DNA of 64,000 nt from an uncultured Hyphomonadaceae bacterium. Lineage in GTDB: Bacteria > Pseudomonadota > Alphaproteobacteria > Caulobacterales > Maricaulaceae. Each line of letters starts with the position of its first letter. The first letter of the stretch is position 1. The position numbers and the translations under genes are program-made. Below, in pieces: positions 1-64,000 of the stretch. The stretch spans positions 114,327 through 178,326 of the forward strand of contig CAXATH010000005.1 of NCBI GenBank assembly GCA_963972195.1, written 5' to 3'. The notes below the pieces were generated by a model. It was given only the letters and a program-made list of their open reading frames with translations. It ran no database searches and had not been told where the DNA came from.

Positions 1-1
1 A

Positions 2-1108
2 ACGGAACAGGAGCGCTGGGAATGGAAAGAATTACAGCTTTCCAACTTTCAATATGACACGCCGCTTCTGTCTCCCGAATTCATGGATCTCGTGGCCAAG
101 TCCAGACGGGACGTCAGATGCCTTCTAGTTCGCGAAGACGACGCTCTCGTGGCGATCCTGCCAGTATTCGAAAGAAGTTTCGGCCTGATCCGACCTGTCG
201 GCGCGCCCTTTTCGGATTACGCCGCGCCGATCGTCTCCCAATACACAGACATGACATTGGAGAAAATAATTGAGCTTTCCGGATACGCCGCCTATCGCTC
301 CAACTCAGTTCTTTTGAAACCCTCCGAATTAAGCGACGTAGAAAAAGAAGCCGCGACGCGTTCTTTCGTTATTCATTTGAATGGGCAAACGGCCGAAGAA
401 CATCTGGAAACCCACCGCTCCCAACACGCGAAACGCTATAAAAATTTCCGCCGCCTGATGAACAAGCTCGAGCGTGAATGCGGAGAGATCGAGTTTGTTT
501 TTGGCGCGGCCAAGAAACTCCCGGTTGAGACTTTGTTGAATTGGAAAAGCCAGCAATTCTTGAGGGAAGGGCTCTTGGACGTTACTGCGGCCCGAAATAG
601 CGCGTCGATATTAAATCGGGTCGCCGAGTTGGAGCGCTCCGAAGATAATAACTTATCTGGCTTTATGACCTGTTTAAAAGTCAACGGAGAGATGATTGTC
701 GGTCATTTCGGGCTGCGCGATGAGTCCAATTTTCATCCGTGGATCTCCGCCTATAACCCCGAATTTGAAAGCTACAGCCCCGGCATCTTGCTCTTGTACA
801 AAGTTATTGAAGAAATGGGACAAATGGGATTGGAAAGTTACGATCTTTCCACAGGCCATGAATCCTACAAGAAGTATTTTTGCAACTCGGCCAGATATAC
901 CCGGGACGTCAATATCACGGCCCAAAGTTTCGCGGGTAGGCTGCAAAAACTCGGTTATGAAAGCTGGAATTATATCGGCGGAGAAAACCCCAATAGTCCG
1001 GCTGCCCGAATGCGGCGAAGATTTGACCACATCTTTGTGTCCGAACCGAAAGTCATCGGCCGCATGAAAGAAATACTATTCGCCTTTCTCAAAAGGAGCG
1101 GCGTGTAG
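2..1108 (+). CDS. GNAT-family acyltransferase, CelD/BcsL (HfsK-like); 5' end lies outside the window
   Basis: The frame is open from base 2 (TEQERWEWKELQ...DTPLLSPEF) through the listed ATG at 83. It has Acetyltransf_6-like motifs 'YSPGILL' and 'YDLSTGHESYKKYF'. Confidence 0.75.
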   Translation, partial: TEQERWEWKELQLSNFQYDTPLLSPEFMDLVAKSRRDVRCLLVREDDALVAILPVFERSFGLIRPVGAPFSDYAAPIVSQYTDMTLEKIIELSGYAAYRSNSVLLKPSELSDVEKEAATRSFVIHLNGQTAEEHLETHRSQHAKRYKNFRRLMNKLERECGEIEFVFGAAKKLPVETLLNWKSQQFLREGLLDVTAARNSASILNRVAELERSEDNNLSGFMTCLKVNGEMIVGHFGLRDESNFHPWISAYNPEFESYSPGILLLYKVIEEMGQMGLESYDLSTGHESYKKYFCNSARYTRDVNITAQSFAGRLQKLGYESWNYIGGENPNSPAARMRRRFDHIFVSEPKVIGRMKEILFAFLKRSGV

Positions 1109-1109
1109 G

Positions 1110-2075
1110 GTGACCCTCTCAAAACCTCCCTCAGTTGATGGCCCTGATATGCGGCATGAAAATAAAATATCGGTAGTTGTGCCCACTTACCGGCGAGCGG
1201 AGGGACTCTCAAAAACACTTGAGAGTCTCAGAACTCAAATTTTTGCTGACATCCCGGTTGAAATCGTTGTCGCGGATAACAATCCAGATGGGGAGGCCCG
1301 TGAACAAGTGGCCGTTTTTGGCCGAGCTTCCGGCGCTCAAGTCCATTACGTCCATGCTAAGATTCCGGGCGTCTCCAATGCCAGAAATGCGGCGATGGAT
1401 GTGGCTTCGGGCCGATACATTGCGTTTCTGGATGACGATCAATACGCCGCTCCAAACTGGTTGGAGGAGATGTATAAGGTCTTGAAGGTAAATAATTGCT
1501 GCGCTGTTTTCTGCCAAACCCGGGCCTGCGTGGATGAAACTTCGCCGCATAGCGATTATCTGAAACGTTTCTTTTCCAGAGACCGACCCGATCTCGAAAC
1601 CGGGAAAATCGACCGGTTTTTCGGGGCTGGTAACTCTTTAATAGATAGAGAAGCGGTCGATATGCCGTCTCCGGTGTTTAGCCTCGCCATGAATGAAACA
1701 GGCGGCGAAGACGATATATTGTTCGAGTCATTTCTAAAACAGGGCGGAGTCATGGGTTGGACCAAGGAGACCCATGTTTTTGAAGATATCCCCGCCAAAC
1801 GCCAGACAGCAAAATATATTCGCGTTCGCAGTTTTGCCTTTGGCCAGGGCCCGACCCGAAAACACGCGGATTTAGGGCCGCTTAACCTGCTCGGGATTCT
1901 GAAATGGATGTGTATCGGCGCAGCGCAATTTGTCGTTTTCGCGCCTTTAGCGGCCGTTTGCCGAATTGTGAAACCGAGTCATTACCTAGGCTTTCTGAGC
2001 AAAGCGAGTGCGGGGGCGGGGAAAGTTCTTTGGCAAAAACCCTTTCGTCCGAAACTTTACGGGGCAGGGGCGTAA
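1110..2075 (+). CDS. Family 2 glycosyltransferase (HfsL/ExoM-like)
   Basis: GT2 motifs 'VVVPTYRR', 'VVADNN', 'YIAFLDDD', 'GGEDDILF'; starts 1 nt after the upstream stop. Confidence 0.85.
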   Translation: MTLSKPPSVDGPDMRHENKISVVVPTYRRAEGLSKTLESLRTQIFADIPVEIVVADNNPDGEAREQVAVFGRASGAQVHYVHAKIPGVSNARNAAMDVASGRYIAFLDDDQYAAPNWLEEMYKVLKVNNCCAVFCQTRACVDETSPHSDYLKRFFSRDRPDLETGKIDRFFGAGNSLIDREAVDMPSPVFSLAMNETGGEDDILFESFLKQGGVMGWTKETHVFEDIPAKRQTAKYIRVRSFAFGQGPTRKHADLGPLNLLGILKWMCIGAAQFVVFAPLAAVCRIVKPSHYLGFLSKASAGAGKVLWQKPFRPKLYGAGA

Positions 2076-2234
2076 CTGCCATTGTTCAGAATTCAGGTTA
2101 TTCGGGCCTGCCAAATATCAGAACATTTCACACCCCGATTTCTTCGGAAACCGAATTTTCAACCGTTATGACTTTTTCTTCAATTTGTTCTTGCGACTTA
2201 TTATTAGTTGCGTTAGGCGCCCTCAGACGCTAAC

Positions 2235-2249
2235 TGCGAGTAATTCGCA
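2235..2249 (+). promoter_or_regulatory. Putative alphaproteobacterial Fur box
   Basis: TGCGA-GTAAT-TCGCA inverted repeat about 30 nt before a siderophore-receptor gene; resembles the Caulobacter Fur consensus. Confidence 0.65.
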
Positions 2250-2279
2250 ATATTAGAATGAAGTTTGAAGGAGAGACGT

Positions 2280-4442
2280 GTGAGTCTTCAACGCCGATTA
2301 TTGGGCACCGCTTTGGCCGCTTTGCCTATTGTATTTTTCCAGACGGTTTCAGTGCAAGCCCAAGAGGCTCCGGAACAAGACGACGAGATTGTGGTCACAG
2401 GTCGCGTCTCAACCTTTGGCGCGACAAAATCCGATATTCCGATATTGGAAACGGCGCGATCCGTCTCGGTTATCGGCGCGGATGAGTTTCTGGAGCGCGG
2501 CTCTCTGACACTCGACGACACGCTGAATTATACGGCAGGGGTCGTCGGAGATACATTTGGCTATTCCACACGCGGTGATTTCCCCCGGGTGCGGGGACTG
2601 GATGTCCCGGAATACCTCGACAATATTCAAGTCCTTTTCGGGTTCTACAACAATGCCCGTTCTGACATTTACACGCTTGAGCAGGTTGAAATCCTAAAGG
2701 GTCCGGCCTCAGTGCTTTACGGGCAAGGCTCTCCGGGCGGTATTTTAAACACCGTCAGTAAAAAGGCCGGATCGGAATATTTAGGCCGCGAAATTGTTTT
2801 GGATTACGGCACGCACAACCGGATGCAGGCCAGCACGGATATTGGAATTGACTTGTCCGGTGACGGCGAATGGACAGCGCGTTTGGTCGGGCTCATCCGC
2901 GAAAGCGACACACAAATTGACTTCGTAAATGATGATGCCATCATTTTTGCGCCGTCCGTAACATTTGAGAATGAAAACACGACTATCACGGCGCTGGTCA
3001 ACTATACCGACCGTTCCAGTGATACCGCAGGTCAATTTCTGCCCCTCTCTGTAACAGGCTGCGCGAGCGATGATGTCACAATTTCCGAGCCGAATATCTG
3101 CGCCTCTGCAACTGGCACGGAAGTCGAACCCTCTCTTTACGTTGGCAGCCCTGAATTTAATAAATACGACACGGAGTCTTTGTCTCTTACCCTCTTCGGC
3201 CAACAACGTCTGAACGATATTTTCTCTGTCGAAGGCACACTGCGTTTTCGGGATAACGAGGCGGATTATAATCAGACATGGGTGTCTTTCCTTGGAACGG
3301 GCGTGCCCCGGACAAGTGCTGACGGCACCGCTCTGGCCAGAACATGGTATCAGTCCGATGCGGGGTCTAATCAATTCGCGGCGGATACGCGGGTTCGCGC
3401 CAAGTTTGATACAGGCATTGCGTCTCATGAAGTCTTGGCCGGAATTAACTATCAGGACGTCGAAACGGAGCAGCTCGGCGCCTCTCTCTACGGACGTCCG
3501 ACGACGTTTAATCTTTACAACCCCGTCTATGATGGTTCCGAAATACCGACCAATGCCGAGTTTGATGCCCTTCGGGCGCTGACCGAAAGCGCCACAGAGA
3601 CAATCGGTTATTACGTGAATGACCAAATCAGCATCGGAAACTTTGTTTTGAATGCCGGCGTGCGGTTTGACGATTTGAAATCCGGAAACGGAACAACCAC
3701 TCAGGATGACAGCGCCACAAGCATCAGCGTTGGCGGTTTGTATAAAACCTCTTTCGGTTTGAACCCTTACGTCAATTATGCGGAGTCATTCCAAGCCACA
3801 GTCGGCGTCGACACAAATACGGGTGAAAACCTTAAGCCCCAAGAGGGCGAACAGATTGAGATCGGCGTGAAATATCATCCGGCCGGGTCACCGACCTATA
3901 TCACCGCGGCCTATTTTGATATTGAACAGTCAAACCTTCCCAATCCGCAAGCGCTGCAAAATGCGGCATCACAGCAGGAAGGTGTCGCCAAAATCAAAGG
4001 ATTCGAAGTCGAAGCCCGAACGGCCATTGGCGATCTGCATCTCGACGGGAGCTTCAGCACATTGGATACGGAAGACCCGAACGGAATTCCAATTTCCAGT
4101 ATTCCCGAAGTGCAGGGATCCGCTTGGGCGACCTGGAAACCGTCCAGCGGTCAGCTCGAAGGATTTCGTCTGGGCGCCGGCGTTCGATATGCCGGAGATA
4201 ATGAGAGCCAAGGGGTTTCCTTCCTTGCGTCCAACAACTTCCAGCCATCTGTCGTGAAAGTAGAGACGGACGGATATACCGTTTTCGACAGTCTCATCGG
4301 TTATTCCTTTGACCAAGTCGACCTGACTTTGAACGCGCGGAATTTATTCGACACGGATTACTACGGGACATGTCTGGCGCGGGGGGATTGTTTCCCGGGT
4401 GAAGGCCGTACCGTCGTCGCGCGGGCCGCCTATCGTTTCTAA
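2280..4442 (+). CDS. TonB-dependent siderophore receptor
   Basis: Signal peptide, TonB box 'EIVVTG', plug motif 'LEQVEILKGPASVLYGQGSPGG', C-terminal 'NARNLFD...YRF'. Start moved from the listed 2265 to GTG 2280, after the GGAG RBS. Confidence 0.93.
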   Translation: MSLQRRLLGTALAALPIVFFQTVSVQAQEAPEQDDEIVVTGRVSTFGATKSDIPILETARSVSVIGADEFLERGSLTLDDTLNYTAGVVGDTFGYSTRGDFPRVRGLDVPEYLDNIQVLFGFYNNARSDIYTLEQVEILKGPASVLYGQGSPGGILNTVSKKAGSEYLGREIVLDYGTHNRMQASTDIGIDLSGDGEWTARLVGLIRESDTQIDFVNDDAIIFAPSVTFENENTTITALVNYTDRSSDTAGQFLPLSVTGCASDDVTISEPNICASATGTEVEPSLYVGSPEFNKYDTESLSLTLFGQQRLNDIFSVEGTLRFRDNEADYNQTWVSFLGTGVPRTSADGTALARTWYQSDAGSNQFAADTRVRAKFDTGIASHEVLAGINYQDVETEQLGASLYGRPTTFNLYNPVYDGSEIPTNAEFDALRALTESATETIGYYVNDQISIGNFVLNAGVRFDDLKSGNGTTTQDDSATSISVGGLYKTSFGLNPYVNYAESFQATVGVDTNTGENLKPQEGEQIEIGVKYHPAGSPTYITAAYFDIEQSNLPNPQALQNAASQQEGVAKIKGFEVEARTAIGDLHLDGSFSTLDTEDPNGIPISSIPEVQGSAWATWKPSSGQLEGFRLGAGVRYAGDNESQGVSFLASNNFQPSVVKVETDGYTVFDSLIGYSFDQVDLTLNARNLFDTDYYGTCLARGDCFPGEGRTVVARAAYRF

Positions 4443-4455
4443 TTAAAAGTTTTTC

Positions 4456-4481
4456 GGCCTTCGCTTTATGGCGGAGGCTTA
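4456..4481 (+). terminator. Hairpin after the receptor gene (terminator or mRNA stabiliser)
   Basis: GCCTTCGC-n-GCGGAGGC stem; weak U tract. Confidence 0.4.
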
Positions 4482-4509
4482 ATTAATCAGAGGGTGTTTT
4501 TGAATTGAA

Positions 4510-5106
4510 ATGACCACCGCAGATTTAATTATCGCTCTCATGGGCACAGGGCTTTCCGCCTTGGGCCTTTTCGCGCTTTACAGGGCCTGGAAAGGTCATA
4601 CGAAGAAAAAGCTTCTGAGTTATTTGGGTTGGGCGGCTCTGTTCTTCGCGGTAATCTTGTGGGCGGTTTCAGGCGGCAAGGACCGGGGCGTGGCGCTGGG
4701 CATCATCGTCATCAGTCTGCAGGCGCTTCTGTTTGTCGCCTATCAAGCCTTTATCGACAAAACGCCGAAGAAAAAGCGAAAAGCGAAAAAAGCTCGAAAA
4801 CTCTCAACGCCTGAAAAAGTGGGTTTCACCGTATTTTCTAAACGGGCCGGCAAGGCGCTTTGGGTGAGTCTGGGGTGCGGGGCTTTATCTTATCTGACAG
4901 CCATTGGGCTGCATGAGATTTTCTGGCAGTCAGGGATGCACGCCTCTAATTCGCTTGTTCTGGCGCTGTTTATTTTTCCTATTCTTTGGGCGTCGTTAAG
5001 TGCCTTGTCCCTGACCTCTCAAAAGACGGGACTGAAGCTTGGAACTTACGCCTTTCTGGGGGTAAGCAGCGCGGTCATTTTATGTCTTGGAAACGGAGTT
5101 TTGTGA
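4510..5106 (+). CDS. Multi-pass membrane protein of the iron-uptake operon
   Basis: Two hydrophobic helix clusters joined by a Lys-rich linker; its stop overlaps the next start (TGATG). Confidence 0.7.
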   Translation: MTTADLIIALMGTGLSALGLFALYRAWKGHTKKKLLSYLGWAALFFAVILWAVSGGKDRGVALGIIVISLQALLFVAYQAFIDKTPKKKRKAKKARKLSTPEKVGFTVFSKRAGKALWVSLGCGALSYLTAIGLHEIFWQSGMHASNSLVLALFIFPILWASLSALSLTSQKTGLKLGTYAFLGVSSAVILCLGNGVL

Positions 5107-6422
5107 TGCTGGAGAAAACACAATCCGCCGCTGCGGCTATGGCGCCGCCCGCGAAACCGTCTCTTGTCAAACGCGCCCTCTCAGCCCACGCAGTGATGGG
5201 CATTACGATTTCCGCCGTGCTCTACATCATTTGCCTGAGCGGAACGATCAGCGTGTTCAAAGAGGATATTCACAAGCTGGAGCAGCGCGGCGAACCCCGC
5301 GTTGCATATCTCTCGCCTGAAAGCGCGCAGCGGGCCGCCGAAGCCGGATTTAACGAAGAGCCAAGCTCTGCCCATCTCTATATTCAGATGCCGTCGAACG
5401 GCCATAGCCGCGCTTTGGTCCAGACGGATAATCAGGAACGTTACGTTGACGAGAGCGGCGCTTTGTCAGGTTCCATCGCCCATCCGTGGAGCGCCTTTCT
5501 GATAGATTTGCATTACTATCTGCATTTGCCAAAATCGTTCGGCATGATTGTCGTCGCGATATTCGGCGTCTTTTTGTTTGCCATGTCAATTTCGGGACTG
5601 CTCGCCCATCCCAATATATTCAAGGATGCCTTTTCTTTTCGCCGGTCGAAATCAGAGCAGGTTAAAAAGGTGGATTTGCATAACCGGCTGAGCGTCTGGA
5701 CGGCGCCGTTTCATATTTCCAACTCCCTGACCGGGGCGATGATCGGGCTGGCGGTTCTGTCTATCGCGGCGCTCGCCCCGCTGAAATATGGCGGCGACCA
5801 GCACGCGGTGTTCGCGCCCGTTTTCGGAGATGAGCCGGTAGTTGACGAAACGCCCGCGCCCATGGCCAATATTGATAGAGCCCTGCGTTATATGGCGGAG
5901 AACCACCCGGAGAAGCCGCCTGTCTATGTCATTCTGCACGACCCGAAAACGGCGGGGCAATATCTGCAGATCATGGCTGAGCATCCGCGCCGCCTCATCT
6001 ATGCCGAGAAATATAACTTCACCGGAGACGGAGAGTTCATTGACACAGTGGGGTCAGCGGACGGCACCATCGGACAGCAGGTCGCGGATTCGGTGTACAA
6101 GGTTCACTTCGGCCAGTTCGGCGGCCTGCCGGTCAAGCTCGCCTTCGGGATTTTCGGGATTTGCCTGCTCTATATCATCACCTCAGGCCTTCGGATTTAT
6201 TTCCTCAAGCGCCGCAATAAGGGCCGGGATGCCCCGGCGCTGGAAGGCGCGTGGAAAGGGCTGATATGGGGCGCGCCTGTGCTGATGGCGGGGAGCTTTG
6301 CCGCCTCCATGGCGCTGCCGCTCTCGACCCCGATACTCACCCGTCTGTTCTGGATAGGCCTGATTGTCTTTGCCGTGGGCGGCGCGATAATCGCCAAGCT
6401 TCAGCGGGAGGCGTCCGCTTAA
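5106..6422 (+). CDS. PepSY-associated TM helix domain protein (PiuB/FoxB-like)
   Basis: Conserved His motifs 'LSAHAVMG', 'LIDLHYYLHL', 'VDLHNRL', 'YKVHFGQFGG'. Start refined to ATG 5106. Confidence 0.9.
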   Translation: MLEKTQSAAAAMAPPAKPSLVKRALSAHAVMGITISAVLYIICLSGTISVFKEDIHKLEQRGEPRVAYLSPESAQRAAEAGFNEEPSSAHLYIQMPSNGHSRALVQTDNQERYVDESGALSGSIAHPWSAFLIDLHYYLHLPKSFGMIVVAIFGVFLFAMSISGLLAHPNIFKDAFSFRRSKSEQVKKVDLHNRLSVWTAPFHISNSLTGAMIGLAVLSIAALAPLKYGGDQHAVFAPVFGDEPVVDETPAPMANIDRALRYMAENHPEKPPVYVILHDPKTAGQYLQIMAEHPRRLIYAEKYNFTGDGEFIDTVGSADGTIGQQVADSVYKVHFGQFGGLPVKLAFGIFGICLLYIITSGLRIYFLKRRNKGRDAPALEGAWKGLIWGAPVLMAGSFAASMALPLSTPILTRLFWIGLIVFAVGGAIIAKLQREASA

Positions 6423-6533
6423 ACGGCGCACGTTATCCAACAGCGAAAATACGGCTAAATATGTGAAAGCGCTTTGCATTTTTATTCATTTTGATTAACG
6501 CTCCCTTCACCACACTTCGTTAATGATTTTGCC

Positions 6534-7328
6534 GTGACACAGCCCCTAAGCACAGATGCGACGCCAGAGACAGTTTCTGAGACGTCCCCGACCCAGCCGC
6601 TTCATATTGGCGAGAGCCTGAGAGCGCGCCGCCGCGTGCTCGATCTGAGCATAGAGGATGTCACGGACGGCACGCATATCCGCCCGGAATTTCTCAACGC
6701 CATTGAAACGCTGGATATAGAGCGCTTGCCCTCTGTCGGCTATGTGCTCGGCTATGTCCGCACCTATGCCAATTTCATCGGCATGGACGGGGCGGACGCC
6801 GTTGCGCGGTATAAGGCCGACAGCGCCGTGCCGCAAAATCTCGGCATGCGCGACCGCCCGCATTTCGTGCCCAAGCGCCGTATGCGCCTGCCTCGCGGCC
6901 TGATCCCTGCGCTCGGCGTGATCGGCTTCGCGGTCATGCTCGGCGTCTGGTATGGCGGCAATAATCAAACCGTCGCCTCCGAACCGGCTGTGGCCCCTGT
7001 CTCGACCCTCTCCGGAGAGGTGAGCGAAACTCAGGCCGCCGACCCCAATCTCATCACGCTCACCGCCACCGCGCCGAGCTGGATCGAAGTCAAAAGCCCG
7101 AGCGGCCGCACCTTGGTCAGCCGCATCTTTGTCACGGGTGAGCGCTACACCGCCCCCAAAAGCTCCGGCTATACCATTTCCGTGCGTGATTCCGGCGCGG
7201 TCAGCCTCTCTGTCGGCGCGCGGGATTACGGCCCGCTCGGCGTCGCAGGGGAGCCCCTGCGCGACGCCCCACTTTATTCGCCCTCTCTGGCCGGCACCCG
7301 CCCGACCAAGGCCGAACTGACCCAATAG
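6534..7328 (+). CDS. rodZ: RodZ-like cytoskeleton protein (HTH + TM + DUF4115)
   Basis: 'IGESLRARR', 'YVLGYVRTYANFIG', one TM helix, 'SWIEVK'; directly upstream of ispG, a conserved synteny. Confidence 0.8.
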   Translation: MTQPLSTDATPETVSETSPTQPLHIGESLRARRRVLDLSIEDVTDGTHIRPEFLNAIETLDIERLPSVGYVLGYVRTYANFIGMDGADAVARYKADSAVPQNLGMRDRPHFVPKRRMRLPRGLIPALGVIGFAVMLGVWYGGNNQTVASEPAVAPVSTLSGEVSETQAADPNLITLTATAPSWIEVKSPSGRTLVSRIFVTGERYTAPKSSGYTISVRDSGAVSLSVGARDYGPLGVAGEPLRDAPLYSPSLAGTRPTKAELTQ

Positions 7329-7375
7329 AGCCTTTTCGTCTTTATTCTGACACGTGCCCGTGGCACTAAGGCCCC

Positions 7376-8512
7376 ATGAGTTCCCAACCGACAGACATCA
7401 ATTCCATCCGCCCCTGGCGCACGATTGAGCGCCGCAAGAGCCGCAAGATCCGCGTCGGCCGCGTCGAGGTCGGAGGCGACGCGCCCATCGCCGTGCAGTC
7501 CATGACCAATACGCTGACCCATGACGTCGATGCGACGGTGGGGCAGGTGCTGGCCCTGCAAGAGGCGGGGGCCGATATTGTCCGCGTCTCCGTGCCCGAC
7601 CCGGATAGTAGCGCCGCGCTCAAATCCATCGTCGATCAGGTCCAGGTCCCCCTCGTGGCGGATATCCATTTCCATTATAAACGCGGCATAGAGGCGGCGG
7701 AAAACGGCGCGGCCTGCCTGCGCATTAATCCCGGCAATATTGGCGGGCAGTCGCGGGTGAAGGAAGTCGTCGCGGCAGCCAGAGCAAATGGCTGCTCCAT
7801 CCGTATCGGGGTGAACGGCGGCAGCTTGGAGCGCGAACTGCTGGAAAAATACGGCGAGCCTTGCCCCGACGCCATGGTCGAGAGCGCGCTGATGCATGCC
7901 CGCATGCTCGATGACGAAAATTTTCACGACTATAAAATCTCGGTCAAAGCGTCAGATATCTTTCTAACCGTTGCCGCCTATCACCAACTCGCCGACGCCA
8001 CAGACGCGCCGCTGCATCTCGGCATTACAGAGGCAGGCGGCACGCGCATCGGCACGGTCAAATCCTCTATCGGCATGGGCAATTTGCTCTGGGCGGGGAT
8101 AGGCGACACGATACGGGTCAGCCTCTCCGCCGATCCGGTGGAAGAGATCAAGGTCGGCTTCGATATGCTGAAATCGCTTGGCCTTCGGACTCGCGGCGTC
8201 AACATCATCTCCTGCCCGTCCTGCGCGCGGCAGGGCTTTAACGTCATAGAGACTGTCAAGACATTAGAAGACAGACTGGCCCATATCAGCGAGCCGATCT
8301 CGCTCTCCATCATCGGCTGCGTCGTTAACGGCCCGGGCGAAGCCATGTTCACCGATATCGGCTTTACAGGAGGCTCGGCGGGATACGGCATGATGTATCA
8401 TGCGGGGAAGAAAACCGGGAAGACCGATAATGAGGATATGATCGAGGATATCGTGCGGTCTGTGGAAGAGCGGGCTGAGGTGATTAGGGGCGCGCGTGAG
8501 GCGGCGGAGTAG
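7376..8512 (+). CDS. ispG: (E)-4-hydroxy-3-methylbut-2-enyl-diphosphate synthase
   Basis: '[10 protein letters not shown]', 'LRINPGNIG', 'LHLGITEAG', Fe-S motifs 'SCPSCAR' and '[10 protein letters not shown]'. Confidence 0.97.
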
Positions 8513-9026
8513 GCTCTAGTTTTTTTACAAGCAGTTTTTCGAGTATCTCTAAGATTTTTGATGCTGACAAATATTTTTCCCAAACCTCATCAAAAGTATG
8601 ATCCAACGATTCCGTTGCTAGGCCTTTGTGTACTATTCGGTTTCTCTCCGAGCCTATAAAAATAAAATCTTTTATTACTTTTTGTCCAGATAGGCTCTTG
8701 AATTCATCAATAATTTCAGCTTTTTTCACCGGTCCAAACAAGCCCGCAAAACTATTTATGTTTGCGGACTTCCAATTGAACATAGAATGAAATTTTCGTT
8801 CAATAGCTTGAGAGGTAATGAAGCTTATTAGGAAATCGGGAGAACCGTAGGAAATAGGCGAATCCTTCAAAAGTTTATTGAACTTTCTCTCCATTTCACC
8901 AGCTGCCGCAATTAGCAATGATTTCGTTGCGAGAGCTTCATAGGTTGTAAATTGCTCAATCCCCCCTTCTTGAAGAAGATAATTTTTAACTTCATCATGG
9001 GTTTGTTTAAGTTCTTGCAAACTCAT
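8484..9026 (-). CDS. HEPN-domain protein (RiboL-PSP/MAE_28990-like)
   Basis: Rx4H motif 'ERNRIVH'; AT-rich; overlaps the stop of the DUF262 gene by 4 nt. Confidence 0.75.
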
Positions 9027-10231
9027 TTTATTATATTGGCCGCGTCAATTAAACGGCCCTTCACATTATCCTTTTGGGCACTACCTTCTAGCAGGTATTG
9101 TCGAATTTGTGTTGAAACTTCTGAAACTTGCTTGGGCGAGAAGGGTATTAACTTATCAGTATTCTTTTCATTCCAAGCCGGTAAGGTCGACGCGTAAAAT
9201 ACCGATTCAGCGGTGCCGATAGAAAATCGTCCATCAGACAGAAAATGCTCAAAGTGATCTGGAGTAATCAGATTTAAGAATTCTGAGAAAATAGACGATA
9301 CTAGTTCTATTTCTCTATCGCGGCCCAACTTATCTAACTTCTTCATATACTGCGAAAATCGATTCAAAAATTGGGTCATTGAGGGTGTGTAGTCTTCTGG
9401 ACCGTAAAACATCATTCCTAACATTCGCAACATTAGTTCCTCATCGCGACTATTATCGTCTAGGTTGGGTTTTCCTAGCATTCCACGCCAAGTTTCATTC
9501 TTGTTTAATTCGTGGATTTGGTCATAGAATGAACTGTGATATATGTTTGAACGGATCTGCTGAGGTTTTAGGTTTACCCCGCCAGTGTTAAGCCTGTCGA
9601 AAATTTCAAATACACTCGAGCTATCAGCTTCATCAGGCTCGTTTTGCTTGATAATTACGCACCTGACCGTTCGTAAGTCTAGGCTCATTTGATTCTCACC
9701 AAGAGTGTCGTATTTTTCGTTTTGCAATGGATTATTTTGCCCCTCCACATCTCGTCCAAAAAACAAGCTAAATTCAGAGAAGTAGTCGTTGTTTGCTAAA
9801 ACATCTTTTGCAAAATTATTAAACTCACCATAATTTTCGCGAAGAAATGCTCTTTTGCCTGCGCGAGGGAAACGCATTTTGTAAAAAAAATAAATTGTTA
9901 AAAGTCTTTGCTGTCCGTCTAGAATTGAATATTTATTTTTTTCTTCTTGATATAAAAAAAGCTGTGGAATGGGTAATCCTAATATTAGTGACTCGATTAG
10001 CTTTGAGGCACGTCTTCGATCCCATACGTAATTCCGCTGATACCTTGGAATAATTATTGATCCTCGCTCAATAAAGTTAATTAGCGTTGACACATTGAAA
10101 TCGTTTGGTGACGAAGTGACATCATATTTCACGATGTCTACCTGTTGTTTCTCGACATCCTCCGGCAGATCATACATCCAAGTGTCAAGTTTGTCATCAG
10201 CGCTCGGTGGCTGATTGTTCTGGTCGGTCAT
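9023..10231 (-). CDS. DUF262 (GmrSD N-terminal, ParB/Srx-like) protein
   Basis: Signature motifs 'IPRYQRNYVW', 'LDGQQRL', 'FDRLNTGG'; AT-rich. Confidence 0.88.
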   Translation of the reverse strand: MTDQNNQPPSADDKLDTWMYDLPEDVEKQQVDIVKYDVTSSPNDFNVSTLINFIERGSIIIPRYQRNYVWDRRRASKLIESLILGLPIPQLFLYQEEKNKYSILDGQQRLLTIYFFYKMRFPRAGKRAFLRENYGEFNNFAKDVLANNDYFSEFSLFFGRDVEGQNNPLQNEKYDTLGENQMSLDLRTVRCVIIKQNEPDEADSSSVFEIFDRLNTGGVNLKPQQIRSNIYHSSFYDQIHELNKNETWRGMLGKPNLDDNSRDEELMLRMLGMMFYGPEDYTPSMTQFLNRFSQYMKKLDKLGRDREIELVSSIFSEFLNLITPDHFEHFLSDGRFSIGTAESVFYASTLPAWNEKNTDKLIPFSPKQVSEVSTQIRQYLLEGSAQKDNVKGRLIDAANIIK

Positions 10232-19439: not shown

Positions 19440-21179
19440 GTGATGTTTATCAGTACGAAGGAAAAATCAATTACCGGAGAGACGAGGTCAGTCTCTGGGG
19501 TTGGGAGCGCTCGCCAAATACCCGTACAATCAATCGAGAGTGAAGCCGCTTTTTCATTACTGAAAACGGCTACCTTTTCATATCAGGGTGAGGACGGATT
19601 TAATTGGGGCTCTCAAACGCTCATCGCCGCGATTATTCGGTGCGAAACTTCAAAACTACCCAAAAACCGCTCTGACTTTCAGGCGTTGATTCATTCAGAT
19701 TATCAACGCCTTTATGAGTCTTCTTTGCGCTCTCTGAATTGGGAAGGCGCGCGTTACCAAATTCAATATCAGCTCAGAACCGGCGAGGGCCACTGGATTT
19801 GGGTTGAAGAGACAGCGGAGAGGACAAATTCGGATGAAAACCCGCTAAAGGTTGAAGGGGTCATTCGCGATATTACGGATGAAAAGTCCAGATTTGAGCG
19901 ATCAGACTGGTTGGCCCGGCATGATGATATGACCGGTTTGATGAATCAGAATGCTTTCAAAGAGCAGGGCAAAACTTTGTGCGGTCTCGCCCGCCGCGTC
20001 AAAGCTCAAGGCGCTGTTTTTCGCCTTCGCCTCAATAACCTGGATGATGTCAGAACGACCTATGGATTTGAAACTGCGAACAGGCTCTGCCGAGGCGTGG
20101 CCGATAGGCTTCGGCAGATTATTGCGCCTCCGGATTGTCTAGCAAAAGGCGAGGACGGGGATTTCCTTCTAGCTGTCCTCGGTATAGCGGGTCCGGACAG
20201 CGACCCGGGGGTGCTTGCAGAACGTTTACAAATTGCTCTCTCGGATTCGCATTACAAATCGCCTTTTGGCCCGTTAAAGGCGGATATTTCCATTGGCTAT
20301 ACAGCCTTGCCGCAATCAGGCGCGGATTTTGAGACGCTGATTCGTAAAACCGACCGCGCATTGGATTCTCGCTCGTCCGGCGCAGTCTCTGAATATTCGG
20401 TATCTATGGGCCTCGCAGAGAAACCAAATTACAACCAAGACATCACAAAAGAAGACATTCTTTCCGCATTGGACGAAAGACGGATTTCCTTGGCGTTCCA
20501 ACCGATTGTCGAAGCGGTATCCGGTGATCTCCATCACTATGAGTGTCTTTTGCGCCTAAGAGAAAATAGCGGAGAATTGGTCAGCGCGGGTCGGTTTATC
20601 ATGGCGGCGGAGAAACTTGGCCTTGTTCATCATCTGGATCGGCGCGCCCTTGAATTGGCGGCTGGACAACTTTCGGAAAACCCTGACCTGAGAGTTGCTT
20701 TGAATGTTTCCGCAGAAACAATTCAAAACGCCGAAGCCGCTAAGGCCTATCTTGAGACTTTAAAATCTCTGAATGAGAAAACACGCCGCATTACAATAGA
20801 GATGACAGAGACGGCCGCATTGGACGCACCGGAATTGGCAACCCATTTTTCGGCCGAAGTAAGAGCGCTAGGATGCGAATTTTCTATTGACGATTTCGGC
20901 TCCGGCCACACAACGTTCCGTAACCTTATGGCGATTGAAGCGGAATCCATAAAGCTGGATGGAAGCCTCATAAAAGGCATATCTGCTTCGCCGCAAAAAC
21001 AAATCTTTGTCCGGATGATGGTGGATCTGGCCGATACATTTGCGGTTAAAATTGTGGCCGAAATGGTCGAGGACAAGGCTGACGCCACGGCGCTCAAACA
21101 TCTGGGTGTCGATTACCTGCAAGGTTATCTTTACGGCGTTCCAAGCGCGTCTCCCTCTTACCGAAATTCCGCGTCTTAA
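19440..21179 (+). CDS. PAS + degenerate GGDEF + EAL c-di-GMP phosphodiesterase
   Basis: PAS-like 'HWIWVEE..R', 'RHDDMTGLMN', GGDEF site reads 'KGEDGDF'; EAL motifs 'YECLLR', 'DDFGSG', 'AEMVE', 'YLQGY'. Confidence 0.85.
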   Translation: MMFISTKEKSITGETRSVSGVGSARQIPVQSIESEAAFSLLKTATFSYQGEDGFNWGSQTLIAAIIRCETSKLPKNRSDFQALIHSDYQRLYESSLRSLNWEGARYQIQYQLRTGEGHWIWVEETAERTNSDENPLKVEGVIRDITDEKSRFERSDWLARHDDMTGLMNQNAFKEQGKTLCGLARRVKAQGAVFRLRLNNLDDVRTTYGFETANRLCRGVADRLRQIIAPPDCLAKGEDGDFLLAVLGIAGPDSDPGVLAERLQIALSDSHYKSPFGPLKADISIGYTALPQSGADFETLIRKTDRALDSRSSGAVSEYSVSMGLAEKPNYNQDITKEDILSALDERRISLAFQPIVEAVSGDLHHYECLLRLRENSGELVSAGRFIMAAEKLGLVHHLDRRALELAAGQLSENPDLRVALNVSAETIQNAEAAKAYLETLKSLNEKTRRITIEMTETAALDAPELATHFSAEVRALGCEFSIDDFGSGHTTFRNLMAIEAESIKLDGSLIKGISASPQKQIFVRMMVDLADTFAVKIVAEMVEDKADATALKHLGVDYLQGYLYGVPSASPSYRNSAS

Positions 21180-21232
21180 ATCTTCCTAGAGAAAATCCTG
21201 TTTTCCCGTGATATTCGGATTAGAAGGAACCT

Positions 21233-21982
21233 ATGCGAGAAAGCGTCCTCAGACTCGAAAAGTTTTACGCCAGCCCATTGGGGCAGGCGGCGAGAGATAT
21301 GGCAAGCCGGCGTCTACAGACGCTTTGGCCGGATCTTGCAGGTCGTAATGTTTTAGGGTTCGGGTTTTGCGGGCCCTATCTGGAGCCTTATCAGGCAGGC
21401 GCAAACCGTATTATTCTGGCGATGCCGGGGGCGCAAGGCGCTCTAGCCCACCGCGGGAAACGAGGTATTATTTCCTGTCTGGTTGAAGAGGATTGTTTAC
21501 CTTTCGCTGACTCGACATTTGATACAATCCTTTGCGTGCACGGCGTGGAGGAAGCTCCCAATCTTCAGACGTTGATGAAGGAATTATGGCGGGTTTGCCG
21601 CCCCGAGGGGCATGTCGTAATAATCGCCGCAAACCGGGGCGGTCTTTGGGCAAGATCGGATCGCAGCCCGTTTGGCGCAGGCCGTCCTTTCACTCGTTCG
21701 CAAATGCGCGCCGCCATGCGCGCTGTCGGATTTCATCCGACAATCTGGTCAGGCGCGCTCTATGCGCCTCCTCTGAAAATGTTTTCCAAAGGCGGTCTGT
21801 TGCGGGGATCAGAACGATTCGGCGAAACCGTGACGCCCGGTTTGTCCGGTCTAATATTGGTTGAAGCCATAAAACGCCTCTATGTAGAACCGGATATGTC
21901 CGAAAAAGCCAAATCTGTCGTGGCGCGGCCCCGTTTTGGAACCTCTCCCATTGCCAATCGCTCCTCTGCCTCTCATAGATGA
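21233..21982 (+). CDS. Class I SAM-dependent methyltransferase (YafS-like)
   Basis: 'VLGFGFCGPYL', 'LPFADSTFD', 'ELWRVCRPEG', 'PFGAGRPFT'. Confidence 0.8.
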   Translation: MRESVLRLEKFYASPLGQAARDMASRRLQTLWPDLAGRNVLGFGFCGPYLEPYQAGANRIILAMPGAQGALAHRGKRGIISCLVEEDCLPFADSTFDTILCVHGVEEAPNLQTLMKELWRVCRPEGHVVIIAANRGGLWARSDRSPFGAGRPFTRSQMRAAMRAVGFHPTIWSGALYAPPLKMFSKGGLLRGSERFGETVTPGLSGLILVEAIKRLYVEPDMSEKAKSVVARPRFGTSPIANRSSASHR

Positions 21983-21986
21983 AGAG

Positions 21987-22754
21987 ATGGCTAATATGAG
22001 TAAGAACAGCGACGTCGATATTAACGAGGTGCGGTCGGAAATTGATCGCGTCGACAAAGCTTTATTGGAACTCATTGCAGAACGTCTCGAGCTTTCCAAA
22101 GCGGTCAGGCGCGCCAAGTCGGGCATCCGCGTCTGGCGACCATCGCGGGAAGACAGTCATGTCCGCGAGTTGGCGGCCGCGACGCAAGATACTCCCGGCC
22201 CCCTGGTAAGCCGTATCTGGGCCGAGCTAATGAGCGCGAGCCTTGCTATGCAGGGACCCATGAAACTCCATGTTGCGCTGGAAGGTGACGCAATGACATC
22301 TCTGGCTTTGGTGCGGGATCGTTTTGGGGCGTCTATCCCGACTTATACTTATCCTACAGCCAGCAGCGCTTTGGCAGCAACATATTCCGATGATGAAGGC
22401 GTGGCAGTACTCCCAGCGCCGGGCGGGATGCATAGTTGGTGGACGGCGCTGGGCTCCGAAGGGGCGATGCCGGATATGCATATTCTGGCTGGACTGCCCC
22501 GGACAGGTACGCAAGGCTGGCCTCGAGCCGTCGCTGTTGCCACTGCAGATATTCAGCCTTCCGGCAATGATGAGACATTGATAATTTCCAAGGCGGATAT
22601 CCGGGTCGTGCACAATGAGGCGGTGTTGAGAGCGAGCTCAGAAGAACGCCAACTCTATAGTCTGCCGGGATATTTGGAGACCCTTCCAAAATCTGTCAAA
22701 GAGTTGGATGCGACAGCTTGTATCATCGGTACCTTACCTAAACCCATTGGATAA
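21987..22754 (+). CDS. Chorismate mutase (AroQ) with C-terminal extension
   Basis: 'VRSEIDRVDKALLELIAERLEL..AV..AK', 'RPSRE'. Start refined to ATG 21987. Confidence 0.85.
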   Translation: MANMSKNSDVDINEVRSEIDRVDKALLELIAERLELSKAVRRAKSGIRVWRPSREDSHVRELAAATQDTPGPLVSRIWAELMSASLAMQGPMKLHVALEGDAMTSLALVRDRFGASIPTYTYPTASSALAATYSDDEGVAVLPAPGGMHSWWTALGSEGAMPDMHILAGLPRTGTQGWPRAVAVATADIQPSGNDETLIISKADIRVVHNEAVLRASSEERQLYSLPGYLETLPKSVKELDATACIIGTLPKPIG

Positions 22755-22791
22755 AACGGCGCATTTTAGACTTGGCCTCTTGGATAATTTT

Positions 22792-23697
22792 ATGACTTTT
22801 AAGACCATCCTTATTGTTGGCGGCGGCTTGATAGGCAGCTCGATTGCCCGAGCGGCCAAGGCGAATGACCAAGCGGAAACTGTTTATATAACAGATAATT
22901 CTCATAGCGCCTGCTCGGCAATAGAACGTCTCGGAATTGCAGATGGTGTCAGCGAAGGGCAGGCGGATTATTTTGCCTCTCAGGCGGACTTAGTTATTCT
23001 ATGCGTGCCACCCGGACGGATGGGGGACGTGGCCGAGAAAATTATTCCGAACATGAAATCCGGCGCTGTTCTGTCGGATGTAGGGTCAATCAAAGGCGCC
23101 GTTATTTCGGCTGTAACGCCTTTCCTGCGGGATGATATTACATTTGTCCCCGCTCATCCCATTGCCGGGACAGAGTATAGCGGGCCGGAGGCTGGACAGG
23201 CAGACATGTTTAAAGACCGTTGGTGCGTTTTGACGCCAACGAAGAAGAGCCTTCCGGAAACCAAGCAATTAAAAGCTTTTTGGCAGGGCCTTGGAAGTCA
23301 GGTCAGTATTATGACGCCGAAACGACATGACATAGTTCTCGCCACAACGTCTCATGTTCCACATTTAATTGCTTACACCTTGGTCGGAACGGCCGTGGAT
23401 ATGGAAACCGTGACGGACAATGAAGTAGTAAAATACTCCGCTGGCGGATTTCGCGATTTCACCCGAATTGCGGCGTCTGATCCGGTCATGTGGCGGGACG
23501 TATTCCTGTCCAACCGCGAGGCGACGCTTGAAGTTGTTGATCGGTTTATTGAGGATCTAACGGCACTGAAGCGGGCGATAAGATGGGAAGAGGGCGAAAC
23601 CTTATTGGAGCATTTTGCCAAAACACGCGACATCCGTCGCCGTATTGTCGATGCAGGCCAAGACAGCGCCGAGCCCAATTTCGGCCGGCACGATTAA
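22792..23697 (+). CDS. tyrA: Prephenate/arogenate (cyclohexadienyl) dehydrogenase
   Basis: 'GGGLIGSS', 'DVGSIK', 'HPIAGTE', 'SHVPHL', 'GGFRDFTRIAASDP'. Start refined to ATG 22792. Confidence 0.9.
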   Translation: MTFKTILIVGGGLIGSSIARAAKANDQAETVYITDNSHSACSAIERLGIADGVSEGQADYFASQADLVILCVPPGRMGDVAEKIIPNMKSGAVLSDVGSIKGAVISAVTPFLRDDITFVPAHPIAGTEYSGPEAGQADMFKDRWCVLTPTKKSLPETKQLKAFWQGLGSQVSIMTPKRHDIVLATTSHVPHLIAYTLVGTAVDMETVTDNEVVKYSAGGFRDFTRIAASDPVMWRDVFLSNREATLEVVDRFIEDLTALKRAIRWEEGETLLEHFAKTRDIRRRIVDAGQDSAEPNFGRHD

Positions 23698-23698
23698 T

Positions 23699-24379
23699 TT
23701 AATTCTGCGGCTCTGTCTGCGGCAGAGGCGTGTCCGGAGCCTTCTCCCGTTGCGATTTGCTGGATCCTCTCGCCATTGTAATGAGTAATTTTGCATATTC
23801 GCTGAGGAGTCTGTCGAACCGATCGCGGTCAGAATACCAATGTGTCCGCATCTCGGCAGAAACGGGGTAGGCTGTAATTCGTATCCGCCCTGCAGCGAGG
23901 GCAATTTCGCTTTGCGCTCGTGGCATATGATAGGCCGATGTCACCAATAGAATATGTTCATACCCAAGCGCCTTGGCCCACGCCGCCGTCTCGCGCGCAT
24001 TCCCGATCGTGTCTTCGGCTACATAATCCAGGTCGATGCAACAGGCTTTTGTTTCTTCCGGCAGGTCAAGCAAGTTGAAAATGGTCTGTGATTTCAAATC
24101 TCTGTTCACACCTGAAATCAGAAGGCGCTCGCCTTTTCCTTCTTTCAGGAGCGCCGCCCCGGCTTCTAATCGCCCGCCGCCAGGACCTGTCCAAACGACA
24201 ATGCCGTCCGCATCTGGGGCGACTTTCGGCGTTGAAAGCCCATCTACTTTTTCAGCAAACACAAAGAAACCAAAAGCCAGAATTAGGAGGGCCACAAAGA
24301 TGACAAGAGCGATGAATTTTATCCAGGCCCAAAGCTTTTGAGCAGCTGATTTTTTTGGTTTAGGTTCGGCGCGTTTCAT
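23699..24379 (-). CDS. YdcF/ElyC (DUF218) family protein
   Basis: N-terminal TM helix, 'GIVVWTG', 'LLISG', 'DTIGNARE', 'LVTSAYHMPRA'. Confidence 0.85.
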   Translation of the reverse strand: MKRAEPKPKKSAAQKLWAWIKFIALVIFVALLILAFGFFVFAEKVDGLSTPKVAPDADGIVVWTGPGGGRLEAGAALLKEGKGERLLISGVNRDLKSQTIFNLLDLPEETKACCIDLDYVAEDTIGNARETAAWAKALGYEHILLVTSAYHMPRAQSEIALAAGRIRITAYPVSAEMRTHWYSDRDRFDRLLSEYAKLLITMARGSSKSQREKAPDTPLPQTEPQN

Positions 24380-25287
24380 CAGGCACGCTTTCGTTCGCGG
24401 ATGAGGGCGCGTTTTGTCGCAAGTCCCGCTGCAACGGCGCAGACAAGAACGAAAAGTGCCCAGAGGCCAAACAGCCAGAGCGTGTCATTTAAGGCCTCGC
24501 CTAATCCTGACCAAAACAATTCCGGTACGGAACTGAAAAGAGACATTACGGCCCAGAGTGCCCAAGCAATTATAAGCCCAACTCCGGCTCCGGAAGCGCT
24601 TCGCCGTCCGGCCTGACCGACAAAAAGCCGAGATATGAAACCATCCGTCGCGCCGACCTGTGCCAGCACGGAAATTATGGAGCGCTGCGCGGCCATCGCT
24701 GAGCGCGTCGCAAAAAGGTTTACACTGATACCGGCGACGAGAAGCAAAATGAGTAAGGATGTGCCGCCAAAAACCAGAAGGCGCGCAGTGCCGCGAATTT
24801 GATCTGTCCAACGCGAATGGTCATCCACAGAGGCGACAATACCATTTTGTTGCAATTGCGTTTCCAGCAGAACAGCGTTGGGGGTATTTGAATTTTCTGC
24901 AGTTTCAATGGTAATGAGGCCCGGCAAGGTCAGGCTTTCCGGAAGTTCTAAATTCCCAATCCAGGGCCGAATTAGTTCTCGTGATTGACTTTGTTGAACC
25001 ACAGTTACTTTTGCTTCGCTCCCGAGAATGGATTGTAAGGATTCTGCGGCTTGATCCATTTGAGTTTCGAAATCATTTTCAGCCGACAAAGGAGCTAGAC
25101 TAATTTGCACCGTTGCCGAATTAGACAGCTGTGCCTGCCAATCTCCTGACAGTCGCGAGGTTGCCCGCGAGAACAGAAGAGCTAGCGCCGCGAGAAAGGC
25201 CATAATTGCCAAAACGGTGATCAAAGCGCGGACATTATGGCCGCGCGGCATTAATATTGATTGTTGGGGCGGGAGAGGGCGACTCAT
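24379..25287 (-). CDS. ftsX: Cell division permease FtsX
   Basis: Four TM helices, 'VDDHSRW', 'VGATDGFI'; follows ftsE. Confidence 0.85.
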   Translation of the reverse strand: MSRPLPPQQSILMPRGHNVRALITVLAIMAFLAALALLFSRATSRLSGDWQAQLSNSATVQISLAPLSAENDFETQMDQAAESLQSILGSEAKVTVVQQSQSRELIRPWIGNLELPESLTLPGLITIETAENSNTPNAVLLETQLQQNGIVASVDDHSRWTDQIRGTARLLVFGGTSLLILLLVAGISVNLFATRSAMAAQRSIISVLAQVGATDGFISRLFVGQAGRRSASGAGVGLIIAWALWAVMSLFSSVPELFWSGLGEALNDTLWLFGLWALFVLVCAVAAGLATKRALIRERKRA

Positions 25288-26048
25288 AAATAGGTCTCCT
25301 CAAAATCAGGCGCCGCGTTCAGGCCTTTATAAATACGTCCGTCTTCAATGCGAAACACGCGGGCTTCCAGTTCTTGAATTAAATCAATGTCATGGGTCGC
25401 GATCATCACGGTCGTTCCCATACGGTTCATTTCCGCAAACAGCCTAAGCAGGCGACGACCAATTTCAGGGTCTACATTTCCGGTGGGTTCATCTGCAATA
25501 AGCAAGTTTGGTTTTGCAATGACGGCCCGAGCAATGGCGGCGCGTTGTTTCTCTCCACCGGAAAGTGTTGACGGGAAGGCCTGCATTCTATGGCCTAGTC
25601 CCACCCACTGTAAAAGTTCTGTTACGTCCTGTGTGTAGTGCGCGCGCGATTGTCCGGCGACGCGCAAAGGAAGAGAGACATTTTCAAAAACGCTGAGATG
25701 ATCAATGAGCGTGAAGTCCTGCAAGACCACACCTATCCGCCGTCGGACGGCCTGTGTCTCTCGATTGTCCAGCAAGGCGGCGTCTTGACCAAATGTCGAT
25801 ATATGGCCGCGTGAGGGGGCAAGGGCGAGGTAGCAAAGTTTCAAAAGACTAGATTTTCCCGCGCCTGACGGACCCGTCAAAAAGCTGAAACTGCCTTGCG
25901 GTAGCGTCAGGTTTACATCGGATAAAATTTCAGGGCCGCGCCCATAGCGGAGTCCGACATCGCGAAACGCAATGATATCCGGTCTTTCAGTTGAGCGGGC
26001 TTTTGTATTTAGGCCGGGGCTCTTGGAGTTTGGCTCGGGACGTGTCAA
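25284..26048 (-). CDS. ftsE: Cell division ATP-binding protein FtsE
   Basis: Walker A 'GPSGAGKS', 'LSGGEKQR', 'ADEPTGNVD'; exact start uncertain. Confidence 0.92.
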   Translation of the reverse strand: MTRPEPNSKSPGLNTKARSTERPDIIAFRDVGLRYGRGPEILSDVNLTLPQGSFSFLTGPSGAGKSSLLKLCYLALAPSRGHISTFGQDAALLDNRETQAVRRRIGVVLQDFTLIDHLSVFENVSLPLRVAGQSRAHYTQDVTELLQWVGLGHRMQAFPSTLSGGEKQRAAIARAVIAKPNLLIADEPTGNVDPEIGRRLLRLFAEMNRMGTTVMIATHDIDLIQELEARVFRIEDGRIYKGLNAAPDFEETYL

Positions 26049-26079
26049 AATAGATTATCCATTTTCGAATCGAATTCTT

Positions 26080-26829
26080 ATGATACTGACATGTCCGGAA
26101 TGTTCCACCAGTTATATGGCGAAAGATGACGCCATTGGCCCAAATGGACGTACTGTTCGCTGCGCAAAATGTTCTGCGACCTGGTTTGTTCCGGCTCCTG
26201 TCGAGGTTGCTTCCACGCCAGATGATCTCCAATTAGCAGATATAACGCGAGAGTCGACAACTGCATCGCAAGAGTCTTTCGTAGCAGAATCCGGCGAAGA
26301 CAGGACTGTCGTATCAGATCAAAATGTGGCCCCAATGACATCCGGCAAGAGTGCCGATGCCATAATAAGAGATAAAGCCGAAGCCGAGAAAAGACGCCGC
26401 CGCCGCCGCACAATCTGGCTCATTTGGCTTATCCCAATATTGTTCATATTTACTCTAATTGCTGGGCTTTACTTTAGCCGAACGGTCATTGCTGAGCGCT
26501 TTCCGGCGACTGTTCCTCTTTATAATGCTGTTGGCGTAGAAGTCAGTCAGACGGGACTTCAGATTGATAAACCCACCGTCCGAATTGCTGTGGTGAATGG
26601 GCAGACGACGGTCGTAATTAATGGGTCTGTCAAAAATATTTCAAATCAAGCCCAATCCCTGCCCATGCTTAGATTGTCCCTGAACAATCCGGCCGGGGAA
26701 GAGGTTGCCAATTGGATGGTGGATTTTGAAAAGCCAGTTTTAAAAGGACAGGAGCGCGTTGAATTCGCCTCGGAGTATCCCAATCCGCCGCCTGACAGTA
26801 CCAGCCTGCGATACAGACTCGCCGAATAA
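26080..26829 (+). CDS. MJ0042-type zinc-ribbon / DUF3426 protein
   Basis: 'MILTCPECSTSY...GRTVRCAKCSATW', one TM helix, C-terminal Ig-like domain. Start refined to ATG 26080. Confidence 0.85.
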   Translation: MILTCPECSTSYMAKDDAIGPNGRTVRCAKCSATWFVPAPVEVASTPDDLQLADITRESTTASQESFVAESGEDRTVVSDQNVAPMTSGKSADAIIRDKAEAEKRRRRRRTIWLIWLIPILFIFTLIAGLYFSRTVIAERFPATVPLYNAVGVEVSQTGLQIDKPTVRIAVVNGQTTVVINGSVKNISNQAQSLPMLRLSLNNPAGEEVANWMVDFEKPVLKGQERVEFASEYPNPPPDSTSLRYRLAE

Positions 26830-26834
26830 TTATT

Positions 26835-29480
26835 TTAAAACCGGTCGAGTAAGCGTTCAATATAATCACGCTCCTCCTGGCGGCGTTCGCGCTCTGCGGC
26901 CCGGCGTCGTAACTCTTCCATTAATTCCCGCGAGCGGCTGGCATTGTCCCTTTGATCTATGTCGGCTTCGGCGTTTTCAGAATTATCTCCGCCTTGTTGC
27001 CGTCCGAGCGGGTCATTGCCCTGACCGCTTTCTCCGGCTTCGCCTTGGCCTTCTCCCCGGGCTGACTCAGCCAGCTTCTCTCCGGCGTCGCGCATAGCCT
27101 GAACAGCGTCTTCCTGAGCGCTGCGCGCGGTGGGGTAATCGCCTTGCGACAGCGCGTCCGCAGCTCTGGACATACCATCTCTCGCCCGATCCAATTCATC
27201 CTGAGCGGCGTCTGTTCCGCCGCCTGTACTTTCGCTGTTTCCGTCGCCGGGCTGATTTCCGTCTTCACCACTTTCGCTTGGATCCCCGGCAGATTGATCA
27301 TTAGAATTCGCGCCAAGCTGCGCTTCGTCTCCGTCATCTTCGCCCAGCCGTCCGAGCAATTCTTCCAATTCTTCCTGGCGGCTGGCCAATTCGCCGGGGC
27401 TCAGGCCTGATTGCGGAGAGCTACTTCCGTCATTTGAGCCGTTACCGTCAGTATTCTCTTGCGCCTGCCGCTCCGCTTCATCTGTTTCATCTTGTAATTC
27501 GCGTTGTTCGCCTAAGAGATCGGCAAGCTTTTCGAGGTTTTCTTTCATTTTCTCGCTCATCTCACCTTCAAAGCCTTCTCCCTCGCCTCCGGCAGATTGT
27601 GAGAGTTGAATTTCCATATTTTCAAGGACTTGAGCGAGCTGCGCGAGGGCGCGGCGTGCGCCTTCCACGTCTCCTGCCCTATTGGCCTCCTCGATCGCTT
27701 TAAGGAGTTCTTCTATTTCGTCAGTCGAACCCATGGAGCCGCCTCCGCCGCCGCTATTTTCCTGTTCGGCAAAGTTCCCCTCTTCGAGTGCTTTGCGTTT
27801 GAGCTCTTCGGTATAGGCCTCTACAGCACTATTATAGCGCTCGAAGAGTGTATCTATTTCCCGCTGAGGCGCGCGGCGGGCCATACCTTCGCGCAAGGCC
27901 TGCTCTGCTTCGCGCATTTCTTCCAAAGCTGTTCCCAAAGTTCCGTATTCGGCTCGAAGCGCAATCGACCAGAGCTCGTCAGGAATGGGCTCAACTGTTT
28001 CAAGATTACGCGCATAGCGCAGTCGTGACCGAACATTGCGAAGACCCAGATAAACAGATGGGTCGCTAAATAGTCCTTCGGGTCGGTCAGTCACGGCCCC
28101 AATCAAATTAGCGGCGCGCTCAATACCTTCCGGGGCACGTTTAAGGCGTTGGACAGCATTTGAATCACTAAAAATTTGTCCTGGCAGGGGCGGGGCCGCC
28201 GATTCAGGTTTGTAATCCGCTTCTATCGCTTGCAAAACAACCGCTCTTTGTTCGACGACAGCCTTGGCCAGTGGTTCGACAAAAATCTTGTCGGGAACTC
28301 TAAACCAGCTTTCGGAAGAATAAGCGTATTGCCCAGCCCCATCTGTGGCCTTCAGTCTGGCAATGACTTTCTTGCCCGCAAGAGGGTGGCGTGTGAGATC
28401 GAGCTTGGCTTCCATCGCTTCTGCTTTGGGAATTGAGCCTCCGCTCATTGGAATTTCGACCAAGGAAGAGCCCGCAAAAGGCTCTTCTACGCCATCGACA
28501 ATTTCAGCCATCTCCAAAGATAAATTCGTGACGCCGTAATCATCTTTGAAAGAATAAGTTATGACCAGACGATCCTGTTTGTCAGCCTTCGGTGTCTCAT
28601 CCAAAGTAACAATCGGCAGCTGATCTTGAACGACATTTAGTTTCCAGACTTTGCGGTTTTGGCCAATTCTCCAGACGGCTTCTCCCGACTCGCTCACAAA
28701 AGCCCGCGCTTCAAAGGTTTCCCGGCTGAGTTTGTTGATTTTCAAATAGTCTGTCTGCCCGCCTTGGCGTAATCTAGGACGCGGCACGCTTTTCGCGCCG
28801 TTCAGGCGGGCGACCCATTCACTACCTGCCGGGATTGTCTTGATATCCTGACCTTGAAAGTAAATAGGCGGCCGGCCTGTATAATCAGGCGGATCAATCC
28901 ACGCTTCGAAGGTGACATTGTTGGGATTAACGCCCGCTTGCCAGACAGGCGTCAAGGCGCGCCGCAAGCGCTCCATATTGGCGCCGCTGCCAACCAGAAG
29001 CGCCAAGAGGAGAGTAAAGGGAAGGATAAACCTTAGAAAATAAGGATCGCGCGGCGCGATTGTCGGGCGTAGATCCGGCCGGGTTAACTGCTCGGACTGT
29101 TTTAAGGCTTTGGAATAATGGGCAGGCCAGCTTTCCTCGCCGATAACGGGGCGGTCATCTAAAACATCCAGTGGTCGATGAGCCTGTTTGGAATCATTCT
29201 CTACCCGCCGCCTTGCTTCGGATAGGGATGGCAGGGGACGTTTTTGGGCTCTGTAGGCGGCCTGAATCAGAAAGATCAGAGCCGCTATGGCGGCCAGGCC
29301 GCGCCAGGGGTCCCCAATTCTTTCCCACACGCCTGCAAAAACACCGACCAGAAAAAGAGAGACGAAAACGGCTGTCCATAGGAACACGGGGACATAGCGC
29401 TCCCAAACCAACCATAGGCGGGCAGTCCGGACATAACGCGCCAGCCGCGTGGTAAGAGGTGTTTGCTCTGAAGAGTTCAT
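26835..29480 (-). CDS. TIGR02302/DUF4175 family protein
   Basis: 'DPYFLR', 'AWIDPPDYTGRPPIY', Gln/Gly-rich tail ending 'ERDYIERLLDRF'; next to lysA. Confidence 0.85.
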   Translation of the reverse strand: MNSSEQTPLTTRLARYVRTARLWLVWERYVPVFLWTAVFVSLFLVGVFAGVWERIGDPWRGLAAIAALIFLIQAAYRAQKRPLPSLSEARRRVENDSKQAHRPLDVLDDRPVIGEESWPAHYSKALKQSEQLTRPDLRPTIAPRDPYFLRFILPFTLLLALLVGSGANMERLRRALTPVWQAGVNPNNVTFEAWIDPPDYTGRPPIYFQGQDIKTIPAGSEWVARLNGAKSVPRPRLRQGGQTDYLKINKLSRETFEARAFVSESGEAVWRIGQNRKVWKLNVVQDQLPIVTLDETPKADKQDRLVITYSFKDDYGVTNLSLEMAEIVDGVEEPFAGSSLVEIPMSGGSIPKAEAMEAKLDLTRHPLAGKKVIARLKATDGAGQYAYSSESWFRVPDKIFVEPLAKAVVEQRAVVLQAIEADYKPESAAPPLPGQIFSDSNAVQRLKRAPEGIERAANLIGAVTDRPEGLFSDPSVYLGLRNVRSRLRYARNLETVEPIPDELWSIALRAEYGTLGTALEEMREAEQALREGMARRAPQREIDTLFERYNSAVEAYTEELKRKALEEGNFAEQENSGGGGGSMGSTDEIEELLKAIEEANRAGDVEGARRALAQLAQVLENMEIQLSQSAGGEGEGFEGEMSEKMKENLEKLADLLGEQRELQDETDEAERQAQENTDGNGSNDGSSSPQSGLSPGELASRQEELEELLGRLGEDDGDEAQLGANSNDQSAGDPSESGEDGNQPGDGNSESTGGGTDAAQDELDRARDGMSRAADALSQGDYPTARSAQEDAVQAMRDAGEKLAESARGEGQGEAGESGQGNDPLGRQQGGDNSENAEADIDQRDNASRSRELMEELRRRAAERERRQEERDYIERLLDRF

Positions 29481-29534
29481 ATGAGCCCGACTATAAAGCC
29501 ATGACTTTATGTGTCGTGTTAAATTTCATCCAAG

Positions 29535-30824
29535 CTACAGTTCGCCGCGCCCCGACGGGTTTAACCAGCTTGGCAAACGCTCTGATTTGAGGATTTCTTC
29601 AATCTTCGGGCGCTCACGAATAACTTCGAATCTGTTCCCCTTGACCAGGACTTCAGGAACGAGAGGGCGGGTATTGTACTGGCTGCTCTGCGCCGCGCCA
29701 TAAGCTCCGGCGGAATGCAAGACAACCAAATCCCCGGCTTCCAGAGCGGGCATATCCCGGCCCGTCGTAAAGGTGTCGCCGCTCTCGCAAATCGGGCCGA
29801 CTACATCATAGGTCGCCTCGCTTGCTTCCGCTCCAGAGGCATTGACAGGTTCAATGTCATGGAAGGCGTCGTAAAGCGCCGGACGCAAAAGATCGTTCAT
29901 CGCGGCGTCAATGATAAGAAAATCCCTGTCTTCGCCGTTTTTGACATAAAGGACTTCGGATAACAGCACGCCGGAGTTTCCGGCAATCATGCGGCCGGGT
30001 TCGAATATCATCTCAACATCCATCCCCCGCGTGAGGCGTTTGACAAGTTTTCCGTATTCTGAAGGCGGAGGGGGCGTAACCGTATTGTCGCCATAAGGAA
30101 TTCCCAGACCGCCGCCTATATCAAAACTTTTGATCGTGTGCCCGGCTTGGCGAAGGCGAGAAATCAGCCCGCCGACTTTTTCAATCGCAGCTTCAAACGG
30201 TGCGAGCTGGTCAATCTGGCTGCCAATATGGACATCGACGCCGACAATATTGATGCCTGGGAGCTTTGCCGCATGGGCATAAGCGTCTTCTGCGGAAGAC
30301 CAGGCAATGCCGAATTTGTTTTCCTTGCGCCCGGTGGAAATTTTGGCATGTCCGCCGGCGGTTACGTCAGGATTAACTCGAAAAGCCACGGGTGCAGAGG
30401 TCCCCATGTCAAGGGCGACGTCATTCAAAGCCTCTAACTCGGCCAGGCTTTCGACGTTGAAAACACGTATTTTCGCTTGCAAGCCTGCCCGCATTTCGGA
30501 TTTGGTTTTCCCAACTCCGGAAAAGACAATTTTATTTCCCGGAATTCCGGCCAGAAGCGCTCGTGCCAGCTCCCCTCCGCTGACGACATCGGCGCCGGCT
30601 CCCATTTTTGCAAGAGTCGCCAAAACGGCTATATTCGAATTGGCTTTGACCGAGTAAGCGACGAGGGCTTCAATACCGTCAAAACTCTCGGCAAAAACCG
30701 AATAATGCCGTTCAAAAGTTGCCGTGGAATAAACATAAACGGGCGTGCCGACTGTTTCGGCAATGGCCCGCAAAGGCACGTCTTCGGCATAAAGCTCGCC
30801 GTTTTTATAATCGAAATGTCTCAT
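29535..30824 (-). CDS. lysA: Diaminopimelate decarboxylase
   Basis: 'YSVKANSN', 'HIGSQI', 'EPGR', 'VVGPICESGD', 'AGAYG'. Confidence 0.96.
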   Translation of the reverse strand: MRHFDYKNGELYAEDVPLRAIAETVGTPVYVYSTATFERHYSVFAESFDGIEALVAYSVKANSNIAVLATLAKMGAGADVVSGGELARALLAGIPGNKIVFSGVGKTKSEMRAGLQAKIRVFNVESLAELEALNDVALDMGTSAPVAFRVNPDVTAGGHAKISTGRKENKFGIAWSSAEDAYAHAAKLPGINIVGVDVHIGSQIDQLAPFEAAIEKVGGLISRLRQAGHTIKSFDIGGGLGIPYGDNTVTPPPPSEYGKLVKRLTRGMDVEMIFEPGRMIAGNSGVLLSEVLYVKNGEDRDFLIIDAAMNDLLRPALYDAFHDIEPVNASGAEASEATYDVVGPICESGDTFTTGRDMPALEAGDLVVLHSAGAYGAAQSSQYNTRPLVPEVLVKGNRFEVIRERPKIEEILKSERLPSWLNPSGRGEL

Positions 30825-30851
30825 GAGATTAGATGCTGATGCCTTTAATGC

Positions 30852-31097
30852 CTAATACGGCGTTGTTTCGTCCACATAGTCTTCGTCAAAAATATCATCT
30901 TGTTCGTCATCAATCGGACTTTCACTGATGACGCTGTCCTCATCCGGTTTTTCGTCAACCTCGTTTTGGGCTTCGCCCCAAAGAGGCGGCGGCGTTTTGA
31001 GAGGGCCTTTTATTCCGCAGGCAGTAAGGGTCACGGAACCCAAGAGCAAAGCGAGAGTTAAATATAAGTTAAAGCTGTTTCGGCGGGTGGCGCGCAT
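30852..31097 (-). CDS. Small lipoprotein (LptM/YifL-like)
   Basis: Lipobox 'LTAC' followed by 'GIKGPLKTPP'; sits upstream of lysA. Start refined to ATG 31097. Confidence 0.75.
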   Translation of the reverse strand: MRATRRNSFNLYLTLALLLGSVTLTACGIKGPLKTPPPLWGEAQNEVDEKPDEDSVISESPIDDEQDDIFDEDYVDETTPY

Positions 31098-31260
31098 GTC
31101 AGATCCTCTTTGGCGACATTGGTCGGTAATGGCCCTTTGAACATATGTCCAGTCCAACGGGATGTATAGGTCGGACAAGTGACATTACCTTACGAAAAAC
31201 GATTGGGATATTCACCGCAAAATGACTCACTTTTTAAATTTCTCACAAGGTTCAATCCAT

Positions 31261-32043
31261 ATGCTCCGCTCGAAATTATCCACGGCAATTCTCCTGACTT
31301 GCGTTATTTCAGTGCCGACCCTTGCCGGGGCCGATACGAACGAAAAAAGAGGCGAAACATTTTGTTTCCCAACAAAGAAAGCCGTAAATGTCGTTAAGGA
31401 TCTTTCCGAGGTGAAAGACAAGCACCGCAATATCGTTGACGTCGATATTGATCCTAGATTTCTAATTAAAGATGGCGGGATTTGGCCCGAACGTTTTTAT
31501 CTGGCGAAGGATGGTGAATCGGTCAAAAATCTTCCGTTTTCTAAAGAGGACGGCCGCGTTGATGATTTTATGGCTTCGGCGCGAGCTCATCCCGACACGG
31601 AAATTTGTGTGGATGATCCCACACGAGCTGACCGCCCAGCGGATGATGAAGGGCTATATTTTGAAATGGGTCTGTCACCTTTTTTCCATAACCGTAGCGG
31701 GACATACGATATGGAAGAGTTAAAAGAAGGCACAGAAGACGGCAAAAATTTCTACAAGAAAATGATACCTGGCGCCCTGGCAATGTTCATGCCTGATACT
31801 GACTATCTTGCCGTGAAATACGAAGATAGGTCGGCTCCACTTCGGGCGTTCGCCGTTTTGGACGGCGTCGAAACTTTGATGAAAGGGGAAAAAGTCAAAG
31901 ATTTTTACGTTATTTCCTTCGAAGATATGGAGGATTGGAAAGCAGAAGGGCTGGTTGTCAAAGGCGGCCCTTATAACCTTCAACCTGTACCCAGCCCGTC
32001 TGTTATGCGGCGATTTGGGTGGGGGCAGGACTCAGATTCCTAA
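31261..32043 (+). CDS. Exported hypothetical protein, paralogue A
   Basis: Signal peptide; shares 'F.N.SG....EL.EG..DG....M.PG.L....P' with the next ORF. Confidence 0.7.
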   Translation: MLRSKLSTAILLTCVISVPTLAGADTNEKRGETFCFPTKKAVNVVKDLSEVKDKHRNIVDVDIDPRFLIKDGGIWPERFYLAKDGESVKNLPFSKEDGRVDDFMASARAHPDTEICVDDPTRADRPADDEGLYFEMGLSPFFHNRSGTYDMEELKEGTEDGKNFYKKMIPGALAMFMPDTDYLAVKYEDRSAPLRAFAVLDGVETLMKGEKVKDFYVISFEDMEDWKAEGLVVKGGPYNLQPVPSPSVMRRFGWGQDSDS

Positions 32044-32111
32044 TCTCAATTTAACTTTTAAAAATCTAAGAACCTGATAGCTGCAGACAAATCGGTATTT
32101 TTGGGGGTTTT

Positions 32112-32891
32112 ATGTCGCGTGCAAAATTATTTTTGGGTGTTTTAATCGCGGGGACTTTTCCGGCGCAGGCTTTGGCCGAAACTGACTGTATGGAGGCCAA
32201 AGACCTTGTGAATATGGTTCAGTCTTTTTATCAGGCGGACGCAGACCGCGTCGATGTTATCAAACCAGAATTTAACCTACAGCTTAAACCCCTAGGGGAT
32301 AATCCGGCTCCGACGGGACTGCGCTATATTTATGAAAACCAAGAGATAGACCTTGCAATTGATGCGAAGGGAAACGTCCAGAATATGGAGAAGGCACTCG
32401 CCTTCAGCAAAGACGGCCAATTGTGCAAGTTGATTGAAGGCAAAATTGTCGGAAAGTCAGATGAGCCGACGGTTCAAGCCAATATGACTTTCAGTTTTCC
32501 CTTCATCAATACGTCCGGGAGCCACAGCGCGGACGAACTCGTTGAAGGAGCAAAAGATGGCTCAAAAGTTATGAATACGCTCGCTCCGGGTGGGCTTGGG
32601 TTTATGGTGCCGGGACTGAAGGCCATAAGCGTCACTCCCGCTCAACCGGATGGGGACACTCCCGTTTTACGTTTTATGGAAGGAAAGACTTTAACGCGCG
32701 GTCCCGAAGTCAGCCGGGTCAAAAAGAGTCAGTTTTTTAAAATAAAGGATTTGAAAAAATCCAGGGCGGACCGACTGGATATTTCTGGCGATTACAGGCT
32801 CATAGCGACATTTGATTATGATCCTGACGACATCAAAAAAGCGGCAGAGGCGAATGGTGCAAGAGGCGAAGAGGCGGCGCCTACAAACTAA
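32112..32891 (+). CDS. Exported hypothetical protein, paralogue B
   Basis: Signal peptide 'AQALA|E'; shares the motif above. Confidence 0.7.
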   Translation: MSRAKLFLGVLIAGTFPAQALAETDCMEAKDLVNMVQSFYQADADRVDVIKPEFNLQLKPLGDNPAPTGLRYIYENQEIDLAIDAKGNVQNMEKALAFSKDGQLCKLIEGKIVGKSDEPTVQANMTFSFPFINTSGSHSADELVEGAKDGSKVMNTLAPGGLGFMVPGLKAISVTPAQPDGDTPVLRFMEGKTLTRGPEVSRVKKSQFFKIKDLKKSRADRLDISGDYRLIATFDYDPDDIKKAAEANGARGEEAAPTN

Positions 32892-32926
32892 TTTACAACG
32901 CGCTCTTCAGCGCTTAGCCTTTTCGC

Positions 32927-34096
32927 ATGAAATTATTTTTACCTCTATGTTTAACAATTCTTTTTTTATCAGGGTGTGGGCAACAATCATCAGAAAAGCT
33001 GTCGCCTTCTCAAAATGAAATACCTCAGTCTCAATTGACCGAATCTGATATGACAGAGCCTCTTTCGGCGGAATTGGCGGAACGTTTTTCCGCTTTGGCA
33101 CTGACCTGCGTGCATCAGGAGTTCCCTAATAAAATTTCCCGCACGACAGATACGGCTGAAGAGATAGGCCGGCCAAAGGACCTCTTCCCTGTTTTTTACG
33201 GCTGTTTTGACTGGCATAGCGCCGTGCATGGTCACTGGATGCTTGTCAGATTATTGCGGACTGCGCCAGATGGCGCTTGGAAAGATGAAGCCCGCGCCAA
33301 ACTGGCACAGAGTTTTACTGAAGAAAATATAGCTGGTGAAATAGCAAATTTCGCCCGCCCGGCTCGGGGGTCATGGGAGCGGCCTTATGGTTTGGCCTGG
33401 CTGCTTCAACTCACCGCGGAATTACGGGAATGGGACGATCCTCAGGCGAAAATCTGGCTTGAACGGCTGAAGCCTTTTGAGTCGGACATTGCGGAAAGCT
33501 TGAAAACCTGGTTGCCTAATCTGGCTTACCCCATCCGATTGGGCACGCATAATCAAAGCGCCTTTGCATTCGGTCTCATTTGGGATTGGGCAGAGGTTTC
33601 AGGGGACGCAGAAATGCAAAGTCTCATTCGGGAAAAGTCTCTGGCTTTTCATAGAGGCGACGTGAATTGTCCGCTGAGTTATGAACCCAGCGGCGAAGAC
33701 TTTTTATCACCTTGTCTGATGGAAGCCGACTTGATGCGGCGCGTTTTGCCAGATGACGAATTTTCGTCATGGCTCTCCGCATTCATGCCTGATATTCCGA
33801 CGGATGGATCAAGTGACTGGCTCGCTCCAGGTATTGTTAAGGATGCGAGCGACGGGAAGCTTGTACATTTGGACGGCGTCAACCTTTCGCGCGCGTGGAA
33901 TCTTTACAACATCGCTGGAGCGCTTCCGAACTCTGATCCACGCCGCGCTGCTTTGATCGCGTTTGCAAAGCGGCACGAAGAGGTCGGCATCGCCGCTGTG
34001 TCGGACACACATTATTCGGGGTCTCATTGGCTTGCGAGTTTTGCGACTTATTTGAAAACCTCTAGGGGTCAGCCTCTGTCGGTTGAGCAGAAATGA
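32927..34096 (+). CDS. DUF2891 family lipoprotein
   Basis: Lipobox 'LSGC', 'FYGCFDWHSAVHGHW', 'ERPYGLAW', 'HLDGVNLSRAW', 'HWLASFA'. Confidence 0.85.
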   Translation: MKLFLPLCLTILFLSGCGQQSSEKLSPSQNEIPQSQLTESDMTEPLSAELAERFSALALTCVHQEFPNKISRTTDTAEEIGRPKDLFPVFYGCFDWHSAVHGHWMLVRLLRTAPDGAWKDEARAKLAQSFTEENIAGEIANFARPARGSWERPYGLAWLLQLTAELREWDDPQAKIWLERLKPFESDIAESLKTWLPNLAYPIRLGTHNQSAFAFGLIWDWAEVSGDAEMQSLIREKSLAFHRGDVNCPLSYEPSGEDFLSPCLMEADLMRRVLPDDEFSSWLSAFMPDIPTDGSSDWLAPGIVKDASDGKLVHLDGVNLSRAWNLYNIAGALPNSDPRRAALIAFAKRHEEVGIAAVSDTHYSGSHWLASFATYLKTSRGQPLSVEQK

Positions 34097-34284
34097 CCTT
34101 ACGCCAGACTGAAAATATCAGCAGTCCGTGCAAACTTATCTGTGACCTCGACTTAAAGAAAGATCAGTGTGTTGGGTGCGGCCGGACGCGCGAAGAAATT
34201 GCGCGCTGGCTGTCTTATACGGAATTGCAGCGCCGCGCGATTATGGCGGAATTGCCGGGTCGTTTGGCCAAGTCTGAGAAATGA
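34093..34284 (+). CDS. DUF1289 family Fe-S protein
   Basis: 'SPCKLICDLD...CVGCGRTREEIARW'. Confidence 0.85.
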   Translation: MTLRQTENISSPCKLICDLDLKKDQCVGCGRTREEIARWLSYTELQRRAIMAELPGRLAKSEK

Positions 34285-34288
34285 GCAA

Positions 34289-35698
34289 TTAGCTTAAAAT
34301 TTTTCTCCAGCGCTTTACTTGCTTTTTCACTTCGCTTGGCGCGGTTCCGCCATAACTTGTACGGCTGCTGGCAGAGGCCAGAGGAGACAAGACCCGGTAA
34401 ACATCGTCGGTAATGCGCGGCTCAATGGATTGTAAATCCGCCAGCTCCATCTCAGCCAAAGTATTGCCTTGTTTCTCGGCCAGAGCCACCACCCGCCCTG
34501 TGACATGGTGGGCGTCGCGAAAAGGCATGTTCAGAGTCATGACGAGCCAGTCGGCCAAATCCGTCGCCGTCGAGAAGGCCGCGCCGGCCGCCTCGGCGAG
34601 TTTATCTTTATTTGGGGACATATCGCTGATCATACCGGCCATAGCGGCCAAACCGAGTTCCAAGGCTTCAAAGGCGTCAAAGACAGGCTCCTTGTCTTCC
34701 TGCATGTCTTTGGAATAGGCGAGGGGAAGGCCTTTCATAACGATTGTCAAGGAGGTGAGAGCCCCGACAATCCGCCCGACCTTAGCCCGTACCAATTCGG
34801 CGGCATCCGGGTTTCTTTTTTGCGGCATGATAGAACTGCCAGTTGTAAATGTGTCGGACAATTTCACAAACTGGAATTGGGCGCTCGTCCAGATGACAAT
34901 TTCTTCTGAAAGACGAGACAGATGTGTCGCGCAAATGCTGGCCGCGGCGAGAGCTTCTAAGGCAAAGTCCCGCGCCGATACGGCGTCGAGCGAATTGGCC
35001 ATCGGACGATCAAACCCTAATGCTTTCGTGGTGGAATCACGATCAATCGGATAAGGTGTTCCGGCTAAGGCAGCTGCCCCGAGGGGACTTTCATTGAGAC
35101 GCTTGCGGCAGTCAGCGAAACGAGAGCGATCCCGCGCAAACATCTCTAGGTAAGCCATCATGTGATGTCCAAACGTGACAGGTTGCGCGCTTTGTAAATG
35201 CGTAAATCCAGGCATGATCGTGTCGGCATGTTCTTCCGCCTGACCGAGCAACGCGTTTTGCAAAGTATTTAATTGTGCATCGAACATATCCAGATCATCA
35301 CGCACCCAGAGACGAAAATCTGTCGCCACCTGGTCGTTCCGTGAGCGGCCAGTGTGAAGGCGACCAGCGGCTTCACCGATCTTTTCTTTCAAGCGGTTTT
35401 CGACATTCAAATGAATGTCTTCAAGTTCGGGTTTGAAAGGAAACGTGCCGGCGTTAATTTCTTCCAATATCTCATCCAGACCTTGATGAATCGCCTGACA
35501 ATCCTCTTCAGAGATAATGCTCTGAGTTTTGAGCATGGTCGCATGAGCTTTTGATCCAAGAATATCTTGAGCAGCAAGTTTTTGGTCGAAGTCGATAGAA
35601 ACATTGATCGCCTGCATTAGAGCGCCAGGTTGTGCGCTGAATCGCCCCCCCCACATCGTCTGGCCTTTTTCCGGTTTCTGATTTACAGGCTCGGTCAT
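34289..35698 (-). CDS. argH: Argininosuccinate lyase
   Basis: 'MWGGRF', '[13 protein letters not shown]', '[12 protein letters not shown]'; start uncertain within 35764-35657. Confidence 0.97.
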
Positions 35699-36290
35699 GT
35701 CATCTGTCTCTTCATTTTTTACCCTGGACAATGCCATTCGGGTTTTACTTGTCATCGGTCTCATAGCCGTGTTTGGGGTCGTGGTGCAATCCTGTCAAAA
35801 ACCAAAAACCGGGTTCGAAAGATTGAGTGTGGCTTCATTGTCGAAACTCACAAGCCTAGAAGCCCCGCCGCCGCAACCAGATATTTCCTTTTCATCAACA
35901 GGTGGCGAAAAAATGAGCCTGTCCGATTACCGGGGTCAAGTCATTCTGGTTAATGCTTGGGCGACTTGGTGCCCGCCTTGCGTCGCGGAAATGCCTTCGC
36001 TCAACAATTTGCAGACCCAACGGGGCGGAGATGACTTTCAAGTCGTGACAATAAGCCTGGATAATAAAAAAGAGGATATCTCAGAGTTTTTTGAAACAAA
36101 CGGGATAGATGTCCTTCCGAGCTGGCATGACAGTACATATCAGATAAATGGAAAGCTCCAATTGCCGGGCCTTCCGACCTCTGTGATTTATGACCGGTCA
36201 GGCCGGGAAGTGGCGCGTTTGCTTGGGGAGGCTGAGTGGGACAGCCCCGAAGCCATTGCCTTGATCGATTATTTAATTGCGAATGAGTGA
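35697..36290 (+). CDS. TlpA-family thiol:disulfide interchange protein
   Basis: '[18 protein letters not shown]', 'GLPTS'; divergent from argH. Confidence 0.9.
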
Positions 36291-36546
36291 AGTCCGGACC
36301 TGCCTGTTATGTAATCGCCCGCTCGGCGAGAAGTCCGAGAAACATCATGTGGTGCCTAAATCGAAAGGCGGCAAAGAAACGGTTGAACTTCATCCTATCT
36401 GTCACCGCAAAATCCATAAGGTCTTTACCCGAACGGAGCTTGCTGATTTCGGGTCAATACAGCCCCTTAAAGACCACCCTGACATTGAAAAATTTATCGC
36501 ATGGTTGAGAAATAAGCCACCGGATTTCTACCGTCGAACCCGATAA
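36277..36546 (+). CDS. Small HNH endonuclease (YisB-like)
   Basis: 'CLLCNR...HHVVPKSKGG...HPICHRKIH'. Confidence 0.85.
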   Translation: MRMSEVRTCLLCNRPLGEKSEKHHVVPKSKGGKETVELHPICHRKIHKVFTRTELADFGSIQPLKDHPDIEKFIAWLRNKPPDFYRRTR

Positions 36547-36814
36547 TTATTCCCAATTGGTTTAGAGGGTGTCGGTCTGATGCTTCTCTATCCTTGAATT
36601 TGTAATGTAGCCTTACCAGGACCTTTCTAAAATTCGGCAAAAATGGGGCAGGGTTAATCGATTGAGCTGACAATGAAATTATATGATTTAGACAAAAATA
36701 TGGCCTCATTTTCCTCTCCTTTTGATTAAACCCTGTTCACTTTACCTTTTGGTTTGCGTCGGACAGATTCTGCCCATTCGCTGGGGTGGCGATGCATGAC
36801 ACAGGAGAGACTTC

Positions 36815-37228
36815 ATGCGAATACGGAAATTAACGATCAGTATGCTGATCCCAGCTCTGGTTAGCTCAGCCTTGGCAATTAGTACAAATGCCCAAGAGGC
36901 AGAGGTTGAACCCACGGTACAGGACACTAATTTCTTAGCCGCAGATATCAACGCCAATGGAGAGCTAGACCGGGAGGAGTTCGTCTCTTTTGCGGTTATG
37001 AAAGCGGCCGAAGGACACAAAGATTTTGTCTTGGTGCGTGAAAACGGGTCTTATGACGACGCCTTCGATCAACATGACAGCAATGCCGACGGCGCCTTTA
37101 GCCCTGACGAACTCGCCTCTGTGGATGCAAAAGGCGACGCGAAAGATAAAGACTGGACTCTCAAAGAGGAGCCCGAACAGGGTGAACCCGCTGACGAGGC
37201 ATCAACTGGCGCGGATATCGGCGAGTAA
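36815..37228 (+). CDS. Exported EF-hand protein
   Basis: Signal peptide; loops 'DINANGELDREE' and 'DSNADGAFSPDE'. Confidence 0.8.
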   Translation: MRIRKLTISMLIPALVSSALAISTNAQEAEVEPTVQDTNFLAADINANGELDREEFVSFAVMKAAEGHKDFVLVRENGSYDDAFDQHDSNADGAFSPDELASVDAKGDAKDKDWTLKEEPEQGEPADEASTGADIGE

Positions 37229-37305
37229 CACGCTACGCTCCCGGCTTTTTTACCGGGTCGGTCCCTCATGCGCAGTTTGCGGCAAATGGAAGTTTTTCAA
37301 GTGAC

Positions 37306-37331
37306 GGAACAATTTTCTCAGTCCCGGCGTT
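37306..37331 (+). promoter_or_regulatory. EcfG/SigT general-stress promoter
   Basis: GGAAC-N17-CGTT about 50 nt before the DUF1328 gene. Confidence 0.7.
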
Positions 37332-37380
37332 ATTTTCCCAGAGACATTAAGTCTCGGTAATTACAATCGGAGAGAGACCC

Positions 37381-37536
37381 ATGTTACGTTACGCTATTAT
37401 AGCTCTTATTATTGCCCTTATTGCTGCTGCCCTTGGTTTTGGCGGCGTGAGCGGAATCGCAATGTATGCTTTTTATGTCTTTATCGTTCTGTTCGTAATT
37501 CTGCTCTTGGTTCACCTCTTGCAGGGCCGCGCATAA
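37381..37536 (+). CDS. DUF1328 (YtjA-like) small membrane protein; not in the ORF track
   Basis: Manual translation MLRYAIIALIIALIAAALGFGGVSGIAMYAFYVFIVLFVILLLVHLLQGRA; GGAG RBS. Confidence 0.85.
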   Translation: MLRYAIIALIIALIAAALGFGGVSGIAMYAFYVFIVLFVILLLVHLLQGRA

Positions 37537-37696
37537 CATATTCGGCCGTTCGTCTTCTTCCTGTTGAGCCTACCCCTTCAAGGCTTCAGCAGAAGAATAA
37601 GTCACCGCCGACTAAACGGGGCCAATTTACCCGTTTCAGCCGTCTTTCCTCTGGGAAAGGCGGCTTTTATTTTGGAAGTCTTTATAGTTAGGGGGG

Positions 37697-38434
37697 CTAG
37701 AAGGACCGTGTGAGCCAGAACTGGATTTGTGTGTCGGGAGATGTTTCGGTCAATCCGAACAAAACGCCCGTCGAAAGCTTCACTTTTTCAAAGAAGGGCG
37801 TGCTGACATAAGGCCCGGCCACGTGGCTTTGCTCGTCAAATGAGTCAATGCCAGATGTATCTCCATAAGTACTGAACATTTTGACGCCAAGCGCCCGCCC
37901 TTTAGGTAGCTTTTTCTGCAGGCGGGCCTGACTTTCGATGGTAAAGTCATCCCCTGACCCTTGCCCGATCTGCACTTCGGATTTTAACACGCCGCGCGCT
38001 TCCCAGCCTTCTCCAAATTTCCACTGATGCGCCCAGTTTATACCAAGTTGTCCGGGCCGGGAATCACCCCGCAAGCGCGCGTCAAAGCGTAATCCTTGCT
38101 GATATTTCTTATCATCTTCGCTGAGCTGCCAGACGAGTTCCGCTTCGACGTAATCAAAATCGAAATCTGAGTCTTGCGTCTTGCGGAATCGTCCGACGAC
38201 CCGCCATCTGAGATCAGAATTGATGGATCGTTGATAATGCAGGCGCTGCGCCACCCCGGTTTCGCCGCGGGAATTGTCCGGGTCAATGCCCAGACGGTAT
38301 TCGAGTGTGCTCTCGCCGTCATCCACCGTCGCGCCGACAACGCCGCTCGTGTTTTGCGCAAAGGCCGAATATGGATTCGCCAACAGACAGAGTCCTATAC
38401 TGATATATAGGATGAATGTATGAATATGTGACAT
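37697..38434 (-). CDS. Predicted outer-membrane beta-barrel protein
   Basis: Signal peptide, alternating amphipathic strands, terminal Phe ('FWLTRSF'). Confidence 0.6.
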   Translation of the reverse strand: MSHIHTFILYISIGLCLLANPYSAFAQNTSGVVGATVDDGESTLEYRLGIDPDNSRGETGVAQRLHYQRSINSDLRWRVVGRFRKTQDSDFDFDYVEAELVWQLSEDDKKYQQGLRFDARLRGDSRPGQLGINWAHQWKFGEGWEARGVLKSEVQIGQGSGDDFTIESQARLQKKLPKGRALGVKMFSTYGDTSGIDSFDEQSHVAGPYVSTPFFEKVKLSTGVLFGLTETSPDTQIQFWLTRSF

Positions 38435-38600
38435 AGCTAACCTCTTCTATGTGCCGCCGCCCATATACCCGATGCCGTGCAGAACAAACCAAATTTTGCA
38501 GGAAACTGCACACAGAGACCCTCCTATCTGTGTTTCTTTCTTGGAACGATCCGCCTGTTTGGCCATAGTTTTAACATCTGTTAATGGAGAAATAATTTTT

Positions 38601-39098
38601 ATGACGCCTCTCAGCACTGAGAATCTTGAACTTAAACTAGAAGACAAAATCGTTCACATGAGTATCACCGGTAATATTAAGCCGGAATCGATGACCCAGG
38701 GTCTCGACTGGATCCATGAACTGGACGCGGAGGATGACGACTTTAACCTCCGGATTGATATGGCCCAAGGCGAATTTGACGACCTTGCCGCAATCAGCGC
38801 AGAATTTAAGCGCGTGGCCACCGTGCTCCGCCATTCCAAATCCGCCAAAAAATGCGCGCTCATGACCGACAGCATGTTCCTCCGGAACTCGGCCAAGGTC
38901 GAAGGCGCGGTGATTCCTGGCCTCGAAGTCCGCACATTTGATCTGGACGAAGCGACGCCGGCGGAACGCTGGCTGAAAGGTGAGCCTTTGGTCCAGGAAG
39001 GCGATGAAGGCTATGAGCCCGAAGCGTCCAATGATCAGGTCGAAGAAGAATCTGATAATCCCTGGGACAGCCTCAAAATGAAAAACGTGAATGTTTAA
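38601..39098 (+). CDS. STAS/SEC14 (SpoIIAA-like) protein, copy 1
   Basis: 'FNLRIDM', 'KKCALMTD', 'AKVEGAVIPGLEVRTF'; start refined to ATG 38601 after GGAG. Confidence 0.8.
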   Translation: MTPLSTENLELKLEDKIVHMSITGNIKPESMTQGLDWIHELDAEDDDFNLRIDMAQGEFDDLAAISAEFKRVATVLRHSKSAKKCALMTDSMFLRNSAKVEGAVIPGLEVRTFDLDEATPAERWLKGEPLVQEGDEGYEPEASNDQVEEESDNPWDSLKMKNVNV

Positions 39099-39102
39099 AA
39101 AT

Positions 39103-39322
39103 GAGGGATGAAACGCGCTGCGTTTCATTAGGTCGCTAAAAGCGACCTCCCGTATTTCTTCGAAAGATTTGGCCAAAGCCAAATTTGAGAAGTCTCGCCA
39201 CAAATGCACTTTCCGAAGTCTAACGACTTCGGCGCTGCGTTGTCATTGATACCCCGCATCAATGACGGTCACTTCGCGTCTTCGAAAGACTTGGCCAAAA
39301 CCCAAATATGAGAAGCCTCGCA
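39103..39322 (+). repeat. Multi-hairpin intergenic element (family R3), copy A
   Basis: Homologous to the reverse complement of ~44213-44499; internal ~40-bp direct repeat CTTCGAAAGA.TTGGCCAAA.CCAAAT.TGAGAAG.CTCGC. Confidence 0.65.
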
Positions 39323-39341
39323 ACCTGTACCAAATAATAGC

Positions 39342-39366
39342 CTTCCCCTCGCGGGAGGGTTTTTTA
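39342..39366 (+). terminator. Intrinsic terminator
   Basis: CCTTCCC-CTCGC-GGGAGGG followed by a T run. Confidence 0.65.
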
Positions 39367-39384
39367 TACTTACTTCACCCCCCT

Positions 39385-39562
39385 CGTCATTTCCTGACCA
39401 AGCGCTCTGCGTACCCCAAGGGACAATCGGGTTATCCATACGACTCCTTATTTGCCATAAGTAATTTTACGTTGGCTCTCATCGGCGCGTTTTCGAAATT
39501 AACTAACCTCACACTCGCCGCCCCTTCACCGCATGGATTACCCGATCAAGTCGGGTAATGAC
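39385..39562. repeat. Inward-facing REP doublet: expanded REP 39385-39446 (+) and REP 39531-39562 (-)
   Basis: CGTCATT...ATCCATACGACTC and GCATGGATTACCCGATCAAGTCGGGTAATGAC. Confidence 0.75.
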
Positions 39563-39600
39563 AATTAGAGTGCGCCTCGCCCACGCCTTTCGTCCAACTC

Positions 39601-39670
39601 GCCATCTCACCATCCGAACGACGCACCGCGAAGCGGGGTTAGTAAGGATGCAGCCGCAGTTTCTGAATTG
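39601..39670 (-). repeat. 70-bp conserved module, copy 2
   Basis: Reverse complement differs at 4 positions from 11121-11190. Confidence 0.85.
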
Positions 39671-39739
39671 TAAATCACCCACGTATTTTCTCCCACTCGC
39701 AATCCAGTGCAGAGCCTTCTCACGGTTTCCATTAAAAAA

Positions 39740-40000
39740 GGACAGCCCGCGGGGTCGGCCCCCTGCCGGAGACCGAATATAGATAACGTTTCGCAAAGGC
39801 CCGAGCCCCGCGGCAGCGATTGGAACCGGAACGGCCTCTTACATGGCTCCCACAGTCACGCCGGGACGAAGCCGTTTACAGCTCCTGGGCGCGGTAGGCA
39901 GGCTAACGCGTTCTCGGTGGCCCGGCACAGTCCGCCCGCGTCAACAGGCAGATGCTCAACCTCGCCGTCCCCCGAACCAGTGATGACGTCTCACCTGTCC
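39740..40000 (-). ncRNA. Unassigned structured non-coding element, copy 2
   Basis: Homologue of 10792-11050; G-U pairs form on the minus strand here, which suggests orientation. Confidence 0.6.
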
Positions 40001-40120
40001 TGCGCCCGAAGGAACAATTTTAAAGATAAGGGCAAATGGGGGAGTGAGGATCTATCTCTTGGAATTTTGATAACTGTCTGAACGGATTTGGGTTTTTAGA
40101 GGGATAAACGTGGATCATCT

Positions 40121-40284
40121 TCCCCCGTTTACGGGGTTTGAGCCAAAGCGACATGACATGTCGTGACGCGAATGACCTCGCGAATGCGAGGGGATGGGGG
40201 GAGCATAATACGCCAGCGTCTGTAACGTGAGGCTCCCCCTCCGCCTATGCTTCGCTTTGGCACCTCCCCCGTAAACGGGGGAGG
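40121..40284. repeat. CIR-like palindromic intergenic element (family R2), copy A
   Basis: Ends CCCCCGTTTACGGGG and CCCCCGTAAACGGGGG; its core is homologous to the reverse complement of 44008-44174. Confidence 0.75.
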
Positions 40285-40316
40285 GGAGCGTGGGGAGAGG
40301 GGTGAGGGGGTCTCAA

Positions 40317-41159
40317 TCACTGCCCCGTCGCAACAATCCCGTCAATTTCGTCCCAAAGGGACTGTTCCTTGCCAGCCGCCAACTCCGCCTCGAACCGCTT
40401 CTTGGCAATCCCGTAAAGGTAATCCTTATCCATATCGATGCCGATAAAGCGGCGCCCATGGCGCAGGGCCGCGACGCCGGTTGTCCCGCTGCCGCAGAAC
40501 GGGTCAAGAATAAGGTCGCCTTTATGGGTGGAGGCGAGGACGATACGCTCCAATAGCGCTTCGGGCTTTTGCGTCGGGTGCCGCCCAAAGGATTTTTCGG
40601 ATTTTTTTGTCAGGGGCAGATGCCAGACAGAGCGCATCTGTTTGTCCGGCTTTTTCATTTTATCTTCGGGCCAATCGCCGAACTTCATCGCCTCATAATT
40701 AAAAACATGTTTGTGTTTTTTGGCCGTCCGCGCCCAGACGAGCGTTTCGTGACTCGCCGTGAACATGCGGCAAGACAGGTTGGGCGAGGCGTTCGGCTTG
40801 AACCAGGCAATGTCGTTGAGGACATGCCAGCCCCCTTTTTGCAGCGCATAGCCACATTGGAAAATGGAATGATAGGTGCCGCTAATCCAGATTGTCCCGC
40901 CAGGACGAAGTTTGCGGTGACAGGCCGTAATCCAAGCCGTATGGAAATCAAAATCGGCTTCGGGACCTCGCGACTTATCCCAATCGCCCTTATTGACCGA
41001 CACCATTCTACCACCTTGGCAAGTGAACCCGTCATTGGAGAGATTGTAGGGTGGGTCGGCGAAAATCATATCGACGCTTAGATCGGTGATCTTCTCCAAA
41101 ACGTTGAGGCAATCGCCTTGGAGTAATGTGAAGCGAGGGTTTTCGGCCCCCGCCGCCAT
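40317..41159 (-). CDS. Beta-class N6-adenine DNA methyltransferase, DpnA/M.MboIB-like
   Basis: '[14 protein letters not shown]...[12 protein letters not shown]', 'HPTQKP', '[11 protein letters not shown]'; motif order DPPY before FxGxG. Confidence 0.88.
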
Positions 41160-41244
41160 TAACTAAGTCGTCGGGTCATAAGACCGCATAAATGCGATCT
41201 TTAGTTGTGTTTTGTCAAGTTGAGTTTTTTATTGCTAGGTGGAA

Positions 41245-41346
41245 CCCCTCACCCGACCTTTGGCCACCCTCTCCCCATGGGAGAGGGGAATAGAACGCTC
41301 TCCTTCTCCCGTGGGGAGAAGGTGTCACGAAGTGACGGATGAGGGG
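41245..41346. repeat. CIR-like palindromic repeat between the divergent MTase and nuclease genes
   Basis: CCCCTCACCCG...CCCTCTCCCCATGGGAGAGGG...CCTTCTCCCGTGGGGAGAAGG...CGGATGAGGGG. Confidence 0.75.
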
Positions 41347-41401
41347 CTGGAATTTCACGAATTTGATTGCCCTCTCGACAAATCCAATTATCCCTAAGTT
41401 G

Positions 41402-42178
41402 ATGACAGGGGAGTTTGATTGGGAAATGCGCGAGGATGCGGCCGCCTTTACGAGCGGGTCGCAAAAGGCGCGTGTCTGGACCGAAGGCTGGGTTCTACGC
41501 CAGATGTATTGCCCGTCCTGCGGGGAACGGCCCCTCACGGATTATACTAATAACAAACCCGTCGCCGATTTTTATTGTGGCCTCTGTTCCGAAGATTACG
41601 AATTGAAATCAACCAAGGGGAAATTCGGGAAAAAGATTACCGATGGCGCTTATGCCACCATGATGGCACGCCTCCAGAGTGAAACGGTGCCCAGCCTTAT
41701 GCTCTTGCGATACACGATGGCCGATAAAATGGTGCAAGACCTGTCGGTTATTCCGAAACAGTTTTTCGTTACCGATTTAATTGAACAGCGTAAGCCTCTA
41801 GCGGCCACCGCGCGACGCGCCGGATGGGTCGGCTGCAATATCCTGATAGACAAAGTTCCGAAAGCGGGGCGAATTTCATTGGTCGAAAACCGTGTGCCGC
41901 AACCCAAAGATCGCGTTTTGGACAAATGGGCCAAGACGCGTTTCCTCCGTGGAAAGACTTTGGATAAAAAGGGGTGGGTTCTGGACGTTCTCAATTGTGT
42001 CGAGCATATCGGGCAGACGGATTTTACGCTGGCCGATGTTTATAAATTCGAGAATTATCTGAGCGAGTTGCATCCCGAAAACAACAATGTGAAACCGAAG
42101 ATACGGCAGCAATTGCAAGTGTTGCGGGATGCGGGGATTTTGGAGTTTGTTAGGCGCGGAGAGTATCGCTTATCCTAA
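41402..42178 (+). CDS. DpnI/Dam-replacing-protein family methyl-directed endonuclease
   Basis: 'SQKARVWTEGW...YCPSCG', 'NNKPVADFYC..C.E.YELKS', winged helix 'KIRQQLQVLRD.G..EF..RG.Y'. Start moved out of the repeat to ATG 41402. Confidence 0.88.
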   Translation: MTGEFDWEMREDAAAFTSGSQKARVWTEGWVLRQMYCPSCGERPLTDYTNNKPVADFYCGLCSEDYELKSTKGKFGKKITDGAYATMMARLQSETVPSLMLLRYTMADKMVQDLSVIPKQFFVTDLIEQRKPLAATARRAGWVGCNILIDKVPKAGRISLVENRVPQPKDRVLDKWAKTRFLRGKTLDKKGWVLDVLNCVEHIGQTDFTLADVYKFENYLSELHPENNNVKPKIRQQLQVLRDAGILEFVRRGEYRLS

Positions 42179-42462
42179 AAATTCGTTGCAATCATGATTT
42201 TCAAAGAACATTAAATCATTTTCTTGTGGAACATTGCAAGAGTATGTAGATACGCCCTCTTCGGCTGTTATCCACAATACATTCACATACTTATGTTCAG
42301 TTCCATTCAAAATTAGTCGGCAGACAATGGACATATAGTCCTCCCAATTAACATGAGTCAGTTGAAATTATCTGTCTTATTACCTAATAGCGTGGTGCCA
42401 GCCTGCTTTGGTTAAGACAGTCGCCTTATCGGTGACTCGTTTTCCGATGCAGCTAAGATGGG

Positions 42463-43038
42463 TCAGAGCAATTGTTCTGGCCCATTTTGCTTTAAATTCT
42501 TTCTGTAATCCCTAATTCTGTATGTTGCGGTAGATTTGCTTACTCCAAATACCTTGGTCGCTTCCGAGGGAGACATGGACGGACAAATTAACTCAAAAGG
42601 CATCAAAAGAGCGGCTGCGAACCGATTTGCTTGTGCTTCGCTTTGACAATATGGCTTATCAGGGTGTTTGCTAAGTAATGCCATAACTGGTGTTTGACCT
42701 GCATGGAGAAATGCATGGCCGAGTTCATGGGCGACTGTGAAGCGATCCCTGAAGAAGCCACTACAAGCCCCCTCGTAAACTGATTTTTTCAAAAAGATGG
42801 TTTTACCGTCAATTGATGTACATCCTTCGTAACCACTGGCCTCATCATTTTCTACGATTTCTAATTGTATGGCGTCAGAGCTATTGTAAAGTATCTGTTC
42901 TAATGTTGCCATTACTGGGAAATATTTAGTACTGTCAAAGCCGTAAGCTTTTCGCATGAGCCATGCATCACGGTCTATGCTTTCCCAAGAACGAGGCTTT
43001 ACTAGAAAATTGTTATGATCGAAATTCATTTCTCGCAA
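42463..43038 (-). CDS. ImmA/IrrE-family metallopeptidase
   Basis: 'RDRFTVAHELGHAFLH' (HExxH), 'EAQANRFAAALLMP'; AT-rich. Confidence 0.88.
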   Translation of the reverse strand: MREMNFDHNNFLVKPRSWESIDRDAWLMRKAYGFDSTKYFPVMATLEQILYNSSDAIQLEIVENDEASGYEGCTSIDGKTIFLKKSVYEGACSGFFRDRFTVAHELGHAFLHAGQTPVMALLSKHPDKPYCQSEAQANRFAAALLMPFELICPSMSPSEATKVFGVSKSTATYRIRDYRKNLKQNGPEQLL

Positions 43039-43391
43039 CCTTTGTATTCGTTTAGGAACAAAGTTTTAAGTTCTTGAAGTTTTGTATCTGAAATTTTTGG
43101 TAACTGACGAGCAAACATTGCTACAGTTTCTTGTTGAATACCCGTCGATGTTGAAATCGAAAATTCATTTCTTGCAAGCGCATACTCTTTTAACAAGTCT
43201 TCAGCGCTTTCTTCAGTAAGCGAATAGGCCTCTAGAATTTTAGAATCAAATCCAGAAGGCGGCTCTTTTCTTCCATGTTCAACATTTGAAATAAATGCGG
43301 TCGAAACGCCGAGTTTCCGACTCATATCTAAAATTCTTTCACCTCTATCGATTCTAAGGTTACGGAGTTCTCTACCAAATCTAGTTATCAT
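43026..43391 (-). CDS. XRE-family HTH regulator
   Basis: 'FGRELRNLR...DMSRKLGVSTAFISNVEHGRK'; overlaps the peptidase start. Confidence 0.88.
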   Translation of the reverse strand: MITRFGRELRNLRIDRGERILDMSRKLGVSTAFISNVEHGRKEPPSGFDSKILEAYSLTEESAEDLLKEYALARNEFSISTSTGIQQETVAMFARQLPKISDTKLQELKTLFLNEYKGCEK

Positions 43392-43547
43392 AACTTCCTA
43401 TTACCCCATATGTAGTGTTACCTGTAGGTATAATGATTCTTTAAACGCAGGCAAGCAAAAAATTATACCTACAGGAATAAATTCAGCATGCGTTGAAAGT
43501 TGTCTTATTTTTTAAACGTTTAATATAAATAGAATCTAGCCTCACTC

Positions 43548-43573
43548 GGAACCCCACACCCCCTAAAATCATT
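43548..43573 (+). promoter_or_regulatory. Possible EcfG/SigT promoter
   Basis: GGAAC-N17-CATT upstream of the SpoIIAA-like gene. Confidence 0.45.
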
Positions 43574-43609
43574 CTATCTTTCCCCACCTTCGATTGACGG
43601 AGAGAGAGT

Positions 43610-43996
43610 ATGATCAAGACACCCACCACCCAACTCCAATTTAAAGACGGTATTGCCTTTATGTCCGTGACCGGGAAGGTTTCCGAGGCGGATATGGCGG
43701 CGGCGCTGGACTGGCTGCAATCGCAGGCCGAGCAGCAGGCGGAGTTCAATCTGTGCATAGAGATGGAAAAGCTGGAGTTTCCGAGCCTCGGCGCCTTCAA
43801 GGAAGAATTTGGCCGTCTGGGCGAAGTTTTCAAAATGGCAAAATCCATGAAGAAATGCGCGCTGATCTCGCAAAGCGGGTTTGTCCGCACCTTTGCCAAG
43901 GTCGAAGGCGCGCTCTGGCCGGCTCTGGAAATTCATGTTTATGAGCCTGAAGAGCGGGCCGAGGCCGTGGCGTGGTTAAAGATGGGATTGGGATAG
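43610..43996 (+). CDS. STAS/SEC14 (SpoIIAA-like) protein, copy 2
   Basis: 'FNLCIEM', 'KKCALISQ', 'AKVEGALWPALEIHVY'; GGAGAG RBS. Confidence 0.82.
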   Translation: MIKTPTTQLQFKDGIAFMSVTGKVSEADMAAALDWLQSQAEQQAEFNLCIEMEKLEFPSLGAFKEEFGRLGEVFKMAKSMKKCALISQSGFVRTFAKVEGALWPALEIHVYEPEERAEAVAWLKMGLG

Positions 43997-44007
43997 GGGT
44001 GTAATTT

Positions 44008-44174
44008 CCTCCCCCCGTTTACGGGTTTGAACCAAAGAAGGGTTGATAACCCTTCAACGTGAAAGGGTGGGCCGCGACTGCGGCTCGGAGGGGGGAGCTA
44101 CATAAAATGGAGGTTGGCGTAATACGCTCCCCCCATCCCCGCTTTGCGGGACTTCCCCCGTAAACGGGGGAAGG
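44008..44174. repeat. CIR-like palindromic intergenic element (family R2), copy B
   Basis: Same terminal palindromes as 40121-40284; core in inverted orientation. Confidence 0.75.
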
Positions 44175-44186
44175 AGTTTTGATCAA

Positions 44187-44212
44187 TAAAAAAGGCGGCC
44201 CGAAAGCCGCCT
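44187..44212 (-). terminator. Intrinsic terminator of groESL
   Basis: Minus strand AAGGCGGC-TTTCGG-GCCGCCTT followed by a T run. Confidence 0.7.
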
Positions 44213-44499
44213 TCATAATATTTCGCAAGACTAAAAAGTCGGCGAGGGATGCAACACTTAGACAATTTTGCTTTGGCAAAATTTCCAAGAAACTTCGGAG
44301 CGCAATTTTATTGCGCTCGTGTTGGGCGCATTTGCGTAAAAAAGGGCCACCTTTTCAGGTGACCCTCGAAATACTCGGACTGAGAGATCAGCGAGTGAGG
44401 CGAACGCTTTGGCAAATTTGCTTTGGGCAAATTTCCAAAGAAGTTCGGGAGGGCGGCTTTGCCGCCCTAATTTAATCCGCAGAGCGGATTAAATCCCTC
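44213..44499 (-). repeat. Multi-hairpin intergenic element (family R3), copy B, in the groEL 3' UTR
   Basis: Begins GAGGGAT 2 nt after the groEL stop; has two AAATTTG-CCAAAG-CAAATTT-type hairpins like copy A. Confidence 0.65.
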
Positions 44500-44501
44500 A
44501 C

Positions 44502-46163
<1,662 letters not shown>

Positions 46164-46205
46164 TTAGAGAATTGAGTGTTCAGGTATTAAAAAAGGCGTG
46201 TTGGC

Positions 46206-46493
46206 TTAACCAATCACACCCATGATGTCGGACTCTTTCATGATCAACAGGTCTTTGCCGTCAATCTTGACTTCTGTACCGCCCCATTTGCCGAATAAGA
46301 CGCGGTCGCCTTTTTTGACATCGAGGGCAACAACTTTGCCGTCTTCGCCGCGGGCGCCGGGGCCAACAGCAACAACTTTACCTTCGGAAGGCTTTTCAGT
46401 AGCGGTATCAGGAATGATAATGCCGCCGGAAGTTTTTGTGTCTTCTTTGACACGTTCGACGACCACACGGTCGTGGAGGGGACGAAATTTCAT
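46206..46493 (-). CDS. groS: Co-chaperonin GroES
   Basis: '[12 protein letters not shown]...[13 protein letters not shown]'. Confidence 0.99.
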
Positions 46494-46526
46494 AGTCTCA
46501 CTCTCTCAGGTTCTCAGGGTTAACGT

Positions 46527-46553
46527 TTAGCACTCCCATAGGGAGAGTGCCAG
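46527..46553 (-). promoter_or_regulatory. CIRCE element (HrcA operator)
   Basis: TTAGCACTC-N9-GAGTGCCAG directly upstream of groES. Confidence 0.92.
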
Positions 46554-46561
46554 TGACACGC

Positions 46562-46590
46562 ATATGAGAGGGAGCCCGGGCGTCCGCAAG
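46562..46590 (-). promoter_or_regulatory. Putative sigma-32 promoter of groESL
   Basis: Minus strand CTTG-N18-CTCATAT just upstream of CIRCE. Confidence 0.6.
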
Positions 46591-46770
46591 TGCGCTCATG
46601 TAAATTTTTTATAAAAATTTTGTATTCTTTCGGCCCTGAGCGGGGGCAGGCTGAATGCGCGGCGCCGAGACGCAAACGCCCCGCAAAATCATGCCAAAGG
46701 GGACAGGTTTTGCAGGGCTCTGAGGACTGCGAGGAGAGAGAGGTGCAGTCCCAAGGGTAAAGCCAAGGGT

Positions 46771-47235
46771 TTACTTGTTGACGTCAGGCCATTTTGCGTC
46801 CGCTTGAGAGATGAGATTGCGGCGATCGGCCTCCCATTGGCTCTGAATGTCTCCATTATTGTTCAGATAGAGCTTGTCATCGACAATCGACCAATGTTTG
46901 GCGTCGCCCTTGGCGGTTTCGCCTTGCGCGGCGGCCCAAGCGCAATAGCCGCCATATTGCGGCGCGTATTTTTCAGGGTTGGAAATAAACGCGTTGAGGT
47001 TTTCCAGAGACGAAAACTTCCATTCGGCGCCTTTATACCGTGTCGTGAACTTTTTATCGCCCTTTACCGCTTGCCCCTGTTTGAAATAGGCCACAGCGTC
47101 ATACCCCTGAATAGCGTCATTGGAAAATGTCCCTGTATAAACCGGGGAGTCATCTTCTGCCATGGCGGCGGGGGCCACCGCCAGAGCCGGCAATCCGGCC
47201 AGCGCGAGCGCGATGATATAAGACTTGAGAGGCAT
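46771..47235 (-). CDS. Exported YHS-domain protein
   Basis: 'AIQGYDAVAYF', 'PEKYAPQYGGYCAW', 'DDKLYLN'; start refined to ATG 47235. Confidence 0.85.
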   Translation of the reverse strand: MPLKSYIIALALAGLPALAVAPAAMAEDDSPVYTGTFSNDAIQGYDAVAYFKQGQAVKGDKKFTTRYKGAEWKFSSLENLNAFISNPEKYAPQYGGYCAWAAAQGETAKGDAKHWSIVDDKLYLNNNGDIQSQWEADRRNLISQADAKWPDVNK

Positions 47236-47388
47236 GGTGTCTCCTTTCAAAAGGAATAAATCCGATTTGTTCGCGAGCCTGCAAGGTTTAGGGCCCGCCA
47301 ACAATAAATCCCGCATAGCAAAATCAGTTCCCCACGTCTTTAAACAGAGGAGTCACATCTCTGTGAGAGGAAAAAAAGGGATGCCGTT

Positions 47389-50300
47389 TTATAATTTTAT
47401 TTCGGCATCCGGACGTCCTGCCTGTAGGGCGTTTATCCAGTGCTTAGCCAGTTTGGCCGTCCGGTATTCGCCGTAAAGTTTCTTTTCCTGGCGTTCGACG
47501 ATGGGAAAGGTGGAATAGATATAATCCACATCACCCGGGTCAGTGATGCCGTATAAGATGAAATATAGAGCGTCGAGCTTGGCTTTCAAATGTAAGCGCC
47601 GATCCTCATCCCAAATGAAGGGCGGTTTCACCTCGCCCGCCGCATCGACATAGCCCATATCCTTGGCAAAGGGGGCCATGTCATGAGCGGTATACGTCAA
47701 CTCTAGCACCGTCTCGCGCACAATCTCTCCCGCCGTTCTCGATCCAAATTTGACAGCCTCATAAGTTTCAGGAGGCACGACTGGGAGTTGTTCAACGATG
47801 TACCAGTTCATGCTAGTGCTATGAGCTTTAGTTCTGGCAACAAAATCAAATGAAATTGACGCCATATTTGCGAGTAAATAATTTTTCGAATTATCTGATG
47901 TACCCTGAAAAGATAATATTGGAAGCTTATTATTAAAAGCTGCGAAAGGCGTGAGCGATGTAACAAATGTCCGAACATCCGTCGCTCTGGCAATATCACG
48001 AAATGCCAAAAAGTATTTTGCGTCGTACTTCTCATTCACTTCACTTCGATTAACCCAATATTGTGGTGTTGGGACAAAATTTGGATTTTGTTTTTCTTCA
48101 AGTGTGACATCGCCAGAAAGAGCGGCATTATGCAAGTTGGCTTCGTTAAGTTTCACTGAGGCAGAGCGATGATCGTAAAGATGGATCATTCGTCCCACAT
48201 ATAATGGCACCCATTCACCACTTGGACTGTCCCATACATTGCCACCTATCGGGTAGGCTCCTTCATTTCTTTCTAACTCCTGACGGGTTCGAAATTTATC
48301 CGAATCATTTGTCATATGAAACATTGTTGAATATTTCACTGGCCAGGTTTTGATGGGTTCGCGGCCCGAGTGATCGATCAGAACCGGCAGGTTTTTATAA
48401 ACGGTGCGGGTGATTTCGGCGTCACGCCGCGTGCGAAAAATCGGAGCAGTGCCCGTATTGGGATTAATGCGGGCGAAGTCTTCGGGTGAGAGGGGGAAAC
48501 ACCGATCAGGATCTAATATTTCTTCGGGCGATTGAAGGAAAAATGCACATGACGCGGGTTTATCCAAGGAATGGCCAGAAATGATGATAGCCGAAAATTT
48601 AAACCGGCTATCCACATCTGGAAAGAATGGATCCAATCCGCATCGCGTCCGTCTATTTTCGAAATCATACAGCGCCTTCAACTTACCCGTGGTTGCGACC
48701 CCACTGAAAAATTTGGCGGCAGTTTTATCGCTGGCAATTCCTGAAGGCACTAATAGTCCCATCATACCGCCAGTTTTCAACAGACTTTGCGCACGTTCGA
48801 CAAAAAGGGAATAAAGATTAATATCACCGCGCCCCAAAAGAGGATAATGTCCGCCTTTTTTCTTGTCGCGCCGGGCTTCTGACAATTGCATCTGCGCCCG
48901 TTTATCAGCCTTTTTAAAGTCCTCAAAAAGCGGGTCGTCATTCTTCTCCAATTCGGCAATCGCTTTTTTCCGATCAGAGGCCCGGGGTTTCATCGCGATT
49001 TCAGGCCGACGGGCGGCAAACCATTCCACCTGTTGCAATTTTATTCTATCCCAAGGCGGATTACCTATGACGGCATCAAACCCGCCGTGGAAAGAAGGGG
49101 ATGACCATCTGTCCCAAACACCTGGAAACGCGACTTGCCAATGGAGAAAGTTCTCTTCCTCCATCAATTCTCGTGCCTCTGCCCAGATTTCAGCAAACCG
49201 TTCCGAGTCCCGAACGTTTTTCCGGGGTGGACGAGTGCCAGCCATAATCCATTTCGGGTCGCCGAAATGCTCAGTATAAAAAGCGCTGATAATACCTTTA
49301 TCTTTGGAGTTTAATTTCATCCAGCGTAGGGCATGGGCGAAACTCATGAAATGATAAAGGTCAGAAACCTTTTCCATCATTTCACCATACATGGATTTGG
49401 ACTGCTCGACTTCTTCAATTTCGGCATCGGCAAGCATTTCAATCGTTTTCATGATGTTTTCTGCCGACGCCGCTTCGCGCACGAGGGGTTGCGAGAGTAG
49501 ACTGCCGCCTAATAATTCAACATCATTTCTCCAGTCATAGACTGACATACCGAAAAGTGAATCACCGCATTTCAAATGGTGATCCAAAAAGGATAACGGG
49601 GCACCGACCGTAAAAGTGTGAAGCCAGAGCGAGACTTTAGCAAGTTCGACGGCCATAGCGTTTTTATCCACGCCGTAAATGCAGCGTTTCAAGACCATGC
49701 GGCGAATAATATGCGGATCGTCCAGATGTTCTTCTTTGACGGCCCATTGCTTTTCGCGAGCGTTTTCGAAAATTTTCTCGCGGGTTAGCTCGACCCGTTG
49801 AATAACCGCAGAGGGCTCGGATGTTCTCTCAATAGCTGTGGCAACTTCATCGGATAGGAAATCTACCAAGCTAACCAAAAAATGTCCTGATCCCATCGCC
49901 GGATCGCAGATTTTCAGTTTCAGAATTTCGTCCGCCGGATCAGCGGTTTCATAAGCGCGATCAATTAGGGGGCGTAGGGTTTCTTCGATAATCAAATCCA
50001 CCAGATTCTCAGGCGTATAATATGATCCTGATCCCTTTCGGGCGAATATATTAGGGCGGATATCAATTATGCCATCTGTCTCGGTAATTTCATATTCAAG
50101 CAAACGTTCGTACACGCTACCAAGTTGTTGCACGGACAGATCACGGTAATTGATATATTTTCGGTCTCCGGCTTCGGTTTTCGCAAAACACATAGCATCG
50201 ACCAAAGTCACCATGACGGTATCGGATAGGCGTATTGTTTCCAGTAATTCGTGTTTTTCTGAATTAAATAGTCCGCCATTATATGGCGGAATGCCAATGG

Positions 50301-51339
50301 ATTTGTCACCTTTGTCAATTCCACGGCAAAGTCCGGCGAAATGATCCCAATAGCTGGTCCGCGTATCTGAAAAAGTATCGTCTTCTGCCAGTCGTCGACC
50401 AATGTCGTTACGCACTCTTTCGCGAAGTCCATAATCATCATAACGCTTTTCGTGTACGGGCAGAAGGTCACGGTCTTCGGCATAAAGGACAAAGAGAAGC
50501 CGATACAGAAGGACTAAAGCCGCGTTCCGTACATCCTCCATAGGGCTGTCAGGCGCCGCAGCCGAAATGGCTTTAGCCAAGGCAGGGTAAACCTCATTAA
50601 AAATCTTACCGGAGAGGTCCTCTGCAACACGTTCTTCGTAATAGCGCGCAATGTCTAGAGCCCTGGCATGGAGCGTTCGCATTTTTGAGGGGTGAAGGGC
50701 AAACCCCGTCCGTCCAAAGAGAAGGTAAAAGACTTTTAACTGATGATCTGTTTTGTCTTCTAATGCAGAACGCAAATCCACTTCGAAGAAGTCGTCGCGT
50801 CTGGATTTAGCGTCTTGCCAATAGAGCCGCCACAAGGCTCCATTGGTTAAAATACCCCATTTAAGTTTGCGGTCTGTTATACGGTCAGCACTGGATAAAT
50901 AATTGAGAATTTGACTGGACGGTGTGCCTTTATCTTCGACCCCCTTTGTGCGTCTGTCGAGGGGGCGATCCCATCGTTTAGCCTCGACCAGACAGGTTGC
51001 AAAAGCATATCGTCTGAATTCACCTGTCTTTTCCAGAGCCTTTTCCTTTTCCTTAGAAGAGAGAAAAAGGATTCCATCAGGTACTTCTTCGCGTCCTTTG
51101 TTTGAGAGGTTTTGTTGGGGGAGGGAGTCGTTCCAGCCTAAAGCTTCTAGAATTGGCCAGATGAGTTCGCTTTCGGTTGTTGCTTCATTAGGGGTTCCAT
51201 CTGTCGGAAATTTTTTGAATTGAATTTCCAGTGACGAACGGAATGCATCGAATAACTCAGAAGAAACATCTTCCCAATCAGGCATGTCTCGAATGCTATC
51301 CGTCAGGAAATCCTGCGCGAATAAAGTCCCTTTAAACAT
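47389..51339 (-). CDS. Type IIG (Eco57I-like) restriction-modification fusion enzyme
   Basis: N-terminal nuclease 'PDG...VEAK', 'GILTNG'; MTase 'GSYYTP', 'DPAMGSGHFL', 'IGNPPW'; C-terminal target-recognition region. Confidence 0.85.
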   Translation of the reverse strand: MFKGTLFAQDFLTDSIRDMPDWEDVSSELFDAFRSSLEIQFKKFPTDGTPNEATTESELIWPILEALGWNDSLPQQNLSNKGREEVPDGILFLSSKEKEKALEKTGEFRRYAFATCLVEAKRWDRPLDRRTKGVEDKGTPSSQILNYLSSADRITDRKLKWGILTNGALWRLYWQDAKSRRDDFFEVDLRSALEDKTDHQLKVFYLLFGRTGFALHPSKMRTLHARALDIARYYEERVAEDLSGKIFNEVYPALAKAISAAAPDSPMEDVRNAALVLLYRLLFVLYAEDRDLLPVHEKRYDDYGLRERVRNDIGRRLAEDDTFSDTRTSYWDHFAGLCRGIDKGDKSIGIPPYNGGLFNSEKHELLETIRLSDTVMVTLVDAMCFAKTEAGDRKYINYRDLSVQQLGSVYERLLEYEITETDGIIDIRPNIFARKGSGSYYTPENLVDLIIEETLRPLIDRAYETADPADEILKLKICDPAMGSGHFLVSLVDFLSDEVATAIERTSEPSAVIQRVELTREKIFENAREKQWAVKEEHLDDPHIIRRMVLKRCIYGVDKNAMAVELAKVSLWLHTFTVGAPLSFLDHHLKCGDSLFGMSVYDWRNDVELLGGSLLSQPLVREAASAENIMKTIEMLADAEIEEVEQSKSMYGEMMEKVSDLYHFMSFAHALRWMKLNSKDKGIISAFYTEHFGDPKWIMAGTRPPRKNVRDSERFAEIWAEARELMEEENFLHWQVAFPGVWDRWSSPSFHGGFDAVIGNPPWDRIKLQQVEWFAARRPEIAMKPRASDRKKAIAELEKNDDPLFEDFKKADKRAQMQLSEARRDKKKGGHYPLLGRGDINLYSLFVERAQSLLKTGGMMGLLVPSGIASDKTAAKFFSGVATTGKLKALYDFENRRTRCGLDPFFPDVDSRFKFSAIIISGHSLDKPASCAFFLQSPEEILDPDRCFPLSPEDFARINPNTGTAPIFRTRRDAEITRTVYKNLPVLIDHSGREPIKTWPVKYSTMFHMTNDSDKFRTRQELERNEGAYPIGGNVWDSPSGEWVPLYVGRMIHLYDHRSASVKLNEANLHNAALSGDVTLEEKQNPNFVPTPQYWVNRSEVNEKYDAKYFLAFRDIARATDVRTFVTSLTPFAAFNNKLPILSFQGTSDNSKNYLLANMASISFDFVARTKAHSTSMNWYIVEQLPVVPPETYEAVKFGSRTAGEIVRETVLELTYTAHDMAPFAKDMGYVDAAGEVKPPFIWDEDRRLHLKAKLDALYFILYGITDPGDVDYIYSTFPIVERQEKKLYGEYRTAKLAKHWINALQAGRPDAEIKL

Positions 51340-51518
51340 GATGGCTTCCGTGAATCAAAATAAGTCCTCCCTGAACTCACCCCTAGCGTGTTGTGTTTCA
51401 CAGGGACACTGTTTTTTGGGTCATAACACGGCTCGAGCGTCTTATTTAAATGTCTTCAAACCTGTCCAAATTGAAATTCTGTGGCCGCATTCCGGCCTTA
51501 TTTGGGCTGTCTTTGGCG

Positions 51519-51543
51519 GGAACTCCGATGGGGAATAACCGTT
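51519..51543 (+). promoter_or_regulatory. EcfG/SigT general-stress promoter
   Basis: GGAAC-N16-CGTT upstream of the 51577 gene. Confidence 0.65.
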
Positions 51544-51576
51544 TGATAGCCCATGGAGAAAAAGAAAGGACATAAC

Positions 51577-52539
51577 ATGTCAAAAGAATTCCTTAAATCC
51601 GGAGCCGCCGGCTTTGCGCTTGTGGCTTCCCTCTTCGTTGTTTCGCCTGCCACGGCTCAGCTGGGCGGCGTAACTGGTCAGGTTGGAGGCGTTGTCGATT
51701 CGACCGCGCGCACCACAACTGACCTGCAGTCCAAAACGCGTCTGGAAAAAGAGTCTGACCTGCGAAAGGCCAAGGCCAAGGCTGACCTTGAAAATCAGAC
51801 CGATCTTTCCAATCAGACAGAGGTCGGAGCGGACGCTATGGGCAACGCTCAGAGCCGTCTGGGCGACGACATCATGACGGACACAACGGCTGACGCCGCG
51901 GCGAACGCCAGATCACAGACCGATTTGTCCAGCACAACACGAACCGGCGCCGAGATTGACGGCAGCGCTGTAAGGCAGGAGATGCTAGACACCATGACCG
52001 AGGGTCAGACAACCGTTGAAACGGCTGGCGACGTGATGGTGGATACGGCGACGAAAACATCAGGTAGAACCGCCGCTTCCATTGAAGCTCAGAATGACGC
52101 CATGTCAGAGACGATAGTTGATTCGGGCGAAACTGTTCAGAGCCAAGCAGATGTTGACGGGACGGTTTCCGGCGACGCCGAAGCAGGCACGACACTCGGC
52201 GTAAATACGCCGTCCCGTGTCGGCGTGGGCCTTTCCAGCCCGGTTGCGGTTGGCGTTCAGTCTAATTCTTCCGCAGATGCGCGCTATTCAGGCCGGACAG
52301 AGGCGGGCGTGGCGGCCAAAGCGCCTACGACGTCCCTGGACGGAATGCTGACGATTGGCACGACTGTCATGTCAAATTCCGGCGCGGCGCTCGGAACGAT
52401 TAGCGGTCTGCAAACGACAGAGGCCGGCGTTATCAGCGCTGTAAATCTCGAAGGACAGGCGAAAGCCGTTCCCGTGAACGCGCTGTCGGCAGAAGGCGAC
52501 GTATTAGTGTCGTCCATGACGAAAGCTGACGTAAAATAA
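51577..52539 (+). CDS. Exported Thr/Ala/Gly-rich hypothetical protein with possible C-terminal PRC-barrel
   Basis: Signal peptide; repeated 'TDL...T' units; C-terminal 'IGTTVMSNSGAALGTI'. Start refined after the AAGGA RBS. Confidence 0.65.
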   Translation: MSKEFLKSGAAGFALVASLFVVSPATAQLGGVTGQVGGVVDSTARTTTDLQSKTRLEKESDLRKAKAKADLENQTDLSNQTEVGADAMGNAQSRLGDDIMTDTTADAAANARSQTDLSSTTRTGAEIDGSAVRQEMLDTMTEGQTTVETAGDVMVDTATKTSGRTAASIEAQNDAMSETIVDSGETVQSQADVDGTVSGDAEAGTTLGVNTPSRVGVGLSSPVAVGVQSNSSADARYSGRTEAGVAAKAPTTSLDGMLTIGTTVMSNSGAALGTISGLQTTEAGVISAVNLEGQAKAVPVNALSAEGDVLVSSMTKADVK

Positions 52540-52570
52540 AGAGTCTCGGTAAAACGAAGCCGAATATTAG

Positions 52571-52600
52571 GCCCGCTCCGTCTGACGGGGCGGGTTTTTT
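52571..52600 (+). terminator. Intrinsic terminator
   Basis: CCCGCTCCGTC-TGACGGGGCGGG followed by a T run. Confidence 0.7.
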
Positions 52601-52630
52601 ATTGGCGCAATGGCCTAAAGTGTTGGCCAC

Positions 52631-52655
52631 TAAAAAACCGGCCCGAGGGCCGGTT
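52631..52655 (-). terminator. Intrinsic terminator of the can-sulP operon
   Basis: AACCGGCCC-GA-GGGCCGGTT preceded by an A run (T run on the minus strand). Confidence 0.65.
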
Positions 52656-52681
52656 GATTTGATAAGCATCGCTTTCGGGCC

Positions 52682-54424
52682 TTAAGCCGGAAGCGGTTCG
52701 CTGCCGGATGTCGGCTTGCCGCCTTTGGGCTTGCTGCCGATTTGCTCGGCGGCGTGGCGAAGCGCGGTCAGGCGATCTTCGAACGCATAGTTCGGATCGA
52801 GCGCCTCGTCGATGCGCAGGCCTTTCAGCTTTTTCATAACTTCAGGGCTGATGCCGCTCGTATAGACCCGCTTGCCAGAGGATTTGGCATCCACGGCTAT
52901 GGTCTCAATGGCGCGGGCCGCCGACACGTCGACAAAAGGCAGACGCGAGAAGTCCAGAATGATAGCGCCTGAACCTTCCGGAACGCCCTGACGGACATGG
53001 TGGCCCAGATCCGCGGCGGCGCTAAAGCTCATCGCGCCTCCGAAATCGAACATGGAAATCCGTCCGTCGGACTCTTCGAGGATTTTGCGCTCTTCCGGCG
53101 TGGTTGTGCGCGGCAGAACGTTAGACGCCTCTTTGAGCTGAACATCGGCTGTGCGCCAGACAAAGGCCAGAGCCGCCAAGACTACGCCGAGACCGACCGC
53201 CGTGATAAGATCGACAAAGACCGTCACAAGAAGAACCAGCATCATGATGACATAGTCAAAACGTGGGCCTCTCAAGGCGCTGCGGATATAAGAAAAGTCG
53301 ATAATGTCATAACCCACTTTGACCAGAATACCGGCCAGAACGGCGTGCGGAATTTTGGCTGCAAGAGGCGATAAAACTAATACGATGGCGAGAAGGACCA
53401 AGCCGTGCACCATACCGGAAATCTTGGTCGATCCGCCGGTTCTGATATTGACCATGGTCCGCATGGTGGCGCCAGCGCCGGGAAGCGCGCCGAAGAAACC
53501 GGCAATCGTGTTGCCCACGCCCTGACCAATTAATTCCTGATCGGAATTATGGCGGGTGCGGGTGACGTTGTCGGCGACAAGAGAGGTCAAGAGACTGTCA
53601 ATCGCGCCCAGAACCGCCAAGATGACGGCGGCCTCCAGAACAATCACCAATGTGTTTCCTGAAAGTTGCGGAAGAATGAAGTCCGGAATGCCGCTCGGAA
53701 TAGCGCCGAGGATCGGCACATTGGTCAATAGGAGGCCGGCCAGCGTCCCGACAATAAGCGCTGCCAGAGTGCCCGGTAGAAATTTGGAGAATTTCTTGGG
53801 CCACAAAAAGACCGTTGCCAGAGTCAGAACCGCGAGGCCCAACGCGCTATAATTAATATTGGAGATCGCGACCGGAATGGCCTCTATCGCAGAGAAGACA
53901 GTACCGCCTTCGGGCGCGCCGCCAAAGAGACGGGAGAATTGAAGCAAAATAATGATAACGCCAATCCCGCTCATAAAGCCGGAAATCACTGGATAAGGCA
54001 CGAGTTTGATATATTTACCAAGCTTGAAGACCCCAGCCAGAATCTGGATGATACCGCCCAGAACGACCGCCGCAAACAAGAGCGGAATTGCCGAGAGGAC
54101 TTGCTCCTCAACGGTCATGGACGGATCCATGGTCGCGACAAGAGAGGCTAAGAGACCGGCGAAAACCACAACCATCGGGCCGGTAGGACCTGAGATTTGT
54201 GTGTTGGTTCCGCCGAAGAGCGCAGCGAAGAACCCGACAATGATCGCGCCCCAAAGACCGGCAATTGCGCCGCCTTCTACGCCCGGCGGAAAAACGCCCG
54301 CGCCAAAGGCCAGAGCCAACGGAAGTGCGACGATACCGGCGGTGACGCCGCCGAAAATATCGCCGCGTATATTTGAAAAATCGAAAATGGGCGGTTTCCC
54401 CGCCCGGTTACCAAGCAATGCCAT
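52682..54424 (-). CDS. SulP/SLC26 anion (probably bicarbonate) transporter with STAS domain
   Basis: 'GDIFGGVTAGIVALPLALAFG', 'QISGPTGP', 'YPVISGFMSGIG', STAS 'DVSAARAI'. Confidence 0.92.
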   Translation of the reverse strand: MALLGNRAGKPPIFDFSNIRGDIFGGVTAGIVALPLALAFGAGVFPPGVEGGAIAGLWGAIIVGFFAALFGGTNTQISGPTGPMVVVFAGLLASLVATMDPSMTVEEQVLSAIPLLFAAVVLGGIIQILAGVFKLGKYIKLVPYPVISGFMSGIGVIIILLQFSRLFGGAPEGGTVFSAIEAIPVAISNINYSALGLAVLTLATVFLWPKKFSKFLPGTLAALIVGTLAGLLLTNVPILGAIPSGIPDFILPQLSGNTLVIVLEAAVILAVLGAIDSLLTSLVADNVTRTRHNSDQELIGQGVGNTIAGFFGALPGAGATMRTMVNIRTGGSTKISGMVHGLVLLAIVLVLSPLAAKIPHAVLAGILVKVGYDIIDFSYIRSALRGPRFDYVIMMLVLLVTVFVDLITAVGLGVVLAALAFVWRTADVQLKEASNVLPRTTTPEERKILEESDGRISMFDFGGAMSFSAAADLGHHVRQGVPEGSGAIILDFSRLPFVDVSAARAIETIAVDAKSSGKRVYTSGISPEVMKKLKGLRIDEALDPNYAFEDRLTALRHAAEQIGSKPKGGKPTSGSEPLPA

Positions 54425-54460
54425 AGCAAAGCTCCTTTACTTTAATTACTGAGGTTTAAA

Positions 54461-55129
54461 TCAGGCTGCCGAGTCGGAAAGGCCGGACATTCTGGCGACT
54501 TCTTTGGCGTAGCGCTCATCAACAAATTGGAATTGTTTCTGTTTTTCGTCATAAGCGGTCACGCCGCCCGTCTTGATGTCATAAACCCAGCCATGAAGTT
54601 CGACTTCGCCCTTGGCCAATGCGGCGGCAACGGAAGGGTGGGTACGTAAATGCTGCAGCTGAAGCAGGACATTCTGTTCAATCAAGAAAGACATTCTCTC
54701 GTCATCCGTCATATCTCTGCCGAGCTCGTCAACAACCGATACGGCCGCTTTGGAATAACCAAGCCAGCGTTTGACATGTGGCAAGCTCTCAAGTCCTTCG
54801 GGGTTCATAGCGCCGGCCATAGCGCCGCAACCTGAATGGCCACAGACGACGATATGCGGTACTTTTAAAACAGCGACCGCATATTCGATAGAGGCCGTCA
54901 TGCCGCCTGTGTGTTCCGTGTGAGGGGGAACAATATTACCGGCATTGCGGCAGATAAATAGCTCGCCCGGGCCAGTTTGCGTAATCATACCCGTTTCAAT
55001 ACGGCTATCGGCGCAGGTGATGAAAAGCGCTTCAGGGCTTTGACCATGGCTCAGCTCTTCGAATAAAGATTCTTTGTCGGGGAAAACGGCGCTTTGAAAT
55101 TTTAAAACACCAGCGGCAAAACTTGGCAT
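54461..55129 (-). CDS. can: Beta-class carbonic anhydrase
   Basis: Zn ligands 'CADSR' and 'HSGCGAM'; 'RNAGN'. Confidence 0.93.
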   Translation of the reverse strand: MPSFAAGVLKFQSAVFPDKESLFEELSHGQSPEALFITCADSRIETGMITQTGPGELFICRNAGNIVPPHTEHTGGMTASIEYAVAVLKVPHIVVCGHSGCGAMAGAMNPEGLESLPHVKRWLGYSKAAVSVVDELGRDMTDDERMSFLIEQNVLLQLQHLRTHPSVAAALAKGEVELHGWVYDIKTGGVTAYDEKQKQFQFVDERYAKEVARMSGLSDSAA

Positions 55130-55443
55130 AGGGAACTCCTGTTAGATAAGGGGAATGATAATTATAAAGTTGAAAACTGTCGGTTTTTCACGGGCCGGGT
55201 GACGGGTTTGCAAATCGGGTGGGCGGATTGTCTTTCGCCAACCTGTATCGTTGCATGTCAGAGGCCTTTCAAACTGGATGGGTCAAGCTGAAACAGAATG
55301 AGGGGGTAAATACACAACGAGGGGGAGTGCATTTCTCTGTTTCGCCTGACCCAAACTTGGGGACATAATTGACCTGTTTACAAGTCATAATGCCTATAGC
55401 GCTGGAAGGATTATAGGTAATATACTAATTCATTATCCTATCC

Positions 55444-55458
55444 ATAGCTTTAAGCTAT
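55444..55458. promoter_or_regulatory. LysR/OxyR-type palindrome ATAG-N7-CTAT
   Basis: Perfect ATAGCTTTAAGCTAT in an AT-rich stretch upstream of can. Confidence 0.5.
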
Positions 55459-55508
55459 AGAGAAACTTTAGTAAAACAGGGGAGGAAATTCCATGCGGGA
55501 AAAAGGAG

Positions 55509-56468
55509 TCATGAAGTTTTTTGGCCTCGGCTTTTAAATTGAGGGGCCTCGACTTTTTCGGACTGGCTCATCAAGTGACAAGCCACCTTTCGAAATACCA
55601 CGCCAATCTTTTCGAATTTTTCAGAGAGTGGAGAGGAGGGTCGCCATGTCAGGCTAATATGACGTTTGGCCAGAGGGTGATCTATGCGCCGGACAATTAA
55701 TTGCGGATCGCGCTTGGCCTCTGAAATGGCGTATAGACTTGGAAGAACCGCAATACCGCTACCCATAGACGCCATTTGGCGAATGGCATCCAAACTCGTG
55801 CCCTGATATTCCTCGCTAGTGGTGGCGCCAGCCTCGCTGGCCAGCCTCTCGACGACGTTGGAAAACTTTTGGCTGTTTCCAAGGGTAAGTAATTCCCGCC
55901 CTTGCAAGTCTTTGAGCTTTATCGGCCCACGAGAACTGGCGAGTTTGTCATCGGGAGGTACGCAGATATAAATATTTTCTGTCACGAGCAATAAGCTTTC
56001 CATTTCAGGGTGATCCTCCGGTGTGGAAAGAATAATGTCGAAACGGCCATCTTGTAATCGGGTCTGGAGGTCTTGTGTTAATTCCTCGCGAACGGCGAGG
56101 CGCAGCTCCGGGTAAGTCGTGTGAAGCTCTCGAGTGGCCTGCGGCAGGAGGTAAGGCCCTATGGTTGGCAGAACGCCCAAACGCACCCGCCCGGCCAGAC
56201 GTCCGTCGGCTTCCTGCGCCAAGACTTTCAGCTCTTCCGTTTCGCGCAATATCAGTCGCGCGCGCCGCACCACCTCCTCGCCAACCGGAGTCATCATCGC
56301 GCCTTGCCGGCCGCGTTCCAATAATGTGATGGCGAGATGGTCTTCCATATCTTTTATTTGGGCGGAAAGGCTCGGCTGACTAACAAAGCAGCGTTTGGCC
56401 GCGGCGCTGAACGATCCGGTTTCTGCAATTGCGACGAGATATTCAAGCTGCCGGAGAGTGGGTTTCAT
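55509..56468 (-). CDS. OxyR-like LysR regulator lacking the redox cysteines
   Basis: 'TLRQLEYLVAIAETGSFSAAAKRCFVSQPSLS', 'LGVLPTIGPYLLP', 'GTSLDAIRQM'; the region where OxyR has GHC...C reads 'SQKFSNVVERL'. Confidence 0.8.
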   Translation of the reverse strand: MKPTLRQLEYLVAIAETGSFSAAAKRCFVSQPSLSAQIKDMEDHLAITLLERGRQGAMMTPVGEEVVRRARLILRETEELKVLAQEADGRLAGRVRLGVLPTIGPYLLPQATRELHTTYPELRLAVREELTQDLQTRLQDGRFDIILSTPEDHPEMESLLLVTENIYICVPPDDKLASSRGPIKLKDLQGRELLTLGNSQKFSNVVERLASEAGATTSEEYQGTSLDAIRQMASMGSGIAVLPSLYAISEAKRDPQLIVRRIDHPLAKRHISLTWRPSSPLSEKFEKIGVVFRKVACHLMSQSEKVEAPQFKSRGQKTS

Positions 56469-56593
56469 GAGGTGAACCTAAAGAGTTTCACCCTATGGCC
56501 AAATGAAATTTCTGTGATTCAGCCTATAGGTCGCAGGTGAGAATACGTTTCGAGCCCCTTTGAACAAAGGGGCGTCCGTCCCATATACAGCGT

Positions 56594-57589
56594 ATGAAAA
56601 ATTTTTCCCTCCTCGATCTTTCTCCCGTTCCCGAAGGCCACACGACCGCTGAGGCGTTGTCCAACACTGTCGAGCTGGCGCAGTTAGCGGACGTGTCCGG
56701 CTATCACCGATTTTGGCTGGCCGAACATCATAACATGCCCGGCATAGCCAGTGCAGCGACCTCTGTTGTGATTGGACATGTCGCGGCGGCGACCAACAAT
56801 ATCCGCGTCGGAGCGGGCGGCATCATGCTGCCCAATCACGCGCCGCTTATGGTGGCAGAGCAGTTCGGCACACTTGCCACCCTTTTTCCAGACCGCATAG
56901 ATCTCGGCCTTGGCCGCGCGCCGGGCACTGACATGACGACAACGCGGGCACTGCGGCGCAATACAGGCGCCAATGACAGGTTTCCGCAAGACGTGCAGGA
57001 ATTGCTGCAATATTTCGGAGATGCGCAAGACGGTCAGAAAGTTCGCGCCATTCCGGGTGAAGGGACGAAAGTGCCAATCTGGATTCTCGGCTCAAGTCTT
57101 TACGGCGCGCAGCTCGCTGCCCACTTTGGATTGCCCTATGCGTTCGCTTCGCACTTTGCGCCGGCCATGCTCGAGCAAGCGCTCCAAATTTACCGCGAGA
57201 CCTTTCAGCCATCTGAATATTTGGACGCCCCGCATTTTATGCTAGCCGCCGGAGTCTGTGTGGCAGATACGGATGAGGAAGCCGACTATTTGCGGTCGTC
57301 GCAAAAACTGGCATTTGCCAAATTGCGCTCGGGCAACCCCGGCAAGCTGCCGAAGCCCAGCCGCGATATTGACGCCCAAATTCCCGCCGAGATGCAGGCA
57401 CAAATTGCGCATGCTATGTCCTGTTCGGCTGTTGGGTCTCCGGAAACGGCAGAAGCCCAGCTCCGAGTGTTGATAGATACATTTGAGCCGGACGAAATTA
57501 TTGTTACCGGGATGATCCACGACCATAAGGCGCGGATGAAGTCATTCGAAAAGGCTGCGGATATTCTGCAAAGCTTGCGCGAGGACTAG
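56594..57589 (+). CDS. Luciferase-like (LLM) flavin-dependent oxidoreductase
   Basis: '[16 protein letters not shown]', '[19 protein letters not shown]', 'DLGLGRAPG'. Confidence 0.92.
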
Positions 57590-57692
57590 CTTCGAGGCCA
57601 TCTCCAGGTTGCGCGGTCAGAGCATAAAAAAAGGTAGCGATGAACGCTACCTTTTAAGGTCAAGCTAGGAGGAAATAGCTTTTGACCAGTCT

Positions 57693-59963
57693 CTAATAAT
57701 CGAAGTTCAGCTCTACTCCGACCTGACGCCCGCGGCTGAGGGGCGCAAATGTTCCGCCGAGCGGGACGCCGCCGAGGGCCGCTGGCAGCTGCGTGTCATT
57801 GCCGTGTTGCACATCATTGGTGAGGTTCTTCCCGTAGATGGTAAAGGAGACATTGTCGCTGCCCAGTCCGAATGTCAGGCTACCATCGACGCGGTCAGCG
57901 GGGTTAAGTATCCCTAGATTGCTATCTGTATAGGCAGCGCCGTCTCTGTGTGCGTAATTCACATTTAATGTGGTCTCACCCAAAGCCGGGATATTTGTCG
58001 AATAGATAAATCCGGCATTGGCCGTCCAAGGAGACAAGCGGGCCAGATCCAGATCTTCGTCTGCCCCGTCAATGACGCCGTCACTGTTCAAGTCGAAAAT
58101 TACCGACGTATAATCGCCGTCTGTATAGCCTACAGACCCCGTAAGTACGAGATTGTCTGTAACCGGATATGTCGCTTCCAATTCAAAACCGCGAATATCA
58201 GCGTCTGCTACATTCCGGATAACTTGTACGACGCCAGTTGTCGGGTCTGACAGGTTGATTTCCCGCTGTAGATCCTTGGCCTTGTTAAAGAAGGCCGCGC
58301 CGTTGAACCGGGCGCCCAAAATGGGCTCCGATTTAAAACCGAGCTCAAAAGAATCGATCTGTTCGTCTTGGAAAGGACCGGGGCCAAAATTGACAGTGTC
58401 AGCCGCTGTGTTCCGGAAATTGTAACCCCCAGCGCGGAAAGAGCGTGACCAATGGCCGTAAACTCGGAGGTCTTCATTTACCTCATATCCGAAACCAACT
58501 TTCGGAGACCAGTTGGATGTTTCAAATGTATCGTTGAAGTCGAAGCCACATTCTCTGGAAGAGCGCGGATCGCGTGGAACAACGGTACATGGTGAATTCA
58601 CATTTGCGACAAGTGAGGCTATCTGAACGTCTTTACGTTCGTCGGAATAACGTATCCCGGCGTTGAAACTCAGCTTGTCCGTTAAATCATATTCACCGGC
58701 CGCAAAGACTCCAATCGTCTCGGAATCCTGAAATCCGCCGCCGTCTTGTGTCAAGGCAGGTCTTACGCCGCCTGTTGCAACGCCCAATAGGTCACGTTGT
58801 TCGCCGTAAAAAAGGTCCTGAGTGAAGTAGAAAAGCCCCGTCGTGAAATCGAGCCTGTCGTCCAGAAAGCGGCCATTATAGCGAATTTCATTAGAGAACT
58901 GTTCCTGGTCGGTGGCGAAATTGGCATGGAAGAAATAGCCGGGCGAGGCGTCAATATCGCTTCGTCCAAACTGAGTATAGCTCCTATAGCCGAAGATATT
59001 TGTTATCGTACCGTTGCCAAAGCCGACATCCAAATCCGCCCGGGCGCTGAACTGATCCCATTCGGCGTCGTTGGAGCCTGTTTCATCTATAGAGAAGTCG
59101 AAAGTTTCGCGGTCGAAATTGACAACCTGGCCGTCAATGCCGGAGCCATTTGTGTGACTTTGGGCCGCGGGGCCGTCGCCTTTGGTGTCGCCCATTTCAT
59201 ATTTTAAGAGTAATTCAAAGTTATCACCGGGTGTAAATTTGGCGCCTGTCCGAATGAGGGTTGTCTCGGATTCGCCGTGATTTTCGCCGTTGAAGGAGTT
59301 TTCGAACCAGCCTTTGTCATTATTGTGGTAGACGCCGACCTTTACCGAAAGAAGATCCTCGACAACAGAGCCGGACATGGTGCCGGAGGCAAAGTAATTT
59401 GCGCCCGTTCCGCGAAGGCCGGATTCAGCCGCTAGCTTTCCTTTGAATGTAAACTCTTCTGTCGGATCGCCTGTGTTGATCAGAACCGCACCGCCCGTCA
59501 CATTGCGGCCGAATAAGACGCCTTGTGGGCCGCGCAAAGTTTCGACGGACTGAAGATCAAATGTATCCAGAACAACGCCGGCATTAATGCCCAGATAGAC
59601 GCCGTCAACAAACACCCCCACCGCCGGGTCGATTGACGGAATAGAGGAGTTTACCCCAAGGCCTCGAATGGAAAAGTTGGCTGTGCCTTTTGCTGTGGCA
59701 ATATCATCAAGCGCCACATTGGGCATTTTAAAGCTCAGGCTGGAAATATCCCGGACTTGCAAAGCGTCAAGTTGGTCCTCCCCGAAAGCCGTAATCGCCA
59801 CGGATGTGTCCTGCACATTTTCTCCGCCAGCCTTCTTGGTCGCTGTGACGATGATTTCGTCCGTCAGGACACTGGAAGCTTGAGCGTAGGCATTGGCTGG
59901 CATCAAGGCGGCCGCAGCAATGAGTGAAACGGCAGACACATTTGTAGTGAAAAAAGCGCGCAT
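57693..59963 (-). CDS. TonB-dependent receptor
   Basis: Signal peptide, 'EIIVTATK', 'VETLRGPQGVLFGRN', terminal 'GRQVGVELNFDY'. Confidence 0.92.
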   Translation of the reverse strand: MRAFFTTNVSAVSLIAAAALMPANAYAQASSVLTDEIIVTATKKAGGENVQDTSVAITAFGEDQLDALQVRDISSLSFKMPNVALDDIATAKGTANFSIRGLGVNSSIPSIDPAVGVFVDGVYLGINAGVVLDTFDLQSVETLRGPQGVLFGRNVTGGAVLINTGDPTEEFTFKGKLAAESGLRGTGANYFASGTMSGSVVEDLLSVKVGVYHNNDKGWFENSFNGENHGESETTLIRTGAKFTPGDNFELLLKYEMGDTKGDGPAAQSHTNGSGIDGQVVNFDRETFDFSIDETGSNDAEWDQFSARADLDVGFGNGTITNIFGYRSYTQFGRSDIDASPGYFFHANFATDQEQFSNEIRYNGRFLDDRLDFTTGLFYFTQDLFYGEQRDLLGVATGGVRPALTQDGGGFQDSETIGVFAAGEYDLTDKLSFNAGIRYSDERKDVQIASLVANVNSPCTVVPRDPRSSRECGFDFNDTFETSNWSPKVGFGYEVNEDLRVYGHWSRSFRAGGYNFRNTAADTVNFGPGPFQDEQIDSFELGFKSEPILGARFNGAAFFNKAKDLQREINLSDPTTGVVQVIRNVADADIRGFELEATYPVTDNLVLTGSVGYTDGDYTSVIFDLNSDGVIDGADEDLDLARLSPWTANAGFIYSTNIPALGETTLNVNYAHRDGAAYTDSNLGILNPADRVDGSLTFGLGSDNVSFTIYGKNLTNDVQHGNDTQLPAALGGVPLGGTFAPLSRGRQVGVELNFDY

Positions 59964-60076
59964 ATAGATTTCCCCGAAATTATAATTTCATTTTATATTT
60001 CACCTTCGCGGCTTTGGACTCGGGATACAAATATATTTATTATTGTTACTTCCGCTAAAATATGTATTTATGAGCA

Positions 60077-61009
60077 ATGCTCAAATTTGATTATATCCGG
60101 CATTTCATCGCGACTGCTGAAACAGGGAGCATTAAAGACGCCGCCGAGAAAATCCGAATTTCTCCAACCTCTATTCGTCATTCGATAGAGAAATTGGAAA
60201 CGGGATTAAATGCGACGCTTTTCGTGAGACGCCCCTCCGAAGGCGTTTCGCTGACTAATGACGGCTACCGCCTGCTTGAGCGGACAACACATTTAATAAG
60301 CGATGTCGAAGATATTGAATCGCTTTTCATCACGTCGAAGAGAAAGCTCCGGGGCAATCTCATTATCGGCTGCCAGGAGGGACTGACTTGGTCTCTCGTT
60401 CCGCGCGCCATCGAGTTGATGAACCAGGCGCACCCCGATGTGAATATTTCGGTTAAAACGGTCTGGATGGAAACGCAGTTTGAAACGCTTGAAAAGGCTG
60501 AGGTCGACGTGCTCCTGACCTTCACTTTGGAGGAAGTCAAAGACAAGAGATATCAGGCAAATGTGCTCTGCCGCCCGCAAGCCTGCGCCATGATGCGTAA
60601 AGGTCACGACCTTGATAATGGAAAGCCTGTGAAGCTCTCTGACCTCGCTAATTATCCTCACATCTTCATTCAGGACGGTCCGGCGATGACCTTGTTTTCA
60701 GGTATGTATCAAAAAGTGGATCTGGAGCCCGTGATATATATGTATAGTAATATCAGCACCGGTGCTCAGTCCGTTGTTGGCCGGACGGACGCTATCTCCT
60801 TACGCATTCTTCGCCCCGCCATTGGGCTCACGCCCTTGGGAGACGGGATGGTCGTGCCGATGATAAAAGATAAAGTTCAAAAGCCCTGGCTTGTCGCCAT
60901 GACGAACAAGATAAAGCGCCCTTTAGCCCTCGATAAAAGAACCGAGTTTATCAGAATCTGCCACGAGCTGTTCGATGGCGGCCAGATGAAAAAGCATATT
61001 TATTATTAG
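60077..61009 (+). CDS. LysR-family transcriptional regulator
   Basis: 'FIATAETGSIKDAAE...LETGLNATLFVR'; divergent from the receptor gene. Confidence 0.88.
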   Translation: MLKFDYIRHFIATAETGSIKDAAEKIRISPTSIRHSIEKLETGLNATLFVRRPSEGVSLTNDGYRLLERTTHLISDVEDIESLFITSKRKLRGNLIIGCQEGLTWSLVPRAIELMNQAHPDVNISVKTVWMETQFETLEKAEVDVLLTFTLEEVKDKRYQANVLCRPQACAMMRKGHDLDNGKPVKLSDLANYPHIFIQDGPAMTLFSGMYQKVDLEPVIYMYSNISTGAQSVVGRTDAISLRILRPAIGLTPLGDGMVVPMIKDKVQKPWLVAMTNKIKRPLALDKRTEFIRICHELFDGGQMKKHIYY

Positions 61010-61043
61010 TTCATTGCCCAAAGAGGGGTTTAAAGAGAACCTT

Positions 61044-62075
61044 TTACGGCTCTTTCAGATAACTTTGAAGCGCGGCGATAAATGCCTCATAATCCTCTAA
61101 ATGCGGGAGATGACCAATGCCCGGAAACTCCACCAGTTTCGAGTTTGGAATTCGCGCTGCCGCCTGTTTGCCGAGGCGGTCATAACGGCCAAGTTCCTGA
61201 CGATCCGTCTCGCTCACCAAATCCTTATTCAGGGCCGAGCGATCGCGTGTGCCAATCAATAAGAGTGTTGGCATCTCAAGTTTATCCAAATCCTGCACCA
61301 CGGGTTGGGTGTAGATCATATCATATTGCAGAGCACTGATGCGGGCGAGGCGAGGGTAGTCCAGACTCTGAAGCGGCGCGGAAAAGACGTCTAGGCTTCG
61401 GTCAAATTTCTCTGACCATTTCCCGTCATAATAGCTCTCGCGCATATAGGATTTCATCTTGTCCCGCGTCATATCGAGATTGCGCGCTTCCCACTCTTCC
61501 ACGGTGCGGTAGGGTGTGAGCGCTTGGTAATCCTCAAGTCCCAGCGGGTTAAGCAATATGAGCGTCTCTACGCGCTCCGGATAGCTTAGCGCCATTCGGG
61601 TTGCCAAAACGCCGCCTGTTGAATGGCCCAGAATCGTGGCCGTTTCGACCTCCAGATGATCCAATAATTCCAAAGTTTGCGAGCCGAGGCGCTGGAAACT
61701 AAACGGCCCCATCGGCTTGCTGCTTTTGCCCCACCCAATATGATCCGGGATGATGACATGGTGGCCCGACGCGGCAAGGTCGCGCGCTGTCTGGCCCCAA
61801 TAATCACCTGTGAAGTTTTTACCGTGCAAGAGAACAATTGTACGCCCGCTGGCTTCTGCGGTGGGGGCGACGTCCTGATATGACAGGACGAGCGGCCTCC
61901 CCGCATCATCTGTCGCGTCCAGTTCCAAACTCTGGCTCGGATAGGGATAGTCAATAGATTCCAGATTTATTCCGCTGACAGGGGAAGTGGATGTCTCCTG
62001 AGCCGCTGCTGTCGTGCAAAGAGCGGGCGCTAAGAATAGGGTCCCGGCAAATATAATAGATTTGAATGAGGTCAT
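61044..62075 (-). CDS. Exported alpha/beta hydrolase
   Basis: Signal peptide, 'LLHGKNF', nucleophile elbow 'GHSTGG', 'GHLPHLE'. Confidence 0.88.
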   Translation of the reverse strand: MTSFKSIIFAGTLFLAPALCTTAAAQETSTSPVSGINLESIDYPYPSQSLELDATDDAGRPLVLSYQDVAPTAEASGRTIVLLHGKNFTGDYWGQTARDLAASGHHVIIPDHIGWGKSSKPMGPFSFQRLGSQTLELLDHLEVETATILGHSTGGVLATRMALSYPERVETLILLNPLGLEDYQALTPYRTVEEWEARNLDMTRDKMKSYMRESYYDGKWSEKFDRSLDVFSAPLQSLDYPRLARISALQYDMIYTQPVVQDLDKLEMPTLLLIGTRDRSALNKDLVSETDRQELGRYDRLGKQAAARIPNSKLVEFPGIGHLPHLEDYEAFIAALQSYLKEP

Positions 62076-62174
62076 AATATTGGGTTCTCAAGGTTTAGAC
62101 GGCGGAAGAAATTAATCTTTCACAAATTGCAAAGCCTCGCGTCTTTATTTGTTCCCTCCGACCGACAGGGGTAT

Positions 62175-63965
62175 CTAGATTGTTTCCGTCCACTTCCGGC
62201 TCAGCAAGGCAGCGGAATTAATTATGCCGACCATGCAGTAGGTTTGCGGGAAATTGCCCCAAAGTTCGCCGGTCTCTGTGTCGACATCCTCGGAGAGAAG
62301 ACCGAGATGGTTGCGAGTGGAAAGAATGTTTTCGAACAGGCGGCGGGCTTCGTCCTTGCGGCCAATGCGCGAGAGTGCGTCGATATACCAGAAGGTACAG
62401 GCGGTGAAGGCGGTCTCGGGCCGACCAAAGTCATCCTCGACTTTATAGCGATAAATGTGATCGCCTTCGCGGAGTTCGGCCTCGATGGCTTCGACCGTGC
62501 CGACATATCGAGGATCTTGCGCAGAGATAAATCCGATTTCCGCCATGAGCAGGACAGAAGCGTCGAGTGCTTCCCCGCCGAAGGCGGCGGTGAAGGCGTT
62601 GCGCTCTTCATTCCAGGCTTCGGCGAGGATTTTCTGATGGATGAGACCCGCACGTTCTTCCCAATAAGTTTCGCGGTCAGTCTGCCCCAGATGCGCGGCG
62701 ATTCGGGAAAGGCGGTCACACGCCGCCCAGCACATGATCGCCGAAGAGGTGTGCACTTGGGCGATGGTCCGAAACTCCCAGATACCCGCATCGGGCTGAT
62801 CGTGCATGGCATAGGCGCGTTCGCCCACCGGCTCGAGTGCTTTGAACTCGGCGAGGCCGGGATTATTTAAGAGGCGTTTGTCGAAAAAGCTTTGCGCGAC
62901 GCCGAGCACAATTTGGCCGTATACGTCATGCTGAATGTGTTCTGCTGCCTGATTCCCAACGCGCACCGGGCCCATATTGCCATAGCCGGGCAAAGCCTCG
63001 GCAATGGTCTCGGTGAGGTTTTCTTCCAAGCTAATGCCGTAAACGGGCTGGATATGGCCCCCCTTGGAATGTGAGACGATATTTCTCACCCAGCGCATAT
63101 AATGCTCGAGCGTTTCCATCTCGGATAAGCGGTTCAGGGCTGTTACCGAGAAATAGGCGTCTCGAATCCAGCAATAACGGTAGTCCCAATTTCGCTGGGA
63201 CCCGGAGTGTTCCGGGATAGAGGTTGTCAGCGCGGCAACAATGCCGCCCGTTTCCTCAAACACGCAGAGTTTAAGCGTAATGGCAGCGCGGATAACGGCG
63301 TCTTGCCATTCAATCGGGATAGCTAGGCTGCGCGACCAGCGATACCAGTAGCTCGCCGTGCGGCGGTACCAATCATCTGCCAGAGCATGGACGCTATCGG
63401 CCAGAGCTTCGTCGGCGTTGAGGATAAAGGTTACATCATTGTCGAGCAGAAACTGGGTTCCGTTCATGACATAAGAAACGGGGGCGTCTGTGGTAATACG
63501 AAAACGGGTGTCTTCGGATTCATAACGGATATGATTGACCCCGCGCTTGGGTTTAATCTTTGTTTTCCCCCATTCAGCTTCGACAGATAAAGTGATTGCA
63601 ATTTTAGGCTCACCCGCAATGACATGAAACTGCCGCACGACGGCGGCGGGACGGAAGGTGCGTCCGTTTTTGTCAAAGCGAGGCGAAAAATCGACAATTT
63701 CCAATATGCTGCCGTCTTTCGCTTCTAGGCGGGTACGGAGAATTGCCGTGTTTTTCTCGTAACTCTGGCTGTGTTTTTCCAGCCCCTCCATCCAGACGCC
63801 GAACGTGCCGCCGCCATTCATGAGGCTGTTAAAGACGGGCTCTCCGTCCAGACGCGGGAGGCAAAGCCAGCGGTAAGCTCCGCGTCTGTCTATCAGTCCG
63901 GCGACCGTGCCATTGCCGACAATACCCAGATCCAAACCTTGTTCTGTTTTACTTTTCTGCGTCAT
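62175..63965 (-). CDS. Glycoside hydrolase family 15 (trehalase/glucoamylase-like)
   Basis: 'AALTTSIPE', 'RNWDYRYCWIRDAY', 'QHDVYGQ', 'GIWEFR', 'WGNFPQ'. Confidence 0.92.
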   Translation of the reverse strand: MTQKSKTEQGLDLGIVGNGTVAGLIDRRGAYRWLCLPRLDGEPVFNSLMNGGGTFGVWMEGLEKHSQSYEKNTAILRTRLEAKDGSILEIVDFSPRFDKNGRTFRPAAVVRQFHVIAGEPKIAITLSVEAEWGKTKIKPKRGVNHIRYESEDTRFRITTDAPVSYVMNGTQFLLDNDVTFILNADEALADSVHALADDWYRRTASYWYRWSRSLAIPIEWQDAVIRAAITLKLCVFEETGGIVAALTTSIPEHSGSQRNWDYRYCWIRDAYFSVTALNRLSEMETLEHYMRWVRNIVSHSKGGHIQPVYGISLEENLTETIAEALPGYGNMGPVRVGNQAAEHIQHDVYGQIVLGVAQSFFDKRLLNNPGLAEFKALEPVGERAYAMHDQPDAGIWEFRTIAQVHTSSAIMCWAACDRLSRIAAHLGQTDRETYWEERAGLIHQKILAEAWNEERNAFTAAFGGEALDASVLLMAEIGFISAQDPRYVGTVEAIEAELREGDHIYRYKVEDDFGRPETAFTACTFWYIDALSRIGRKDEARRLFENILSTRNHLGLLSEDVDTETGELWGNFPQTYCMVGIINSAALLSRKWTETI

Positions 63966-64000
63966 GAAACTCTTTCAAATATGTATGGACGGCGGCCACA

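Follow-up and report, generated by a model that had tools for sequence, protein, structure and literature searches.

Conserved pairing of a DpnA-type adenine methyltransferase gene with a DpnI homolog in the marine family Robiginitomaculaceae

How can a genome keep, side by side, a candidate writer of N6-methyladenine at GATC and a nuclease predicted to cut GATC only when it carries this mark? DpnI-type enzymes and GATC methylases are textbook examples of mutually exclusive genes, as in the pneumococcal cassettes and the dam/drg alleles of Neisseria. For a locus in the 64,000-nucleotide stretch of DNA analyzed here (the window), the initial annotation had proposed such a combination, a GATC m6A writer beside a Gm6ATC-dependent cutter that together should be lethal, and this central reading is supported by the family placement and the residues of the two proteins. 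Both open reading frames are present, divergent and separated by 242 bp, and match PF01555 and PF06044 with PF17726, respectively (Table 1). The window had also been said to lack a Dam-like methyltransferase and DpnII, which holds for the genome as a whole: no Dam-like (PF02086) gene was detected in its 3.05 Mb, and tblastn of the genome yielded no DpnII, DUF6996/7 nuclease, phage Dam, or C protein. GATC sites are indeed common, with 226 in the window and 10,949 in the genome; GATC depletion as a mark of self-conflict is absent (observed/expected 0.84-0.92).

Table 1. Features of the methyltransferase-DpnI locus (coordinates of the window)
Feature	Position	Strand	Description
Beta-class N6-adenine DNA methyltransferase, DpnA / M.LlaDCHIB (GATC) type	40317..41159	-	280 aa; PF01555 1e-60; without CcrM C-terminal domain
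R.DpnI homolog (type IIM, predicted Gm6ATC-dependent)	41402..42178	+	258 aa; PF06044 1e-67, PF17726 3.5e-31
30-bp conserved element AAATGCGATCTTTAGTTGTGTTTTGTCAAG	41190..41219	.	beside methyltransferase start; contains GATC
REP-like palindromic repeat	41238..41352	.	insertion in divergent intergenic region; fold -31.6 kcal/mol, z = -5.5
Second G+C-rich palindromic repeat	40225..40320	.	directly 3' of methyltransferase gene; read in sequence
Cargo of variable defense slot downstream of DpnI	42463..43391	-	CapH-like HTH + CapP-like M78 peptidase
CapH-like HTH gene	43026-43391	-	PF13560; PADLOC capH 1.5e-6
CapP-like M78 peptidase gene	42463-43038	-	PF06114; PADLOC capP 2.9e-18

The longest open reading frame of the DpnI homolog begins at 41339, and its true start is probably the ATG at 41402, the same start as in the G011 and L105 orthologs. 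The protein matches R.DpnI (PDB 4esj) with 274 bits and the PADLOC family mREase_II with 1.7e-95, and combines a PD-(D/E)XK domain with a C-terminal winged helix. Residue roles in DpnI have been described (PMC4117772, PMC3424567). Examination of the corresponding positions revealed that D53, E64, K66, and the Cys4 zinc site are kept, and that the Gm6ATC-reading residues (N48, D78, R126, L129, R135, W138, G140, and R231) are those of the pneumococcal enzyme in every methyltransferase-paired homolog. No sign of altered catalysis or recognition was found at the key catalytic, zinc, base-contact, and methyl-pocket residues, and the nuclease is predicted to cut only methylated GATC.

The methyltransferase had been called DpnA-like. 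The family proved to be right, but it cannot be read from the motifs alone, as the top NCBIfam/HMM and PDB matches of this protein are CcrM. From these matches we first took it for a CcrM/HinfI-like GANTC enzyme, which would leave no paradox; this reading was dropped because of the locus polymorphism, the DpnII-coupled homologs, the identity with M.LlaDCHIB, and the comparison of recognition loops. The CcrM model NF050803 gives 250 bits with a cut-off of 830, aligning at model positions 5-255 of 350; the protein thus falls below the equivalog cut-off and is missing the ~80-aa C-terminal DNA-binding domain, and a full-length CcrM of 390 aa is encoded elsewhere in the genome (contig C9). It is a single-domain protein (PF01555 covers residues 29-253) within the class size of ~270-300 aa, with the beta-class motif order, DPPY ahead of FxGxG, and with intact motifs including HPTQKP. 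Its nearest annotated relative among the collections searched is M.LlaDCHIB (pSRQ700), with 54.9% identity, compared with only 40-42% for the genome's own CcrM. The recognition loops, equivalent to Loop-2B and Loop-45 (for their roles in recognition see PMC6787082), agree with LlaDCHIB and disagree with CcrM, one of them being PNLSCRMFT, and the phylogenetic tree places the methyltransferase outside CcrM, as a sister to the DpnII-coupled enzymes. That the gene is an unrelated orphan, with GANTC or some other specificity, which borders a defense hot spot by chance of position is consistent with the top CcrM matches and the highly variable neighbor slot, but, given the loops, the greater similarity to M.LlaDCHIB, the separate CcrM, and the nuclease partners of its relatives, we hold this explanation to be highly improbable.

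These partners are themselves informative about the target site. Homologs with 65% identity (P0104, P0108, and P0120) form three two-gene M-DpnII operons, in which they are translationally coupled to DpnII, and among relatives in 80 metagenome loci the partner is DpnII in 22, a MutH-like protein in 19, and a DUF6996/7 nuclease in 7 (48/80). Three unrelated GATC nuclease families, DpnII, MutH/Sau3AI-like, and DUF6996/7, are therefore represented as operon partners; the last family, which is also found in Dam-R-DpnA operons, is assigned to GATC systems (DUF6996/DUF6997) by this work. At the same locus in G117, the ortholog accompanies Dam and DpnII, and in R. antarcticum (G025) a type II nuclease (DUF6996/7) has a single candidate partner, the ortholog with 82% identity. 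A search for published methylomes of relatives found none. DpnA-type enzymes methylate the adenine of GATC, and DpnA also acts on single-stranded DNA. Since the relatives partner three GATC nuclease families and the specificity loops agree with those of M.LlaDCHIB, a non-GATC specificity unrelated to the nuclease target, for which the initial annotation had allowed, is unlikely, and we infer that the methyltransferase writes m6A at GATC in this strain.

An enzyme of this family could still be compatible with DpnI if it made no DpnI substrate, either because its specificity has drifted or because it leaves sites hemimethylated. DpnI favors fully methylated over hemimethylated sites, cutting the latter only at high enzyme concentration (PMC3424567), and hemimethylation would protect from DpnII-type enzymes while offering DpnI a poor substrate. 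In line with such compatibility, a supported branch separates the family's methyltransferase clade from the DpnII-coupled clade, and the GKHPTQKP motif carries the change K193R in the window, L105, L007, and L008, where K is found in 54/54 nuclease-coupled relatives. However, most DpnI-paired methyltransferases are without K193R, and 7/11 of the paired enzymes fit all 59 near-invariant columns of the nuclease-coupled relatives; beyond K193R, a few singleton deviations were seen, in the G104 and L008 methyltransferases. The specificity loops are almost identical to those of the nuclease-coupled relatives and LlaDCHIB, orthologs of the same clade stand beside DpnM+DpnII (G117) or, in G025, act as the only methylase next to a DUF6996/7 nuclease, and no monomeric methylase is known to us that modifies a palindromic site and goes no further than hemimethylation. 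Biochemical compatibility of the two enzymes is thus doubtful.

As long as the two genes stand together, purifying selection acts on both. Compared with L105, the closest relative, the methyltransferase has dN/dS 0.07 at dS 0.16 (6 amino-acid changes versus 26 synonymous-only codons), and the DpnI homolog has dN/dS 0.04 (0.03 compared with G011); the flanking genes show dS 0.24-0.39. A methyltransferase that is a recent relic in the window's lineage is ruled out by its dN/dS and by the flanking dS. Hidden inactivation of this gene was sought among the examined relatives, with neither context-specific substitutions nor long branches found. Purifying selection could not persist on an always-silent gene, which implies that the methyltransferase is active at some time.

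Inactivation of one partner is how the conflict ends elsewhere. In Neisseria, the methylase gene next to drg is interrupted by an in-frame stop (PMC6789123); in L051, L052, L063, L054, L083, L045, and L078, DpnI is flanked by methylase stubs or truncations; DpnI homologs of the soil group have the change E64Q. Such scars of the expected exclusion, including truncated Dam, methylase stubs, nonsense methylase, and E64Q, occur in several phyla, with truncated or nonsense methylases beside DpnI in Neisseria, CPR, Flavobacteria, and Clostridia, so that 'dam-replacing' insertion of DpnI genes is general, beyond Neisseria. Together with the deletion of the methyltransferase gene in G011, these cases lend weight to the view that one partner is silent in the window as well: DpnI might be unexpressed or inhibited in a cell with a GATC-methylated chromosome, or the methyltransferase might be left from a replaced DpnII-type system. 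This is quite unlikely here, as dN/dS is 0.04-0.07 over an unsaturated recent divergence with the pair in both lineages, deep subclades of the tree are entirely paired, and invariant positions show no deviations. The suggestion of the initial annotation that one gene might be inactive is likewise disfavored by the intact motifs and by selection on both genes.

Adjacency of the two genes could also have been a peculiarity of one genome, as the initial annotation had recognized, but the pair is found in at least 11 lineages of the marine family Robiginitomaculaceae (by our census, 6/121 family genomes, plus L005, L007, L008, L105, and L107). It sits in a groESL-adjacent defense hot spot, and the slot next to groESL contains, in different genomes, DpnI, C-DpnI, DpnM+DpnII, a DUF6996/7 nuclease, or a GmrSD-type nuclease. 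The hot spot resembles the pneumococcal DpnI/DpnII locus in having exchangeable nuclease cassettes, with the beta methyltransferase outside the swapped segment and left behind. DpnI stands without the methyltransferase in G022 and G114, and the methyltransferase stands beside a GmrSD-type nuclease (PF03235 plus PF07510) in G098 and G072, whereas classical nucleases are its partners in three lineages of the family only. In the methyltransferase tree, two subclades with good support consist entirely of DpnI-paired enzymes. A C-like HTH gene (PF01381) lies upstream of DpnI in G104, G015, G093, L008, and G114, with the palindromes TTGTCAATTGACAA and GTCAAgtgtaaaTTGAC; in the first four, the layout is M <- palindromic operators -> C-R, with an HTH_3 protein of ~95 aa. 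In L074 the methyltransferase and DpnI genes are in tandem and overlap, which suggests co-expression, and the long branch of its methyltransferase may reflect decay.

The repeat noted by the initial annotation in the shared promoter region is present (~41240-41350) and is an incidental REP-like insertion. Partial copies occur at ~4 other loci on 4 contigs of the genome, and the repeat, found at the same spot in L105 and G115, is absent from L107, G045, and L007; it is therefore not part of the system. The second repeat, which follows the methyltransferase gene on its 3' side, has a 24-nt core that is found again on 4 other contigs. The 30-bp element reads TTGACA-N18-CATTTA on the minus strand and is likely the methyltransferase promoter. 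It is kept in the window, L105, L107, G045, G115, and L007 despite saturation of synonymous changes between most of these genomes, and G011 retains it despite the deleted methyltransferase gene. A consensus promoter scan of the intergenic region gave nothing informative. On the other side of the DpnI gene, relatives hold a DUF2971, TIR protein, AbiC, or HAD-like gene in the slot occupied here by the CapH/CapP-like genes, which appear to be slot cargo and only possibly members of the pair.

In the other bacteria examined, the combination of methylase and nuclease is resolved by breaking one partner, yet here both are kept under selection; something must therefore keep them from destroying the chromosome. 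At roughly even odds (a probability of about 0.5), the two genes are truly antagonistic, one encoding a GATC N6-adenine methyltransferase and the other a canonical Gm6ATC-dependent DpnI, with activities kept apart conditionally. We infer conditional separation because both genes are under purifying selection, the chromosome has ~11,000 GATC sites, and cutting by DpnI requires methylation of both strands. DpnI would provide a standing defense against Dam-methylated invaders, and the methyltransferase would be held back from full methylation of duplex chromosomal DNA, either because its expression is tight or conditional or because its activity in vivo is directed mainly at single-stranded DNA, in the manner of DpnA. 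The ancestral control may have been a C protein with palindromic operators between the genes, with the conserved GATC-bearing promoter element remaining here. In agreement with this explanation, the methyltransferase is closer to M.LlaDCHIB than to CcrM and its relatives have GATC nuclease partners; all key residues of DpnI are invariant; the pair is kept in at least 11 lineages, with two tree subclades wholly DpnI-paired; dN/dS of 0.07 and 0.04 comes with no inactivation signature; a C-like HTH gene with palindromes precedes DpnI in relatives; and DpnI prefers full methylation. Several observations stand against it. The only methylase of the M-DpnII operons must act on duplex DNA, which argues against purely single-strand activity; the window and its closest relatives are without a C-protein gene and hence offer no regulator candidate; the tandem overlap in L074 implies co-expression, with possible decay of that methyltransferase; and conditional separation leaves unexplained what benefit the necessary activity of the methyltransferase would bring.

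Such a benefit would follow if the methyltransferase were turned on, or gained access to DNA, only upon infection or DNA entry, and marked GATC of the invader (possibly also of the host) for cutting by DpnI, either in the same cell, as an abortive response, or in kin infected by the marked progeny. The pair would then be a two-gene write-then-cut module, a methylation-triggered kill switch that turns unmethylated invader DNA into a DpnI substrate. We put this forward tentatively, as a possibility that several observations favor; among the mechanisms listed by the initial annotation (mark-then-cut, shifted specificity, and silencing), we rank it first. Selection on the methyltransferase in cells that carry DpnI means that it must act, and a link to phage defense would give strong selection; most of its partners in the family are modification-dependent nucleases, namely DpnI (11 lineages) and GmrSD-type enzymes (G098 and G072); the genes are divergent and share control DNA, with a C-like repressor/activator in deeper lineages and a conserved GATC within the control element; and the surrounding defense island has AbiC, TIR, and CapH/CapP-like neighbors. 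On the other hand, no trigger or sensor was found, some lineages do without one or the other gene (the methyltransferase is deleted in G011, and DpnI stands alone in G022 and G114), a variable neighbor slot is also expected of a plain hot spot, GmrSD enzymes are known to act on modified cytosines rather than on m6A, and the tandem, overlapping genes of L074 suggest co-expression. If true, this scheme would make any phage, and not only Dam-methylated ones, accessible to a methyl-dependent nuclease, and GmrSD-type nucleases of sister species would be supplied with substrate by the same methyltransferase.

Whether its activities are kept apart conditionally or joined in this way, a family that keeps both partners intact, adjacent, and selected represents a natural experiment. 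It may point to an undescribed layer of control that separates a writer from the nuclease dependent on it, or to a writer that deliberately makes DNA cuttable, a new logic for restriction immunity. For marking followed by cutting, the Pgl system of Streptomyces, in which an adenine methylase of the host is proposed to label phage DNA for attack in later infections, provides a functional analogy only: its proteins (PglW, X, Y, and Z) are unrelated and include no DpnI-type nuclease.

Comparison with systems closer in sequence or layout places the pair more precisely. M.LlaDCHIB of LlaDCHI (LlaII), encoded by Lactococcus lactis pSRQ700, shares the beta-class layout and the recognition loops with the methyltransferase, but belongs to a three-gene operon ending in a DpnII-type nuclease, whereas the window has a divergent DpnI and no Dam-like partner. 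The M <- operators -> C-R layout of G104, G015, G093, and L008 is that of PvuII-type, C-protein-controlled restriction-modification; here, however, the nuclease is methyl-dependent, so that the classical order of 'methylate first, restrict later' would be suicidal, and the C gene upstream of the nuclease with its palindromic C-boxes has been lost, no C homolog being found in the window or the genome. At the NgoAXI / NmeBII locus of Neisseria, a recombination hot spot with dam or drg alleles, the DpnI-family Gm6ATC nuclease adjoins a beta methylase 53% identical to that of the window (PMC4269198, PMC6789123); the neisserial gene is truncated by its in-frame stop, and GATC methylation is absent from drg strains, whereas the window's methylase is intact and selected. 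The locus organization has a parallel in Streptococcus pneumoniae, where DpnI (dpnC-dpnD) and DpnII (dpnM-dpnA-dpnB) are, as here, alternative GATC cassettes at one locus in related strains (PMC3812788). The former is methyl-dependent; the latter combines a Dam-like enzyme, a beta methylase, and DpnII, and it is to its DpnA-type component that the methyltransferase of the window corresponds. The pneumococcal cassettes are mutually exclusive, and DpnI strains are without GATC methylase; here there is no dpnD-like gene, some relatives add a C-protein gene, the DpnA-type gene of the window is intact and selected beside DpnI, and an intact methylase adjoins DpnI in at least 11 lineages of Robiginitomaculaceae.

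The two divergent genes reported in the initial annotation, a DpnA-like adenine methyltransferase and a DpnI-like nuclease, were found at the positions it gave, and both matched the domains of their families. The DpnI homologue aligns over nearly its whole length with the solved R.DpnI (4esj; 274 bits) and is called by PADLOC as a type II methyl-directed restriction enzyme (1.7e-95). Because its orthologues in L105, a contig of the closest relative, and in G011, a genome of the same genus, begin at the residue equivalent to the ATG at 41402, we take this codon as the true start, leaving an intergenic region of 242 bp. The residue roles published for R.DpnI (PMC4117772, PMC3424567) were mapped by alignment onto the window protein and all other methyltransferase-paired homologues in the family Robiginitomaculaceae. 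All of them retain D53, E64 and K66 of the catalytic site, all four cysteines that bind zinc, N48, D78, R126 and R135 for base contacts, L129, R135, W138 and G140 of the methyl pocket, and R231 of the winged helix. By its sequence, the window nuclease is a canonical enzyme, predicted to depend on Gm6ATC.

Coordinates of features in the window and in related loci (L numbers; G numbers are genomes)
Feature	Location	Strand	Details
Beta methylase ORF	window 40317-41159	-	280 aa; Pfam N6_N4_Mtase 1e-60
K193R in GKHPTQKP	codon 193 of methyltransferase, window 40579-40581		conservative; common to window, L105, L007, L008
DpnI homologue, longest ORF	window 41339-42178	+	279 aa; DpnI catalytic domain 1e-67; DpnI C-terminal winged helix 3.5e-31
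30-bp element (loci without C gene)	window 41190-41219		TTGACA-N18-CATTTA on methylase strand; contains GATC
REP-like palindrome	window 41238-41352		z = -5.5; low-copy genomic repeat
REP-like element	window 40225-40320
HTH gene and M78/ImmA-type peptidase gene, overlapping	window 42463-43391	-	PADLOC CapH 1.5e-6, CapP 2.9e-18
HTH_3 protein (C) gene	L091 5879-6184; L092 6129-6416; L093 6046-6330; L094 4946-5209; L008 ~3708-3986		87-101 aa; directly upstream of and overlapping DpnI
GmrSD-type nuclease, divergent from methylase	L113 379-2244 (G098); L114 543-2408 (G072)		621 aa; PF03235 + PF07510; PADLOC HEC-06/Orf5
Slot between DpnI and STAS/groESL flank	L105 2074-2976; L107 1435-2565; L090 4172-5215; L089 6799-7176; L087 6753-7616

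The best curated matches of the methylase are to CcrM, the GANTC methylase (NCBIfam, 250 bits against a cut-off of 830, catalytic domain only; PDB 6pbd, 202 bits), and it was therefore first read as a GANTC-type CcrM paralogue, with which no GATC writer would share the cell with a Gm6ATC-dependent cutter. This reading failed on five counts. In particular, the same genome has a full-length CcrM (390 aa) beside mutY on contig C9, the window methylase shares 54.9% identity with M.LlaDCHIB of pSRQ700, and its recognition loops (one being PNLSCRMFT) agree with LlaDCHIB and differ from CcrM. M.LlaDCHIB is a DpnA homologue in an operon of Dam-like, beta-methylase and DpnII-type genes; identity to the genome's own CcrM is only 40-42%. 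Three independent homologues (65% identity) each show translational coupling with a DpnII nuclease (PF04556), with no other DNA methylase nearby. Similarly, the neighbours of methylase relatives in 80 metagenomic loci include DpnII-family (22), MutH/Sau3AI-like (PF02976; 19) and DUF6996/DUF6997 (7) nucleases, the last family occurring also in Dam-R-beta-methylase operons and called REase_II by PADLOC. Since the subfamily partners three unrelated GATC-associated nuclease families, homology and gene context argue with high probability for a duplex GATC m6A methylase. The family initially proposed for the enzyme is borne out by the LlaDCHIB identity, the loops and these three partner families, and it is very improbable that the pair poses no paradox at all.

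No D12-class Dam was found in the 3.05-Mb genome, and tblastn of the genome for DpnII, the DUF6996/7 nuclease, phage Dam and the C protein gave no match; the lack of a Dam-like methylase and a DpnII-type endonuclease, noted earlier for the window, extends to the whole genome. GATC, described as common, occurs at 10,949 genomic sites and is not depleted (observed/expected 0.84 by a Markov model, 0.92 by base composition). For GANTC, 6,251 sites were counted against ~11,900 expected from base composition, a depletion that is usual among CcrM-bearing alphaproteobacteria. With both genes present and GATC undepleted, the cell would, on paper, encode a writer and a writer-dependent cutter of ~11,000 chromosomal sites. 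A literature search found no published methylome of any relative.

Algimonas, Robiginitomaculum, Hellea and Litorimonas are members of the marine family in which the window genome falls. Among the 121 species genomes of this family that were searched, the short methylase is present in 12 and the DpnI homologue in 17, and six (G000, G045, G115, G104, G015, G093) have both genes intact, side by side and divergent. Further pairs lie on three MAG contigs (L005, L007, L008) and in the closest relatives, L105 (methylase 98% identical) and L107 (84%), so that the co-occurrence survey proposed in the initial annotation, now carried out, finds the adjacency not unique to this genome. Pair-bearing genomes contain no DpnII, and no Dam except for weak D12-class matches in G093; these three (43-102 bits; contigs C19, C30, C14) lie away from the pair.

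Between the window and L105, which has the same divergent pair, the methylase shows six amino-acid differences and 26 synonymous-only codons (dN/dS 0.07, dS 0.16), and DpnI shows dN/dS 0.04 with dS 0.49. As the flanking genes have dS 0.24-0.39, both members of the pair descend from the ancestor that the two strains share. In all deeper comparisons, synonymous sites are saturated and dN/dS is 0.04-0.2. The methylase tree places the family's enzymes in a single supported clade, whose sister group is the DpnII-coupled enzymes. Two supported subclades (three and five members) are wholly DpnI-paired, and their terminal branches do not exceed those of nuclease-coupled members in length. Eleven DpnI-paired methylases were scored at 59 columns nearly invariant across 54 nuclease-coupled relatives; seven have no deviation, and G104 and L008 have one or two singleton deviations. 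K193R, at a position filled by Lys in all 54 nuclease-coupled relatives, is a candidate attenuating change. Selection, the tree and the invariant columns together point to a maintained, apparently functional methylase in cells that also maintain DpnI; that one partner is silent is quite unlikely.

The data establish what the two proteins are, that the cassettes at the locus are polymorphic, that the pair is conserved and that both genes are under selection; how the methylase and DpnI coexist is our inference. Efficient DpnI cutting requires methylation of both strands (PMC3424567), the methylase subfamily is predicted to protect duplex DNA in M-DpnII operons, and neither paired gene looks impaired. 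Conditional separation of the two activities is the least demanding explanation, with a probability of about 0.5; regulation would achieve the separation, or else, with lower likelihood, substrate preference. That the two are biochemically compatible, either because specificity has shifted or because sites are left hemimethylated, is unlikely. One option for the selection on the methylase is a role independent of DpnI. Tentatively, it could instead be the writer arm of a mark-then-cut defence, as it sits in a defence island and is repeatedly paired with modification-dependent nucleases, the GmrSD-type enzymes being a second kind of such partner beside DpnI.

In the C-type loci, the intergenic DNA before the HTH_3 gene contains a perfect palindrome, TTGTCAATTGACAA, and a second palindrome, GTCAA-N7-TTGAC, and a GATC adjoins the C gene start. 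This layout is that of C-controlled restriction-modification systems; a C protein controlling a methyl-dependent nuclease is unusual. The 30-bp element of the other loci is homologous to one operator half of the C-type loci, has stayed conserved between lineages whose synonymous sites are saturated, and is still present in G011. The repeat initially placed in the shared promoter region does lie between the genes, but it is found at this spot in some relatives only. The methyltransferase gene lies between two different REP-like elements, both palindromic and rich in G+C. G011 (DpnI 98% identical) has lost the gene from between the equivalent positions by deletion and retains its first codons, 72 bp from its 3' end and the putative promoter element.

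Outside Robiginitomaculaceae, a survey of 74 DpnI loci revealed scars of four kinds. In L045, L078, L054 and L083, a Dam-like gene truncated at its C terminus directly abuts DpnI; N-terminal beta-methylase stubs (residues 1 to ~64, ending at the NKGxWDKS motif) lie directly upstream of it (L051, L052, L063); N-terminally truncated beta methylases lie downstream (L054, L083); and in Neisseria gonorrhoeae the gene after drg encodes a beta methylase, 53% identical to that of the window, and is interrupted by an in-frame stop. The last agrees with the published NgoAXI locus, where drg or dam precedes a truncated methylase and GATC is methylated in dam strains only (PMC6789123, PMC4269198). The seven scarred loci with L numbers belong to Clostridia, Flavobacteria-like bacteria, Methylotenera and Saccharibacteria. 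Judging from the truncated Dam-like genes and methylase stubs abutting DpnI, 'dam-replacing' insertion is widespread and not peculiar to Neisseria. In a soil-metagenome group (L181, L185, L189, L172, L192), the beta methylase is intact, is of the GATC type, carries an uncharacterised extension of ~110 aa at its C terminus, and is followed by a same-strand DpnI homologue with catalytic E64 replaced by Gln in 4/4 copies and the methyl-pocket residues kept in the three unbroken copies (that of L192 is frameshifted); this homologue may be a non-cutting Gm6ATC reader. A Vampirovibrionales contig (L074) has an intact, long-branched methylase overlapping DpnI in tandem. The scars indicate that visible resolution of the conflict is the rule, to which the window's family is a clear exception.

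The aligned family genomes share synteny at the locus, which lies beside groESL, and the slot adjoining the methylase varies by genome, DpnI being its commonest occupant. Other occupants are C-DpnI, with a gene for an HTH protein of 95-101 aa before DpnI (G104, G015, G093, L008; without the methylase in G114), Dam-like plus DpnII genes (G117; PF02086 3.5e-67, TIGR00571 293 bits, PF04556 3e-92), GmrSD-type nucleases (G098, G072), and a 424-aa DUF6996/7 'type II restriction enzyme' in Robiginitomaculum antarcticum (G025), the same gene being broken by an insertion sequence in G016. Because G025 lacks Dam, its nuclease has no candidate partner other than the beta methylase. G022 has DpnI alone beside groEL. 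The uncharacterised DUF6996/DUF6997 proteins are very likely restriction nucleases specific for GATC. They occur in L110-L112 and L084 (3815-5089); DUF6996 plus DUF6997 proteins are encoded between Dam-like and DpnA-like methylase genes of one operon, and the R. antarcticum copy carries an extra DUF7226 domain.

The contents of the slot on the other side of DpnI differ in almost every relative (DUF2971, CAP12/PCTIR TIR protein, AbiC-like proteins, HAD-like protein), which marks it as a defence-gene hot spot. CapH and CapP regulate CBASS and further defence operons in response to DNA damage; the CapH/CapP-like pair of the window is convergent to DpnI. Because it is missing from L105, it is probably cargo of this slot, and it could still regulate a neighbour. 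The family's locus behaves like the pneumococcal dpn locus (PMC3812788), with the difference that the DpnA-type gene here lies outside the exchanged segment.
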